Shown in pieces: positions 1-64,000 of a DNA stretch of 64,000 bases (positions within the stretch are counted from its first letter, which is position 1; every line of letters starts with the position of its first letter). The notes beneath the pieces are model-generated. The model ran no database searches. It had not been told where the DNA came from and was given only the letters and a program-made list of their open reading frames with translations. Source of the stretch: a virus; IMG/VR virus record IMGVR_UViG_3300032294_002877, positions 1 to 64,000 of that record. The stretch is one strand, 5' to 3'. A program made the translations under genes and the position numbers.

Positions 1-365
1 GGAGTACTTGTTGGTTCCGGAGTACTTGTATGCGTCGGGACCGGAGTACTTGTTGGTTCCGGAGTACTTGTATGCGTCGGGACCGGAGTACTTGTTGGTT
101 CCGGAGTACTTGTATGCGTAGGAGCGGGAGTGCTTGTGTAAGTAGGTTGTGGGGTGCTAGTATACGTAGGTTCTGGAGTACTTGTTGCTGTTGGTTCTGG
201 CGTTGGATACGGAGTACTACTAGGTTCAGGAGTTGGCGTTGAAGTAGGATACGGAGTAGTACTCGGTTCGGGTGTTGGCGTTGAAGTAGGATACGGAGTA
301 GTACTCGGTTCGGGTGTTGGCGTTGAAGTAGGATACGGAGTAGTACTCGGTTCGGGTGTTGGTGT
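1..365. repeat. Coding tandem repeats: 42-bp unit (about 1-120) and 36-bp unit (about 205-365)
   Basis: ggagtacttgttggttccggagtacttgtatgcgtcgggacc occurs about 3 times. ggatacggagtagtactcggttcgggtgttggcgttgaagta-type units occur about 4 times. Both encode PT-rich peptides on the minus strand. Confidence 0.9.
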
Positions 366-710
366 AGATGTTGCATACGGAGTACTGCTTGGTTGTGGCG
401 TTTCTGTAGGCGCAGGAGTGCTCGTTGGGCCGGGTGTGCTTGTTAGAGTTGGTGTTGGTGCTGGTGTGCTTGTTGGAGCCGGAGTGGGGGTTGGAGTTTC
501 GCATCCTCCTAAGCATGGTGCTGGTGGAGGACATATCGGTGCGGAACTAGATGAAAAAGCATCAACAGTATATATTCCATTACCGTATATGTATTGATTA
601 GGAGGTTCTCTTCTTGATGATGGAATTTCAAATAGGCCCGATACGCTATCAAAAAATGCTTTAACATTTTTATAAGAATTTAAGGGACCTTTGAATATTC
701 TACGACTCAT
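1..710 (-). CDS. Pro/Thr/Ser-repeat protein, 3'-truncated at window edge (likely virion or surface protein)
   Basis: ATG at 710 (minus) reads MSRRIFKGPLNSYKNVKAFFDSVSGLFEIPSS...CETPTPTPAPTSTPAPT... with no stop seen before the window edge. It is absent from the ORF track because it has no stop in the window. Confidence 0.8.
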   Translation of the reverse strand, partial: MSRRIFKGPLNSYKNVKAFFDSVSGLFEIPSSRREPPNQYIYGNGIYTVDAFSSSSAPICPPPAPCLGGCETPTPTPAPTSTPAPTPTLTSTPGPTSTPAPTETPQPSSTPYATSTPTPEPSTTPYPTSTPTPEPSTTPYPTSTPTPEPSTTPYPTSTPTPEPSSTPYPTPEPTATSTPEPTYTSTPQPTYTSTPAPTHTSTPEPTSTPVPTHTSTPEPTSTPVPTHTSTPEPTST

Positions 711-726
711 TTAGGATTCTCCGTTG

Positions 727-2043
727 TTATTTTTTATTAGGATCACCTAGGCATCCAGTAAGAGTAATATTGCTTTGAGTATTGGTTATAGTTGCTGGTG
801 GATTGCCCGGTAAAGTATTTGGAAGAGTGGTCGAGACTCCTCCGGTACTAAGACCTCCACTAGCGGATGAGTAAATGCATTTAGTAATATCTTGTATATT
901 AGAAATTGTTATATTAGCTGAGATATTCACGGGATACAACCAGTATGCATCAGGATCTTTGCAGTCTCCTCCGTTAGCACCCAAAGCTGCTGATATATCA
1001 GCCGGTGTTGGCTCAAGACTGAATTGACCATTATTAAATTTTATCATACTACTATTAGTAATAGGAGTTTTATTACTTACTCCCCCTCCTCCGCTACCAA
1101 AAGCTCCTGGTCCTGCTTCTGCTGTGATATTTATTGAGTATGTATACTTAGCGTTAGCAACACAAGCATTTTTAACTTTTTCTAATAGCAGAACAAGTTC
1201 GCCTTGAATCTTTTTATTTTTAGCACTATTAGGATCTTCATAAATAGCTATATCGTCAATTAATTTTTGAATTTCAGCCTCTAAAACTGCTATTCTATCA
1301 TTTATTTCTCTAATTCTCTTTTCTTTTGCCCGTCTTATAGTTCCGATAATAGCATTATAGTCTCTGACAACATTAGGGCCTGTCTTTTTTAATGTTCTTC
1401 TAAAACCACCTCCGGTTAACGCTCTTGAACCCCAATTTTTAGTAGTCTCTAATATGGTTTTCATTTCCTGCTTAGCAGCATCAGGAACACAAGGATCGTT
1501 AGATACACCGGCTGAGAGTCCTTCTTGATAACTAGCAAATGTAGGATATTGTTGAGAAGGTGGTCCCCATGCAAAATCTGCTGAATCTGTTGATATAACA
1601 GTATCTTTAGCATCTAAGCAAGCTTGCTCTTTCTCTTTTTCGGTTGTTAGTTTTGTTTTTTCTGCTATTTTTGCGTCTTTTTCTGCTTTTAGTTTTGAAG
1701 CGTCTGATACTTGAGGAGGAACCTCTATTTGTAACATATCTTTTACAGAGTTAGCTCCTGTACATCCTTGTGGTTTTCCGCAGAGATTAAAATTAGCATT
1801 AAATTTTTGTTCTGCTGCGAGTCTTGCTTTTCCGGCAGCTTCTAATTGAGCTAGTAGTGTTGCTAATTGTGCGCGTAATGCTTCTAGTGCTGCTAGTTCT
1901 GCGGCTGATGGATTATTTATAGGATTGTAATCATCTGTTCTTTTTTTTAAAGCGGCTGCTAAATCATCAACTTCGGCTTTTTTTGCGTTGTAAGCTGCTT
2001 CAGCATTTTTAACATCTTGATCTAGTTCTGCGCATGTGGCCAT
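727..2043 (-). CDS. Hypothetical protein with N-terminal coiled coil, 438 aa
   Basis: Long ORF with Ala/Lys/Glu heptad-rich N-terminus; overlaps the upstream gene at 2043. Confidence 0.75.
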   Translation of the reverse strand: MATCAELDQDVKNAEAAYNAKKAEVDDLAAALKKRTDDYNPINNPSAAELAALEALRAQLATLLAQLEAAGKARLAAEQKFNANFNLCGKPQGCTGANSVKDMLQIEVPPQVSDASKLKAEKDAKIAEKTKLTTEKEKEQACLDAKDTVISTDSADFAWGPPSQQYPTFASYQEGLSAGVSNDPCVPDAAKQEMKTILETTKNWGSRALTGGGFRRTLKKTGPNVVRDYNAIIGTIRRAKEKRIREINDRIAVLEAEIQKLIDDIAIYEDPNSAKNKKIQGELVLLLEKVKNACVANAKYTYSINITAEAGPGAFGSGGGGVSNKTPITNSSMIKFNNGQFSLEPTPADISAALGANGGDCKDPDAYWLYPVNISANITISNIQDITKCIYSSASGGLSTGGVSTTLPNTLPGNPPATITNTQSNITLTGCLGDPNKK

Positions 2044-2411
2044 CAGAATACTCCTATTCTGTCTTTGCGGGGGTTAGCCGAATAAATGTATTGGTATGTT
2101 TGTTCTTTACCAAATTCATCTTGTCCGGGATATCCGCTAGGACTTAGTGTGGTATTATCCATATTAAATAAAGCATTATTATTCGTATTGGATAGTTCTG
2201 TTGAATATCTTCCTGCTACTGGTTTATCGTTGTTATATGCGAAAGTTCCACTGGGAAGAGCTTTATCGGTATCGTCTCCGTCAACTATTACCCACGGATC
2301 AAAAGGAAGTGTTCCTAGCGGTAAAGAATTACCGTTTCCATAAAAACCATAGTAACTGTTATTATTTACTATCCCGGTTGGATTAATTGCAAAAGTAGAC
2401 ATAAATAGCAC
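2043..2411 (-). CDS. Hypothetical protein, 122 aa
   Basis: ORF coupled to the downstream minus-strand gene. Confidence 0.65.
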   Translation of the reverse strand: MLFMSTFAINPTGIVNNNSYYGFYGNGNSLPLGTLPFDPWVIVDGDDTDKALPSGTFAYNNDKPVAGRYSTELSNTNNNALFNMDNTTLSPSGYPGQDEFGKEQTYQYIYSANPRKDRIGVF

Positions 2412-2529
2412 CCCTAATATATAGTATCTCGTTATAAAAAATACACCATATCTCTATTTGAATATTGACAATAATTTTCTAAAAATTACTATATAAGGTA
2501 TGGATACAAAAATCATCAAAGGAGACTTT

Positions 2530-2832
2530 ATGTATAAAACGTTTTTTGGTTTAGCATTAATTTTAATGTGTTGCTGTAGTGCTGCCGCTCAGGATCTTGT
2601 TCCAGTATACACTCAATATCCTGTTGTTTATCAGCAGTATGTTAATGTGGTTTCTTATGAGACCCATGTTGTTCCACGAGTAACAGCTGTTCCGGTATAT
2701 CCTGTTATATCGCCAGTATATGTATCTCCTGCTGTTCCGATATATGCTCCGATGGAATATAGAAGATACTGGTGGGGTTGGCCGAATTGTTTTGTTCCAA
2801 ATTATGCTAGGCCAACTTATATAAGATACTAA
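2530..2832 (+). CDS. Secreted Tyr/Pro/Val-rich small protein
   Basis: GGAG RBS before ATG 2530; signal-peptide-like MYKTFFGLALILMCCCSAAAQD. Confidence 0.7.
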   Translation: MYKTFFGLALILMCCCSAAAQDLVPVYTQYPVVYQQYVNVVSYETHVVPRVTAVPVYPVISPVYVSPAVPIYAPMEYRRYWWGWPNCFVPNYARPTYIRY

Positions 2833-2862
2833 ATTAGCTATAAAATAATAGTCCATATAAAG

Positions 2863-2891
2863 AAGACAGGCAGAAATGCTTGTCTTTTTTT
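2863..2891 (+). terminator. Rho-independent terminator
   Basis: AAGACAGGCA-GAAA-TGCTTGTCTT followed by a T run. Confidence 0.7.
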
Positions 2892-2932
2892 GTAGATATA
2901 GTATGATAGTATACGATACTAGAGGAGATACT

Positions 2933-4759
2933 ATGTGCGGAATTATAGGATACAAAGGTAGTAAAAAATGTTTATCTATCATATTGGACGGACTAAAAAG
3001 ATTAGAGTATCGAGGATACGATAGCGCCGGAGTAGCATGTATCATTCCTCCTAAGCTCATAACTTATAAGAGCGCGGGCTGTGTTAACGAACTAATCTAT
3101 AACTGGATAGATTTTGATTTACCGTCATATATTGGTATTGGTCATACTCGATGGGCTACTCATGGTCAGCCTTCTCAAAGAAATGCTCATCCTCATACTA
3201 CCATAGATGAGAGGGTTAGTATAGTACACAATGGCATTGTGGAAAATTATGCAGCGTTGCAGAAGGAGCTTGTGGATAAGGGATACCTATTCATATCAGA
3301 AACCGATACGGAGGTGTTGCTATATTTAATATACGACTATTTAATTAATAGCGATATTAGTTTATTCGAGGCGGTTAAGCTAGCGCTAGAAAGAGTTGTG
3401 GGCGCTTATGCTATAGCAGTATTGGATAGAAAAAGTCCGGAAACTATGGTTGTGGCCAGAAGAGGTAGTCCTTTGGTTATAGGAGTGGGTGATCCTGGAG
3501 AATATTATGTTTCTAGCGATCCTTTGGGAATAATAAATTATACTAATGATATAGTTTTTGTAGAAGATAATAGTGTTATAGAAATCGCTAATGAGTTAGT
3601 ATGTTATAATACGAGAGATAAAAACGTATCAGAGTGTAATGTATCTAAATTATATAACCAGATATATAATATTGAAAAGGGCGATTATGATCACTTTATG
3701 CTGAAAGAGATATATGAACAGCCTAAGGTTGTGGCTGACTGTTTGAGCGGACGATTGGACGGATATAGAATTAAACTAGGGGGCCTTATAGGTTATGAGA
3801 ACATTTTAAGTAATGCTGATCATATTACCATACTATCTTGCGGATCGTCTTGGCATGCTGCTCTTGTGGCTAAATATTATTTTGAGGAATTCTGTAATAT
3901 AAAAACTTCTGTAGAGTATGCTAGTGAATTTAGATATCGGAAACCTGTTATTAAAGAAGATGATATTATCATAGCCATATCTCAATCGGGCGAAACTGCT
4001 GATACTATAAGCGCTGTGGAATTAGCAAAATCTAAAGCAGCTACTGTTATAGGAGTATGCAATGTTGCTGATTCTTCTTTGGCAAGATTAACAGAGTGTG
4101 GTGTCTATTGTAGAGCCGGAACAGAGATAGGAGTAGCTAGCACCAAAGGTTTCGTGTCTCAGGTTGTGGTGCTGTTATTGATAGCATTATGGATAGAACA
4201 AAACGAAAGCTCTCATATGATAAGCGAATATCGAAAAGCTATTATAGACGATCTGAGAAGTCTTCCCGTAATTTTAGAACAAACGCTAAAACTAAATAAA
4301 AGTATTCGCTCCTTGGCCTCTAAGTTTTATAGGTCTAAGAATTGTCTTTATTTGGGCAGAGAATACAACTTTCCAATAGCTCTAGAGGGGGCTTTGAAAC
4401 TAAAAGAAATTAGCTATATTCATGCTGAAGGATATCCGGCGGCAGAGATGAAACACGGGCCTATTGCTTTGATAGATAAGAATATGCCGGTGGTGGTAAT
4501 ATCAAATAATAAAAAGCAATATGAAAAAATTGTAAATAATATTAAAGAGATACAGGCGAGACAAGGAAAAGTTATAGAGATTTATAGCGAGGATAGATTT
4601 TCGGGGGATTATGGATTACAAGTTCCAATGGTTGTGGATCCCCTAAGCCCAGTAGTGTCAAGTGTGGTATTACAGTTGTTCTCTTATTATTGCGCGGTTC
4701 TTGGCGGACACAATGTGGATAAGCCTAGAAATTTGGCAAAAAGTGTGACCGTGGAGTAG
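2933..4759 (+). CDS. glmS: Glutamine--fructose-6-phosphate aminotransferase
   Basis: N-terminal MCGIIG (catalytic Cys), GHTRWATHG, SQSGETADT and C-terminal NVDKPRNLAKSVTVE; GAGGAG RBS. Confidence 0.97.
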   Translation: MCGIIGYKGSKKCLSIILDGLKRLEYRGYDSAGVACIIPPKLITYKSAGCVNELIYNWIDFDLPSYIGIGHTRWATHGQPSQRNAHPHTTIDERVSIVHNGIVENYAALQKELVDKGYLFISETDTEVLLYLIYDYLINSDISLFEAVKLALERVVGAYAIAVLDRKSPETMVVARRGSPLVIGVGDPGEYYVSSDPLGIINYTNDIVFVEDNSVIEIANELVCYNTRDKNVSECNVSKLYNQIYNIEKGDYDHFMLKEIYEQPKVVADCLSGRLDGYRIKLGGLIGYENILSNADHITILSCGSSWHAALVAKYYFEEFCNIKTSVEYASEFRYRKPVIKEDDIIIAISQSGETADTISAVELAKSKAATVIGVCNVADSSLARLTECGVYCRAGTEIGVASTKGFVSQVVVLLLIALWIEQNESSHMISEYRKAIIDDLRSLPVILEQTLKLNKSIRSLASKFYRSKNCLYLGREYNFPIALEGALKLKEISYIHAEGYPAAEMKHGPIALIDKNMPVVVISNNKKQYEKIVNNIKEIQARQGKVIEIYSEDRFSGDYGLQVPMVVDPLSPVVSSVVLQLFSYYCAVLGGHNVDKPRNLAKSVTVE

Positions 4760-4828
4760 TCTTGATTTTTTTCCGACATGTTGTAGTATGAGCGAGCGTC
4801 ACCTGTCCGACCTGAATGGAATCAAAAA

Positions 4829-6394
4829 ATGCAAAAGTATGGATCGCTTAGTGTTGAAGGTTTAGAGTCTAAACGTTTATTATCAATAGCTCCTAATGAT
4901 TCTCAACTAAATAATCAGTGGGGATTAAATAGTATCTCGGCATATCAAGCATGGGATAGTTCGTCGGGATCTAAGAATGTGGTGGTGGCTATTATAGATT
5001 CTGGGGTGGATCTGGGCCATCCGGATTTAAAAGATAACCTGTGGACGAATCCTGGCGAGATTGCTAACGACGGTATCGATAACGATAACAACGGATACGT
5101 TGACGATATATACGGATGGGATTTTGCATATAACGATAACAATGTTCAAGACGGATACGGCCACGGAACTCATGTGGCTGGTATTATAGGGGCGGTTGGA
5201 AACAACTCTTTGGGTATGTCGGGGGTTAACTGGAACGTGAGTATGATGGTATTAAAGTTTATGGATGATAGTGGTGTGGGATATGGCGATTCTGTTATTA
5301 AAGCTATTGATTATATTTTAATGATGAAAAATACATATGGAATTAATATTGTGGCAGTAAATAATAGTTATGGGGGAACACCAGGATACTCGTCATTGAT
5401 GGATAATAGAATTCAATTACTCAATAATAGTAATGTAATGTTTGTGGCCGCTGCTGGTAATAGTGGGGCGGATAATGATTTGGTGCCAAGGTATCCGTCA
5501 AGTTACTCTGAAAATAATATTATTAGTGTGGGAGCACTAACTAGTACCGACTCTCTGGCAGGATTCTCTAATTATGGAATTACTAGTGTGGATCTGGCTG
5601 CTCCGGGAACTAGTATCTTATCAACATATAAGGGCGGAACTTATACTTATATGAGCGGTACTAGTATGGCCGCTCCTTTTGTAACAGGATCTGTGGCTTT
5701 ATTAAATTCTGCTAAGCCAAATACATCTATGAATGTTATTAAAGATATAATCTTGAGTACCGCTGATAAGATTGATAGTTTAGCAGGAAAGGTTCTGTGT
5801 GGCGGTAAATTGAATTTGGGGGCGGCGATGGCCAAATTAATGGGGGTGTCTTATATCGCTAATAGTATTCCTAATGGATATGTTAGTAATATTACGTTAA
5901 GAAATGTTTATGGATATGCTAGTGATCCTGATGGGGGCGGATCGGTTAGTGTGAAGTTAACTGTGGATGGAAATGATTACTGGTATAGTAACACGGATGC
6001 TAACGGAAACTTTGTTTTTAATATTGAGACCATAGGTTATGGATATCATTCTTTAAAAGTGTGGGCAAAAGATAATCAAAGCGGACAGTGGAGCGTAGTA
6101 GGAGAAGGAGCTGTGAATGTTCCGTATCCCGAAATGAGTGTGAATCGATTGAATATTAGAGGAACATCAGGACGAGCATATAGCGCGGTATGTGGTGACT
6201 CTCCGGTAATTGTTAGAGTGCTGGTCAATGGGCGTTTGGTAGCGAATAGATGGGCGAATATTAGAAACCATGAATTCAATATAGGATTCAGTAGAAGCTG
6301 GTTTCGACGAGGAACAAATGATGTAAGGTTAGAAATCTATGATCCGATTGCGAAACAGATTACCTTGATGCGAGTGACAAGACTAAGGAAATAG
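4829..6394 (+). CDS. S8 subtilisin-like serine protease with planctomycete-type N-terminal motif
   Basis: Catalytic triad motifs IIDSG, HGTHVAG and GTSMAAP; oxyanion AAAGN; N-terminus SLSVEGLESKRLLS. Confidence 0.93.
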   Translation: MQKYGSLSVEGLESKRLLSIAPNDSQLNNQWGLNSISAYQAWDSSSGSKNVVVAIIDSGVDLGHPDLKDNLWTNPGEIANDGIDNDNNGYVDDIYGWDFAYNDNNVQDGYGHGTHVAGIIGAVGNNSLGMSGVNWNVSMMVLKFMDDSGVGYGDSVIKAIDYILMMKNTYGINIVAVNNSYGGTPGYSSLMDNRIQLLNNSNVMFVAAAGNSGADNDLVPRYPSSYSENNIISVGALTSTDSLAGFSNYGITSVDLAAPGTSILSTYKGGTYTYMSGTSMAAPFVTGSVALLNSAKPNTSMNVIKDIILSTADKIDSLAGKVLCGGKLNLGAAMAKLMGVSYIANSIPNGYVSNITLRNVYGYASDPDGGGSVSVKLTVDGNDYWYSNTDANGNFVFNIETIGYGYHSLKVWAKDNQSGQWSVVGEGAVNVPYPEMSVNRLNIRGTSGRAYSAVCGDSPVIVRVLVNGRLVANRWANIRNHEFNIGFSRSWFRRGTNDVRLEIYDPIAKQITLMRVTRLRK

Positions 6395-6498
6395 GCTAAT
6401 AAACTGGCCAATTCTATATGGGTGTGCTTATTTTTTATGGACCACCCGGCGATTTTCAGAAAAATTGCTCATATCATAAGTGAAACAAAAAAACCCCC

Positions 6499-6575
6499 TA
6501 ACTCATTACGGGGCAATAACTTATGGCATGTATCTGGCAAAAATTTGTCGTAAGTACTTGGTGCGTAAAGACTTA
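6499..6575. repeat. Paired 25-bp IHF-like palindrome element, copy 1 (52-bp period)
   Basis: TAACTCATTACGGGGCAATAACTTA (6499-6523) and TAAGTACTTGGTGCGTAAAGACTTA (6551-6575). Confidence 0.75.
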
Positions 6576-6614
6576 CGGCGAGTTTTTTGCGGTGTTGCAA
6601 AATGCAATGCAAAA

Positions 6615-6741
6615 TGCTACACATTGTAGGAAAACGATACAGCCAATATGGCAGTGCCGATATGACAGAATATCGTAACTCTAATCGTGACAATGACTTA
6701 CAACAATTCGAGAAATTTTTTTTCTTTGGCACGACGTGTGC
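6615..6741 (+). promoter_or_regulatory. sigma54-type promoter module 1 (palindromic UAS, IHF-like site, -24/-12 box)
   Basis: TGCTACA-CAT-TGTAGGA at 6615-6631; 25-bp IHF-like site at 6676-6700; TGGCACGACGTGTGC at 6727-6741. Confidence 0.7.
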
Positions 6742-6775
6742 ATTATATAGAAACATAAGAAAGAGAGAGACGAAA

Positions 6776-7006
6776 ATGAGAAACCTGATTGTTCTGAATA
6801 CTAAGGCTGAGTTGATTGCGTTCCTGAATAAGACTTCGATGCATACGCTGGTGAATAGCGTAGCGTTTGCTAGTGATTTGTTGGAAATGGTTCGTGAGAA
6901 CGATAATATTGTGGAAATAAACGAAGATTTGGGATTCGTTGATGATGGTGGATGGATTGAGATTGACGAAATGGGTTATGTTGTGAAGGATTTCGCAATC
7001 TGCTGA
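6776..7006 (+). CDS. Hypothetical protein downstream of sigma54-type promoter
   Basis: ATG after purine-rich leader AAGAAAGAGAGAGACGAAAATG. Confidence 0.65.
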   Translation: MRNLIVLNTKAELIAFLNKTSMHTLVNSVAFASDLLEMVRENDNIVEINEDLGFVDDGGWIEIDEMGYVVKDFAIC

Positions 7007-7341
7007 AAAACATTTGTTCAGTGTTGACAAGCAAAAAACCGATAAGTATACTAGGGAAAAGGAAAACAAATGATAACTCAGGAAATGCGTGATTTGGCGA
7101 ACAATCTAGGGCTCATCGTTTCGAGCGTTTGGGATGGACTTTCCCGCAAATGGATTGTTCATGAGCGAAACGGAGCGTATCATCCTGTTTTCACCACGAA
7201 CGAATATGATAGACTTATGGATGGCTTGCGAAATGGCGGAAAGTTTCGATCCCTCTAAGGTAGGGTGAATATATGTTCAGTGTATTTTTGTTCATTGTGG
7301 CAATAATTCTTATTGGAATCGCGTATCAATAAGATTTGACG

Positions 7342-7419
7342 TAAACCCTTGCGGCATAAACACTTACGACGATTTCGCGGCCAAAAATTTGACGTAACTG
7401 CTTATGCAGCAACGACTTA
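7342..7419. repeat. Paired 25-bp IHF-like palindrome element, copy 2
   Basis: Halves at 7342-7366 and 7395-7419; 53-bp period. Confidence 0.85.
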
Positions 7420-7433
7420 CGCCAAGTTTTGAC

Positions 7434-7448
7434 GCAAACGGTGTGCCA
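7434..7448 (-). promoter_or_regulatory. Minus-strand sigma54 -24/-12 box
   Basis: Reverse complement TGGCACACCGTTTGC matches TGGCAC-N5-TTGC. Confidence 0.65.
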
Positions 7449-7497
7449 AACGTGGTAACCCCCATACTGAGGGGCTGTTGCAAAATGCCGAGCAAAA

Positions 7498-7623
7498 TGC
7501 TACACATTGTAGCAAAACGCTACAGCCAATATGGCGGTGCCAAACTGACAGAATGACGCAACTCTAATAGCGATAACAACTTACAACAATTCGCAAAATT
7601 TTTTTCTTTGGCACGGTATCTGC
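7498..7623 (+). promoter_or_regulatory. sigma54-type promoter module 2
   Basis: Perfect palindrome TGCTACA-CAT-TGTAGCA at 7498-7514; IHF-like site at 7559-7583; TGGCACGGTATCTGC at 7609-7623. Forms a direct repeat of module 1. Confidence 0.72.
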
Positions 7624-7656
7624 ATTATATAGAAGCATAAGAAAGAGAGAAAGAAA

Positions 7657-7800
7657 ATGAGTAAGACGATTAGCAATGCGATGAAAAGAATTCACCAAGA
7701 GGCTAGGATTGCCAAGGCATACGATATGCCGATTATGAATAAGGATATGAAAAAGAATGATGAGGGTGTGAAAAAGTTTTTTGAGAGTCTCAAGAAATAG
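7657..7800 (+). CDS. Small basic hypothetical protein, 47 aa
   Basis: MSKTISNAMKRIHQEARIAKAYDMPIMNKDMKKNDEGVKKFFESLKK after the same purine-rich leader as 6776. Confidence 0.55.
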   Translation: MSKTISNAMKRIHQEARIAKAYDMPIMNKDMKKNDEGVKKFFESLKK

Positions 7801-7803
7801 CCC

Positions 7804-7832
7804 TTGACAAGCCGAATAAACCTATATAGAAT
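7804..7832 (+). promoter_or_regulatory. sigma70-type promoter
   Basis: TTGACA-17-TAGAAT. Confidence 0.75.
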
Positions 7833-7856
7833 ATCACCAACACAAAGGAAAAGAAA

Positions 7857-8099
7857 ATGATTTTCGAAACGATTGACGAACTGAACGAGTATCTGGCAAA
7901 CGGTGGGGATGGTGTTTCGGTTATCGGATGCACGGTGGCTGGGGAGTTGCTGGAGAGCATGAAGAACGAAGCGGTTTTTGCTCGCAAGTGGGGATGGAAA
8001 GGGTTTGCTGTGTTGACGGAATTCTACATGGGTGAGGGTGAGGAAATCTCTTGCAATGAGGATGGCGTGATCGATTATGAGCATCTCTACTTGGGATGA
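7857..8099 (+). CDS. Small acidic hypothetical protein
   Basis: ORF with RBS downstream of the promoter; Asp/Glu-rich. Confidence 0.65.
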   Translation: MIFETIDELNEYLANGGDGVSVIGCTVAGELLESMKNEAVFARKWGWKGFAVLTEFYMGEGEEISCNEDGVIDYEHLYLG

Positions 8100-8487
8100 A
8101 CGATTGTATAGTATTGACGCTCCAGAAATTTCTGCTAGAATAGAATCATAAGAAAGAGAGAAAGAAAAATGAAGACTTGGACACGAGACAATCGCCCGTT
8201 GGTTTGGACGGTGAACGAGAACAACCATGAGACGTACGATCTGTATGTACATGGTGTGTGCGTTGGTGAGGGTATGGATTTCGATACATTCTATGCCATG
8301 TATAAGCAGTACAGAAAGGTTTGAAGATACCACCCAAAAGGGGGATATACATATGTTCTATTGCTTCTGCTGGATTTTCTGCAAAATCGACAATTATTTC
8401 CAGGATAGGTACTGGAAGAAACTTGGGTATTCTAGGTATACTGGGCAGGATGGAAAAGAGTGGTATGTAAGCGATCTAAACTGATCG

Positions 8488-8565
8488 TAAACCCTTGCTA
8501 CCAAACGACTTAGGGTGAATCGGCGGCGCCCAATTTGACGTAACTCCTTGTGCGGTAACGACTTA
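8488..8565. repeat. Paired 25-bp IHF-like palindrome element, copy 3
   Basis: Halves at 8488-8512 and 8541-8565; 53-bp period. Confidence 0.85.
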
Positions 8566-8579
8566 CATGAAATGTTATC

Positions 8580-8594
8580 GCAACTGGTATGCCA
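8580..8594 (-). promoter_or_regulatory. Minus-strand sigma54 -24/-12 box
   Basis: Reverse complement TGGCATACCAGTTGC. Confidence 0.6.
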
Positions 8595-8707
8595 CAAATA
8601 TTTCTCCGTTTGGCATGAAATTATATTTGCTTTTTTGGAAAGATTTCTCTTGCAATGGCCGATAATATCTGTAGAATCAAAGCATCACAAGGAACGAAAG
8701 GGAAACC

Positions 8708-8878
8708 ATGAACGAATTCGAACGAATCATTGGGGATAGCATGATCGACGAGAACGGCAAGGAATGGATCGTGGACGATGCTACGGGTTGGGATCCGATC
8801 ATGGGAGACGACGAAGATTGGATCGACACGGATGATGAGTGGCTCGATGATTTCCAGGGTGAGGAGGAGTTTGCATGA
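8708..8878 (+). CDS. Highly acidic 56-aa protein
   Basis: MNEFERIIGDSMIDENGKEWIVDDATGWDPIMGDDEDWIDTDDEWLDDFQGEEEFA; translated by hand. Confidence 0.65.
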   Translation: MNEFERIIGDSMIDENGKEWIVDDATGWDPIMGDDEDWIDTDDEWLDDFQGEEEFA

Positions 8879-9055
8879 AAACGTACTATATTTACAATGC
8901 GGAAAATGATTTCTACTTGGGCATGGTACTTGCAAAGGATTGGGTGGACGCACGTTCAGTGTACGCCCAGCAGCATGGCGTATCATTCGGTTCAGTGTAC
9001 GCTTGTGCATCACCACTATAGGGGTAATCCCCATTGTGATGGAGATCGGTTGACG

Positions 9056-9133
9056 TAAACCCTTGCGGCGTAAGCACTTAGAGCAAATCGGCGGCGCAAA
9101 ATTTGACGTAAACCCTTACGCCACAATAACTTA
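9056..9133. repeat. Paired 25-bp IHF-like palindrome element, copy 4
   Basis: Halves at 9056-9080 and 9109-9133; 53-bp period. Confidence 0.85.
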
Positions 9134-9148
9134 CGACGAGTTTTCTTA

Positions 9149-9163
9149 GCAAATACTGTGCCA
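9149..9163 (-). promoter_or_regulatory. Minus-strand sigma54 -24/-12 box
   Basis: Reverse complement TGGCACAGTATTTGC. Confidence 0.65.
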
Positions 9164-9206
9164 AAAAATTGTGCTCAAATTGTGGGCATACCCTACTGTA
9201 TCAAAA

Positions 9207-9362
9207 TGCTACACATCTAGGTTATAGGCCGAAATACGCGACGCAAAATGCTACAACACTGTAGCGAAATGCTACGCTCAAAAGTTGGGCACAAAAAATA
9301 GCATAGCGTTTTCCCCGTGAAAATCGAGGAAAAATATTTTTCGGCTTTGGCACGGAAGATGC
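9207..9362 (+). promoter_or_regulatory. sigma54-type promoter module 3
   Basis: TGCTACA half-sites at 9207 and TGCTACA-ACAC-TGTAGCG at 9249-9266; TGGCACGGAAGATGC at 9348-9362. Confidence 0.65.
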
Positions 9363-9396
9363 ATTTATATATGGCATAAGAAAGTGAGAGTGAGAG

Positions 9397-9558
9397 ATGA
9401 TGAATGAGAAAGTGTTCTACGTTTCCGATTGCTGCTATGTTGAGAGTAACCCGGATTATGGGGTTTGCTCCTGCTGTGGTGAGCATTGCGAGATTATCAC
9501 CGATGATAGTTTGGTTTCCGACTACATTCCGGGTTATGATGATGGTGAGGCTTGCTAG
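9397..9558 (+). CDS. Small Cys/Asp-rich protein, 53 aa
   Basis: MMNEKVFYVSDCCYVESNPDYGVCSCCGEHCEIITDD...; follows module 3 leader. Confidence 0.55.
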   Translation: MMNEKVFYVSDCCYVESNPDYGVCSCCGEHCEIITDDSLVSDYIPGYDDGEAC

Positions 9559-9860
9559 TCTCCCTCAGTGTGGGGGTTGTGGATAAGAAAAAGTTTGGTA
9601 TAATACTGGAAAGAGAAAGAGAGAAAGAAAATGACGTATAAAGAAAAACTGATCCGCGAAGTTCACGAAGCCTCTAAGAAAATTACCGATCTTCGTGATA
9701 TGCTGGAGGATGGCGTTCCTGCCAGTAAGCATAAGGCTATCATCAAGCATATTGACGATCTTTCAACATTTATTTTCTATACCCAAGAGACTATCAGCGA
9801 TATGGCTTGACACCGTATCCCTAGTCTGCTAGAATCCGTCATCCTTTGGAGAAAAAGAAA

Positions 9861-10190
9861 ATGAGCAAGTTCCCGATTGTTGAGAAGGCCAAGCGTCAAG
9901 CCCGTATGATTTTTGTTGGTATGGCTATTCCATGCCAGAAGAGTCTAGCGTCCGGTGAGTATGGCCCGATTCGTTGCGAAAAGGTTCTCAAGTTCAATCG
10001 TACCGCTCTGCGGAATATCGGTAAGCGTAAGATTGAAAAGGCCGATCCCCGCCTCGTGGGGGGTGAGGATACCATGATCGTGAAGGTAGGAACACCGGGT
10101 AGTCCGGAGCGTAAAGCGGCTCTTGCCGAACAGTATGCTGCTATTCTGGCATGCGGTGAGGAAATCAGCCCGTTTGCTTGGAAGGAATAG
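9861..10190 (+). CDS. Hypothetical protein
   Basis: GGAG RBS and upstream promoter; basic protein. Confidence 0.65.
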   Translation: MSKFPIVEKAKRQARMIFVGMAIPCQKSLASGEYGPIRCEKVLKFNRTALRNIGKRKIEKADPRLVGGEDTMIVKVGTPGSPERKAALAEQYAAILACGEEISPFAWKE

Positions 10191-10330
10191 TATGAACACC
10201 CGTACACTTCAGGATATTTTGCGAGCCGAACAGGTTCGGCTACCATCCATCACTAACCCTCTCATGCGACGGATAGTGAAAAAGCGTATACAGGTGCTCG
10301 CCCGTACACTACTGTACAGGTATCGAGCTA

Positions 10331-10375
10331 GTCTCACCTAATCCTGCGGATTTGGGATAAGGTGGTATAGTCAGC
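10331..10375 (+). promoter_or_regulatory. Tripartite motif GTCYCA-N10-CGGRTTTG-N12/13-TAGTCAGC, copy 1
   Basis: Recurs 8 times, at 10331, 15559, 22655, 22830, 24235, 24366, 26163 and 26327. Confidence 0.6.
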
Positions 10376-10376
10376 G

Positions 10377-10454
10377 TAAGTCTTTAGCCAGTAAGGACTT
10401 AGAACGAATCGGCGGCGCCCAGTTTGTCGTAACTCCTTATGCAGTAAGGGTTTA
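10377..10454. repeat. Paired 25-bp IHF-like palindrome element, copy 5
   Basis: Halves at 10377-10401 and 10430-10454. Confidence 0.85.
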
Positions 10455-10697
10455 TGATCAAATTATTTTTCTAAAGGTTGGGGCAAAATTGGTCGATAAT
10501 TTATATATAAGGAGAAAAAACCATGTTGACTCTAATTCTTTGGGCTGGTATGCTGGGTTATGGTGTGGGTTATGAGGGATATTCTGATGGGAAACTGTAC
10601 GTTGGTACATATACTCCTAAGGTGGAATATGGGTGGGTTGTGACGGATAGGGGGATTTATTTGGATACGATTCTGGAAAAAAACTGAAATTTTTTGC

Positions 10698-10726
10698 TTG
10701 ACAGGCCGATAAGTATATTGTAGGAT
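10698..10726 (+). promoter_or_regulatory. sigma70-type promoter with GCCGATA spacer box
   Basis: TTGACA-GGCCGATAAGTATATTG-TAGGAT. Confidence 0.75.
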
Positions 10727-10748
10727 TGTGGTATAAGGAGAAAAGAAT

Positions 10749-11057
10749 ATGATTCACGCCGAAGCGGTTAAGATGGTTCGGGGCAAGCGTAATGCTGATC
10801 GTCGCAAGATCGGTAACAATACCTATGCGGAAATCCTATACGATAATACCGTAGCAATTAAGTTGCATAATACCTACGTTGTGAAGATTAACCCAAACGG
10901 TACATATACGTTAAATAGTGGCGGATGGCAGACCGTTACCACTAAGGATAGAATTAACCAGTACAGCCCTGTTAGGGTTTACCAGCGGGATTTTACTTGG
11001 TATGTTAAGATTAACGGCAAGGAATATCCTTTTATGGATGGGATGGTGGTGTCGTAA
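10749..11057 (+). CDS. Hypothetical phage protein
   Basis: AAGGAG RBS; 102-aa ORF. Confidence 0.7.
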   Translation: MIHAEAVKMVRGKRNADRRKIGNNTYAEILYDNTVAIKLHNTYVVKINPNGTYTLNSGGWQTVTTKDRINQYSPVRVYQRDFTWYVKINGKEYPFMDGMVVS

Positions 11058-11344
11058 TGAGTTTTTTCGGATTGTTGATATTGACAATCATTGTGGGGAT
11101 TGGTACAATTATCGTAGGGGCTGTTTTAGCCGAAACCTTTTTATCTATTCTTGACGATTAACATAAAGGAATCCACGGATGGATCTGATAGAACCTATTA
11201 GTTTCGTTTTCGGCGTAATTAGTGGAATTACCGCGTGTTATGCGGTTAGTGATCTGGTGTTCAGCAAGGAGACTAGCAATGAACGCGACGAAATCTGAAA
11301 AACTGTTTCTTATTGGTTCGTTTTTTGCTGGGTGTGTTTTATCG

Positions 11345-11422
11345 TATCTCCTTTGCCTGTAAGAACTTAGGGCAAAAGGGCGGCGCCCGGCTCGCCGTAA
11401 CTCCTTACGCACCAACGACTTA
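11345..11422. repeat. Paired 25-bp IHF-like palindrome element, copy 6
   Basis: Halves at 11345-11369 and 11398-11422. Confidence 0.85.
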
Positions 11423-11701
11423 GAGCGAAAAAAATTTTTCTAAAGATTTTGCTTGACTCTTGCCGATCTATACTGTAGAATCGAATGCAGAAGAAAGAAA
11501 GGTGAGATATGAAAACGAAGAAGCAAAACGCGTACCAAAAAGCGGTTGCTCGCATGGAAAAGGAAACAAGCCGTGCGGTTGCTCATGTGGAATTGCTCCA
11601 GAAGCTATACGCTGAAATGGTCAAAAAAAATGCTAAAGTTTCCTCTTGACAAGTGCCGATTATTCTGGTAGACTGAACCCATCACAACGGAGAAGATTAT
11701 C

Positions 11702-11854
11702 ATGTTCAATTTTGACGAAGTGAACGCGATTCTGGCCGAGATGCGAGATGGTGGTATGGTCGAGCCGATTGACGATCCGACTATCAACGTGGATTTTTGG
11801 GACTGGGCCGATGTGATCGGTGTGGTCGAAGATTTTGAGCCTTTGGAATTTTGA
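11702..11854 (+). CDS. Small acidic protein, 50 aa
   Basis: MFNFDEVNAILAEMRDGGMVEPIDDPTINVDFWDWADVIGVVEDFEPLEF; GGAG RBS and promoter at 11646-11674. Confidence 0.6.
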   Translation: MFNFDEVNAILAEMRDGGMVEPIDDPTINVDFWDWADVIGVVEDFEPLEF

Positions 11855-11864
11855 AGAGGAAGCC

Positions 11865-12122
11865 ATGAGTCACCCTGACCCCTTGTTCGATCCCGATAAC
11901 GTTTTGGAGGATGATATGAACTACGCTGATGATGTTGACGCGTCGAACTACGACGATTATGATGATTTTTACGGCGAGATTGATGCTGATGAATTGGAGA
12001 ACAGTTGGGATGATTCGTATGATGATAGTATGGATGGTGATTCTGAGTCTGCGTTCGGTTCATGCGGATGGGGTTTGGACGAATATTACAACCCCGATAC
12101 CGATCACGGAGATGATTGGTGA
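11865..12122 (+). CDS. Extremely Asp-rich protein
   Basis: GAGG RBS; MSHPDPLFDPDNVLEDDMNYADDVDASNYDDYDDF... Confidence 0.7.
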   Translation: MSHPDPLFDPDNVLEDDMNYADDVDASNYDDYDDFYGEIDADELENSWDDSYDDSMDGDSESAFGSCGWGLDEYYNPDTDHGDDW

Positions 12123-12189
12123 CTTGACTTTTGACAATTGTGTGGTAAACTAGTTTTAGGTTTTAGGGTTTTCTAACTGAAAGGTTTTT

Positions 12190-12600
12190 ATGAACGATTG
12201 GATGATTCTTGCTGGTGTTTTTGGTATTGTTCTTGCTGGTATGGTTACGTTTGCTCTGTATCATATCTATAGTGGTGTTCACTCTACTTTGGCTAATGCC
12301 CAAGTTGGTGAGGTTTACAATTTCGAGTATCTTCAGCCGCATCATGGCGATCCGGTTAGGGTTCTCGCAAGAGTAATTGAGCCTGCGTGTACGCTGAGTG
12401 ATGAGAGTATCCGTAGGCTGAATGCGACTAGTAACTATCGTGTTCACGATCCGGAATTCAAGCGTACTCGTCACCTTGTAACGTGTGAGACTCCGAATGG
12501 TGAGGTTCGACAGTTCTATGCTGAACGTGCAAAGAACGTGCGTCGTCCTCTTCTCGCGGGACTGCTTTTCCGTACAGGTACTGCACACCTGTTCGCGTGA
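12190..12600 (+). CDS. Hypothetical protein with N-terminal TM segment
   Basis: AAAGG RBS; hydrophobic N-terminus. Confidence 0.7.
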   Translation: MNDWMILAGVFGIVLAGMVTFALYHIYSGVHSTLANAQVGEVYNFEYLQPHHGDPVRVLARVIEPACTLSDESIRRLNATSNYRVHDPEFKRTRHLVTCETPNGEVRQFYAERAKNVRRPLLAGLLFRTGTAHLFA

Positions 12601-12630
12601 ACGATTGTTCAGTTCGGTTAACCCTGGCCC

Positions 12631-12708
12631 TAAGTTGTTGCCACGCAATGACTTAGGGTTCGGGGGCGCCACCCGATTTGACGTAACTCCTTATCCTCCA
12701 ACACTTTA
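12631..12708. repeat. Paired 25-bp IHF-like palindrome element, copy 7
   Basis: Halves at 12631-12655 and 12684-12708. Confidence 0.85.
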
Positions 12709-12951
12709 CGTCTCAATAATTTTTTCTATATTTTTCTCTTGACACTTGCCGATTATACTGTAGAATAATCGCATGAACACTAATAACTGCTATGCCGGAT
12801 TTTCGTGGCGTGTTTTCAAAAATAATCGGTTCGCCGGTTATGTTGTGGCTCTGAGCCAGACGGATGCTATACGCAAAGCCGTCGAGAAGTATGGTCGATA
12901 TGTGTGGGTTGAACGGATTACCTATAGTCGGGTCTAGTCAAGGGAATAAAT

Positions 12952-13413
12952 ATGTTCACGGTCAATCATATGAATCGGGTTTTGTGCGAAATCAAGGGAT
13001 TGGGTAGCAAGAGTGTGTTTTCTATTCGTAAGAGTCGCCTGACTTATAGACTTTCTTGCATGAATAGCCAACACCGTGGTGCGATTATTGAGAAGATGAT
13101 TCGGGATAGGTTCATTATGCAGGGTAAGCGGGTTAGGTATATCGGGGGAAGTAATTCGTTCGATATGCTGGTTGATGGTGAGCGTGTGGAAATCAAGTCC
13201 TCTCTGCCTATGGTGATTCCTACCAAGAAGGGTCATACTCTTTTCTATAGGTTTCAGAATATCAAAACTAAGTATTTTGATAAGATTGTACTGGTTTATG
13301 TTAGTCCGAATGGTTTGAGGGTAAAAACTTTCACTAAAAAGACTATGATGAAGATGCTGCGGAAGAGCAAGTATTATGCCAACGGCAAAATGTATGCGTG
13401 TGCGGCAAAATAA
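12952..13413 (+). CDS. Putative PD-(D/E)XK nuclease-fold protein
   Basis: E...FDMLVDGERVEIKSS, resembling the D-x(n)-E-x-K active-site motif. Confidence 0.55.
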   Translation: MFTVNHMNRVLCEIKGLGSKSVFSIRKSRLTYRLSCMNSQHRGAIIEKMIRDRFIMQGKRVRYIGGSNSFDMLVDGERVEIKSSLPMVIPTKKGHTLFYRFQNIKTKYFDKIVLVYVSPNGLRVKTFTKKTMMKMLRKSKYYANGKMYACAAK

Positions 13414-13477
13414 TTCATGGTTGTGTGGTTGACAGCCGATACCGTATAGTATAGAATCTAGACAAAGGGAGAGAAAA

Positions 13478-13984
13478 ATGCCTAACTGGTGCCTGAATAG
13501 ATTGGTTGTTTCTCATAGTGATTCTAGTATGCTTGACCGTTTTATAAAAGCATATAATAGGGGTACTGTTTGTAATGAGTTTCTGCCAGAGCCAAAAGAC
13601 CTTGACCAAGATGACGATATGGGGCCTAATGGTTGGTGGACTTGGAGAATTGAAAACTGGGGAACCAAATGGGACATTGGTGCTGATGAGGGGACTGATA
13701 GGGAAGAATGGCATGGTCGGAAGGCTCAAATTGTAAATAATGAAGTTGTTTGTTCGTTTGACTCTGCTTGGGCTCCTCCTATTGGTTTGTATAAGGAGTT
13801 GGTTCTGCAAGGGTTTAGGGTTGCTGCATCATACTTTGAGCCGGGTATGAGTTTCTGTGGCGAATGGATCGACGGCACTGATAACTATATCGAATACGGT
13901 AATAACAAGAATCTAATTACTAAACAGATTTGGGGGGACTACAATCTCACAGAGTTTTTTGCTGACGATGAAGTAGAAGCCTAA
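13478..13984 (+). CDS. DUF1281/YubB-like ferredoxin-fold protein
   Basis: MPNWCxN start, WRIENWGTKWD and FDSAWAPP motifs. Confidence 0.7.
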   Translation: MPNWCLNRLVVSHSDSSMLDRFIKAYNRGTVCNEFLPEPKDLDQDDDMGPNGWWTWRIENWGTKWDIGADEGTDREEWHGRKAQIVNNEVVCSFDSAWAPPIGLYKELVLQGFRVAASYFEPGMSFCGEWIDGTDNYIEYGNNKNLITKQIWGDYNLTEFFADDEVEA

Positions 13985-13995
13985 TAGGTTCGCTC

Positions 13996-14073
13996 TAAGT
14001 TCTTGATACCAAAGGACTTAGGGCAAACCCGCGCCGCCCGGCTCGACGTAAGTGCTTGGTAGCAAAAGAGTTG
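13996..14073. repeat. Paired 25-bp IHF-like palindrome element, copy 8
   Basis: Halves at 13996-14020 and 14049-14073. The left half contains TATCAAGAACTTA on the minus strand, an exact WATCAANNNNTTR match. Confidence 0.85.
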
Positions 14074-14138
14074 CATCAAAAAAATATTTTTTCAAGAAAC
14101 CCTATTGACAAGCCGATAATAGAGTGTAGAATGATGGA

Positions 14139-14455
14139 GTAAGACAAAACAATATGCGTGGGTCCAAGCGCACGGACTAGATTGGGATAACCTGTACGAT
14201 AAACCCTTACCAGCGATTGCTGTTTGGGTTGCCTAACGGGGTTATACGTTGGGATAGTATACCAGTCTATGGGGGATCGCGTCCTCACCACGCTCCATAC
14301 AACCAGTAACCGTCACCAAGAGCCAGACTAACCGGAACATGATGCTAGCAGTTCATCCGGTTACAGGGAGGTTTCCGTGGGCGGTTTCCATCCGATCCTG
14401 ACAAGGGACAATCGTATGGTCTATAGGAATCGGGGCGTAAAAGATTCCGCTGGTT
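14139..14455 (+). ncRNA. Candidate structured ncRNA, about 310 nt
   Basis: Own promoter (TTGACA 14105 / TAGAAT 14127), no plus-strand ORF, several helices including TAGATTGG/CCAGTCTA, CCTAACG/CGTTGGG, TAACCGGA/TCCGGTTA and GGAATC/GATTCC. Confidence 0.5.
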
Positions 14456-14509
14456 TTTCTTATTGACTTGCCGATAAAGAATGGTATAATAGTGGAATAG
14501 GAGAGAAAA

Positions 14510-14740
14510 ATGACCGTTAACGAACTTATTGAGCAGTTGAAGAATTATCCGTCTGATATGCGTGTGCTTGCTCTTGGTTATGAGGGTGGGTTTGACGATA
14601 TCAATCTGAAAACGGATGATATTGTATTCAATGTGAATAATAAAGATACCTGGTATATGGGTTCTCATGAGACTGTTGATATGTGTGGAGAGTATGGTAA
14701 TAGTGGTGAGAAGTGTTTGATTGTTATAAGGGCTAAATAA
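14510..14740 (+). CDS. Hypothetical phage protein
   Basis: AGGAG RBS; promoter at 14463-14490; MTVNELIEQLKNYP start. Confidence 0.7.
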   Translation: MTVNELIEQLKNYPSDMRVLALGYEGGFDDINLKTDDIVFNVNNKDTWYMGSHETVDMCGEYGNSGEKCLIVIRAK

Positions 14741-14997
14741 TGGAATGGCTTAGTTTTTTTGGTTATCGTCGCCCTATCAACGGTCAGAAAGTTTATTACT
14801 TTGGGCCATATATTGGTGTGTGGCAGGGGAGGTATGAGATTCATAGGGATGATCCTGTGAGTGAACATATTCTTATTTGTGAGGAAACTCCGGGGGTTGT
14901 AGATCGTATGGATGCTCCGTGGTGGATGCCATATGAGGGACAACCAAAGCCACAACGACCAGAAACTGACTATCCAAAGGATTACCCACATGGCTAA
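14740..14997 (+). CDS. Hypothetical protein
   Basis: Overlaps the upstream stop (TAATG). Confidence 0.6.
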   Translation: MEWLSFFGYRRPINGQKVYYFGPYIGVWQGRYEIHRDDPVSEHILICEETPGVVDRMDAPWWMPYEGQPKPQRPETDYPKDYPHG

Positions 14998-15330
14998 AAA
15001 CTTCAAAGACTTGCATACCGTTGATGCAAAAGACATGACCCGTGATCAGGCTATGATCTATGTTATTAACTTTTTTAACTCTCGTATGGCAACAATGAGT
15101 AACTCTCACAGAAATAAGGTTAAAGAGGTTATTGGATTGCATGAGATTGGTACTAGCGAACTCGTTAATAAATATCTGGAGTTGGTCCTTGAAAATTCTT
15201 GATACTAGTTGCAAGTGTGGACGCTGTGATGGGTCTATCTTTCGTGTGGACAAGTATGGTATTCCATGGTACTGGTGTTCTAATTGCGAATGGTGGTACC
15301 TAAAAGACTGGGAAGATGTTTGAATCGTCG

Positions 15331-15408
15331 TAAGTGATTGGGATATAAAGACTTACGACAAAGCGGCGCCACCCGATTCGCCCTAACTCTTTATGCTGCA
15401 ACAACTTA
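15331..15408. repeat. Paired 25-bp IHF-like palindrome element, copy 9
   Basis: Halves at 15331-15355 and 15384-15408. Confidence 0.85.
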
Positions 15409-15470
15409 CGACTAAAATTATTTTTCTAAAGAATCCTCTTGACTATCCCGATAATAGATGTATACTTAGG

Positions 15471-15564
15471 GAGCAAGTAGATTAGGGCCGTTGGCAGAAT
15501 GATATCAAAGAAGCCGCGGTTAAATGCAAGGCCGAGTATGGCATAACCCAATCTATTTGTTTTT
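15471..15564 (+). ncRNA. Candidate small RNA, about 90 nt, with paired 5'/3' ends
   Basis: Starts just after TTGACT-16-TATACT (15439-15466). CAAGTAGATTAGGG pairs with CCCAATCTATTTG (one bulge). Ends in a T run. Confidence 0.5.
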
Positions 15565-15622
15565 CCTAATCCTTCGGATTTGGCTGGAGTGGCTGTAGTC
15601 AGCGAGAATAAAGGAACACTTT

Positions 15623-16018
15623 ATGCAGTGTAGGTCCATTGCTGTTGGTATGATTGAGGAAACTTATGATACATACAAGCGTGTGTGGTCTATCGATGGT
15701 AGTTTGTTTAGCGAATTAAATAAATTCGATATTCCTGTATGGAATAATATGAATAGCGACACAAAACGTGCTGCTATCGAATATGTTTATCAAAATCGCA
15801 ATACTATCGAACTACACTCTGGAGAAGTTGAGTCTTGGGTACAGGCTACGGCATATTTCATGATTATGAATTTTGCTTCTATTTTGAGCCCTGATGTTGA
15901 GCCTGAGATTGAGGTCTTTTTTGACGATATGGATTTTATGATAGACGAAGATGTTTTGACTGATAGTGATGTTCAAGAGCAGATGGGTATTGGAAAAAAT
16001 TTCACTGATAAGTTTTAA
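15623..16018 (+). CDS. Hypothetical protein
   Basis: AAGGA RBS; acidic C-terminus. Confidence 0.65.
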   Translation: MQCRSIAVGMIEETYDTYKRVWSIDGSLFSELNKFDIPVWNNMNSDTKRAAIEYVYQNRNTIELHSGEVESWVQATAYFMIMNFASILSPDVEPEIEVFFDDMDFMIDEDVLTDSDVQEQMGIGKNFTDKF

Positions 16019-16058
16019 AGGTCTTGACAAGAGTTAGCCGATAATGTATACTAGAACC

Positions 16059-16484
16059 ATGAAAGCAAAACAACTACATGGCGAGGTACGATTTCATTTG
16101 AGCAGTGGCGAGCATTATATGCACTGGCAAGTGAAGGTGAAGAAGGGTGGTAAGACTGTGGATGTCTACTATTATGATCCATCTGAATACCAGTTAGAGA
16201 TGAGAGGCTGTAAACTGTGGAATAGGCCGAATAAGGCTAAACAGGTGTTTGAGGCCGGTGTGCATGATGTGAGCGGATGGGTAAGGTGCGAAGAGGTTAT
16301 GCTTCGTAAGGATTTTCATCCTACTCTGCCTATTGACAATCTTGAGAAGTTATTTTATAATCCACTTCGTGATCCTCACTGGCGACGAGAAAGCGACAGC
16401 AACGAATTCATTTGGGATGGTAGCGAGTATGCTACGCTATTAACTAACGGCAAACAAGTTTACATTTTGGAAGAAAGGGTTTAA
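16059..16484 (+). CDS. Hypothetical protein
   Basis: Follows promoter 16024-16052. Confidence 0.65.
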   Translation: MKAKQLHGEVRFHLSSGEHYMHWQVKVKKGGKTVDVYYYDPSEYQLEMRGCKLWNRPNKAKQVFEAGVHDVSGWVRCEEVMLRKDFHPTLPIDNLEKLFYNPLRDPHWRRESDSNEFIWDGSEYATLLTNGKQVYILEERV

Positions 16485-16485
16485 T

Positions 16486-16857
16486 ATGATCAAGTTGGAA
16501 CTGAGTGTTCGTGAGGCTATGAATCTGGCGACGAACTGCCACCTCGATATCTATGAGCGGATCGTAAACGCTTTCGAGGTTGCGTTGGGTGTTAACCAGA
16601 ATAAGATGGTGACGATCACCAGAGGTATGACTCTCGACAATCGTATTGGTTGCATCAAGGCCATTCGACTCCATACTGGTTGGGGATTGAAGGAGGCAAA
16701 GGAGTGGACGGATTTTCTGGTGGGTGGCTGGAAGTACGACAAGTGGAATCCTGCTCCTACTGGTAGGACGCAGAGTATCACTCTCAAGACTCCCGAAGCG
16801 GCTGAAAATCTCCTCCGCGATCTTGTTGGTTTGGGTTGCGAAGGCTATCTTTCGTAA
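16486..16857 (+). CDS. Protein with ribosomal bL12 (L7/L12) C-terminal-domain-like motif
   Basis: RIGCIKAIRLHTGWGLKEAKEWTD resembles the bL12 CTD motif KIxVIKxVRxxTGLGLKEAKxLVE. Confidence 0.7.
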   Translation: MIKLELSVREAMNLATNCHLDIYERIVNAFEVALGVNQNKMVTITRGMTLDNRIGCIKAIRLHTGWGLKEAKEWTDFLVGGWKYDKWNPAPTGRTQSITLKTPEAAENLLRDLVGLGCEGYLS

Positions 16858-16859
16858 CC

Positions 16860-16937
16860 TAAAGCCTTGCAACTAAAGAACTTAGAGCGAGGCAGCGGGG
16901 CCGTGTTTGCCATAAGTCCTTATGTCACAACAACTTA
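16860..16937. repeat. Paired 25-bp IHF-like palindrome element, copy 10
   Basis: Halves at 16860-16884 and 16913-16937. Confidence 0.85.
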
Positions 16938-17131
16938 CAGCCAATCAAAAAAATATTCATGTATCGACCTTGACTTGCCGATACTATATGGTAGAATGAT
17001 AGCATCACACGACAAGACGCTAACTGACCACAACACAAAAAAGTTCAGCCTAGCACTTGACAAGTGATGTTGTCTGATGTATGATTACTTTACTTGGTTC
17101 GATTACACTTTTGGAAAGGTTAGGTTTGACT

Positions 17132-17389
17132 ATGCGTACTTATGATTTTGCGGTTGCTGTTGCTTCTGATTCGCTGGATACCGAGGTGGTTGAGGATACG
17201 ATCAAGCAGGCTCTTGCTGACGGTCTGCCCGATGGTACGCTTGTGGTCGTGAAGGCCCAGGGTATCAAGGACTATTCCGAGCAGGGTTGGAAGGTTGCTC
17301 GTAACCGTAAGTTTGGCGTGAGTGCCAAGGAAGCGGGCGATGCCCACAAGGCGAAGTTGACGCGAATTGACGAGGCGACACCCGCCTGA
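17132..17389 (+). CDS. Hypothetical protein
   Basis: AGGT RBS; upstream TTGACA promoter. Confidence 0.65.
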   Translation: MRTYDFAVAVASDSLDTEVVEDTIKQALADGLPDGTLVVVKAQGIKDYSEQGWKVARNRKFGVSAKEAGDAHKAKLTRIDEATPA

Positions 17390-17399
17390 CAATTCAAAC

Positions 17400-17644
17400 T
17401 GGACTATGCCAGTATAAAGAGATTTTAGGCATAGTGCGGCGGGATTCGTCCCGCGTAATGAGAGTTCGTTGCAGACCTAGGTGCAGCCTAGAGAGGGATT
17501 TAACCAATCCTATAAGACGGGTGGTTCCGTCGAAAGTTGTTGCTCTCTAGAGTTTTATTACTAATATAGATGGTACAACAACGCCAGCAAACCGATAGAC
17601 GCTGACGAGCCCCGGCGGTAGCACCGTCCGGGCTATCGGTCTAT
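17400..17644 (+). ncRNA. Candidate multi-hairpin structured RNA directly upstream of the tRNA cluster
   Basis: Helices ACTATGCC/GGCATAGT, GCGGGA/TCCCGC, CTAGAGAG/CTCTCTAG enclosing two hairpins, ACCGATAG/CTATCGGT, and GTTGTTG/CAACAAC (possible pseudoknot). Confidence 0.55.
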
Positions 17645-17716
17645 GGGGCCATAGTTAAATGGATATAACACGGGATTTCTAATCCTGTATTGTAGGTTCG
17701 ATTCCTACTGGCCCTA
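17645..17716 (+). tRNA. tRNA-Arg(TCT)
   Basis: Acceptor GGGGCCA/TGGCCCT; anticodon loop TT-TCT-AA; GGTTCGATTCC T arm. Confidence 0.9.
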
Positions 17717-17723
17717 CTTTTTT

Positions 17724-17797
17724 GGGGGTGTAGATCAATTGGTTAGATCGTTAGCCTGTCACGCTAAAGGTTGCGGGTTCAAGTCCCGTCACCCTCG
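17724..17797 (+). tRNA. tRNA-Asp(GTC)
   Basis: GGGGGTG/CACCCTC; TTAGC-CTGTCAC-GCTAA. Confidence 0.92.
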
Positions 17798-17800
17798 CTA

Positions 17801-17883
17801 GGTGGATTACTCAAGTGGTCAACGAGGGCAGACTGTAAATCTGCTGGCTTTTGCCTTCGGGAGTTCGAATCTCTCATCCACCA
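17801..17883 (+). tRNA. tRNA-Tyr(GTA)
   Basis: GGTGGAT/ATCCACC; GCAGA-CTGTAAA-TCTGC; long variable arm. Confidence 0.92.
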
Positions 17884-17961
17884 TAAATCCTTACGTGATA
17901 AGCACTTAGGGTAAGGACGCGGGACCGCGTTTGTCGCAAGTCGTTACTGCACAAGCACTTG
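17884..17961. repeat. Paired 25-bp IHF-like palindrome element, copy 11
   Basis: Halves at 17884-17908 and 17937-17961; abuts the tRNA-Tyr 3' end. Confidence 0.8.
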
Positions 17962-18043
17962 CATCAAAAATATTTTTTCTACAGTTTTTCTCTTGACCAT
18001 ACCGATACCATAAGGTAGAATCGGTAGACACACGGAGAAAGAT

Positions 18044-18748
18044 ATGAAAACTGCTGATGGTAACGATAAGTTGGGTAAGGGTTGCATTGTGGTTTCGCGT
18101 CCGGTTGGCGACACTTGCCCACCCGATTGTGATTATCTTGGTAATGGCTGCTATGCCGAGGCTACCGAGAATCAGTACAAAAATGCCCGTACTGCCGGGT
18201 TTGCTAATGTTGTTACAGAAAAGCATAAGATTCGCTCTATGATTCTTGACGCTAAAAAGCGTGAGAAAAGTATCCGTTGGCATGAGCGTGGCGATTGGTT
18301 TCTCAATGGCGAACTTGACCTAGACTATCTTGCTAATGTAACGTGGGCTTGTGAAAGTATACTTGCCGATGGCGATACTCTACCCGATATGTGGTTTTAT
18401 ACTCATATCTACGATAATCGTCTGGTAAGTCTTAGTAAGTATATGGCAGTATATGCCAGTGTCCATGACGATAAGGATATGGGCGAGGCTATGGCACAAG
18501 GTTTCAAACTGTTCGCGTGGTGCGACAGCGATATGAAGATTGCCCCAAAGCGTCCCAAGCACAAGCCGAAAGCCGAGGCTTGGCGTAAGGCGTTGCCAAA
18601 ACTTGTTGTGTTGAACGGCGAGAAGTTTGTAACGTGTCCAGAGATTCGTCGTGGTCGTGCGGTTATTACTTGTACGGGCACGAAGGATAGTATCGAGTGT
18701 AATATGTGCGTCAAGGGTTTGGCTAACGTGTTATTTCCTGCTCACTAG
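18044..18748 (+). CDS. Gp88-like Cys-rich protein (possible Fe-S/radical-SAM-like)
   Basis: TCPPDCDYLGNGCYA, IRWHERGDW and C-terminal TCPE...C...CNMC motifs. Confidence 0.55.
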   Translation: MKTADGNDKLGKGCIVVSRPVGDTCPPDCDYLGNGCYAEATENQYKNARTAGFANVVTEKHKIRSMILDAKKREKSIRWHERGDWFLNGELDLDYLANVTWACESILADGDTLPDMWFYTHIYDNRLVSLSKYMAVYASVHDDKDMGEAMAQGFKLFAWCDSDMKIAPKRPKHKPKAEAWRKALPKLVVLNGEKFVTCPEIRRGRAVITCTGTKDSIECNMCVKGLANVLFPAH

Positions 18749-18922
18749 GATTTGCTATGAAATATTGGGAAAAAATTGAAGACGATAAAGTTAGAAGTGT
18801 TTGGCGTTGCCCATTATGTACTGATGAAGTAAACATTGAACCTTCTTGGTATCAGTATAATGGTACTCCAATGTGTGTCGATTGTGACGAAGATATGTAC
18901 TATCTAAAAACGGAGACTAATC

Positions 18923-19183
18923 GTGGCTAAGTATTATATCAAATGCGGATCTTTAGAACTAATCTACAGCACAAGCGAAACTCCGTTTGAGGCGGCGTGT
19001 GCTACGCTATGGGAGTGTAACGATTTTGATATTCTGGACGAAAACTTTTATATTGACGAACGAGGATTCCGAGACTACGCATCTGCACAACCAGATACGG
19101 TGGTTATCCCCCTAAATGAAGTAGCAGACCATGAGGGATGGAGTCTTAGTAGCGATAGCGATGAAGACTGTGAAGGTAAGTAG
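18923..19183 (+). CDS. Hypothetical protein
   Basis: GGAG RBS with GTG start; the stop lies inside repeat copy 12. Confidence 0.65.
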   Translation: MAKYYIKCGSLELIYSTSETPFEAACATLWECNDFDILDENFYIDERGFRDYASAQPDTVVIPLNEVADHEGWSLSSDSDEDCEGK

Positions 19184-19254
19184 TTACGGCGTAAGGACTT
19201 AGGGCAAGGGGGCGCGGCCCGGCTCGATGTAAGTCGTTACGCAGTAAGGATTTA
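19177..19254. repeat. Paired 25-bp IHF-like palindrome element, copy 12
   Basis: TAAGTAGTTACGGCGTAAGGACTTA, 28-bp spacer, TAAGTCGTTACGCAGTAAGGATTTA. Confidence 0.9.
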
Positions 19255-19314
19255 GGATTTTTTAAAGTTTGGTTTGGCGAATAGCCGATAAATGGTGTAG
19301 AAAGGGATTGACAG

Positions 19315-19662
19315 ATGAAACAAAATGTGGTACAACTACTTGTAGGATTGCTTGGGTTATTCGTTCTAGTGTGGGGCGAAGTCAAGCACTACAGTGAATC
19401 TCATCCAGAGATTCTCTCCAACCTACAAATAGAAGCAAGAAGGGCAGAACCTCTAGAGTATTACAACTATCAGGTCGCATATGATCCTAATAGTGGTAAA
19501 ACTTGGTATTATTACGGGGATGGATATTGGTATGACAAGCCGCCGCAAATACGAAAACGTCAAAATCAAGGTCAAGAAAAGGTGGGAACTGTCCACTGGG
19601 CATCGGGAACACCGCAACACGGTAATGGACAACCGAATCAAGCGACAGCGTACCCGAAATGA
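19315..19662 (+). CDS. Hypothetical membrane-anchored protein
   Basis: N-terminal hydrophobic segment. Confidence 0.6.
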   Translation: MKQNVVQLLVGLLGLFVLVWGEVKHYSESHPEILSNLQIEARRAEPLEYYNYQVAYDPNSGKTWYYYGDGYWYDKPPQIRKRQNQGQEKVGTVHWASGTPQHGNGQPNQATAYPK

Positions 19663-19703
19663 TATTGACAGGACTTGGCGTAACGACTATGATATGTAGT
19701 CTT

Positions 19704-19776
19704 GCCGATGTAACTCAGTTGGTAGAGTAACGGTTTTGTAAACCGTCTGTCGCCGGATCGTTCCCGGCCATCGGCT
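19704..19776 (+). tRNA. tRNA-Thr(TGT), non-canonical T loop
   Basis: GCCGATG/CATCGGC; ACGGT-TTTGTAA-ACCGT; T loop ATCGTTC. Confidence 0.85.
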
Positions 19777-19777
19777 C

Positions 19778-19848
19778 TCCGGGATGGTGAAACGGTATCA
19801 CAGAGGACTTTGGATCCTTTATTCTACGTTCGAATCGTAGTCCCGGAA
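19778..19848 (+). tRNA. tRNA-Gln(TTG)
   Basis: TCCGGGA/TCCCGGA; GAGGA-CTTTGGA-TCCTT. Confidence 0.88.
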
Positions 19849-19876
19849 TCGGAGGCTGACGTTAGAGTTACGGAGT

Positions 19877-19948
19877 TGGCGAGTAGCACAACGGTAGTGC
19901 AAGCGGCTGTTAACCGCTAGGTTACAGGTTCGAATCCTGTCTCGCCAG
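19877..19948 (+). tRNA. tRNA-Asn(GTT)
   Basis: TGGCGAG/CTCGCCA; GCGG-CTGTTAA-CCGC. Confidence 0.92.
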
Positions 19949-19951
19949 TTT

Positions 19952-20036
19952 GGAATCTTGGCAGAGTGGTCTAATGCAGCGGTTTACTAAACCGCCGAAG
20001 AGAAATCTTCCGGGGGTTCGAATCCCTCAGATTCCG
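19952..20036 (+). tRNA. tRNA-Ser(ACT), unusual A34 anticodon
   Basis: GGAATCT/AGATTCC, G discriminator, long variable arm; GCGGT-TTACTAA-ACCGC. Confidence 0.85.
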
Positions 20037-20040
20037 AATT

Positions 20041-20112
20041 GGCCCCATAGTATAATGGCTAGTATACCGGGCTTTCATCCCGGAGATCGGAGTTCGATCC
20101 TCCGTGGGGCTA
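20041..20112 (+). tRNA. tRNA-Glu(TTC)
   Basis: GGCCCCA/TGGGGCT; CCGGG-CTTTCAT-CCCGG. Confidence 0.9.
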
Positions 20113-20353
20113 CTAAAGTTTTGGGTCTTGACAGGACGATAAGAGTATGGTATGATCGAAGCAACCTCAGAGGGAAACATGAAGAAGATCAAGGTTTACA
20201 ATATCGTATTGGAAAATGGTACACAGCATTTTGGGGATATTATTCTTGAGATGGGTATGGATTTTACTTGGACTGACGTGTTCGATGAGATGGAAAAGAT
20301 TTTAGCCGAAAATGTCGATAGTTATAGTTATGAAGAAATAACTTGACACTGTT

Positions 20354-20426
20354 GGGTTTCTAACTCAATTGGTAGAGTAGCGGCCTTTTAAGCCGTAGGT
20401 TCTGGGTTCGAGTCCCAGGGAACCCA
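20354..20426 (+). tRNA. tRNA-Lys(TTT)
   Basis: GGGTTTC/GGAACCC; GCGGC-CTTTTAA-GCCGT. Confidence 0.92.
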
Positions 20427-20477
20427 CTTGACAGTTTAGCCAGTTTGGTGTATGATTGGGGAAAAGGAGAAAGTATT

Positions 20478-20639
20478 ATGGGTGAATACGAATACGATTA
20501 TGATCGTTTGGTTGATGACGCTGATGATCTGATGGAAGATGAGGATTACGGCGATGAGTCGTATGATTGCGACTATGTAAATGAACGCGAGTTTGATTGC
20601 TATTATCATACATTGACAGACGAATTGGCTGACGAATAA
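20478..20639 (+). CDS. Extremely acidic 53-aa protein
   Basis: AAGGAG RBS; MGEYEYDYDRLVDDADDLMEDEDYGDESYDCDY... Confidence 0.65.
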   Translation: MGEYEYDYDRLVDDADDLMEDEDYGDESYDCDYVNEREFDCYYHTLTDELADE

Positions 20640-20737
20640 ACTTTCTCCTCAACGGATGCAACTTGGTGGGACAAGTATTCTATAATAAGGATTATCCTTT
20701 CTCTCTCTTCTAGTACGTTCGAATCGTACCATCCGTT

Positions 20738-21247
20738 ATGAGCAATATTCTGAATCAAAATGTTGAAGATGTTCGGCATACTGCTGATGGCAAATTTATC
20801 CAAGGTGCCAGCCACACTTGTCGAGTGATTAATCACAAATCACGCAATAAGATTATCATCAAGGCTATCTGCGATCTGCGTAAGATTAAAGATAGTTTCG
20901 ACACAATCTCCTGTTGCGGGGTGAGTGGTTTAATGGTGGTTCCACAAATTGCCGAGATTCTAGAAAAGAATATTCTGGTAGTTCGTAAGGATGAACGACG
21001 CTATAGTGAATTCCTAATGGAAGGGGCTGCTCCTTACCGGTATATTATAGTAGATGATCTGGTGTGTTCAGGACGAACGGTACGCTATATCAAGAATACG
21101 ATCTATGAGGATAATCCACGGGCTAAGTGTGTTGGCGTGTATTGCTATATCCCAGATGAGTGTGCGTATGTCGGGGATGAAGGGATTAAACTGTTTCATA
21201 GAGATTTTGGTACTACGCTTCTAAACCCTTACCACAAAACAACTTAG
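20738..21247 (+). CDS. Type I phosphoribosyltransferase-family protein
   Basis: PRPP-binding motif YIIVDDLVCSGRTV. Confidence 0.8.
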   Translation: MSNILNQNVEDVRHTADGKFIQGASHTCRVINHKSRNKIIIKAICDLRKIKDSFDTISCCGVSGLMVVPQIAEILEKNILVVRKDERRYSEFLMEGAAPYRYIIVDDLVCSGRTVRYIKNTIYEDNPRAKCVGVYCYIPDECAYVGDEGIKLFHRDFGTTLLNPYHKTT

Positions 21248-21299
21248 GACAAATCGGGGCGGCCCGGCCAGCCCTAAGTCCTTACGCCACAAACACTTA
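21222..21299. repeat. Paired 25-bp IHF-like palindrome element, copy 13
   Basis: Halves at 21222-21246 and 21275-21299; overlaps the end of the PRTase gene. Confidence 0.88.
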
Positions 21300-21330
21300 C
21301 GTCACGAAAATTTTTCCACAAGTTTTCCGC

Positions 21331-21358
21331 TTGACACGCCGATAAGATATGGTAGAAT
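21331..21358 (+). promoter_or_regulatory. sigma70-type promoter with GCCGATA spacer box
   Basis: TTGACA-CGCCGATAAGATATGG-TAGAAT. Confidence 0.75.
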
Positions 21359-21394
21359 CAGTGAAGTAGAACGAAGTACGATAACACGAAGGAG

Positions 21395-22348
21395 ATGATG
21401 ATGCCTGCTGCTGTTGAAAAGATGATGTTTGTTGGTGCTACCCCGTGGCACGGTGAGGGTACGCAACTCGACGAGAATCCGTCGATCAGCGAAGCGATTA
21501 CCGCTGCTGGTCTGGATTGGGAAGTCGGGACAAAGCCGCTGTTTACGGCGGAGGGTACGGAAGTCAATGCGAAGGCCACCTATCGCAAGAGCGATAATCG
21601 GGTGCTGGGCGTTGTGGGTCCGCGTTACACTCCGTTGCAGAATCAGGATGCTTTCGATTGGTTCCAGCCGTTTCTCGACGCTGGCGAGTGCCAACTCCAT
21701 ACGGCTGGCTCGCTCTGCGAAGGTGAGAAGGTTTGGGTTCTCGCTCAACTCAATCGTGAGAACAGCGAGATTGTTCCCGGTGACGAGGTGAGCAAGTTTA
21801 TCCTGCTGTCTAACAGCCACGACGGTTCAACGTCGATCCGCGTCGGATACACTCCGATTCGCGTGGTCTGCGTCAACACGCTCGCGGCTGCTCATCGCAG
21901 CAACGATAGCCAGTTGATTCGGATTCGTCACACACGCTCCAGCAAGGTCAATCTGGAGAACGTGCGAGATATCATGGATAATATCAACGTGCAGTTTGAG
22001 GCTACTGCGGAACAGTATCGGTTCCTCGCTAGCAAGAATTTCAACCAGAACGATATCAAGCGTTATGTCAAGGTGATGCTCGGTATCGATAAGACTCCGG
22101 ACGAGGATATCAAGACTCGCACGAAGAATATCATGGACGAGATTCTCGCCCTTGTGGAAGGTCCGAAGCAAGCCGCAACCAATGTTCGCGGAACTTGGTG
22201 GGCTGCTTACAACGGGTACAACGAGTACCTCAACTACAACAAGGGTCGTAACGTGAGCAATCGACTCGATTCGCTCTGGTTCGGCCAGAATGGGGTTGAC
22301 AACCTCAAGGCACTCAACACTGCTGTGGAGTTTGCGAACGCCGTCTGA
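21395..22348 (+). CDS. DUF932 (TIGR03299-like) phage/plasmid protein
   Basis: TPWHGEG, AGLDWEV, VLGVVGxRYTPLQN, LLSNSHDGS, PIRVVCVNTL and RIRHT motifs. Confidence 0.9.
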   Translation: MMMPAAVEKMMFVGATPWHGEGTQLDENPSISEAITAAGLDWEVGTKPLFTAEGTEVNAKATYRKSDNRVLGVVGPRYTPLQNQDAFDWFQPFLDAGECQLHTAGSLCEGEKVWVLAQLNRENSEIVPGDEVSKFILLSNSHDGSTSIRVGYTPIRVVCVNTLAAAHRSNDSQLIRIRHTRSSKVNLENVRDIMDNINVQFEATAEQYRFLASKNFNQNDIKRYVKVMLGIDKTPDEDIKTRTKNIMDEILALVEGPKQAATNVRGTWWAAYNGYNEYLNYNKGRNVSNRLDSLWFGQNGVDNLKALNTAVEFANAV

Positions 22349-22372
22349 TCTTCAGTCACGATGAAGAGTGAA

Positions 22373-22416
22373 GCCGCCGTAGGGGTTGCCCAAGACCTCT
22401 GCGGCGGTTTCTTTTT
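22373..22416 (+). terminator. Rho-independent terminator
   Basis: GCCGCCGTAGGGGT / ACCTCTGCGGCGGT hairpin followed by TTCTTTTT. Confidence 0.75.
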
Positions 22417-22435
22417 AATCCGACGACATTTGACG

Positions 22436-22513
22436 TAAACCATTGGTATTAAAAGACTTAGGGCTCGCGGGGGCCGCAAATTTCGTCCTAAATTCAATAC
22501 TGGTAAGGACTTA
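22436..22513. repeat. Paired 25-bp IHF-like palindrome element, copy 14
   Basis: Halves at 22436-22460 and 22489-22513. Confidence 0.85.
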
Positions 22514-23079
22514 CGGAAAATTTTTATAGACAAGCGGCCAGAGTGCCGATATAATGGAAGGGAACGGGCGTAAGGTGTTTGGTGGTAATGGGTTAGGAAG
22601 AAATAGTAAAAGAATAAAATGAAAGATATCGAAAGAATATCACTAGACTAAAATGTATCACCTAATCTGGCCGGTTTGCGGTCTTGGCGATAGTCAGCGA
22701 GAATTATAACATCTATAGTCTACCTAACTCTATGATTCTCAACACCTTGCGTCGAGTGTTACTATATGGTATACTGGAGGATGTGAGAGAAGAGTATAAT
22801 CTCTTGAGATTTAGTCTCAGTATTTTACTGTCCCACCTAAATCATCAGGTTTGCGGTCTTGGCGATAGTCAGCCAAAAAATAGGGGTCTTTTTAAATTTG
22901 TGCAGGAAAGAATGAGGATTATTATATGAATGATATTGAAGCATTTTTCTATTCTTTGCATAGGGCAAAAATTCAGGGTGACTACTATATGGATACTAAT
23001 GATAGTAAGTATCTTGATGCTGCTGGTGATTATTTAAAGGCTGCTAGTATTTTTATTAACAATTTGAAGGGAGATAATT

Positions 23080-23397
23080 GTGAGAATAAATTCACTAGGG
23101 TATAGTCTGTTGATTCTTGCGGCCCTTTGCGGGTGCAAAAATAACAGAGAAATTTCGATCACCTTGCCAGAGGTTGAGGATATTAGTTCTTATGAGTATG
23201 ATTACTATAGCGGACAAAATGCTGCTGTATCTCAGTTTGGTGGGGATAATGATAATGATTTAATTGTCAATCTCCAGAATAAAAGAGTAATATCTTATGC
23301 GTCAGATAATAATCATCAGGGTTATGCTGACGGGTATCATAAGACTCTGGATATTCTTGATGCTCGAAACAATCCGAAATGTCCCGATCTTCATTAG
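23080..23397 (+). CDS. Putative lipoprotein
   Basis: Lipobox-like LAALCGC after a hydrophobic signal. Confidence 0.6.
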   Translation: MRINSLGYSLLILAALCGCKNNREISITLPEVEDISSYEYDYYSGQNAAVSQFGGDNDNDLIVNLQNKRVISYASDNNHQGYADGYHKTLDILDARNNPKCPDLH

Positions 23398-24154
23398 GAG
23401 ATTTTTATGTTGTCCCCAATTAAAGCTATTATAATTTCATCTGCTCTAATTAATCCTATTGATACATCCAAGCCCATTGTTTTATCGGGCGATTATACTA
23501 TTGAGGCTAATGAGTACCTGAGAAAAGTTAGGGTGCCTAGTACTCAAAAAGAAATTATCATTGATATTATGTATCAAGAGATTCTTCAGGAACTCAGAGA
23601 AGAGTCTAAGGTTAAGTATTGGATGCCATAGTCGACACTTGATGTAACCCTTGTATAGTCAAGGGGTTGCGTCAACCGATACCTATGGTATACTGATACT
23701 GACGAGTGCGGGACGCCTGGTTTTAATATTTACACAATACTCCAGTAGAATTTATCTATTGGTTTCCTTTCCAAAAGGGTTTTTAATGTTTGGCACTTTC
23801 CTGACGGTTAGTTTGGTTTTCGGAATCTACAGCGGTCTTTCATGCTGTGGGAGGTGATTCTTAAAATCTAACTACACGCTATTATAGGTCACCAATCAAG
23901 AAAAGCAAGTGTTATGATTAAATTCATTCACCTTTTATCAAGTTAGAGATTTCTAACGAAAGACCTAGAATAGTGGTTAGAAGTATAATAGATATTGTTA
24001 GTATATAGTATATTAACCCCGGACCTGCTAAATATATAATACAATTTCATGGTAGCGTCAAGAAAAGATTTTTTTATACGATACGATAGTAGTATCTTCT
24101 AGAAGCATAATAGTCTGGACACTATCCGGAACTCTTGTTACTATAATCTTATTC

Positions 24155-24227
24155 GCAAGAGTAACTCAATTGGCAGAGTGTCAGGTTTCCAACCTGAATG
24201 TTGAGGGTTCGATTCCCTTCTCTTGCT
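24155..24227 (+). tRNA. tRNA-Gly(TCC)
   Basis: GCAAGAG/CTCTTGC; TCAGG-TTTCCAA-CCTGA. Confidence 0.92.
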
Positions 24228-24431
24228 TTTAATTGTCGCACCTTAAGCATCGGATTTGATGTCTTGATGATAGTCAGCGAGAATGTGAGGTCCAAATGAT
24301 AGAGTGTTAAAAAAAGATTCTGCACTCGTTCGTTCATTTGGTTACTATACCATTAGCATACCACTGTCTCAGGTAATGCTTCGGGTTTGGTTTTTTTGGT
24401 TGTAGTCAGCCAAGTTTAGGGAAATAATAAA

Positions 24432-24839
24432 ATGAAAGTAGAACACTCAGAATTCCAAACAGTAAATGATACTACTTCTAATAAGTATTATACTAAGTTA
24501 GGTTCTCAGGATTTTATGGATGATGAGAGTAATCCTCGTCTTAACACTGAGAGTTCACTAACGTGCGCCAAGAGTGTTAAATCACCATTTTCCAAAACGT
24601 TTACATATGGTGAAACCCCCACATACAAATACTTTATTAAAACCGATCCCAATCACAACCTGTTTAATCCTGTCACTAACTTTTCTGGTATCGCTGCCCG
24701 CCCGAATTTTATCAACAAAATTTGCAAGAGCGAACAGGTTTATACTGAAGTTAATAAGTCTGTTTTTGATAAGTATGTTAGTTTTCTTCGCACTCTTAAT
24801 GTTCAATGGTTGACTAGTGCTCAACGAGAAATGAGATGA
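24432..24839 (+). CDS. Hypothetical protein
   Basis: 135-aa ORF following a tripartite motif. Confidence 0.65.
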   Translation: MKVEHSEFQTVNDTTSNKYYTKLGSQDFMDDESNPRLNTESSLTCAKSVKSPFSKTFTYGETPTYKYFIKTDPNHNLFNPVTNFSGIAARPNFINKICKSEQVYTEVNKSVFDKYVSFLRTLNVQWLTSAQREMR

Positions 24840-25013
24840 GAATATCTTTTTCTCTAAGAGAAAATATAGAGTGTGAGAAAATATGCCAGGGTATACAAAT
24901 GCTAATTCAAAAGAGCATGAATAGTCTGGACCCTAGCAAGACCCTTTTAGTTATTGATTTGATTCAAATAAACCAAGAAACTAATGATCTTATGCAACGA
25001 ATAGAATACAAAC

Positions 25014-25478
25014 ATGACTAATAAAATAGTAACAAACGAGAAACTATTCTACTCATGGAACGACTTTGAGACTGATTGTTACTCATTAGAAAAACAAATT
25101 GACAATAGCAGATGGATTCCTGACTATATTGTAGGGATCAAGCGGGGAGGCTTGATACCAGCAGTAAAGCTTAGTCATCTTTTTGGTAAACCTTTAATCT
25201 TGGTATCGTGTCAAACACGAGACGGAAATTCTTTTGTAGATTTGTTAGAGGCAGAACGAATTCCTAAACAGAAGAATATTTTGATAGTTGATGATATTTG
25301 TGATAGTGGACTAACATTCGAAAAGATTGTTGACACTTTCATAGAAAATAACTTTCTAAGTATACGGTGCTGTGCTCTGTATTACAATACTAGTCAGCCG
25401 TTTACTATTGATTACAACGCGAGAGAGATTGATAGGTTAACGGATAGTAAATGGATAGTGTTTCCTTGGGAGATTTAA
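25014..25478 (+). CDS. Purine (xanthine/hypoxanthine-guanine) phosphoribosyltransferase-like protein
   Basis: IVGIKRGGLIPA and ILIVDDICDSGLT motifs; C-terminal WIVFPWE. Confidence 0.88.
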   Translation: MTNKIVTNEKLFYSWNDFETDCYSLEKQIDNSRWIPDYIVGIKRGGLIPAVKLSHLFGKPLILVSCQTRDGNSFVDLLEAERIPKQKNILIVDDICDSGLTFEKIVDTFIENNFLSIRCCALYYNTSQPFTIDYNAREIDRLTDSKWIVFPWEI

Positions 25479-26124
25479 AATAAGATTTTGAGTTTGACCA
25501 TTCATTCACCCATGGTAAAATATAAGCCAGTGATGGAGCCGGTAACTAACTGAATCGGAGATTCGGGGAGTTGTTGGAATCATAAGCAAATTGTTTTATA
25601 CTTTTTTGTTTATGAGGTGACTTATGAAGACTTGGGTTATTAATAGTGTTAATCGTGAGGACATTCAAAGACGTTATATTGATAGGATACTGGGCGAATT
25701 AGACTTTATGCAGATTAAAGATAGGTTAAGGGACTATCTTAGTCTAGAAAAAGATAAATCGTCTAATAAAGCACTAGAGGCTGAGATACGCCACGAAGCG
25801 CCAGATATATTGGTTGATAATTGGGAGGACTTTGATGAGCCCGCCACCTTAATTAAGGAGGAACCTCATCATGCCTAGATTATTTACAAGAGTAATAACT
25901 TTTAAGATTGAGGGTGAAATTTATGACTCATCCACAACTCCTGAGAGTATTATAAGGAATTATACATTCGCGTTTAAAGATTACGGTGATGGAAAGGATC
26001 ACTGTTTCTTGGAAATGACGCATCATGATACTAGAGGTCGAATTACTAAAATATCAAGATTACCAAATATCAAAAAGTGGAAAAAACCTGACACAGAGTT
26101 CTTCCTAAAGTTGTGATATTGGTT

Positions 26125-26162
26125 AAGATAGCCCCCGACATAAACGTTGGGGGTTTATCTTT
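26125..26162 (+). terminator. Rho-independent terminator
   Basis: AAGATAGCCCCCGAC / GTTGGGGGTTTATCTT hairpin. Confidence 0.6.
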
Positions 26163-37913: not shown

Positions 37914-38531
37914 ATGCTCAGGATTAAAAATCAGCCTCATAATAGCGTATGGGTTTGGGCGGATTCTCAGGAAGAACTTGGACTGACGTTTATGCGTTTC
38001 CAAGAACACTATGAGAGTCCTAATCCATTATTTAGAAACAACATATTCACGGTTGGTCAATTAAGACAGTGGTACTCTATTCAGTACGGAGGAAATACAT
38101 ATCACCATGATTGGCAAGGATTTAACTTTCCTAGTAAAGTGCTAACTCCTTTCAAGGAAGGACTATTTGATCCGTTAACTAGCGAAGAACATAATTTACT
38201 CAGTCTTTTCAGATACCGTAATGATAATTTCTATATTATCGGGGCTCAAAATAGATCGGTATTGCGACACGAATTAGCACATGCACTATATTCTCATAAT
38301 AGTACATATCAACATTGTGTAGATAAACTTTGTTTAAAATACAGAAAAGAACTCAATAAAACACGACAATATATCTTAAAAAAGGGATATGATCAATCTG
38401 TGCTTAATGATGAAATGCAGGCATATATTACAGATAATGATGACGAGTACATTATCAAACATACTCCATCGAATGTAATACAACAGTTCAATCTGCTCTA
38501 TAATAAATATAAGGAAAATACTGATGAATGA
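37914..38531 (+). CDS. Hypothetical protein with HExxH motif
   Basis: RHELAHALY, a possible zincin site. Confidence 0.6.
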   Translation: MLRIKNQPHNSVWVWADSQEELGLTFMRFQEHYESPNPLFRNNIFTVGQLRQWYSIQYGGNTYHHDWQGFNFPSKVLTPFKEGLFDPLTSEEHNLLSLFRYRNDNFYIIGAQNRSVLRHELAHALYSHNSTYQHCVDKLCLKYRKELNKTRQYILKKGYDQSVLNDEMQAYITDNDDEYIIKHTPSNVIQQFNLLYNKYKENTDE

Positions 38532-39092
38532 AGAATTATCAGATGAAGAAAAGAGTTTTCACGAATGGCTTGCTGAAAATACACAGTATGTGTCTCAAAA
38601 TAAATACTCTATTAATGTAATGAAGAGATTATATTTAGCTGGTTTTTCTGCCGGGTATATGTATAAGAAAAAACACGACGCTATGGAACAATTACAAAAA
38701 TAATGACCAATAATCAATTAGATGTTCTGATAAATATATGTAATTTAGCACTAAGTCGCTCTTATGGTTTAACTAAGAGTCAAATTCAAGACATTGACAA
38801 TGCAAGGAAAGCGTTGTATAATGAAAGATATTCTTTGGGAGATAAAAAATGCTCTGGTCTGAAGTTAAAAAGTGGGCTAAAGAAAACGGCTACGAAGTTG
38901 TCAAAGAAAAAGATGACTCTGTAAACGGTGCTTCTTATTATTGGGCCAATATGACAAATACTTCGCTTAGTGGGGTTTCTCTTAGCGTAAGTAAACTTGC
39001 TAGAGATATTTATAATTCTATAACTAGCAATGAATGGGTGGAGCATCAAACACAATTTCAGATAAAACTATCAGAAGAAGAAAATATTAATT

Positions 39093-39737
39093 ATGAAAGT
39101 TAGCGTTGTTAGCGTTACTCCAGATGCAGAAAAAACTATGGCCTATTGTGCCAGAGTTAGTAACCCGTCTAATCAAGATAATGAAAACTATGCTAAACTC
39201 TTAAAATATTGTATAGACCACCAGCACTGGAGTATTTTTGAGATGGCTTTTATGACTCTGCAAGTCGATACAACAAGAGGCATCGCTGCCCAAATACTAA
39301 GACATAGAAGTTTTACCTTTCAAGAATTTAGTCAAAGATATGCAGATACTACTTTACTTAGCGAAGAAATTCCACTCTTTGAATTAAGAAGACAAGATAC
39401 AAAAAATAGACAAAACAGCATTAATAATATAGATGCAGAGATTAAGAGTAAATGGAATAGTCAAATACGGCAGCATTTTTCTAAAGCAAAAGCAATTTAT
39501 GATGGCATGATCGCAGATGGCATTGCTAAAGAATGTGCGAGATTTGTTTTACCATTAGCAACTCCAACACGCATTTATATGAGTGGTAGTGTACGATCAT
39601 GGATTCATTATATTAATTTACGTTCAGCAAATGGTACGCAAAAAGAGCATATGGAAATCGCTAATTATTGTAAACAAATTTTTATTGAACAATTTCCAAC
39701 TATAAGCGAGGCTTTGTTATGGAATCATCAGTCTTAG
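39093..39737 (+). CDS. thyX: Flavin-dependent thymidylate synthase
   Basis: QHWSIFE, QILRHRSFTFQEFSQRY and ECARFVLP motifs. Confidence 0.96.
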   Translation: MKVSVVSVTPDAEKTMAYCARVSNPSNQDNENYAKLLKYCIDHQHWSIFEMAFMTLQVDTTRGIAAQILRHRSFTFQEFSQRYADTTLLSEEIPLFELRRQDTKNRQNSINNIDAEIKSKWNSQIRQHFSKAKAIYDGMIADGIAKECARFVLPLATPTRIYMSGSVRSWIHYINLRSANGTQKEHMEIANYCKQIFIEQFPTISEALLWNHQS

Positions 39738-40040
39738 TACAAATTATACTGTGGATGATAGCGATTTATCTCGCTTTTGGTTTGTCTTTTCTTGGTGTTG
39801 GTCTTTGTTTCTTTTTCGTATCTTTTGTTAAGACATTTTGGAGAAAATAATGAAAGAATTTGGCATATCCGCACAAGTATTTAAAAATAATGATCTTTCT
39901 AAACAAAATTTACTGATTATTGAAGTGCATACTGGATTTTCGTCAGAAGAAGCATTGTCTAGTTTTAAACTACATTTTCCCTCTATAGAATATTCTCTAG
40001 TAAAAGTCTTATCTATAGAAGAAATACCTCAAGTCGCATC

Positions 40041-40068
40041 TTGACTTTAACCGATACTGTGGTATAAT
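40041..40068 (+). promoter_or_regulatory. sigma70-type promoter with CCGATA spacer box
   Basis: TTGACT-TTAACCGATACTGTGG-TATAAT. Confidence 0.75.
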
Positions 40069-40086
40069 ACCGCACAAGGAGTTTTT

Positions 40087-41004
40087 ATGACTAATCGGTT
40101 GGGTCTTTGTTGCATTTCTCTCAAACTTAAAGAGCAGGGTTTTGGTCATCAAACAATGACCTATAAGAGATTTAATTCGTTGCCAAGAGAAGAAGCACTA
40201 GAAATTCTTGGTAGCAGAATTCAAAACAATCTTATGGTAACAGATAAGACTATTGAATTTTGTGCAGAAAAGAACTATGTTTATCGTGTGAGTAGCGATA
40301 TTTTCCCGCTAATTACATTCGATGAGGCTAATGTCAGTCTTGAAGATTTGCCCAACCATGACGCTATTCAAGACGAGTTCGATAATATCAGCAACACCAT
40401 AAAGCGAACAGGAGTTCGCGTATCTTGTCATCCTAGCGAATTTAATAGTTTATCTAGTTTGACTCCTAAAGTAGTCGATAAAACAATTGTAGAACTAAAC
40501 TTTTATAGTAGTTTTTTTGATAGAATTGGTTTGCCAGCCGATACAAATGCTCCCATGAATCTTCATGTCCATAACAATAATGGAACACGCGAAGAAATTA
40601 GTCATAGATTTTATGAAAACTTCAAGCGTTTAGACGAAAATTGTCAGAAACGTATGACAATCGAAAACGACGACAAACTTAATTGCTGGAGTGTGAGAGA
40701 ATTGGTAGATATTTTCCATCCTATTACCAGCATACCGATTTGCTTCGACTATTTGCATCATAAGTGCCATCCTAATAATCTTACTGAATGTGAGGCTATT
40801 AATATGTGCTATGATACATGGCAAACTCGTCCTCTTTTCCATTATAGCGAAAGCAGGCCCGGAAATAATCCAAGGGCTCATGCTGATTATGCAGAAAATA
40901 AATTCGACCATTATGGTTTAGAATTTGATGTTGATATGGAACTCAAAGGTAAAGACAATGCTCTTGAAATGTACGAAGAAATTGTTAAAGGAGTAACAAT
41001 ATGA
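40087..41004 (+). CDS. uvsE: UV DNA damage endonuclease (UvdE/UvsE family)
   Basis: LGLCC, YRVSSDIFP, RVSCHP, TIENDD, FDYLHH, FHYSE and HADY motifs. Confidence 0.92.
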   Translation: MTNRLGLCCISLKLKEQGFGHQTMTYKRFNSLPREEALEILGSRIQNNLMVTDKTIEFCAEKNYVYRVSSDIFPLITFDEANVSLEDLPNHDAIQDEFDNISNTIKRTGVRVSCHPSEFNSLSSLTPKVVDKTIVELNFYSSFFDRIGLPADTNAPMNLHVHNNNGTREEISHRFYENFKRLDENCQKRMTIENDDKLNCWSVRELVDIFHPITSIPICFDYLHHKCHPNNLTECEAINMCYDTWQTRPLFHYSESRPGNNPRAHADYAENKFDHYGLEFDVDMELKGKDNALEMYEEIVKGVTI

Positions 41005-41328
41005 GCGGATGGCTTATAGCATTTACAGGATGTGTGTATTTATATGTTGCACTAGAGCAATATGTCGTTCATAAAAATATTGGTATGTTTATTACTTATG
41101 TTGGTTATGCTTTTGCAAACGTCGGATTGTATATGCTGGCATCTAAATAAAGGAATAGTTTTATGACAAAAGAACCAAACAAAATTAAAATGAATGATAC
41201 TCCATCACCATCTAAACCTATAAAAAAAATACCGCTACCACCAATAAATCCAAATAAATATGACATTGATATGAGTGACGATACTTATATCAGACCGGAT
41301 AATGATTCTGTTTACAAGCCTATTGAAA

Positions 41329-41793
41329 ATGAAAATAATTCAGAAAACAATTCGTAAAGCGTATTCTTATTGGAATCCTTGTTGTTTAATCAGATGCTAC
41401 CACTATGCTGCCGCATTTGATGGTAACAAGATGATTTGTTTCACCAAAAACAACCCGATTAAAACCCATACTGGGGCTTATAGAATAGGCGAAGACTTTA
41501 ATTTACCTAAATATAAAGAATTTCCATTCTATCATAGCGAAAGTCGCTTGATTGATAAATTATTGAATAAATACAATTCTATTAATCCTTCTTGGAAGAT
41601 TGTGGTTATGAGAATTAATAGGTGCGGTAAAATTCTTGGAAGCAAACCCTGCATTAACTGTCATAAACTCCTTAATGCTGTAGGATTAAATCAAATATAT
41701 TACAGTACAGATAGTGGATCGTTTGTCAGTCCAAATGCTGATATAATTTATCTTAAACCTTTCAACCAGTTATCTTTTACTAATAATGCTTGA
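41329..41793 (+). CDS. Cytidine/dCMP deaminase-like Zn protein
   Basis: HSE...SKPCINC zinc-binding motif. Confidence 0.7.
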   Translation: MKIIQKTIRKAYSYWNPCCLIRCYHYAAAFDGNKMICFTKNNPIKTHTGAYRIGEDFNLPKYKEFPFYHSESRLIDKLLNKYNSINPSWKIVVMRINRCGKILGSKPCINCHKLLNAVGLNQIYYSTDSGSFVSPNADIIYLKPFNQLSFTNNA

Positions 41794-41825
41794 ATATTAG
41801 AATAAAAAATATTTAGGATTCCGGT

Positions 41826-42383
41826 ATGAAACCTTCCGAACGAATTTATTTGAAATATGATGAGTTAAATTCTATAGAAAAAGATATTCTTGTGAGAAGG
41901 CATATCGAGAGATATTCTATAATAAGACAATGGTGTAAGGGAGTGGTTCTTGATTTTGCTTGCGGTTGTGGCTATGGTTCCTATGTGATTTCTAAAAATC
42001 CAGATGTTTCTTTTGTTTTTGGTTTAGATATAGATAAAGACAGTATTTCTTGGGCGAATGAAAACTACAAAACAGAAAAGATTATTTTTTTTCAACAAAC
42101 ATTAGAAGATTTTAATGAAAAAGTTGATTTACTTGTTTGTTTAGAAACTATCGAACACATTAAAGATAAAAATTTCTTACCTAAACAAGTGAATAGATTA
42201 GGTATCAATAAGATACTTCTGTCTTTTCCTTCAAAAAAAACAACTCACTATAATCCTTATCATTTTCATGATTATAAAACACAAGATGTGTTGGATTTAT
42301 TTTCTGATTTTGAATTGATTGATGAAATTGATCTCAATAGAGAAGTTAAAATTTTAAATTTGCTTCGCAAATTATCTCAATGA
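41826..42383 (+). CDS. Class I SAM-dependent methyltransferase
   Basis: HIERY, VLDFACGCGYG, GLDID and CLETIEH motifs. Confidence 0.88.
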   Translation: MKPSERIYLKYDELNSIEKDILVRRHIERYSIIRQWCKGVVLDFACGCGYGSYVISKNPDVSFVFGLDIDKDSISWANENYKTEKIIFFQQTLEDFNEKVDLLVCLETIEHIKDKNFLPKQVNRLGINKILLSFPSKKTTHYNPYHFHDYKTQDVLDLFSDFELIDEIDLNREVKILNLLRKLSQ

Positions 42384-42908
42384 GTTGTATATAGATAGAA
42401 CTTTATCTATGTGTAATGGGTTTTTTGCTATTTTATAGCAATCTTTAACAAACACTCCATCACATATAAGTGAATTTTCCCACACAATACCCTTGCGTAG
42501 TTCCGATGATACAATAAAATTATGAGTGTCTATTGCATAGGGTGTCGGGTATCCTCTGCTTCTAATAGTATTATTTTTTAATGCTTGTAGAAAAGAGATG
42601 AAGTCATGATCGGTTTTATCATGTATATTTTCCCATAGTTCTTTATGTATTGTTGTGTCATCATCATTAAAATAGATATGTCCATTTTCAACTAAACCTA
42701 GGCCAAAATTTCTTTGCTGACTACCGGCCACGCTTCCACTGACTTTATGAGCATATACTTCGGCTATATTTGGAATTGGCACATCTGGTATCTCATTCTT
42801 ATCAAAAACTATTATCCATCTAAAATTTTCTCTTGGTATATTGATTGACTCTTCAATTTTATTTAAATTTTCTGGTCTAGTGCAAGGTGTGATTATGTTT
42901 AAAAACAT
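42372..42908 (-). CDS. GT-A (GT2-like) glycosyltransferase
   Basis: NIITPCTRPENL start, QQRNFGL and YFNDDD (DxD) motifs. Confidence 0.8.
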   Translation of the reverse strand: MFLNIITPCTRPENLNKIEESINIPRENFRWIIVFDKNEIPDVPIPNIAEVYAHKVSGSVAGSQQRNFGLGLVENGHIYFNDDDTTIHKELWENIHDKTDHDFISFLQALKNNTIRSRGYPTPYAIDTHNFIVSSELRKGIVWENSLICDGVFVKDCYKIAKNPLHIDKVLSIYNSLR

Positions 42909-43040
42909 ATATTAAGTACCTAAAATAATTTTTTCAAAGTAAAATACACCAAATAACAGCATTAACAAAGAAGAATTTTTCAAGGATTCGGGTTGACAGT
43001 GCCGATAACTATGGTATAATCCGCTCAACGGAGGATACCA

Positions 43041-43259
43041 ATGAACTGCATTTACTGCAAGAATAGTGTTGGCATTGATCGTTATGAGTTTCTTGTTGAA
43101 ACTGGTCGTAAAATTATCTGTAAGGAATGTAGTGTTGAGGATCGTGCCGTAGGATTTATGGACTGGGGACATAAAACTGCTCCTAGTCTTGTTATGGTTC
43201 CGGCTAATGCTACCGAAACTATTCGTAAACTGGATCGTGCAAATAGGAGAGCCAGATGA
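43041..43259 (+). CDS. DksA/TraR-like C4 zinc-finger protein
   Basis: CIYC-x6-RY...ICKEC pattern; own promoter at 42993-43020. Confidence 0.55.
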   Translation: MNCIYCKNSVGIDRYEFLVETGRKIICKECSVEDRAVGFMDWGHKTAPSLVMVPANATETIRKLDRANRRAR

Positions 43260-43950
43260 AATATCAAACAAAACTTTTTGAACTTAAAACCAAAAATGGT
43301 TCTAATGAAATTAACGAATGGTTAATGAATAATCCAGATATTACTATTATTTCGGCAGGAACTTTTGCTAACAATACTGGATGGGGATATATTATTCTTT
43401 ATACCAGTGATAAATCTCGCTCTGGTTTTTTTAACAGGAGAACATGATGACTTGGCTTGATCTTTATAGTTATCTTAATGAACGAGCGAATGATATTAAG
43501 AATCCCGGCAGTTTCCCTTGGCAAGAAACTGTAGAAGTATGGGATTGGGAAACATTAGATTATTATCCCACAGATTTTATTCAGATGCCATCGGATGAGA
43601 AGATTTCTCTCTCAGTAGATACTTACCAACCACCGGAGATTACACAATAATGGACTTGGAAATTGAAAGTTTGCTTTTTAAGCAAGTAGAGAAGCCTAAA
43701 AATCATCTGATGACACGCATCATTAATGTGTTTGAGAATAGGTATCGTATCAATGTGTATATTGAAATTGAAGAAGATGGTTTGACCAAGAAAAGGATTC
43801 ATAGTAGTTATTTTGCACACTATAAGCCCGGTGAACTTAAAATTATTCCAGACTGCGATAAAGATTCTGGAGAATCGCTAAAGAAACGCTATTGACAAAA
43901 CCGATTAGAGTGGTATACTTGAGTCATATCACCAACCAAGGAGAATAACG

Positions 43951-44367
43951 ATGGCTAAAGGCAAGAAAACTTGTGAGAAGTGTGGAACGCAAACCGGCCC
44001 CCGTGCCTATATGTGCAAGAAGTGTAATACTCCTTTTATCTTCAAGGCCAAAAGTAAAGAACACAAGAACACAAAGATTATTAGAGATTTTAATTGGCGT
44101 GAACTAGTCAAGGGTGATCGCATCAGAGTTGCTGGTGGCCCGTATTATGTCAGTAAGGGGGAATTTATCCCTATGGGTTATCGCGGACGATTTGTTGTAG
44201 AAAAGATTGATGAGTTTGGTATTCATGCTTGGGGTCAAGATAAGCATACTGGTTTTGCTCATATTTGGATGGCAGGAGATATGCAAAATAAAGAGACTGG
44301 AGTATGGAAGACTAAGCACAAGATTATGAAACTCAAACCTAAAGAAGTTGTCCATGAGTCTAACTGA
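43951..44367 (+). CDS. Hypothetical protein with N-terminal Zn ribbon
   Basis: CEKC...CKKC; AAGGAG RBS. Confidence 0.65.
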   Translation: MAKGKKTCEKCGTQTGPRAYMCKKCNTPFIFKAKSKEHKNTKIIRDFNWRELVKGDRIRVAGGPYYVSKGEFIPMGYRGRFVVEKIDEFGIHAWGQDKHTGFAHIWMAGDMQNKETGVWKTKHKIMKLKPKEVVHESN

Positions 44368-45134
44368 AGAACAGAAGAAACAAATAGATAAACTTATTGA
44401 GCACAGGGATGCCATTGTCGATAGTCTGGCAAATATACAGCATATTCTTAAACAATATTTTCCAGAAGAATTTGATTTAGCCTATCAGCACTATATCCCA
44501 CAAATTACCACCGCTTTATACGAAGATAAAAAGTGGCTATCTAGAGGCGGATATAGTATGCAGGACACTATAAATCATTTGACAGATAAATCCAACAACA
44601 ATAAATTTTCAGGTGTAAGTAAATATATCTGATTGGTGAAATTATGAATGATAAATATGCTATTATGGATTTGGACGGTTATGTTATGGAGATGAGAAGT
44701 GCGGCGGCACTATCTATTGCTCCAGACAATACAGACAATCTAGATGACTATATCACAATATCTCAAATGAAATATTTGGTTAATTCTTGGTGCATTGGAT
44801 ACGATAATCAACAAAGACCCATTTTAGATGAAGAATCTAACCAAAACATTTTTGAAGATGCTAGAATTTGGATCAGTAATGTTGGTTTGGCTAAATTAGC
44901 AGCAGAAGGATGCCTTGAATGTGCATGGGATTCTGATGCTAATGATATGATTTTTTGGCCCCGCAATCAAACGGAGAATCATAATGACAAACCAAAACCT
45001 AAACGAAAAAATAAGAGACCTAAAAGAAAAGATACATGAGTGCAAAGACTACATATCGTCAGATTTTTGTAGAAACTGTGTTGATATGTACAAAAAAATT
45101 GAGCAATATGAACAAGAAATAAAAGATTTGGAAA

Positions 45135-45680
45135 ATGAATGTACTTGATAGTCTGAAAAATTATAGTATTCCAGATATTACGAAATATTGCTATAGCAAT
45201 AGTATACCAGCAAGTGTTGGAATGGTTAATATTGGTGGAGATTTTAATCTTAGTACGATGGTTCGTAATGCGAACTTTTTTGGATTCAGAAGTGTGCATT
45301 ATGTAGGAAAAAAGAAATGGGATAAAAGAGGTAGTGTTGGAACACATCACTATACTCCTGTTTATCATCATAAAGATGAAGAGTCTTTTATTTTACAATG
45401 CTCTGGTAGGAGTATTATTGCTATTGAGAATAATATTCCAGAGTATGCAAATAAGACTGTTGATCTTTTTGATTACAGGTTTGATAGTAGAGTAGGTCTA
45501 ACTCAACCCATATTCCTTTTCGGAGAAGAAAATAAAGGACTATCAAATTTCATTTTGGATCGGTCTGATGTTATCCTCACTATCCCTAATTATGGCAGTG
45601 TTCGTTCTCTCAATGTTGGAACAACTAGTGGGATCGTTATGAGTATTTTTAGAAATTTTATTGAGCAAAACAAATGCTAG
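45135..45680 (+). CDS. SpoU/TrmH-family RNA 2'-O-methyltransferase
   Basis: NLSTMVRNA, FLFGEENKGL and IPNYGSVRSLNVGTT motifs. Confidence 0.9.
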   Translation: MNVLDSLKNYSIPDITKYCYSNSIPASVGMVNIGGDFNLSTMVRNANFFGFRSVHYVGKKKWDKRGSVGTHHYTPVYHHKDEESFILQCSGRSIIAIENNIPEYANKTVDLFDYRFDSRVGLTQPIFLFGEENKGLSNFILDRSDVILTIPNYGSVRSLNVGTTSGIVMSIFRNFIEQNKC

Positions 45681-46606
45681 AAAATGCAAAAAGCAAATAT
45701 TGCATCATCTCTGGTCTTGCTGGATTCAATGATTTTTTGAGCACTCTTTTAAGAGGTTGTCAACTAGTAGAATACGGAAGATCAAAAAACATAGATATTA
45801 AACTCATAACTACTTGGATGGGATTTGGAAATATATTTTGGAGTTTTTTTGATTTCACGAACATTATTGATGCGGAATTGAATAATTCGCAATATGTACT
45901 GCAAAATCTTACTTCGTATAAGCCTCATCCACAAAAATATACTTTTAAAGATACTCATATCGAAGTAAACAAAACAAATAATCCTCTTGATATACGATGG
46001 GATCATCTAAATGATTGGGATTATATCGTAGAGTTCTTTAGTGGTCAATGGGATTATCATAGTCTTTTTTTTAAATATCTGAGATTAAACAATGAGTTCA
46101 AAAAAGAACTCAAACATATTCTAGATTTTTTAGACGAATCTAACTATGTATGTGTTAATTTTAGGATGCAAGAAATGATAAAAGTTATCTATGGTAAAGA
46201 AGCAGAGACTCAGTATAGTCTCAAACTTGAAGAATATTCAAATCAAATTATACAACTAGCAGATAAACACAATACCAAAAAAATAGTAATATGTACGGAT
46301 TCAATTGATCTTGTTAACAGATTTAAAGACCATGAGAATATCTTTAGTTTCGGGTATGCAAAAAAACTAATAGATTCAGGTATTGATACTAAATCCATAG
46401 ACAGATTTAGAGGTATACATATGGACTACTATAAAAAAATAAATCTTACCTCCTATGATATTTGTAAGCATACTTTTATAGACTATTTTTTAATGATTAT
46501 GTCAGAAACTTTATATCCCGCCGAGTTTGGTCATTTTGGAAAATCAGCACTAAAATTTCAAAACCACATAAAATCAAACAAAAATATAAAATCTCTTATA
46601 TACTAA
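45674..46606 (+). CDS. Putative GT-B fucosyltransferase-like glycosyltransferase
   Basis: GLAGFND N-terminal loop, VCVNFR, VICTDS, IDYFLM and EFG motifs reminiscent of NodZ/O-FucT. Confidence 0.5.
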   Translation: MLENAKSKYCIISGLAGFNDFLSTLLRGCQLVEYGRSKNIDIKLITTWMGFGNIFWSFFDFTNIIDAELNNSQYVLQNLTSYKPHPQKYTFKDTHIEVNKTNNPLDIRWDHLNDWDYIVEFFSGQWDYHSLFFKYLRLNNEFKKELKHILDFLDESNYVCVNFRMQEMIKVIYGKEAETQYSLKLEEYSNQIIQLADKHNTKKIVICTDSIDLVNRFKDHENIFSFGYAKKLIDSGIDTKSIDRFRGIHMDYYKKINLTSYDICKHTFIDYFLMIMSETLYPAEFGHFGKSALKFQNHIKSNKNIKSLIY

Positions 46607-46691
46607 AATAAATACAATTTAATCATTCAAATCCTCTCTCAAGTCTTGACAGCGACAGGTCGATATAGTAGAATAGAGAAACGAACAATAC

Positions 46692-46765
46692 GGGGCGTTG
46701 CAGCCGGTAGTTGCACATACTCTTATAAGGTATTCAAAAGGTAGGTTCGACTCCTACACGCCCTA
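46692..46765 (+). tRNA. tRNA-Ile(TAT)
   Basis: GGGGCGT/ACGCCCT; ATACT-CTTATAA-GGTAT; GGTTCGACTCC. Confidence 0.85.
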
Positions 46766-46785
46766 TTTTCGGTGTAATTAATTTC

Positions 46786-47139
46786 GGGGGTATAATAGAT
46801 TCGACTACATAATGGAGATTATATTAGCAAGTAGTGGTTGATCGACAGGCCACTATAAAAGTCGATTAAACGCTTTAACTGGCGAAACTCAGTTAGCCCT
46901 TGCTGCTTAATTAAATAACAGCAACAATCTTAGGAAGCGATGAAGGTAGCGTCCAAAAGATTGTCGTAAAATCCTTCGGCTCCTGTTAGTGGTGACGGTT
47001 AACAGGCTAAGATGTGTCACTAGGATTGATGACTGTTGTTCATTCTTTAATCAAATCCGAATGTTTATGAATGAACTAAACTTGTAGAAGATATTTTCAA
47101 ATTTATGCTAGGACACGGGTGCAAATCCCGTTACCTCCA
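46786..47139 (+). ncRNA. ssrA: tmRNA, tag peptide (A)GETQLALAA
   Basis: 5' GGGGGTA...GATTCGAC; tag ORF ggc gaa act cag tta gcc ctt gct gct taa (46881-46910); 3' T arm and TACCTCC-A. Confidence 0.93.
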
Positions 47140-47279
47140 CTTATGAGTTTCTGGAAAAAGGTATTCAAGAAGTATAAGAAAGAAAAGAAACAAGATTTAG
47201 AAAGTCTTGTAGAGGATAAGTATTTTCAAAAATTACAAAAGAAACTGAGCAAACATAACACTAAACATAAAAAGAAAAA

Positions 47280-49163
47280 ATGATAGATAAAATTAAGGCG
47301 ATATTATCTTCACAAGAGTGTGAGTATTTTAGTATTGCTTTTCTTTATCATTGTATAGTTATAGGTTTGTTAGCCTTTTGTTTTGTTGCTATTGATAGGC
47401 CAGAAAAAGTATTTAGTATTATCATTCAGAATGATGATGTTGTAATTGATACTGAGACTTTTACAGAACCGGAGATCACCAACTTCGATCCTACACAAAC
47501 ATCTTTTGAAGATTCTCCAATCGTTCCGTCTAATGAATCTTCACTATCTGTAGACAATAAAATTGACGTTCCTTCTACTGTGGAATTATCCAATTTGGAA
47601 ATTAGCGAGCCGGATTTTATAGGATCAAACTCTGGAGATATTTTAGCGGGTGTTGGGAAGTTGATCGGCAAAGGAATATCGGCAGAACAAAATACTGGTG
47701 GTGCGTTAGATAGATTAACGGCAGAAATTGTTAGCAATGCGTCCGATAAAAATTTGAATGTGTTATGGCTATTAGACGCCTCAATTAGTTTATCTCATCA
47801 ACGACAAGATATTAGAGAAAGATTCGACAAGATTCTATCCGAGATTAGTTTTAGCCAAAATACAAGTCATACCATTAACCATGGTATTTTTAGTTTTGGT
47901 CTTTCTCATAATAAGTTGTGTGATTTTACTAGCGATGCTAATGTTCTCAAGGACAGTTTTGCATCCATAGTTTTAGATACTTCTGGCACAGAGAATATCT
48001 TTCAAACTATTCTTGAATTATCTAATACTTATGGCAAAAAAGATCCACGATTGATGATCGTGGTTTTCACTGATGAAATAGGTGATGATGTAGATTATCT
48101 AGACAGAGCGGCAGTATCATCCCGTAAAAAAGGAACTATGGTTTATGTTGTAGGAAGCCCAGCACCTTTTGGCAAAAGCAAAACACAATTCAAGTACGTC
48201 GATCCCGATCCTAATTATGATCAAAGCGAAAAGTGGGTAGAGATTCAGCAGGGGCCGGAAACCTTATACCCAATGATTCTAGACATTCATGCCTTACCAA
48301 TTGACGAACAAACACTAGACAGCGGGTATGGGCCGTTTGCTTTGTGTTCATTGTGTTCAGAAACCGGAGGAATATTTTTCAGCGTTCATCCTAACAGATC
48401 GTCATCGGTTCTATCTAAGAAAGATATTAGTCCACTAGCCTCTAACATCTCTAAGTTTTTTGATACTGATGTAATGAGAAGTTACAGCCCAGATTATAGA
48501 TCATTTGCATTACAGGCCAAGGAAAATCAAACCCACAGAATAAAGAACGCTTTAGTACAAGCAGCATCTACGAAACTAGATATTCGTGGAGAACAAACGC
48601 TAAAGTTTAATGCTTTTACAGAAGGGGATTTTGTAAACGAATTAGGCAAAGCACAAAGATTCTCTGCTAAAATAGAACCTAAAATTAATCAGATACTAAC
48701 CACGCTACAGAATACAGAGAAAGAATTTGATACTCTAAAGGACAAAAGATGGAAAGCGTCATATGCTTTGGCTATGGGAAGGATATTAGCCACAAAAACA
48801 AGAATTGAATTTTATAACCAAGTATTAGCAGAAGCAAAAACTGGTCTAAAAAAGAAAGACCAAAAGAGTAATGTTTGGGTATTAAATCATACGGATAAGT
48901 TTGCTACTACTAATAGTCAACTTAATAAAAACTACAAACAAGCACGGTATTATCTAAATTATGTAATTGATACATATCCAGATACTCCTTGGGCCTATAT
49001 TGCTAACGAGGAAATAAAAACTCCTTTTGGATACGAATGGACTGAGAGTTATATTGAGCCACCAAAAATGGGTGGCGGAGGTAATAACAATCCTAATCCT
49101 CCAAAGGATGATACAATCAAAAAATTACAACCTAAACCACAAAGAAAGATAGAAAAAATATGA
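47280..49163 (+). CDS. Membrane-anchored von Willebrand factor A domain protein (planctomycete type)
   Basis: N-terminal TM; MIDAS DASIS, SGTE and VVFTDE motifs. Confidence 0.8.
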   Translation: MIDKIKAILSSQECEYFSIAFLYHCIVIGLLAFCFVAIDRPEKVFSIIIQNDDVVIDTETFTEPEITNFDPTQTSFEDSPIVPSNESSLSVDNKIDVPSTVELSNLEISEPDFIGSNSGDILAGVGKLIGKGISAEQNTGGALDRLTAEIVSNASDKNLNVLWLLDASISLSHQRQDIRERFDKILSEISFSQNTSHTINHGIFSFGLSHNKLCDFTSDANVLKDSFASIVLDTSGTENIFQTILELSNTYGKKDPRLMIVVFTDEIGDDVDYLDRAAVSSRKKGTMVYVVGSPAPFGKSKTQFKYVDPDPNYDQSEKWVEIQQGPETLYPMILDIHALPIDEQTLDSGYGPFALCSLCSETGGIFFSVHPNRSSSVLSKKDISPLASNISKFFDTDVMRSYSPDYRSFALQAKENQTHRIKNALVQAASTKLDIRGEQTLKFNAFTEGDFVNELGKAQRFSAKIEPKINQILTTLQNTEKEFDTLKDKRWKASYALAMGRILATKTRIEFYNQVLAEAKTGLKKKDQKSNVWVLNHTDKFATTNSQLNKNYKQARYYLNYVIDTYPDTPWAYIANEEIKTPFGYEWTESYIEPPKMGGGGNNNPNPPKDDTIKKLQPKPQRKIEKI

Positions 49164-50404
49164 ATCGCAGACATTTCCTTAGCCATCTCGCTGGTGCTGC
49201 CGCATTATCATCTCCAGCAATCGACTTTACTAATACTATTCTAGCAAATGCTAACGATCTTAAAAAGGAACATAAGAGTGCTATTCTTTTGTGGATGGGT
49301 GGTGGCCCAAGCACAATGGATATATGGGATTTAAAGCCCGGTACTCCTACTGGTGGCCCTTTTAAACCTATTAGCACAAGTGCTGACGGTATTCAAATCT
49401 GCGAACATATGCCACTCATGGCAAAACAAATGCATCATATGAATATTGTGCGTAGTATGAGTACCAGAGAAGCAGATCATATGAGAGGTCGCTATTATAT
49501 GCACACAGGATATGTTCCAACACCAACAATTGAACATCCTAGTTATGGTGCTGTCGTTGCTCATGAATTAATTAGCGATGTTCCACAACTAGAAATTCCA
49601 CCATTTATTAGTGTTGGTGGAGGTAGTGTTGGGCCAGGATTTTTAGGTATGACTTATGCTCCTTTCGTTGTTAATTCAAATGGAAATGTTCGTGATTTAA
49701 GTATGGGTGTAGACGATGCTATTCTAAATCAAAGACTACAAATGCTTAGAACAATTGAGGATAGATTCATATCTGAAAAACGAGGATCAACATCAATAGA
49801 CCATGATAAAGTCTTAAACAAGACACTAAAACTTATGACCAGCAAACAAATGGACGCTTTAAAGGTAGCCAAAGAACCAGAAGAAGTTCGTGAGCGTTAT
49901 GGTAATACTGGTTTTGGGCGAGGTTGTCTAATGGCCCGCAGATTAGTAGAGACAGGTGTTCCATTTATCGAGGTTGATTTAGGTGGCTGGGATAATCATG
50001 CTAATATTTTTCCAACATTACAGGACACTAAACTTCCAGAATTAGACAAGGCTATGAGTGCTTTGATTAGTGATCTACATGATCGTGGATTGCTAGAAAC
50101 TACTGCTATTATATGGATGGGTGAATTTAGTCGCACACCAAATATTAATGGCAATACTGGTCGTGATCATTGGGCTAGAAGTTGGAGTGTAGTCGTTGGT
50201 GGTGCTGGTTTTAATAAGGGTATTGTTGTTGGCGAAACAAGCAGCGACGGTAAAGAAGTAATCACCGAACCATATAGTTCACAAGACTTAATGGCTAGTG
50301 TTTTAAAATCCTTAGATATTTCACTGGAAACAACATTTACCTCAAAAAATGGTCGTCCAATGAAGATAGCAAATTCCGGCAAAGTTATCAAAGAATTATT
50401 CTGA
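49160..50404 (+). CDS. DUF1501 family protein with Tat signal
   Basis: MNRRHFL; LWMGGGPSTMDIWDLKP, GCLMARRLVETGVPF, GGWDNH, GEFSRTP and GRDHW motifs. Confidence 0.92.
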   Translation: MNRRHFLSHLAGAAALSSPAIDFTNTILANANDLKKEHKSAILLWMGGGPSTMDIWDLKPGTPTGGPFKPISTSADGIQICEHMPLMAKQMHHMNIVRSMSTREADHMRGRYYMHTGYVPTPTIEHPSYGAVVAHELISDVPQLEIPPFISVGGGSVGPGFLGMTYAPFVVNSNGNVRDLSMGVDDAILNQRLQMLRTIEDRFISEKRGSTSIDHDKVLNKTLKLMTSKQMDALKVAKEPEEVRERYGNTGFGRGCLMARRLVETGVPFIEVDLGGWDNHANIFPTLQDTKLPELDKAMSALISDLHDRGLLETTAIIWMGEFSRTPNINGNTGRDHWARSWSVVVGGAGFNKGIVVGETSSDGKEVITEPYSSQDLMASVLKSLDISLETTFTSKNGRPMKIANSGKVIKELF

Positions 50405-50748
50405 TGAGAAAAATTTGTTCGTACTGTGGTAAAAGAAAGAATAACAAGTCTTTCCCTAAACATAGTATGTATAAAGATAATCTTGATAGCAGATGTAGGG
50501 ATTGTGTTAGACAACAATCAAGAGTAAGATTCTCTTTACATAAAAAAGCACCAGATAAACCAGAATTATGTGAATGTTGTAAAAAGAAACCATTAAAATG
50601 GTGTCTTGATCATGATCATTCTAATAATAGTTTTAGAGGATGGATTTGTGAAAGATGTAATACTGGATTAGGTAAACTGGGAGATAATTTAGAAGGTATA
50701 GTTAATGCTATGAACTACTTATTATCGAGAAAAAATGATCCTAATTAA
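50404..50748 (+). CDS. Endonuclease VII-like His-Me nuclease
   Basis: CECC...LDHDH...RGWICERCNTGLGKLGD. Confidence 0.85.
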   Translation: MRKICSYCGKRKNNKSFPKHSMYKDNLDSRCRDCVRQQSRVRFSLHKKAPDKPELCECCKKKPLKWCLDHDHSNNSFRGWICERCNTGLGKLGDNLEGIVNAMNYLLSRKNDPN

Positions 50749-50941
50749 AAAATGGTATAAACATTTAAAAGATAATAATATGACGTATTTAGAGCATATG
50801 GTTTTTGCCCTGTCTCATGGTTTATTGTGTCTACTTGGTGGTTTCTATCTTATAGTACATGGAATTTTACCTTGTTTTTTCCAATCTGCTGGCAGCGATC
50901 TGGTTAATAGACTGAGCGAAAAATTCAAGAACCGTCAGTAG
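50735..50941 (+). CDS. Small hypothetical protein (TYLEH motif)
   Basis: HLKDNNMTYLEHMVFAL...VHGILP motif. Confidence 0.6.
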   Translation: MILIKKWYKHLKDNNMTYLEHMVFALSHGLLCLLGGFYLIVHGILPCFFQSAGSDLVNRLSEKFKNRQ

Positions 50942-51007
50942 AATTACCGATACTTGACAAGGACACTGGCGTATGATAGAATACGCTAAACACAGGAGAC
51001 TATTTGG

Positions 51008-52321
51008 ATGACTCACGATTTTGATTATGTTGAGGGCATGGTTCGTGATCTTCGTGCTACCAGTAGCACTAAAGATAAAGAAGGAATTATTCTAGACTAT
51101 TGTGGACACAACAGTCCCGCAGCATCTTTTACTAAGAAAGTTCTTCTCTATACTTATCATCCGTTGTGGCAATATAATGTCACCAGCGACAATCTCAAGA
51201 AGAAGAATCATCTTGTAGCAAGAAAGAACGAGTACAAGAATTTCTTTGATTTACTTGATGCTCTAAAGAGTCGTAAAATTACGGGGCACGACGCTATTGC
51301 TGCTGTGAATAGTTTTATTGAACATTATTCTATTTACGAAGAACTCATTCATTGTATTATTGACAAGGATTTGAAAACCCGTGCTGGTGATAAAATCATT
51401 AATAAGGCTATTCCAGATCATATTCCAGAGTTTAGTGTTGCACTTGCGGATAAGTATGAGCCTAAACTCGTAGATTGGAAGGATGGGTGGTATGTTAGTA
51501 GAAAAATTGACGGGGCAAGATGTATTGCAGTGGTTGATAACTCAGGAGATGCAACTTTCTTTTCTAGGACTGGCAAAATGTTTGATACTCTTGGTGTTGT
51601 GGCTGGCGGCATCAAGTCTCTTGGAATATCTAATGTCGTGCTTGATGGAGAGTTGTGTTTGGTTGACGAAGATGGTAATGAAGATTTTCAGGGGATTATG
51701 AAACAATTGAAAAAGAAGGATCATACAATTCCTAATCCTTCATTTAAGATTTTTGATATGATTAGTCATGATGAGTTTTATAGCAAGAAAGGAGAGCATA
51801 ATCGACCATATTCTATTAGACTTGCAAATCTTAAAGAGTCTATGAAAAATAATGAATGTCCTTGTCTTACTGTGTTAGAGCAAGATAAGATTAGAGATGA
51901 CAATCATTTTGCCGAATGGACTAAACGAGGTAATGATTATGGTTGGGAGGGTGTTATGCTAAGAGCAGACGAACCGTATAAAGGCAAGCGTAGTAAAGAC
52001 CTACTCAAAGTTAAAAAGTTTTTTGACGATGAATATGAGGTTATTGATACCGAAATGGGGCCGTTTCGATATGTTAAGAATGGTGCTGAATCTGAGGAAA
52101 CAATGCTTAGTTGTGTAACCATCAAGCATAAAAACCATCTTGTGCGAGTCGGTAGCGGTTTCACTATTGAACAACGTCAAGAGTTTTATCAAAACCCCAA
52201 AAAGATTCTTGGTAAAGTAATTTTAGTGCAGTATTTTGAGGAAACTAAGAACCAAGACGGAGGTATCTCTTTAAGATTTCCTACATTTAAATATCTTTAT
52301 GGAGAACATAGGGATACTTAA
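51008..52321 (+). CDS. ATP-dependent DNA ligase
   Basis: KIDGAR (motif I), LDGEL, EGVMLR, LLKVK, VGSGF and LRFP. Confidence 0.95.
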   Translation: MTHDFDYVEGMVRDLRATSSTKDKEGIILDYCGHNSPAASFTKKVLLYTYHPLWQYNVTSDNLKKKNHLVARKNEYKNFFDLLDALKSRKITGHDAIAAVNSFIEHYSIYEELIHCIIDKDLKTRAGDKIINKAIPDHIPEFSVALADKYEPKLVDWKDGWYVSRKIDGARCIAVVDNSGDATFFSRTGKMFDTLGVVAGGIKSLGISNVVLDGELCLVDEDGNEDFQGIMKQLKKKDHTIPNPSFKIFDMISHDEFYSKKGEHNRPYSIRLANLKESMKNNECPCLTVLEQDKIRDDNHFAEWTKRGNDYGWEGVMLRADEPYKGKRSKDLLKVKKFFDDEYEVIDTEMGPFRYVKNGAESEETMLSCVTIKHKNHLVRVGSGFTIEQRQEFYQNPKKILGKVILVQYFEETKNQDGGISLRFPTFKYLYGEHRDT

Positions 52322-52374
52322 TTCTTCAAAGTATTGGTTACATTTGGTGTATCTTTAATATAAGGAGATACCGA

Positions 52375-52980
52375 ATGAAACAATATAAAATATGCGGAAA
52401 ATGCAATAAAAAACATAAAGAATGGACAAAAGGAACTCAATGTAATAATTGTAGATCCTTAATGAAACAAAAGTCTTATCAAAATAATAAACAAAAATAT
52501 CTAGACAGAGTTAAAAATTATTATCAAGAAAACAAAAAAGAAAAATTAAAATACGCTAAACAATATAGAATCAAAAATAAAGATAAATATAACGAATATT
52601 TTTCTATTAATGCTGAAAAAATCTATAAGCAAAGAGCAAAAAGAGAAAAACAAAAAAGAAATACAGATATAGGTTTTAGAATAGAGTCAAATCTACGCAA
52701 AAGATTATATAGAGCAATAACTACAAATAAAAAATATCAATCAACATTAGAATACTTGGGTTGTTCGATAGAAGAATTAAAAATACACTTAGAAAAACAA
52801 TTTAAAAAAGGAATGACTTGGAATAACTATGGAAAATGGCATATAGATCACATTAAACCTTGTGCTAGTTTTGATCTAAGTTTAGAAACTGAACAAAAAA
52901 TATGTTTTCATTATAGCAATCTACAACCTTTATGGGCTATAGAGAATATTAAAAAAAGTAATAAGATCCCTAATTTGTAA
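52375..52980 (+). CDS. Free-standing HNH homing endonuclease-like protein
   Basis: WHIDHIKPC...FHYSNLQPLWAIENIKK; AT-rich insertion after the ligase. Confidence 0.85.
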   Translation: MKQYKICGKCNKKHKEWTKGTQCNNCRSLMKQKSYQNNKQKYLDRVKNYYQENKKEKLKYAKQYRIKNKDKYNEYFSINAEKIYKQRAKREKQKRNTDIGFRIESNLRKRLYRAITTNKKYQSTLEYLGCSIEELKIHLEKQFKKGMTWNNYGKWHIDHIKPCASFDLSLETEQKICFHYSNLQPLWAIENIKKSNKIPNL

Positions 52981-53376
52981 AGTCTTATATGTGCAGATAA
53001 GGAGAATATTATAATGATAAGAAAAGGAAAAGGAAAGAAAACCTTTAATAGAGAAAAAAGACTATTCTCAAATACTAAAAAGGGCAGAACTCCAACAGAG
53101 ACTCTGCACTTTAAGGTTATTAGTATGCGTACCAGAGATTTAAAAAACATAGTTCAAAATCCAGATACGACGGATTTACTCACCTTATCTTTTGCTAAAG
53201 AAGAATTAGATAGACGTAATTTTAATCAAAAAAATAAGATTGACACACAATCTAAAAGACACAAACTGAACAAAAAATTTCCAGAACATAAACATTTATT
53301 GCGTCGATCCGGCAAACGATGATTCAAGAAACAGGTCTTGACAAGCCGATACCAGTAGTGTAGAATTGTAGCACAC

Positions 53377-54096
53377 TTGGAGGAAAAAATGATTATTGAG
53401 AATACCGTGTCTGTTGAGCCTAAGAATACCACAATGAATAAGAGTAAGGCGGATCAGTTTTTTGAAACCTTTCCGCGTGATAAAGTTATTACATATAAGG
53501 AGTATTGGGAAAGTGTACGACCACAGAATACCGACGATATTTTCAGGCGTTATTTGTTTGCTTACTGCTCTGTACACACTACTTTTCAAGGTAATGTTAA
53601 GGGTTATCAAGCAATCAAGGATTTTAGTCAGTGGATTGATAACAAAGAAACCCTGAGAGAAAAACTACATAAGAGCGGCGTTGGCTTGCATAATAATCGC
53701 ACAAATTATATTTGGGATTTCAAGGATAAGTTTTGGGCTAATCCTAAAGATTTTTATCTTACCACCAAAAAGTATCATATCAAGAAACGTGATTCTATTG
53801 TAAATAAAATTAGCGGTATTGGTTTAGCAAAAGTTAGTTTCGCACTTGAGATGATTCATCCTAATGAGGCACGGGTATTGTGTGGTGATGTTCATCAACT
53901 TCGACTTTACGATATGGAACATCTGAAGTATAATAAATCACGCTCTGGTACAGATACTTATAAAAAGATGGAGCGTCATTGGGTGGTCAATTGTGCTAAA
54001 AATGGAGTACCATGTTATATTGCACGATGTATTTACTGGGACGCTTTGCAAGAAAAAGAAGATAGCCGATATTGGAGTTTTGTTCTAGAGAATTGA
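53377..54096 (+). CDS. HhH-family DNA glycosylase-like protein (OGG-like)
   Basis: ISGIGLAKVSFAL helix-hairpin-helix followed by DVHQLR. Confidence 0.6.
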   Translation: MEEKMIIENTVSVEPKNTTMNKSKADQFFETFPRDKVITYKEYWESVRPQNTDDIFRRYLFAYCSVHTTFQGNVKGYQAIKDFSQWIDNKETLREKLHKSGVGLHNNRTNYIWDFKDKFWANPKDFYLTTKKYHIKKRDSIVNKISGIGLAKVSFALEMIHPNEARVLCGDVHQLRLYDMEHLKYNKSRSGTDTYKKMERHWVVNCAKNGVPCYIARCIYWDALQEKEDSRYWSFVLEN

Positions 54097-54145
54097 CCAT
54101 ATTCGGTGTATATTAATTGGTTACAATAAAATAAAGGAAGTAATC

Positions 54146-55387
54146 ATGAAACATTCACGCCGAAAATTTACTCTAGGACTAACATCATTAGGTCTTACCG
54201 CTTTTTCTTCTAATATTGCTTTTAGTGTTGAAGAAAATATTCCCAAATGCGATCACAATAACAATAGCGTTATTTACTTGTTTTTAAGTGGTGGCCCAAC
54301 ACATATAGAAACTTTTAATCCAATCCCAAACGCTACATCAGATAGAAAATCTGTTATTGGCGACAGAGCAACAAAAACTCCGGGGTTTGGTATAGGTGGA
54401 TTATGGGAAAAAATATCAACAGTTTCGGATAAATTTTGTGTTGTGAATAGTTTTCATCATAGTGATCCTAACCATGAGAGTGCTGTTCATTGGATGATGA
54501 CCGGAGAAAGAAACGTACCAAATGCTGCACAGAAGTGGCCCAGTTTTGGTAGTGTAGTAGTTGGGCAGTATGGTACGAATATTGATTCTGGTTTGCCGAC
54601 ATACGTTAAACTAAATCCAATACAGCATGACGGTGCATCATGGATGGGTAGTAAATACATGGGTTATGGTGCTTCTGGAGAAGGCGTCAAAGATTTGATG
54701 CTGAAACAAAAAGATCGTTTTGAAAACAGAGCAAATATTCTAAAAACTCTGGATCATTCTCCGGTATTTAAAAGCAACGACACTGCTAGTAAAAACTGGA
54801 TAGAATTACGAAATCAAGCCATTAATGTTCTCTTGGGAACCGCCAACGAGGCTTTTCTAGTAGACAAAGATCCAGAATACGATACTTATAAAAAGGATCA
54901 ATTAGGTAAAGACTTACTAACAGCAATACGATTAGTCGAGCGTGGAGTAAAGTTTGTTACCATAAATTATGGTGGTTGGGATATGCATCAAAATATTAAT
55001 CAGGGCTTGAACAAACTAATTCCTCCATTAGATAATTATCTATATCATTATTTTAATTCAGCACAAAGAAGGGAGATAAATAAGAGGAATATGCTAGTGA
55101 TGACCGGGGATTTTGGACGAACCCCAAAGGTTAATAAAGATGCTGGCAGGGATCATTGGCCTCATCTGGTTCCCTTATTCATCGCCAGCGACAGTTATGA
55201 AATGGGAAGGGTGATCGGTAAGTCTGATTTAAACGCGGAGCGTCCAGACGTTGATCCATATGAACCAGAAGATTTAAAGTGGACTATCTTGAATCATATG
55301 GGAGTCAATAAAAACGCTAACTGGACTAGTATTGAGCAAAGACCTATGATATTTGTGAAAGACACTGCAAAAAATATCCTAGTCTAA
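54146..55387 (+). CDS. DUF1501 family protein with Tat signal (second copy)
   Basis: SRRKF; LFLSGGPTHIETF, AIRLVERGVKFV, GGWDMH, GDFGRTPKVN and GRDHWP motifs. Confidence 0.92.
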   Translation: MKHSRRKFTLGLTSLGLTAFSSNIAFSVEENIPKCDHNNNSVIYLFLSGGPTHIETFNPIPNATSDRKSVIGDRATKTPGFGIGGLWEKISTVSDKFCVVNSFHHSDPNHESAVHWMMTGERNVPNAAQKWPSFGSVVVGQYGTNIDSGLPTYVKLNPIQHDGASWMGSKYMGYGASGEGVKDLMLKQKDRFENRANILKTLDHSPVFKSNDTASKNWIELRNQAINVLLGTANEAFLVDKDPEYDTYKKDQLGKDLLTAIRLVERGVKFVTINYGGWDMHQNINQGLNKLIPPLDNYLYHYFNSAQRREINKRNMLVMTGDFGRTPKVNKDAGRDHWPHLVPLFIASDSYEMGRVIGKSDLNAERPDVDPYEPEDLKWTILNHMGVNKNANWTSIEQRPMIFVKDTAKNILV

Positions 55388-56020
55388 AAAATAATATGAG
55401 TCAAAACGGAAAAGGTAGTAGACCAAGACCCAAAAGTGTTAGTGAAAAAACTTGGTCTAAAAATTGGGGAAAAATTTTTGGCAAAAAATTAAGTAAGTCA
55501 AACAAACATTAGTGTATAATTAACTGTCAAATTTTGTCCTTTTAGAAAAGGATACACAATGAAAAAATCGCTAAATAGTTATGTTGGTGATGAGTTAGCA
55601 AATAAAGTAAAGGTTTTGAGTAAAGCCTTAAATCAAGCAGAACTTATCATACTCAAACTAGAGGAACAAAATAAATTCCTCACAGATACTCTTAATAGTC
55701 TAGTATCTCACGAAAATCAAGACTGTGACCACAAAGCAGAAAGAATTTGTGCCTAGTCAAGATTCTAAAAAGTCCAATAAAATAACTATAACTCAGATTA
55801 AAGACAATCAATTTTTAATTGAGGGTTATTGCAATAAGATAAAAATATGTGGAGAAAATGAGTATTCTGTTTCCTCTATAGAATACGAATACGGCCCTCA
55901 TATACATATTGGTCATGATTTTATGGGTAGAGGTACAGTCACAGGAATACATATAATCGAAACCGATACTCCTGAATATATAATGGTTAAAATAATTGTA
56001 TCCTTAGATAAGGAATAAAG

Positions 56021-56212
56021 ATGAGTAAAAAACTAACAAAATCTGACAATAAAATTTTATTCGGTGTTTGCGGAGGTTTGTCAGAATATCTTGATATTGA
56101 CGTATCCCTAATAAGAATCTTATTTGCTTTAGGAGTTATCTTTTCTGGAAGTATTTTATTCTGGATATATTTAGTTCTTGCTATTATTTTACCAAAAAAT
56201 ATTGACCAATAA
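56021..56212 (+). CDS. PspC domain protein
   Basis: KLTKS..KILFGVCGGLSEYLDIDVSLIRILF...YLVLAIILP. Confidence 0.88.
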   Translation: MSKKLTKSDNKILFGVCGGLSEYLDIDVSLIRILFALGVIFSGSILFWIYLVLAIILPKNIDQ

Positions 56213-56339
56213 GAAAAAAAATTCAAGCGTCACCCATTGACAGGACGATACTAGGTTGTAGAATAGGAGAGTCTGACAGGAAATCGGTCATGTGACCGAC
56301 TTGTGAGACAAAAACTTGGTAAAGATTTGGAGGTCGATT

Positions 56340-56621
56340 ATGGCAGAGGTTAACACGGTTGAGAAGCAGACTCGCGTTCGTTGCAGTGACGAGCAGTTCC
56401 TTGAGGCGGTTTTTTCCAGCAAGACTTATGCTGAAATTGCCAGCAAGACTGGTCAGAAGGTTGCTAGTACGATGGCTCGTTATGCTCGTACAAAGGCCGC
56501 TCTGGCTAAGAAGGGCATTGAACTGCCTGCGATGGAACGTGCGAAGCCAACTAAGACGGTTGATAACGTCGAGGCTATGGCAGAGGTTGTTCGTCGCATC
56601 AAGGCCCATACGAATGGTTGA
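56340..56621 (+). CDS. Hypothetical protein (possible HTH)
   Basis: GGAGG RBS; promoter at 56238. Confidence 0.65.
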   Translation: MAEVNTVEKQTRVRCSDEQFLEAVFSSKTYAEIASKTGQKVASTMARYARTKAALAKKGIELPAMERAKPTKTVDNVEAMAEVVRRIKAHTNG

Positions 56622-56708
56622 TGTTTCATAATGGTCGCTGACTATTATAATGGAAAAGAGACAGCATTAATGATAAAATCTTATCCTAATAGTAGTCAGC
56701 GACTTTAT

Positions 56709-57000
56709 GGTCTTTTGGCGGAATAGGCAGACGCAACGGACTTTAGTTAATAAAATTGGAGTGCTTAAAGGGAAACTTTTAAAGTAGAACCTGTCAAAGT
56801 CGGTGAAACCTGTAAAATGGCAATACCGAACCAAACCTAATTATTAGGAAGGCGTAGAGACTTGACGGCAGGAGCCTGTGATATAAAATATTATGGCTAA
56901 GGTAAAGTCCAGACCACAAACCGAAAGGGTAACGAAAGTTATAGTGGTAAGAAAATCCGTTGGGAGTAATCCCGTGTGGGTTCAAGTCCCACAAAGACCA
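56709..57000 (+). tRNA. tRNA-Leu(TAA) interrupted by a group I intron
   Basis: GGTCTTT/AAAGACC-A. The spliced anticodon arm is ACGGA-CTT|AAAA-TCCGT, followed by a long variable arm and GGTTCAAGTCC. Confidence 0.92.
56744..56951 (+). mobile_element. Group I self-splicing intron (about 208 nt, no internal ORF)
   Basis: Inserted after U34 of the anticodon and ends in G. Conserved-core-like segments include GTAGAGACTTGACGG and TAAAGTCCAGACC. Confidence 0.85.
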
Positions 57001-57073
57001 CTGTAGTTAAATAAGTAGAGAAATAAATTCTTATGGTGTATTCTAATTAGACTACATCATAGGAATTTAAATC

Positions 57074-57538
57074 ATGAAAAAATGTCGTAAATGTCAAAAA
57101 GAATTTCCAAATAGAGTTAAAATTAACGGGGCAATTAAGGTTATCAATAGGAGAAAATATTGTTTAGAATGTTCTCCTTTTGGAGAAAGGAATACCAGAA
57201 AACTTCACTTGCCTCAGAGAGATAAAAATACTACCAAAAATTGTCCTCAATGCGGTAAAGATTTTAAGTGGAATAAGAACAATATTTGTTGGACTTGCAG
57301 ATCATTTAATAGAAGACAACTAAATAGAGGAAAAGGTATCAAATATCTAGGATCAAAATGTAAGAAATGCAAAACTAAGGATACTGAGGTTTTAACATTT
57401 CATCATTTAGATAGAAATAATAAATACGATAATCTATCCAGCCTTTGGCATCGTGAGTGGGATATAATTAAATCAGAATTAGATAAGTGCGAATTGCTTT
57501 GTGCTAATTGTCATATGAAACTTCATAAAAGGAAATAA
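57074..57538 (+). CDS. Free-standing HNH endonuclease
   Basis: CxxC clusters; LTFHHLD...ELDKCELLCANCH. Confidence 0.85.
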   Translation: MKKCRKCQKEFPNRVKINGAIKVINRRKYCLECSPFGERNTRKLHLPQRDKNTTKNCPQCGKDFKWNKNNICWTCRSFNRRQLNRGKGIKYLGSKCKKCKTKDTEVLTFHHLDRNNKYDNLSSLWHREWDIIKSELDKCELLCANCHMKLHKRK

Positions 57539-58131
57539 AATGAGCAAAAATTCTCTTGAACTTTATAAGATCGGCAGTAAGGTTAAACTCACGGATGATC
57601 TGTATGGTAATATCAGTGCAATTTGTTTGAGGGGTAATAACTATGTGACCTATGAATGTTCTTGGTGGAACGGTTCTTCTCATGATTCTAAATGGTTTTA
57701 TGAATCAGAAATAGAGGTTAGTTCTGATGCCGAGAAACATCGTATAGGATTTGCTTGATAATGAGAGCGATGTTAAAAATTGGTCCGGTGAAACAAAATG
57801 ATGTTTATGTTCCACAAAGAGGCGAAGTGGTTCAATACGATAGACTTGGAGATGGGTCTTGGTTAACACTTCATGTTGGAGATGGTAAAAATACAGTACC
57901 AAATTTACCCACAGTAGTTGACTATGATCTACATGACAGAGTTCTAAAACTAGAAACAGAAATAGCAAAACTTAAACAGATTAAAAATGAGTTGTAAAAA
58001 TCAGTGCGTTAAATATAAAGTTGTGGCTTGGGCCAGAATAAATGACAAAGGGGATTTATATGATCTTCGCACCCAACTCAATCCTTATGTTGATCCTAAG
58101 ACAGTAGTTCCTTTGTACAGAATAATTAAGG

Positions 58132-58470
58132 ATGAATCTGATGGCGTCAACACCAAATAGATTTTATAGAGGATGGTGTTCTAATGAAGGCAATTCACGT
58201 TCTAACATTCTTCATTATCACATATGCACTATTAGGGACTTACCTGACTATGAAGGGTCTATTATACCAGAAGAAGTGAAATCTATTGAAGAGTATTTTA
58301 ATCTGGATGAACAAAGTCTAGGGGAACCTTATTATGCTGTTTATGCTACATTTAAGTTTGATTTTCCTAGAGGTCCGATAAAAATATTTACAACAGAAGA
58401 ACTGCGGGAAGCAATATTTCTTGTGGAAAGTTTAACAGGGAATAAGGTCGTAGAAAAAGATGATCTATAA
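58132..58470 (+). CDS. Hypothetical protein
   Basis: 112-aa ORF overlapping the next gene. Confidence 0.6.
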   Translation: MNLMASTPNRFYRGWCSNEGNSRSNILHYHICTIRDLPDYEGSIIPEEVKSIEEYFNLDEQSLGEPYYAVYATFKFDFPRGPIKIFTTEELREAIFLVESLTGNKVVEKDDL

Positions 58471-58975
58471 AATAGACTATAGCGACTGGTTTGATGAGGG
58501 TGGATATTGTCAATTCTATCCCATAAAAGATCACCCCTCTTTGGGATTCAAGGAATTCTACTCTAAGAAAAAAGCACTCAAGGCATATTCTGCACAAAAG
58601 AAACTGAGCAAATTTGATCTTGCCCCTAAAGTTTTCACAGACGTTTGTAAATTAGAGATGATAGACGATCAAGACAGAGATTTTACTACTATTAGTGATT
58701 GGGGATATGTAACAGAACTCGCCAAAACTCAAAATAAGTTTGCATTAAAAGATATTCAGAAATTAGTTGGGCAAATTTATGAAAAAACTAAGTTGAAATT
58801 TTGGGATTGTCATTATCATAATATGGGATGGATCAGACGCGGGAAAAATAAAAAACTTGTCTGTATTGATACTGGACTAGAGAGTTTTGATGGTCTAGCA
58901 AATGCTTGGGGTAATGCTGATCCTGGCCCGAAATGCGGCTACTGTAAAAAATATAACTGTAAATGTGAGGAATAA
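58460..58975 (+). CDS. Minimal protein-kinase-like fold protein
   Basis: Gly-rich EGGYC, GFKEF, catalytic DCHYHNMG and CIDTG motifs. Confidence 0.6.
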   Translation: MIYKIDYSDWFDEGGYCQFYPIKDHPSLGFKEFYSKKKALKAYSAQKKLSKFDLAPKVFTDVCKLEMIDDQDRDFTTISDWGYVTELAKTQNKFALKDIQKLVGQIYEKTKLKFWDCHYHNMGWIRRGKNKKLVCIDTGLESFDGLANAWGNADPGPKCGYCKKYNCKCEE

Positions 58976-58979
58976 AATC

Positions 58980-59312
58980 ATGCCTTATGTGGATGAAAAA
59001 TCAAGAAAACAATTAGACCAAAATATCTCGTCAATGGTAGTTGCTCTAAAAACCACTGTTATAGATACTGAAAATCTTTCCGAAGTTGACCAGTTATCAA
59101 ATGAACAACTATTAGCAATTGCTGGCAACATTAATTATGTAGTAAGCAGAATGTGTGGATCGCTGATGGGGAAAATAACATATCCCAAAATAGCCATTAT
59201 AACTGGTGTATTAGAAAATATCAAGCAAGAATTTTATAGAAGGGCTGCTGCTCCTTACGAAGATAAAAAAATAATTCAAAATGGAGATATTAAAGAATAT
59301 AAAGGAATGTGA
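58980..59312 (+). CDS. Hypothetical phage protein
   Basis: MPYV..., GNINYVVS and EFYRRAAAPYEDKKIIQNGDI motifs. Confidence 0.7.
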   Translation: MPYVDEKSRKQLDQNISSMVVALKTTVIDTENLSEVDQLSNEQLLAIAGNINYVVSRMCGSLMGKITYPKIAIITGVLENIKQEFYRRAAAPYEDKKIIQNGDIKEYKGM

Positions 59313-59315
59313 TAT

Positions 59316-59651
59316 ATGTCAAGAGAAATAGAGAATATTTTAAAGCAAATAGAGAAAACCAATAAAGAACTCCATAGTGTAGATACGCACTTTAAAAAAG
59401 ATATTAGTTCCTTAGAAAAAGATATTGCGAATATGCGCAAAGAAATATCTTTCATTAAAAATCAGACAGAACAAATATCCATCAAAATAGATATGATCCT
59501 AGACATATTGCAAAATTTAAGCGTTATGTCATTAGATGATCTTGAAGAGGGGGATTATGACTCCTATGATTCTGACCAGACATGGGTTCCAGAAGAAGAA
59601 GAAGATGAAGACGAAGATGATGATTGGTCAAATCATGAGGATGAAAGTTGA
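59316..59651 (+). CDS. Coiled-coil protein with acidic tail
   Basis: Heptad-rich N-terminus; C-terminal EEEEDEDEDDD. Confidence 0.65.
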   Translation: MSREIENILKQIEKTNKELHSVDTHFKKDISSLEKDIANMRKEISFIKNQTEQISIKIDMILDILQNLSVMSLDDLEEGDYDSYDSDQTWVPEEEEDEDEDDDWSNHEDES

Positions 59652-59971
59652 TGGCAAGTTTAGCACTAATGGTATCACTGATACTTTTTTGTGTTATATT
59701 TTCCGGCCCAATTGTTTTATTGTTAAGTAAATGTAGTTTTATTCCGAATTATATCGTTTATGTACTATCAATTATTACTATATTTTTTGGTGTTTGGTTT
59801 TTTCTTTTACCTATCGCGGGAATAAGATATTTTGGGGTAATATCTTCTTTGTTAGCATGGTTTGCTATTCAGAATAGGAGATCGGAAACCATTAAAGGTT
59901 GACAAGATGGTTTGCCGATGGTATACTTTGGAGATCACAGGAACGATTCACAGACTTTTTGGAGAAAAACG

Positions 59972-62662
59972 ATGAAGTTGGCAGACAGGACAATTGAGAC
60001 TCACAGTGCTGGTGTTGCTAGTACGAACCAGTTTAGCATTGCTCAAACCAGCAAAATGTTTAAGATTTTGTCGGATTCTTTGTATTCCGATAAGGTTATG
60101 GCGGTCATTCGTGAACTGTCTACTAATGCTTATGACAGTCACGTTAGTGCTGGCAATAAGAATCCTTTTAAGGTAACTCTGCCCACAACGGGCAATCCAA
60201 ATTTCTGCGTAAGAGATTACGGTACTGGTCTTAGTCAGGCAGATATGGAGGAACTGTATACAACATACGGTGCAAGCAATAAGAATGATAGCAATGATTT
60301 TGTAGGTTGCTTGGGTCTTGGCAGCAAGAGTCCGTTTGCCTATACCAAGAGTTTTACTACTGCATCTTATTTTAACGGCAAAAAGTATACCTACATTGCC
60401 GCTATTGATGATAACGGTGTTCCCACTCTGAACCTGTTTAGCACAACAGATACAAATGAGCCTAATGGTCTTGAGATTAGTTTTGCTGTTAAGCAACACG
60501 ATTTTCATGAGTTTAGCAACAAGGCTATGCGTATCTTCCACTATTTTAGAATGAAGCCGATTCTCGAAGGAGGAATCCACAACCACCTGCAAGACCATAA
60601 GTATAGCAATAGCAATATTGTTATTAGTGGAGACGGTTGGAGAGTTTGCAGACTGAATAATGGATATGAATTGTTTCCGAATCATAGTCACAAGATTGAG
60701 AGTGGTATTGTGGCTATCATGGGCAATATCGCTTATCCTGTTCAGTCTAACCAACTTGTTGGTGAAGAGAAACAGGAGCAAACAAACGATGCTATTCAAC
60801 GATGGAATCGTGCTTTCCAAAAAGCCGATATTGATTCGTGGAAAACTTTCGTTAGCGAAATTCTTAATCAAGGCTTGTATCTTGAACTTGAATTTGGCAT
60901 CGGTGAATTGGAGATGGATGTTAGCCGCGAAGGTTTGCAGTATACCAAACAGGTCAAGAGAACTCTGCGTGAAAAGACTCAGGAAATTTTCTTGGAGTTG
61001 AAGAGTACATTTAGTGAGAAAATTGCTGCTGCTAAAACCAAGGTAGAGGCTATCACAACATATTATACTCTTAATGATCTTGCTGGAGGTTGGGGCGTTG
61101 GTGCTTCATGGACAGATTCTAATGGTAAGAGTCATCCTATTAATTCTGGCGAGGACTTGGATTATAAGATTCCTGCCGGTAAGAGTCTGTATGTTTTTAA
61201 TTATAAGAGTGCCGGATACCGATCAAGGCGACTTGTTGCGTTGACCGATAAGATTCATCACGAAACTCTTACGGGTAAGGGTACATACTACTGGAATAAT
61301 ACCAAGAAGTCTGGCGGTATAAAATTCTTCCTGTGCGATGTTAAGGGCGAAGAAAGTGCCAAGAAGATCGTAACACGATTCTGTAATCAGAATGATTGTT
61401 TTGCTTATCTTTTGATGGATACTAAGGATCACACAAAGTGCGACGAGGGTTTTGATAAACTGATTGAGGATGTTGGACAGTCAAATCTACTCAAGGTTTC
61501 AGACTACAAGCATCTTACACAGAGTACCGGACCTCGTAAAACGTACACTCGTAATGCCAAAGGCAGCGTTAGCGACCAAGATGTATTCTATATCTATGGC
61601 GCATCTAAAGATGCCAAGGCAATCAGTAACCAATATAATGATGCTGAGTATCTTAGTATGCTGTCTGAAGATGAACTAGAAGATTTTTTGGAGCAGGATG
61701 AGATAGTGTATGTTCCAATGCTGCGATATGCTAGTGCATCTCTTGAGTACCCGAGCATTAATAGTATTGCTGGTGTGATCAAACAAGAAGCATACAAGGG
61801 ATTAGTCAAGCAACTTTTCGGGTCCAATAAGATTTATGCTATCAAAACTGCGTTCGCTGACAAGTTGAAGAAGGATGGATATAATCTTGTTGATTTTAAT
61901 ACTTTCTTGAAGAATCAACTCAAGAAGATTAATAGTAAAAAGTTTGAGCCTATGGAAACATTTAATTCCGTAGTCAAATACTGCAAGTCTGAATGGGAGA
62001 AGGAAGAAAACCGTAAGAACGGCAGCAATTATTACTATAACAGACTCCCGTCAACAGATAAACAGTTTTTGTTTCACGCTTTAAACCTGTTTGGACTCAA
62101 GTATGCCGATTACATTAAAAACGATAAGTTGGTCAAGGCTCTTGACGATACTATGCTGATTGAGTTCTTTGCCGAGACTGTTCATTGTTCAGTGTTTAAT
62201 ATTCGCAAGTTCTCAGAGTCAGACTACTTTGATCACATGAATAAGATATTCCAGGCTAACGGTATGTCTAGTATTAATAGCAAAGATATTAGAGACACTA
62301 CCGTGGCGTATGGACATCTGATTGGTATCTGTAATAACTTGTATAAAACATCCGATACCGATAATGCTAAGGAGTATATCTCTCTTATCAAGCCATCAAT
62401 TGATACGAAGTATACTCTGCCTAAGATCAGTGAGATTCGTGATAGTATTCGCAATGAACTAGATAAGAATCCTATGCTGAAGTTTATCATATCCACAAAT
62501 CTTAGAGCATCAAGTATTAGGGATCTTGTTGTATCCAATCCTATTAGCCAACTTCATAGTGATGGATATTGGGGGAATAGATCGGAGGATAAATGGTATA
62601 CTGCTATGGATAACAATATGGTCGATTTGTTCAGGGTTCAATTGAGTAGTTTGATCAAGTGA
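59972..62662 (+). CDS. rIIA: rIIA-like protein (N-terminal GHKL/Hsp90-like ATPase)
   Basis: KILSDSLYSDKVMAVIRELSTNAYDSH, VRDYGTGLS and GLGSKSPFAY motifs; immediately followed by an rIIB-like gene. Confidence 0.85.
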   Translation: MKLADRTIETHSAGVASTNQFSIAQTSKMFKILSDSLYSDKVMAVIRELSTNAYDSHVSAGNKNPFKVTLPTTGNPNFCVRDYGTGLSQADMEELYTTYGASNKNDSNDFVGCLGLGSKSPFAYTKSFTTASYFNGKKYTYIAAIDDNGVPTLNLFSTTDTNEPNGLEISFAVKQHDFHEFSNKAMRIFHYFRMKPILEGGIHNHLQDHKYSNSNIVISGDGWRVCRLNNGYELFPNHSHKIESGIVAIMGNIAYPVQSNQLVGEEKQEQTNDAIQRWNRAFQKADIDSWKTFVSEILNQGLYLELEFGIGELEMDVSREGLQYTKQVKRTLREKTQEIFLELKSTFSEKIAAAKTKVEAITTYYTLNDLAGGWGVGASWTDSNGKSHPINSGEDLDYKIPAGKSLYVFNYKSAGYRSRRLVALTDKIHHETLTGKGTYYWNNTKKSGGIKFFLCDVKGEESAKKIVTRFCNQNDCFAYLLMDTKDHTKCDEGFDKLIEDVGQSNLLKVSDYKHLTQSTGPRKTYTRNAKGSVSDQDVFYIYGASKDAKAISNQYNDAEYLSMLSEDELEDFLEQDEIVYVPMLRYASASLEYPSINSIAGVIKQEAYKGLVKQLFGSNKIYAIKTAFADKLKKDGYNLVDFNTFLKNQLKKINSKKFEPMETFNSVVKYCKSEWEKEENRKNGSNYYYNRLPSTDKQFLFHALNLFGLKYADYIKNDKLVKALDDTMLIEFFAETVHCSVFNIRKFSESDYFDHMNKIFQANGMSSINSKDIRDTTVAYGHLIGICNNLYKTSDTDNAKEYISLIKPSIDTKYTLPKISEIRDSIRNELDKNPMLKFIISTNLRASSIRDLVVSNPISQLHSDGYWGNRSEDKWYTAMDNNMVDLFRVQLSSLIK

Positions 62663-62736
62663 GAACTTGACAAGTCTGCTGGTTGTTGTAGAATATGCTA
62701 ATCACAGGTATCGAAATCACACTAAGGAGATGAAAA

Positions 62737-63621
62737 ATGGCCGTTCCGTTTATGTTTGTTGATGGTAATTTGACTCTGGTTCTTAATAATAGAACCTATC
62801 AGGTTTTGCCGGATCATATTAATTATAAGATGATTCTGCAAGTGCTTCCGACTGCAACTTCAGAAGAGTTGCTGGAAATTGTGGATATTGAAAAGGCTGT
62901 TTCGGTTTATTCCGATGGTCAGGTAGAAATTAAGAATGGTCAGGTTATGTATGCTGGCGAAGTTGTTCATGGCAGCATCAGCAAGCGTATTCTGGAGTTT
63001 ATGAGTAAGGGTCTGCCTTTCCAGCCCCTCGTTAACTTCCTCAATAATCTGATGGAGAATCCTAGTATGCAAAGCCAGAAGGAACTATATGATTTCCTTG
63101 AGCATGAGAATCTGCCTATTACTGAGGATGGACATTTCTTGGCATACAAGGCTGTTCGCGGTGACTATAAAGACAAGTATCGCGGAGTATTTGATAATAG
63201 GGTTGGTCAAGTTGTTACCATGCAACGTGCAAAGGTTGATGATAATCGTAGCGTAGGATGTTCTCAGGGTCTTCATGCTGGGGCATTAAACTATGTTGCT
63301 GGTTACGGTAGCGTTGAGCATGGTGATCGTATTGTGATCGTCAAGATTAATCCGCGTGATGTTGTGAGTGTTCCTAGCGATTGTAATTGCGAGAAACTTC
63401 GCACCTGTCGTTATGAAGTTGTTGGCGAGTACCAAGGTGAACTAAAAAAGCCATTGTACTCGTCTAACTTTAATGAGGACTCGTATGAGGACGATGAGGA
63501 CGATTATGATCGTGAATACGATTGGGGATGGAATGAAGATGAGGATGAAGAAGATGAGAATTTTGATGCGTATGCCGATGAAGATGAAGACGATTATGAC
63601 CCAGATGGATTTTACAACTAA
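62737..63621 (+). CDS. rIIB: rIIB-like protein with acidic tail
   Basis: ELYDFLEH..LPITEDGHFLAYKAV, CSQGLHAG and VKINPRDVVSVPSD...KLRTCRYEVV motifs. Confidence 0.88.
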   Translation: MAVPFMFVDGNLTLVLNNRTYQVLPDHINYKMILQVLPTATSEELLEIVDIEKAVSVYSDGQVEIKNGQVMYAGEVVHGSISKRILEFMSKGLPFQPLVNFLNNLMENPSMQSQKELYDFLEHENLPITEDGHFLAYKAVRGDYKDKYRGVFDNRVGQVVTMQRAKVDDNRSVGCSQGLHAGALNYVAGYGSVEHGDRIVIVKINPRDVVSVPSDCNCEKLRTCRYEVVGEYQGELKKPLYSSNFNEDSYEDDEDDYDREYDWGWNEDEDEEDENFDAYADEDEDDYDPDGFYN

Positions 63622-63630
63622 ATAAACTTT

Positions 63631-63680
63631 GGGGTAGTCTGGTGACTGGAGCGATCCGGTGGTTCGATTCCGCCGCCTCT
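63631..63680 (+). ncRNA. Miniature tRNA-like element lacking an anticodon arm
   Basis: GGGGT/GCCTC acceptor-like stem; AGTC-TGGT-GACT; GGA-GCGA-TCC; GGTGG-TTCGATT-CCGCC T arm. Confidence 0.5.
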
Positions 63681-63750
63681 TTTTGATGCCGATTATGATG
63701 ATAATGTTTATTGTCCCGGTATCTTCATAGGAAAGATGAAGGAAGTAGTT

Positions 63751-64000
63751 ATGTTTAATGATGTTTTGGACTTTAATCCCTTCGATAAGAATAACGATGT
63801 CTATAATAGAAGATATGCTAATAGAAGATGTGATTTTCTAAACGCTTTCAAACAAAGCCATATTTATTGCTATAATGGTAATCCTCGCAAGAAGATCAGC
63901 AGTATGAATCATACTAATGATGCTAATGAGGCTATTGATGCGAATAGAGATAAGGGTGCTGACGTTTATTTTTATGTAAATGGTGGTCGCAAACTGTACG
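63751..64000 (+). CDS. Partial ORF truncated at window end (possibly primase-like)
   Basis: Open to the edge; ...DVYFYVNGGRK. Function uncertain. Confidence 0.45.
   Translation, partial: MFNDVLDFNPFDKNNDVYNRRYANRRCDFLNAFKQSHIYCYNGNPRKKISSMNHTNDANEAIDANRDKGADVYFYVNGGRKLY

What the first reader, a model, noticed from the sequence alone, without database searches (positions are those of the whole stretch)
56709..57538. Group I intron in a phage tRNA-Leu(UAA) anticodon with an adjacent free-standing HNH gene: possible collaborative homing
Seen: a 208-nt ORF-less intron splits the anticodon (CTT|AAAA), and an HNH gene begins 73 nt after the tRNA. Established: this is the same insertion site as the cyanobacterial/plastid trnL(UAA) intron. 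Collaborative homing between an ORF-less group I intron and a neighbouring free-standing endonuclease is known for a cyanophage psbA intron. Inference: the HNH may cut intron-less tRNA-Leu alleles, spreading both elements among phages or from hosts. The intron also means the anticodon exists only after splicing, which may matter for anticodon-nuclease defences.
Basis: partly seen in the sequence, partly recalled or inferred. Interest (0 to 1): 0.72.

Follow-up and report, generated by a model that had tools for sequence, protein, structure and literature searches.

The report
Phage tRNA-Leu intron beside HNH nuclease
A 180-kb T4-like phage carries a leucine tRNA gene split by a well-preserved self-splicing-type intron and followed by a selfish DNA-cutting enzyme gene; comparison with some 200 related phage loci shows that the enzyme is tied to the end of the tRNA gene rather than to the intron, so the two are loosely linked travelling companions, not an obligate pair.

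Summary
tRNA-Leu(UAA) at 56709-57000 is split between U34 and A35 by a 208-nt ORF-less group I intron (56744-56951). An intact HNH gene (57074-57538) starts 73 nt after the tRNA.

The intron belongs to the classical bacterial and plastid trnL(UAA) intron family. Across 58 phage homologues, 98.5% of cells in 58 proposed pairs are paired and 36 pairs show compensatory changes. At least 94 IMG/VR contigs, Agrobacterium phage Atu_ph07 and three huge-phage records carry an intron at the same site.

In the window's own T4-like clade, the syntenic tRNA has the intron in 32 loci and lacks it in 44.

Strict collaborative homing is not supported for this HNH:
- Its orthologues (55-95% aa) always lie 69-78 nt after a tRNA(UAA), in 9 loci with the intron and 11 without.
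- One 88%-identical orthologue sits beside an uninterrupted tRNA that matches the window's spliced exons for 54 nt around the insertion site.
- More distant relatives sit in tRNA arrays of unrelated phages.

However, the window's intron subtype is found only in HNH-bearing contigs. The likeliest reading is therefore a tRNA-flank homing endonuclease, as with T4 SegB, with the intron carried along.

A different HNH lineage at the same locus in sibling phages does fit the collaborative model. This scan has noted the family before in other genomes, and I found no published description.

The parts
56709..56743 (+). tRNA-Leu(UAA) exon 1 (acceptor 5' strand, D arm, 5' half of the anticodon stem, C32 U33 U34)
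   Evidence: ARAGORN with introns allowed. The last base, U56743, forms the U.G pair in P1, which is invariant in 58 of 58 homologues.
56744..56951 (+). ORF-less group I intron, 208 nt. P1 56741-56744/56758-56761; P2 56765-56782; P3 56790-56795/56867-56872; P4 56800-56805/56824-56829; P5 56809-56820; P6 56830-56855; P7 56857-56863/56905-56910; P8 56873-56898; P9 56913-56917/56944-56948 with two GAAA-capped hairpins 56921-56928 and 56930-56941; omega-G at 56951.
   Evidence: Rfam RF00028 at 44.1 bits, full model. RNAalifold consensus of 58 phage homologues. Pair counts including the P7 pseudoknot: 98.5% of cells paired, 36 of 58 pairs with compensatory change, 0 of 500 shuffles as good. Helix coordinates.
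56952..57000 (+). tRNA-Leu(UAA) exon 2 (A35 A36, 3' half of the anticodon stem, long variable arm, T arm, acceptor 3' strand, discriminator A)
   Evidence: ARAGORN. Identical in L080 and L095.
57002..57073 (+). Spacer that belongs to the HNH cassette. A hairpin at 57024-57069 buries the Shine-Dalgarno AGGA (57061-57064) of the HNH gene in its 3' arm.
   Evidence: Fold -22.3 kcal/mol, z -5.3. An equivalent SD-sequestering hairpin forms in 16 of 16 orthologous spacers although the outer-stem sequences differ. The cassette's left border lies 2 nt after the tRNA 3' end, from comparing HNH-plus L343 with HNH-less L180.
57074..57538 (+). Free-standing HNH endonuclease gene, 154 aa. The N-terminal part has CxxC zinc-finger-like motifs. 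The C-terminal part has the HNH core (CKKC ... FHHLD ... N ... CANCH ... H).
   Evidence: phrog_2255 at E 1.7e-30. 18 orthologues are all intact with the motif conserved. dN/dS is 0.06-0.08 against L080 and L095. The gene is absent from most syntenic loci.
56695..57555 (+). Block of about 860 bp (tRNA with intron, spacer, HNH) that is conserved as a unit against L080 and L095, with sharp borders.
   Evidence: Inside the block nucleotide identity is 91-100%. The upstream intergenic region is 42-49% identical and the next gene (57540-57758) 66%. dS is 0.35-0.41 in the HNH against 1.7-2.0 in the next gene.

Best explanation
Two selfish elements share one phage tRNA locus.

(1) The tRNA-Leu(UAA) gene is interrupted between U34 and A35 by a functional-looking, ORF-less group I intron of the classical trnL(UAA) lineage. 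The intron must splice itself out of the precursor to give a working tRNA.

(2) Immediately after the tRNA's 3' end lies a 537-bp cassette made of a structured spacer and an HNH gene. This is a free-standing homing endonuclease of a lineage that specialises in the 3' flanks of phage tRNA genes.

Inferred mechanism: during co-infection the enzyme cuts relatives that lack the cassette, in or next to the tRNA gene. The likely target is the T arm or 3' end, as for T4 SegB. Repair then copies the cassette together with neighbouring DNA. Because the intron lies only about 50-260 bp from the cassette, it is co-converted and so spreads with the nuclease (trans-homing or hitch-hiking). The nuclease does not depend on the intron for protection of its own genome.

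Translation of the HNH is probably held back by a hairpin that hides its ribosome-binding site, as in T4 homing endonuclease genes.

Shown here: the anatomy, the conservation of the RNA fold, the presence/absence patterns, the linkage statistics and purifying selection on the HNH. Inferred, not shown: splicing, cleavage, the target site and co-conversion.
For: Intron:
- Full-length Rfam match.
- 58 pairs including the P3/P7 pseudoknot are 98.5% paired, and 36 pairs show compensatory change. The 5' splice-site U.G is kept in 58 of 58 homologues, and the intron's last base is G in all 97 intron sequences listed, 95 of them ARAGORN-delimited introns split CTT|...G|AAAA (the locus list includes the window's own L001 and phage-database records L002, L003, L006 besides IMG/VR contigs).
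- The intron is 92-97% identical between phages whose HNH genes differ by dS 0.35-0.41, which indicates purifying selection.

Mobility of the intron:
- The syntenic tRNA(UAA) has the intron in 32 loci and lacks it in 44 loci of the same T4-like clade.
- Near-identical tRNA alleles (1-3 differences) exist with and without it: L089 against L326, and L012 against L328.

HNH tied to the tRNA flank:
- All 20 orthologous loci have it 69-78 nt after a tRNA(UAA), whatever the intron state or tRNA body type.
- Homologues at 31-42% identity, and the isolates Vinny, Bastille, VCPH, KpCHEMY26, WhereRU, Lewan and HHBS9_1, lie just 3' of other tRNAs in tRNA arrays.
- The cassette border is 2 nt after the tRNA end.
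- The HNH is intact in 18 of 18 orthologues with dN/dS 0.06-0.08.

Linkage of this intron subtype to the HNH:
- The window, L027, L062 and L080 introns form a clade with 100% support, and every contig that carries it has the HNH.
- The block has sharp borders.

Regulation:
- An SD-sequestering hairpin forms in 16 of 16 spacers. This matches the control described for I-TevI, segB and mobE (PMC2988022).

Precedent:
- SegB sits in the T4 tRNA cluster and recognises the GGTTCRANTCC T-loop motif (PMC2330249).
Against: The Rfam score is below the curated threshold. HNH dS of 0.35-0.41 shows that the block was not exchanged recently. On the left side the 'up' gene of L095 has a similar dS (0.35), so vertical descent with a fast-evolving intergenic hairpin cannot be excluded there. 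The 6-of-6 linkage of the intron subtype with the HNH could simply reflect common descent of a few related contigs. The target site is a guess by analogy. tRNA bodies next to the cassette are diverse, which fits recognition of a generic tRNA motif but does not prove it.
Confidence: 0.6

Rival explanations
1. Strict collaborative homing. The HNH recognises the uninterrupted anticodon-loop region of intron-less tRNA-Leu alleles. The intron splits that site and so makes its own genome immune, and both elements are copied into the cut allele.
For: An ORF-less intron lies beside a free-standing HNH, as in the published cases summarised in PMC2988022. The window-type intron is always found with the HNH. 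A different HNH lineage (phrog_10822) at the same locus behaves this way: free-standing copies are found only beside intron-plus alleles (4/32 against 0/44, p 0.028), and the same lineage also occurs inside long introns.
Against: Eleven loci carry an intact orthologue of this HNH beside an intron-less tRNA(UAA). In L326 the enzyme is 88% identical and the uninterrupted site matches the window's spliced exons over 54 nt. There is no statistical association with the intron (p 0.64 and 1.0). The intron state changes at least 3 times on the HNH tree. Relatives of the enzyme sit behind many other intron-less tRNAs.
Confidence: 0.13
2. Mere neighbours. The intron and the HNH cassette arrived and persist independently. 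The HNH neither mobilises nor depends on the intron, and the conserved block reflects shared descent plus purifying selection on each part.
For: All four combinations of intron and HNH presence or absence occur in the clade. There is no overall association. HNH dS of 0.35-0.41 is similar to that of the upstream gene in L095. The tRNA, intron, spacer hairpin and HNH are each expected to be under selection.
Against: The window-type intron subclade is confined to HNH-bearing contigs (6 of 6), whereas only 1 of about 30 other intron-plus loci has this HNH. Divergence rises sharply at both block borders: dS increases 4- to 5-fold at the HNH/d1 junction. Any double-strand break within a few hundred bp would co-convert the intron, as is known for T4 homing endonucleases (PMC2988022, PMC2330249).
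Confidence: 0.2
3. The HNH protein is not a homing enzyme. Instead it is a domesticated nuclease with a phage function, for example a weapon against co-infecting relatives, a packaging-associated HNH, or a role in tRNA-locus maintenance.
For: Strong purifying selection (dN/dS 0.06-0.08) and a conserved translational control element. A phage intron endonuclease is known to act in competition between phages (PMC11620839).
Against: The gene is absent from most closely syntenic phages, which is typical of selfish homing endonuclease genes and not of functional genes. Its position is tied to tRNA genes and not to terminase genes. Interference with competitors and homing are not mutually exclusive.
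Confidence: 0.07

Closest known systems
[quoted passage not shown] 1990 and Kuhsel et al. 1990, as cited in PMC3984707; class 'Leu.3Ug' in Williams 2020, bioRxiv 10.1101/2020.01.27.920355)
   Same: Identical insertion site (CUU/...G/AAAA). ORF-less, about 200-250 nt, with the same core helices. It shares the 3' terminal motif CGAAAG....AGTRGTAWG|AAAATCC, which occurs in at least 120 bacterial genomes.
   Different: It is carried by a lytic-type T4-like phage. It is only 59% identical to the one cyanobacterial example retrieved and at most 74% identical to any bacterial one. Phage copies group mostly together, apart from the proteobacterial, acidobacterial and cyanobacterial ones, though support is weak (SH-aLRT 84). 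The intron is polymorphic (present or absent) among sibling phages.
T4 SegB, a free-standing GIY-YIG homing endonuclease in the tRNA gene cluster (PMC2330249)
   Same: A free-standing endonuclease gene placed between or behind tRNA genes of a T4-like phage, on the same strand and absent from relatives. SegB recognises the conserved T-loop motif GGTTCRANTCC, and its gene has an RBS-sequestering hairpin (PMC2988022).
   Different: The catalytic family is different (HNH, phrog_2255, not GIY-YIG). The target here is unknown. The neighbouring tRNA here carries an intron.
[quoted passage not shown] 2004, cited in PMC2330249)
   Same: Site-specific endonuclease genes lying inside a phage tRNA array. 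A homologue of the window's HNH lies between tRNA-Ala and tRNA-Tyr of the T5-like Vibrio phage VCPH.
   Different: I did not compare the sequences with F-Tfl proteins directly. No intron is involved in T5.
Collaborative homing (free-standing endonuclease plus ORF-less intron; T7-like phage and cyanophage psbA cases) and trans-homing of the T4 nrdB intron by MobE (both summarised in PMC2988022)
   Same: An ORF-less group I intron lies next to a free-standing HNH gene, and one intron subtype is co-inherited with the nuclease.
   Different: The defining dependence (the intron interrupts the nuclease's site) is contradicted by 11 HNH-plus intron-less loci. The resemblance is closer to MobE-type trans-homing by co-conversion.
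Hairpin control of T4 homing endonuclease translation (I-TevI, I-TevII, I-TevIII, segB, Aeh1 mobE; PMC2988022)
   Same: A stable hairpin immediately upstream of the start codon contains the Shine-Dalgarno sequence, and it is conserved across orthologues through compensatory changes.
   Different: No late promoter inside the hairpin could be established. AATAAATT at 57023-57030 matches TATAAATA at only 6 of 8 positions, judged by eye.

Membership tests
Group I intron (Rfam RF00028) | Covariance-model score at or above the curated gathering threshold (50 bits) | tested here: not met
   44.1 bits over the full model, E 4.6e-10 for the local search and 4e-11 for the genome. A related phage tRNA-Asn intron scores 87.5 bits and capsid-gene introns score 77-78 bits.
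Group I intron (Rfam RF00028) | Conserved core P3-P9 with the P3/P7 pseudoknot, supported by covariation | tested here: met
   58 pairs, 98.5% of cells paired, 36 pairs with compensatory change. P7 pair 147-193 is AU in 29 sequences and UA in 29. Slid controls give 28-41% paired.
Group I intron (Rfam RF00028) | U.G pair at the 5' splice site in P1 and a terminal G (omega-G) at the 3' splice site | tested here: met
   U.G in 58 of 58 homologues. The intron's last base is G in all 97 intron sequences listed, 95 of them ARAGORN-delimited introns split CTT|...G|AAAA (the list includes the window's own L001 and phage-database records besides IMG/VR contigs).
Group I intron (Rfam RF00028) | Self-splicing with guanosine and Mg2+ | not testable with these tools
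   This needs in vitro transcription or RNA reads.
trnL(UAA) intron lineage ('Leu.3Ug') | Insertion between U34 and A35 of tRNA-Leu(UAA) | tested here: met
   gactt-intron-aaaat, and the spliced product is tRNA-Leu(taa).
trnL(UAA) intron lineage ('Leu.3Ug') | Sequence homology with bacterial trnL introns | tested here: met
   The shared 26-nt 3' junction pattern occurs in at least 120 bacterial genomes. The sequences are alignable over the whole length at 59-74% identity.
Free-standing HNH homing endonuclease | HNH (His-Me finger) catalytic motif | tested here: met
   phrog_2255 at E 1.7e-30. HH...N...H with two CxxC pairs is conserved in 18 orthologues. Pfam's HNH models give no hit and there is no solved relative by sequence.
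Free-standing HNH homing endonuclease | Present or absent among otherwise syntenic genomes, at a fixed insertion point | tested here: met
   Present in 5 of 76 syntenic loci in the unbiased sample. It is always 69-78 nt after the tRNA, and the border is 2 nt after the tRNA end.
Free-standing HNH homing endonuclease | Site-specific cleavage of the allele that lacks the gene, with preferential inheritance | not testable with these tools
   No biochemical or genetic data are available.
Collaborative-homing pair | The intron interrupts the nuclease's target, so nuclease-plus genomes must be intron-plus | tested here: not met
   11 of 20 orthologue loci are intron-less. L326 has an uninterrupted site identical over 54 nt.
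Collaborative-homing pair | Association of the nuclease gene with the intron across relatives | tested here: not met
   3/32 against 2/44 (p 0.64), and 9/20 against 32/76 (p 1.0). At the finer level of the window's intron subtype the association is complete (6 of 6), but those contigs are related.

The most novel reading that the evidence does not exclude
This clade of uncultured T4-like phages preserves, side by side in nature, every stage in the birth of a mobile intron at one tRNA site:
- bare tRNA;
- tRNA with an ORF-less intron;
- tRNA with a flanking nuclease;
- intron plus flanking nuclease (the window);
- introns that have taken in an HNH gene, in either orientation.

At least three unrelated HNH lineages compete for the site. 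In the window, an ORF-less ribozyme and a tRNA-flank nuclease that does not need it have become a de facto composite element that moves as one 860-bp cassette.
Probability: 0.35. Interest if true: 0.7.

Novelty: new variant of a known kind. Interest (0 to 1): 0.55.

Why it matters
A 2014 review of bacterial group I introns stated that every phage intron known then lay in a protein-coding gene, despite the many phage tRNA genes (PMC3984707). My searches of the open literature found no later report of an intron in a phage tRNA gene.

Here the classical trnL intron, long used as a marker of ancient vertical descent in cyanobacteria and plastids, turns out to be common and polymorphic in phages, including the cultured Agrobacterium phage Atu_ph07, where it is unannotated. 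Phages are therefore plausible vehicles for its scattered distribution in bacteria.

The locus also gives a natural experiment for a standing question: how ORF-less introns and free-standing endonucleases come together. All combinations exist among close relatives, so the alleles needed for cleavage and cross experiments can be synthesised directly from these sequences.

On the practical side, default tRNA finders miss these genes. Phage tRNA repertoires are therefore under-counted, and the intron is sometimes annotated as a 'hypothetical protein'.

Tried and rejected
- Pfam on the HNH ORF gave only a weak zinc-finger hit. PHROGs settled its identity.
- PDB sequence search gave only zinc-ribbon ribosomal proteins, so I made no structural inference.
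- Megablast of 14 kb of the window against GenBank phages found nothing. rIIA is at most 38% identical to any isolate, so the host remains unknown.
- I first noted that all HNH-plus loci shared the T arm GTGGGTTCAAGTCCCAC. The wider HNH-centred sample disproved this, and I dropped the claim.
- I first read the 91-100% block as evidence of recent transfer. dS of 0.35-0.41 in the HNH shows that the block is not recent, so I softened the claim to a different history from at least the right flank.
- RNAalifold on a MAFFT alignment of the spacers recovered only the inner stem. Folding each spacer on its own showed the conserved SD-sequestering hairpin.
- ARAGORN calls of 'tRNA-Phe(gaa)' with an intron (L191, L196, L334, L335) are mis-set boundaries of tRNA(UAA) introns that end in ...TACG.
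- Sigma-70 promoter and terminator scans gave nothing above background that I would rely on.
- RNA-read evidence for splicing could not be sought.
Full report
**What is there**

The window is the first 64 kb of a 180,460-bp IMG/VR virus record that CheckV rates as complete. It is a T4-like phage. It has an rIIA gene at 59912-62662 (phrog_612, E 1.5e-112), eleven conventional tRNA genes, a tmRNA and a Pistol ribozyme.

Default ARAGORN and Rfam's tRNA model see nothing at 56709-57001. With introns allowed, ARAGORN finds tRNA-Leu(taa) there. It has a 35-nt exon 1, a 208-nt intron (56744-56951) and a 49-50-nt exon 2, and the junction reads gactt-intron-aaaat. The joined exons fold as a normal class II tRNA-Leu.

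Rfam's group I intron model matches 56734-56933 end to end at 44.1 bits. This is highly significant (E 4e-11 for the genome) but below the curated cut-off of 50. The ORF at 57074-57538 is an HNH endonuclease by PHROGs (phrog_2255, E 1.7e-30). Pfam misses it. Both elements are single-copy in the genome.

**The intron is a conserved ribozyme**

A DNA search of GenBank phages found the same split gene in three places: Agrobacterium jumbo phage Atu_ph07 (unannotated, and partly overlapped by a 'hypothetical protein'), the 735-kb huge-phage record LR756501, and LR756511, where the intron contains an HNH ORF.

A 26-nt pattern spanning the intron's 3' end and exon 2 hits 110 IMG/VR contigs. In 94 of these, ARAGORN delimits a tRNA-Leu(taa) split at the identical position. 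Intron lengths fall into two classes: 191-278 nt, and in 10 of these contigs 628-922 nt.

I aligned 58 distinct short phage introns. RNAalifold recovered the anticodon-stem extension and P1 through P9 with the two hairpins inside P9, and I added the P7 pseudoknot by hand. Of the 58 pairs, 98.5% of cells are standard pairs, against 28-41% when partners are slid. Thirty-six pairs show compensatory change, and no shuffle of 500 reaches the observed covariation. The splice-site U.G pair is invariant.

The window's own sequence has every helix. It is 92-97% identical to introns in phages whose neighbouring HNH genes differ at dS 0.35-0.41, so it is under purifying selection. Splicing itself was not tested.

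**Relation to the classical trnL intron**

The same junction pattern occurs in at least 120 bacterial genomes: Pseudomonadota, Acidobacteriota, Bdellovibrionota-like, Bacteroidota and a cyanobacterium. The site is the 'Leu.3Ug' site of Williams (bioRxiv 10.1101/2020.01.27.920355).

The window's intron is at most 74% identical to any bacterial copy retrieved and 59% identical to the cyanobacterial one. It is 76-97% identical to other phage copies.

On a quick maximum-likelihood tree, 59 of the 64 viral rows fall in one group, which also holds five MAG contigs. That group is separate from the large bacterial clades, but support is weak (SH-aLRT 84). I therefore read this as a phage-borne branch of the known family, not a recent capture from a cyanobacterial host.

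Part of the core (78 nt) is 85-89% identical to sequence lying between the split capsid ORFs of Pelagibacter phage HTVC120P and of a deep-sea podophage (KT997847). The podophage stretch is a group I intron by Rfam (78 and 77 bits); the HTVC120P locus (L004) gave no Rfam hit at E <= 1e-4.

**The locus in sibling phages**

The gene upstream of the tRNA (56316-56621) is 85-93% conserved, so I used it as an intron-independent probe. It found 256 IMG/VR relatives, of which 80 were fetched.

Seventy-six of these have a tRNA with anticodon UAA about 100 nt downstream. Thirty-two carry the intron and 44 do not (four ARAGORN 'tRNA-Phe' calls are the same gene with a mis-set boundary).

The tRNA body comes in two forms. 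One is a normal 85-nt class II tRNA-Leu. The other is a 73-77-nt form with the Leu-type D arm but only a 5-nt variable loop. Each form occurs with and without the intron. Near-identical tRNA alleles differing at 1-3 positions also exist with and without the intron. The intron has therefore been gained or lost precisely, and repeatedly.

**The HNH follows the tRNA flank, not the intron**

A scan with the HNH protein found 22 orthologous loci (55-95% identical), 20 of which have readable upstream sequence. In all 20 the gene begins 69-78 nt after a tRNA(UAA). Counting the window, nine are intron-plus and eleven intron-less.

L326 is the telling case. Its HNH is 88% identical and its spacer nearly identical. 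Its intron-less tRNA-Leu matches the window's spliced exons at all 54 positions from the end of the D arm to the end of the T arm. An enzyme that cut the uninterrupted anticodon region would cut that genome.

All 18 full-length orthologues are intact and keep the HH...N...H and CxxC motifs. The intron state changes at least three times on their tree, and well-supported branches force at least two of those changes.

In the unbiased sample, the HNH accompanies 3 of 32 intron-plus and 2 of 44 intron-less alleles (Fisher p 0.64).

Comparing HNH-plus L343 with HNH-less L180, which share the same tRNA and intron, places the cassette's left border two bases after the tRNA's 3' end. The right border is the stop codon, one base before the next gene's ATG.

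More distant homologues (31-42%) in IMG/VR, and every isolate I inspected, lie inside tRNA arrays, usually 45-110 nt after a tRNA on the same strand. The isolates are Bacillus phages Vinny and Bastille, T5-like Vibrio phage VCPH, N4-like Klebsiella phage KpCHEMY26, Streptomyces phage WhereRU, Mycobacterium phage Lewan and Pseudomonas phage HHBS9_1. This is a lineage of endonuclease genes associated with tRNA flanks.

The published parallel is T4 SegB. It lies between tRNA genes, recognises the universal T-loop motif GGTTCRANTCC and drives inheritance of the T4 tRNA region (PMC2330249). The same paper notes that the T5 F-Tfl endonuclease genes also lie in a tRNA cluster.

**What links the two elements**

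The window's intron subtype (at least 92.8% identical: window, L062/L095, L080, L027/L089) forms a clade with 100% support, and every contig carrying it has the HNH. Only one of about 30 other intron-plus loci has this HNH.

Between the window and L080 or L095, the stretch 56695-57555 is 91-100% identical. The intergenic DNA to its left is 42-49% identical and the gene to its right 66%. Synonymous divergence jumps from 0.35-0.41 in the HNH to 1.7-2.0 in that gene.

This fits a cassette with a history of its own, but it is not a recent transfer. On the left side the evidence is weaker, because the upstream gene's dS in L095 is also 0.35.

I conclude that the intron probably profits from the nuclease through co-conversion, as the T4 nrdB intron does from MobE (PMC2988022). 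The nuclease gains nothing demonstrable from the intron.

**Control of the HNH**

The 72-nt spacer folds into a hairpin (57024-57069; -22.3 kcal/mol, z -5.3) whose 3' arm contains the Shine-Dalgarno AGGA, ten bases before the ATG.

All 16 orthologous spacers fold in the same way although their outer stems differ in sequence. This is the arrangement described for I-TevI, I-TevII, I-TevIII, segB and mobE, where only transcripts from a late promoter inside the hairpin are translated (PMC2988022). I could not establish such a promoter here.

dN/dS of 0.06-0.08 shows that the protein is maintained by selection.

In four intron-plus loci of the unbiased sample (L124, L142, L145, L155), a different HNH gene (phrog_10822 type) lies on the opposite strand, 0-3 nt from the tRNA's end. 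None of the 44 intron-less loci has it (p 0.028).

The same lineage is found inside the long introns of L006, L010, L039, L048 and L115, in either orientation. A third lineage (phrog_14913) occupies the introns of L019, L021, L035 and L049.

For those enzymes, the route from collaborative homing to a composite mobile intron is plausible. The window's enzyme belongs to neither lineage.

**Literature and earlier notes**

Hausner, Hafez and Edgell (2014, PMC3984707) state that all phage introns then known lie in protein-coding genes despite the many phage tRNA genes. Six full-text searches found no later description of group I introns in phage tRNA genes.

Earlier notes of this scan describe the same family in other genomes. 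They agree with the picture of a loosely linked intron and nuclease, and they report the antisense and intron-embedded HNH forms that I also saw. I reached the present reading from my own tests.

**Limits**

Everything about activity is inferred: splicing, cleavage, the target site and co-conversion. The host is unknown. IMG/VR contigs are fragments, and some may be misclassified. The fetched loci are the best-scoring subsets of larger hit lists. Linkage statistics are not corrected for relatedness.

Noticed in passing
window 56627-56709 (+): A very stable hairpin of about 85 nt (-33.5 kcal/mol, z -8.6) ends at the first bases of the tRNA. Every one of 15 sibling loci tested has an equivalent hairpin (-29 to -41 kcal/mol) at the same place. 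The stems differ completely in sequence, and 12 of the 15 share an apical GAGGCAC...AACCUC motif (L126, L158 and L179, and the window itself, lack it). Its function is unknown: it could be a processing site, a terminator for the upstream gene or a small RNA. No Rfam family matches it.
   Followed up: partly
L120, L121, L127, L129 and many others (siblings of the window's locus); compare window 56709-57000: Many sibling phages carry, at the syntenic site, a 73-77-nt tRNA with anticodon UAA. It has a Leu-type 3-bp D stem and large D loop and discriminator A, but only a 5-nt variable loop in place of the long arm of class II tRNA-Leu. It occurs with and without the intron. Whether leucyl-tRNA synthetase charges it is unknown.
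   Followed up: partly
window 46786-47142 (+): A full-length tmRNA gene (Rfam 101.5 bits) lies directly after tRNA-Ile(tat) at 46692-46765, in a 180-kb T4-like phage.
   Followed up: no
window 17398-17460 (+): A Pistol ribozyme (Rfam 52.5 bits, gathering score 34.5) lies about 185 nt upstream of the tRNA cluster that begins at 17645.
   Followed up: no
window 19951-20037 (+): ARAGORN calls a tRNA-Ser with anticodon ACT, an unusual anticodon with A34. Rfam confirms a tRNA there at 54.2 bits.
   Followed up: no
L353:1006-1287 and L354; L358:2011-2287 and L365: Related introns interrupt other phage tRNA genes. One is a tRNA-Asn(GUU) split between positions 35 and 36 by a 210-nt group I intron (Rfam 87.5 bits). 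The other is a probable tRNA with anticodon CAU, split after U33 as in the Azoarcus and cyanobacterial tRNA(CAU) introns; I read that boundary by eye and Rfam gave no hit at E <= 1e-4.
   Followed up: partly
L004:1464-1654 (Pelagibacter phage HTVC120P) and L005:1448-1628, 2157-2337 (KT997847): The capsid genes of two marine podophages are annotated as split ORFs. The gaps hold sequence whose core is 85-89% identical to the window's tRNA intron over 78 nt. In KT997847 these are two group I introns (Rfam 78 and 77 bits). The HTVC120P gap gave no Rfam hit at E <= 1e-4, so its intron status is not confirmed.
   Followed up: partly
L002:1207-1568 (Agrobacterium phage Atu_ph07, MF403008.1 about 112.9-113.3 kb): This cultured jumbo phage has an unannotated tRNA-Leu(UAA) with a 278-nt group I intron. 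A 'hypothetical protein' CDS (AUZ94936.1) overlaps its 3' end. It would be a ready experimental system for testing splicing.
   Followed up: partly
L183:2252-2704 and L185:3366-3818: A fourth arrangement: a distantly related HNH gene (36% identical to the window's) lies on the opposite strand, 8 nt upstream of an intron-less tRNA(UAA) at the syntenic site.
   Followed up: no
window 54146-55387 (+): A DUF1501 protein (Pfam E 1.3e-60) with a Tat-type signal-like N-terminus is encoded in the phage genome 1.3 kb upstream of the locus. This is unusual cargo for a T4-like phage.
   Followed up: no
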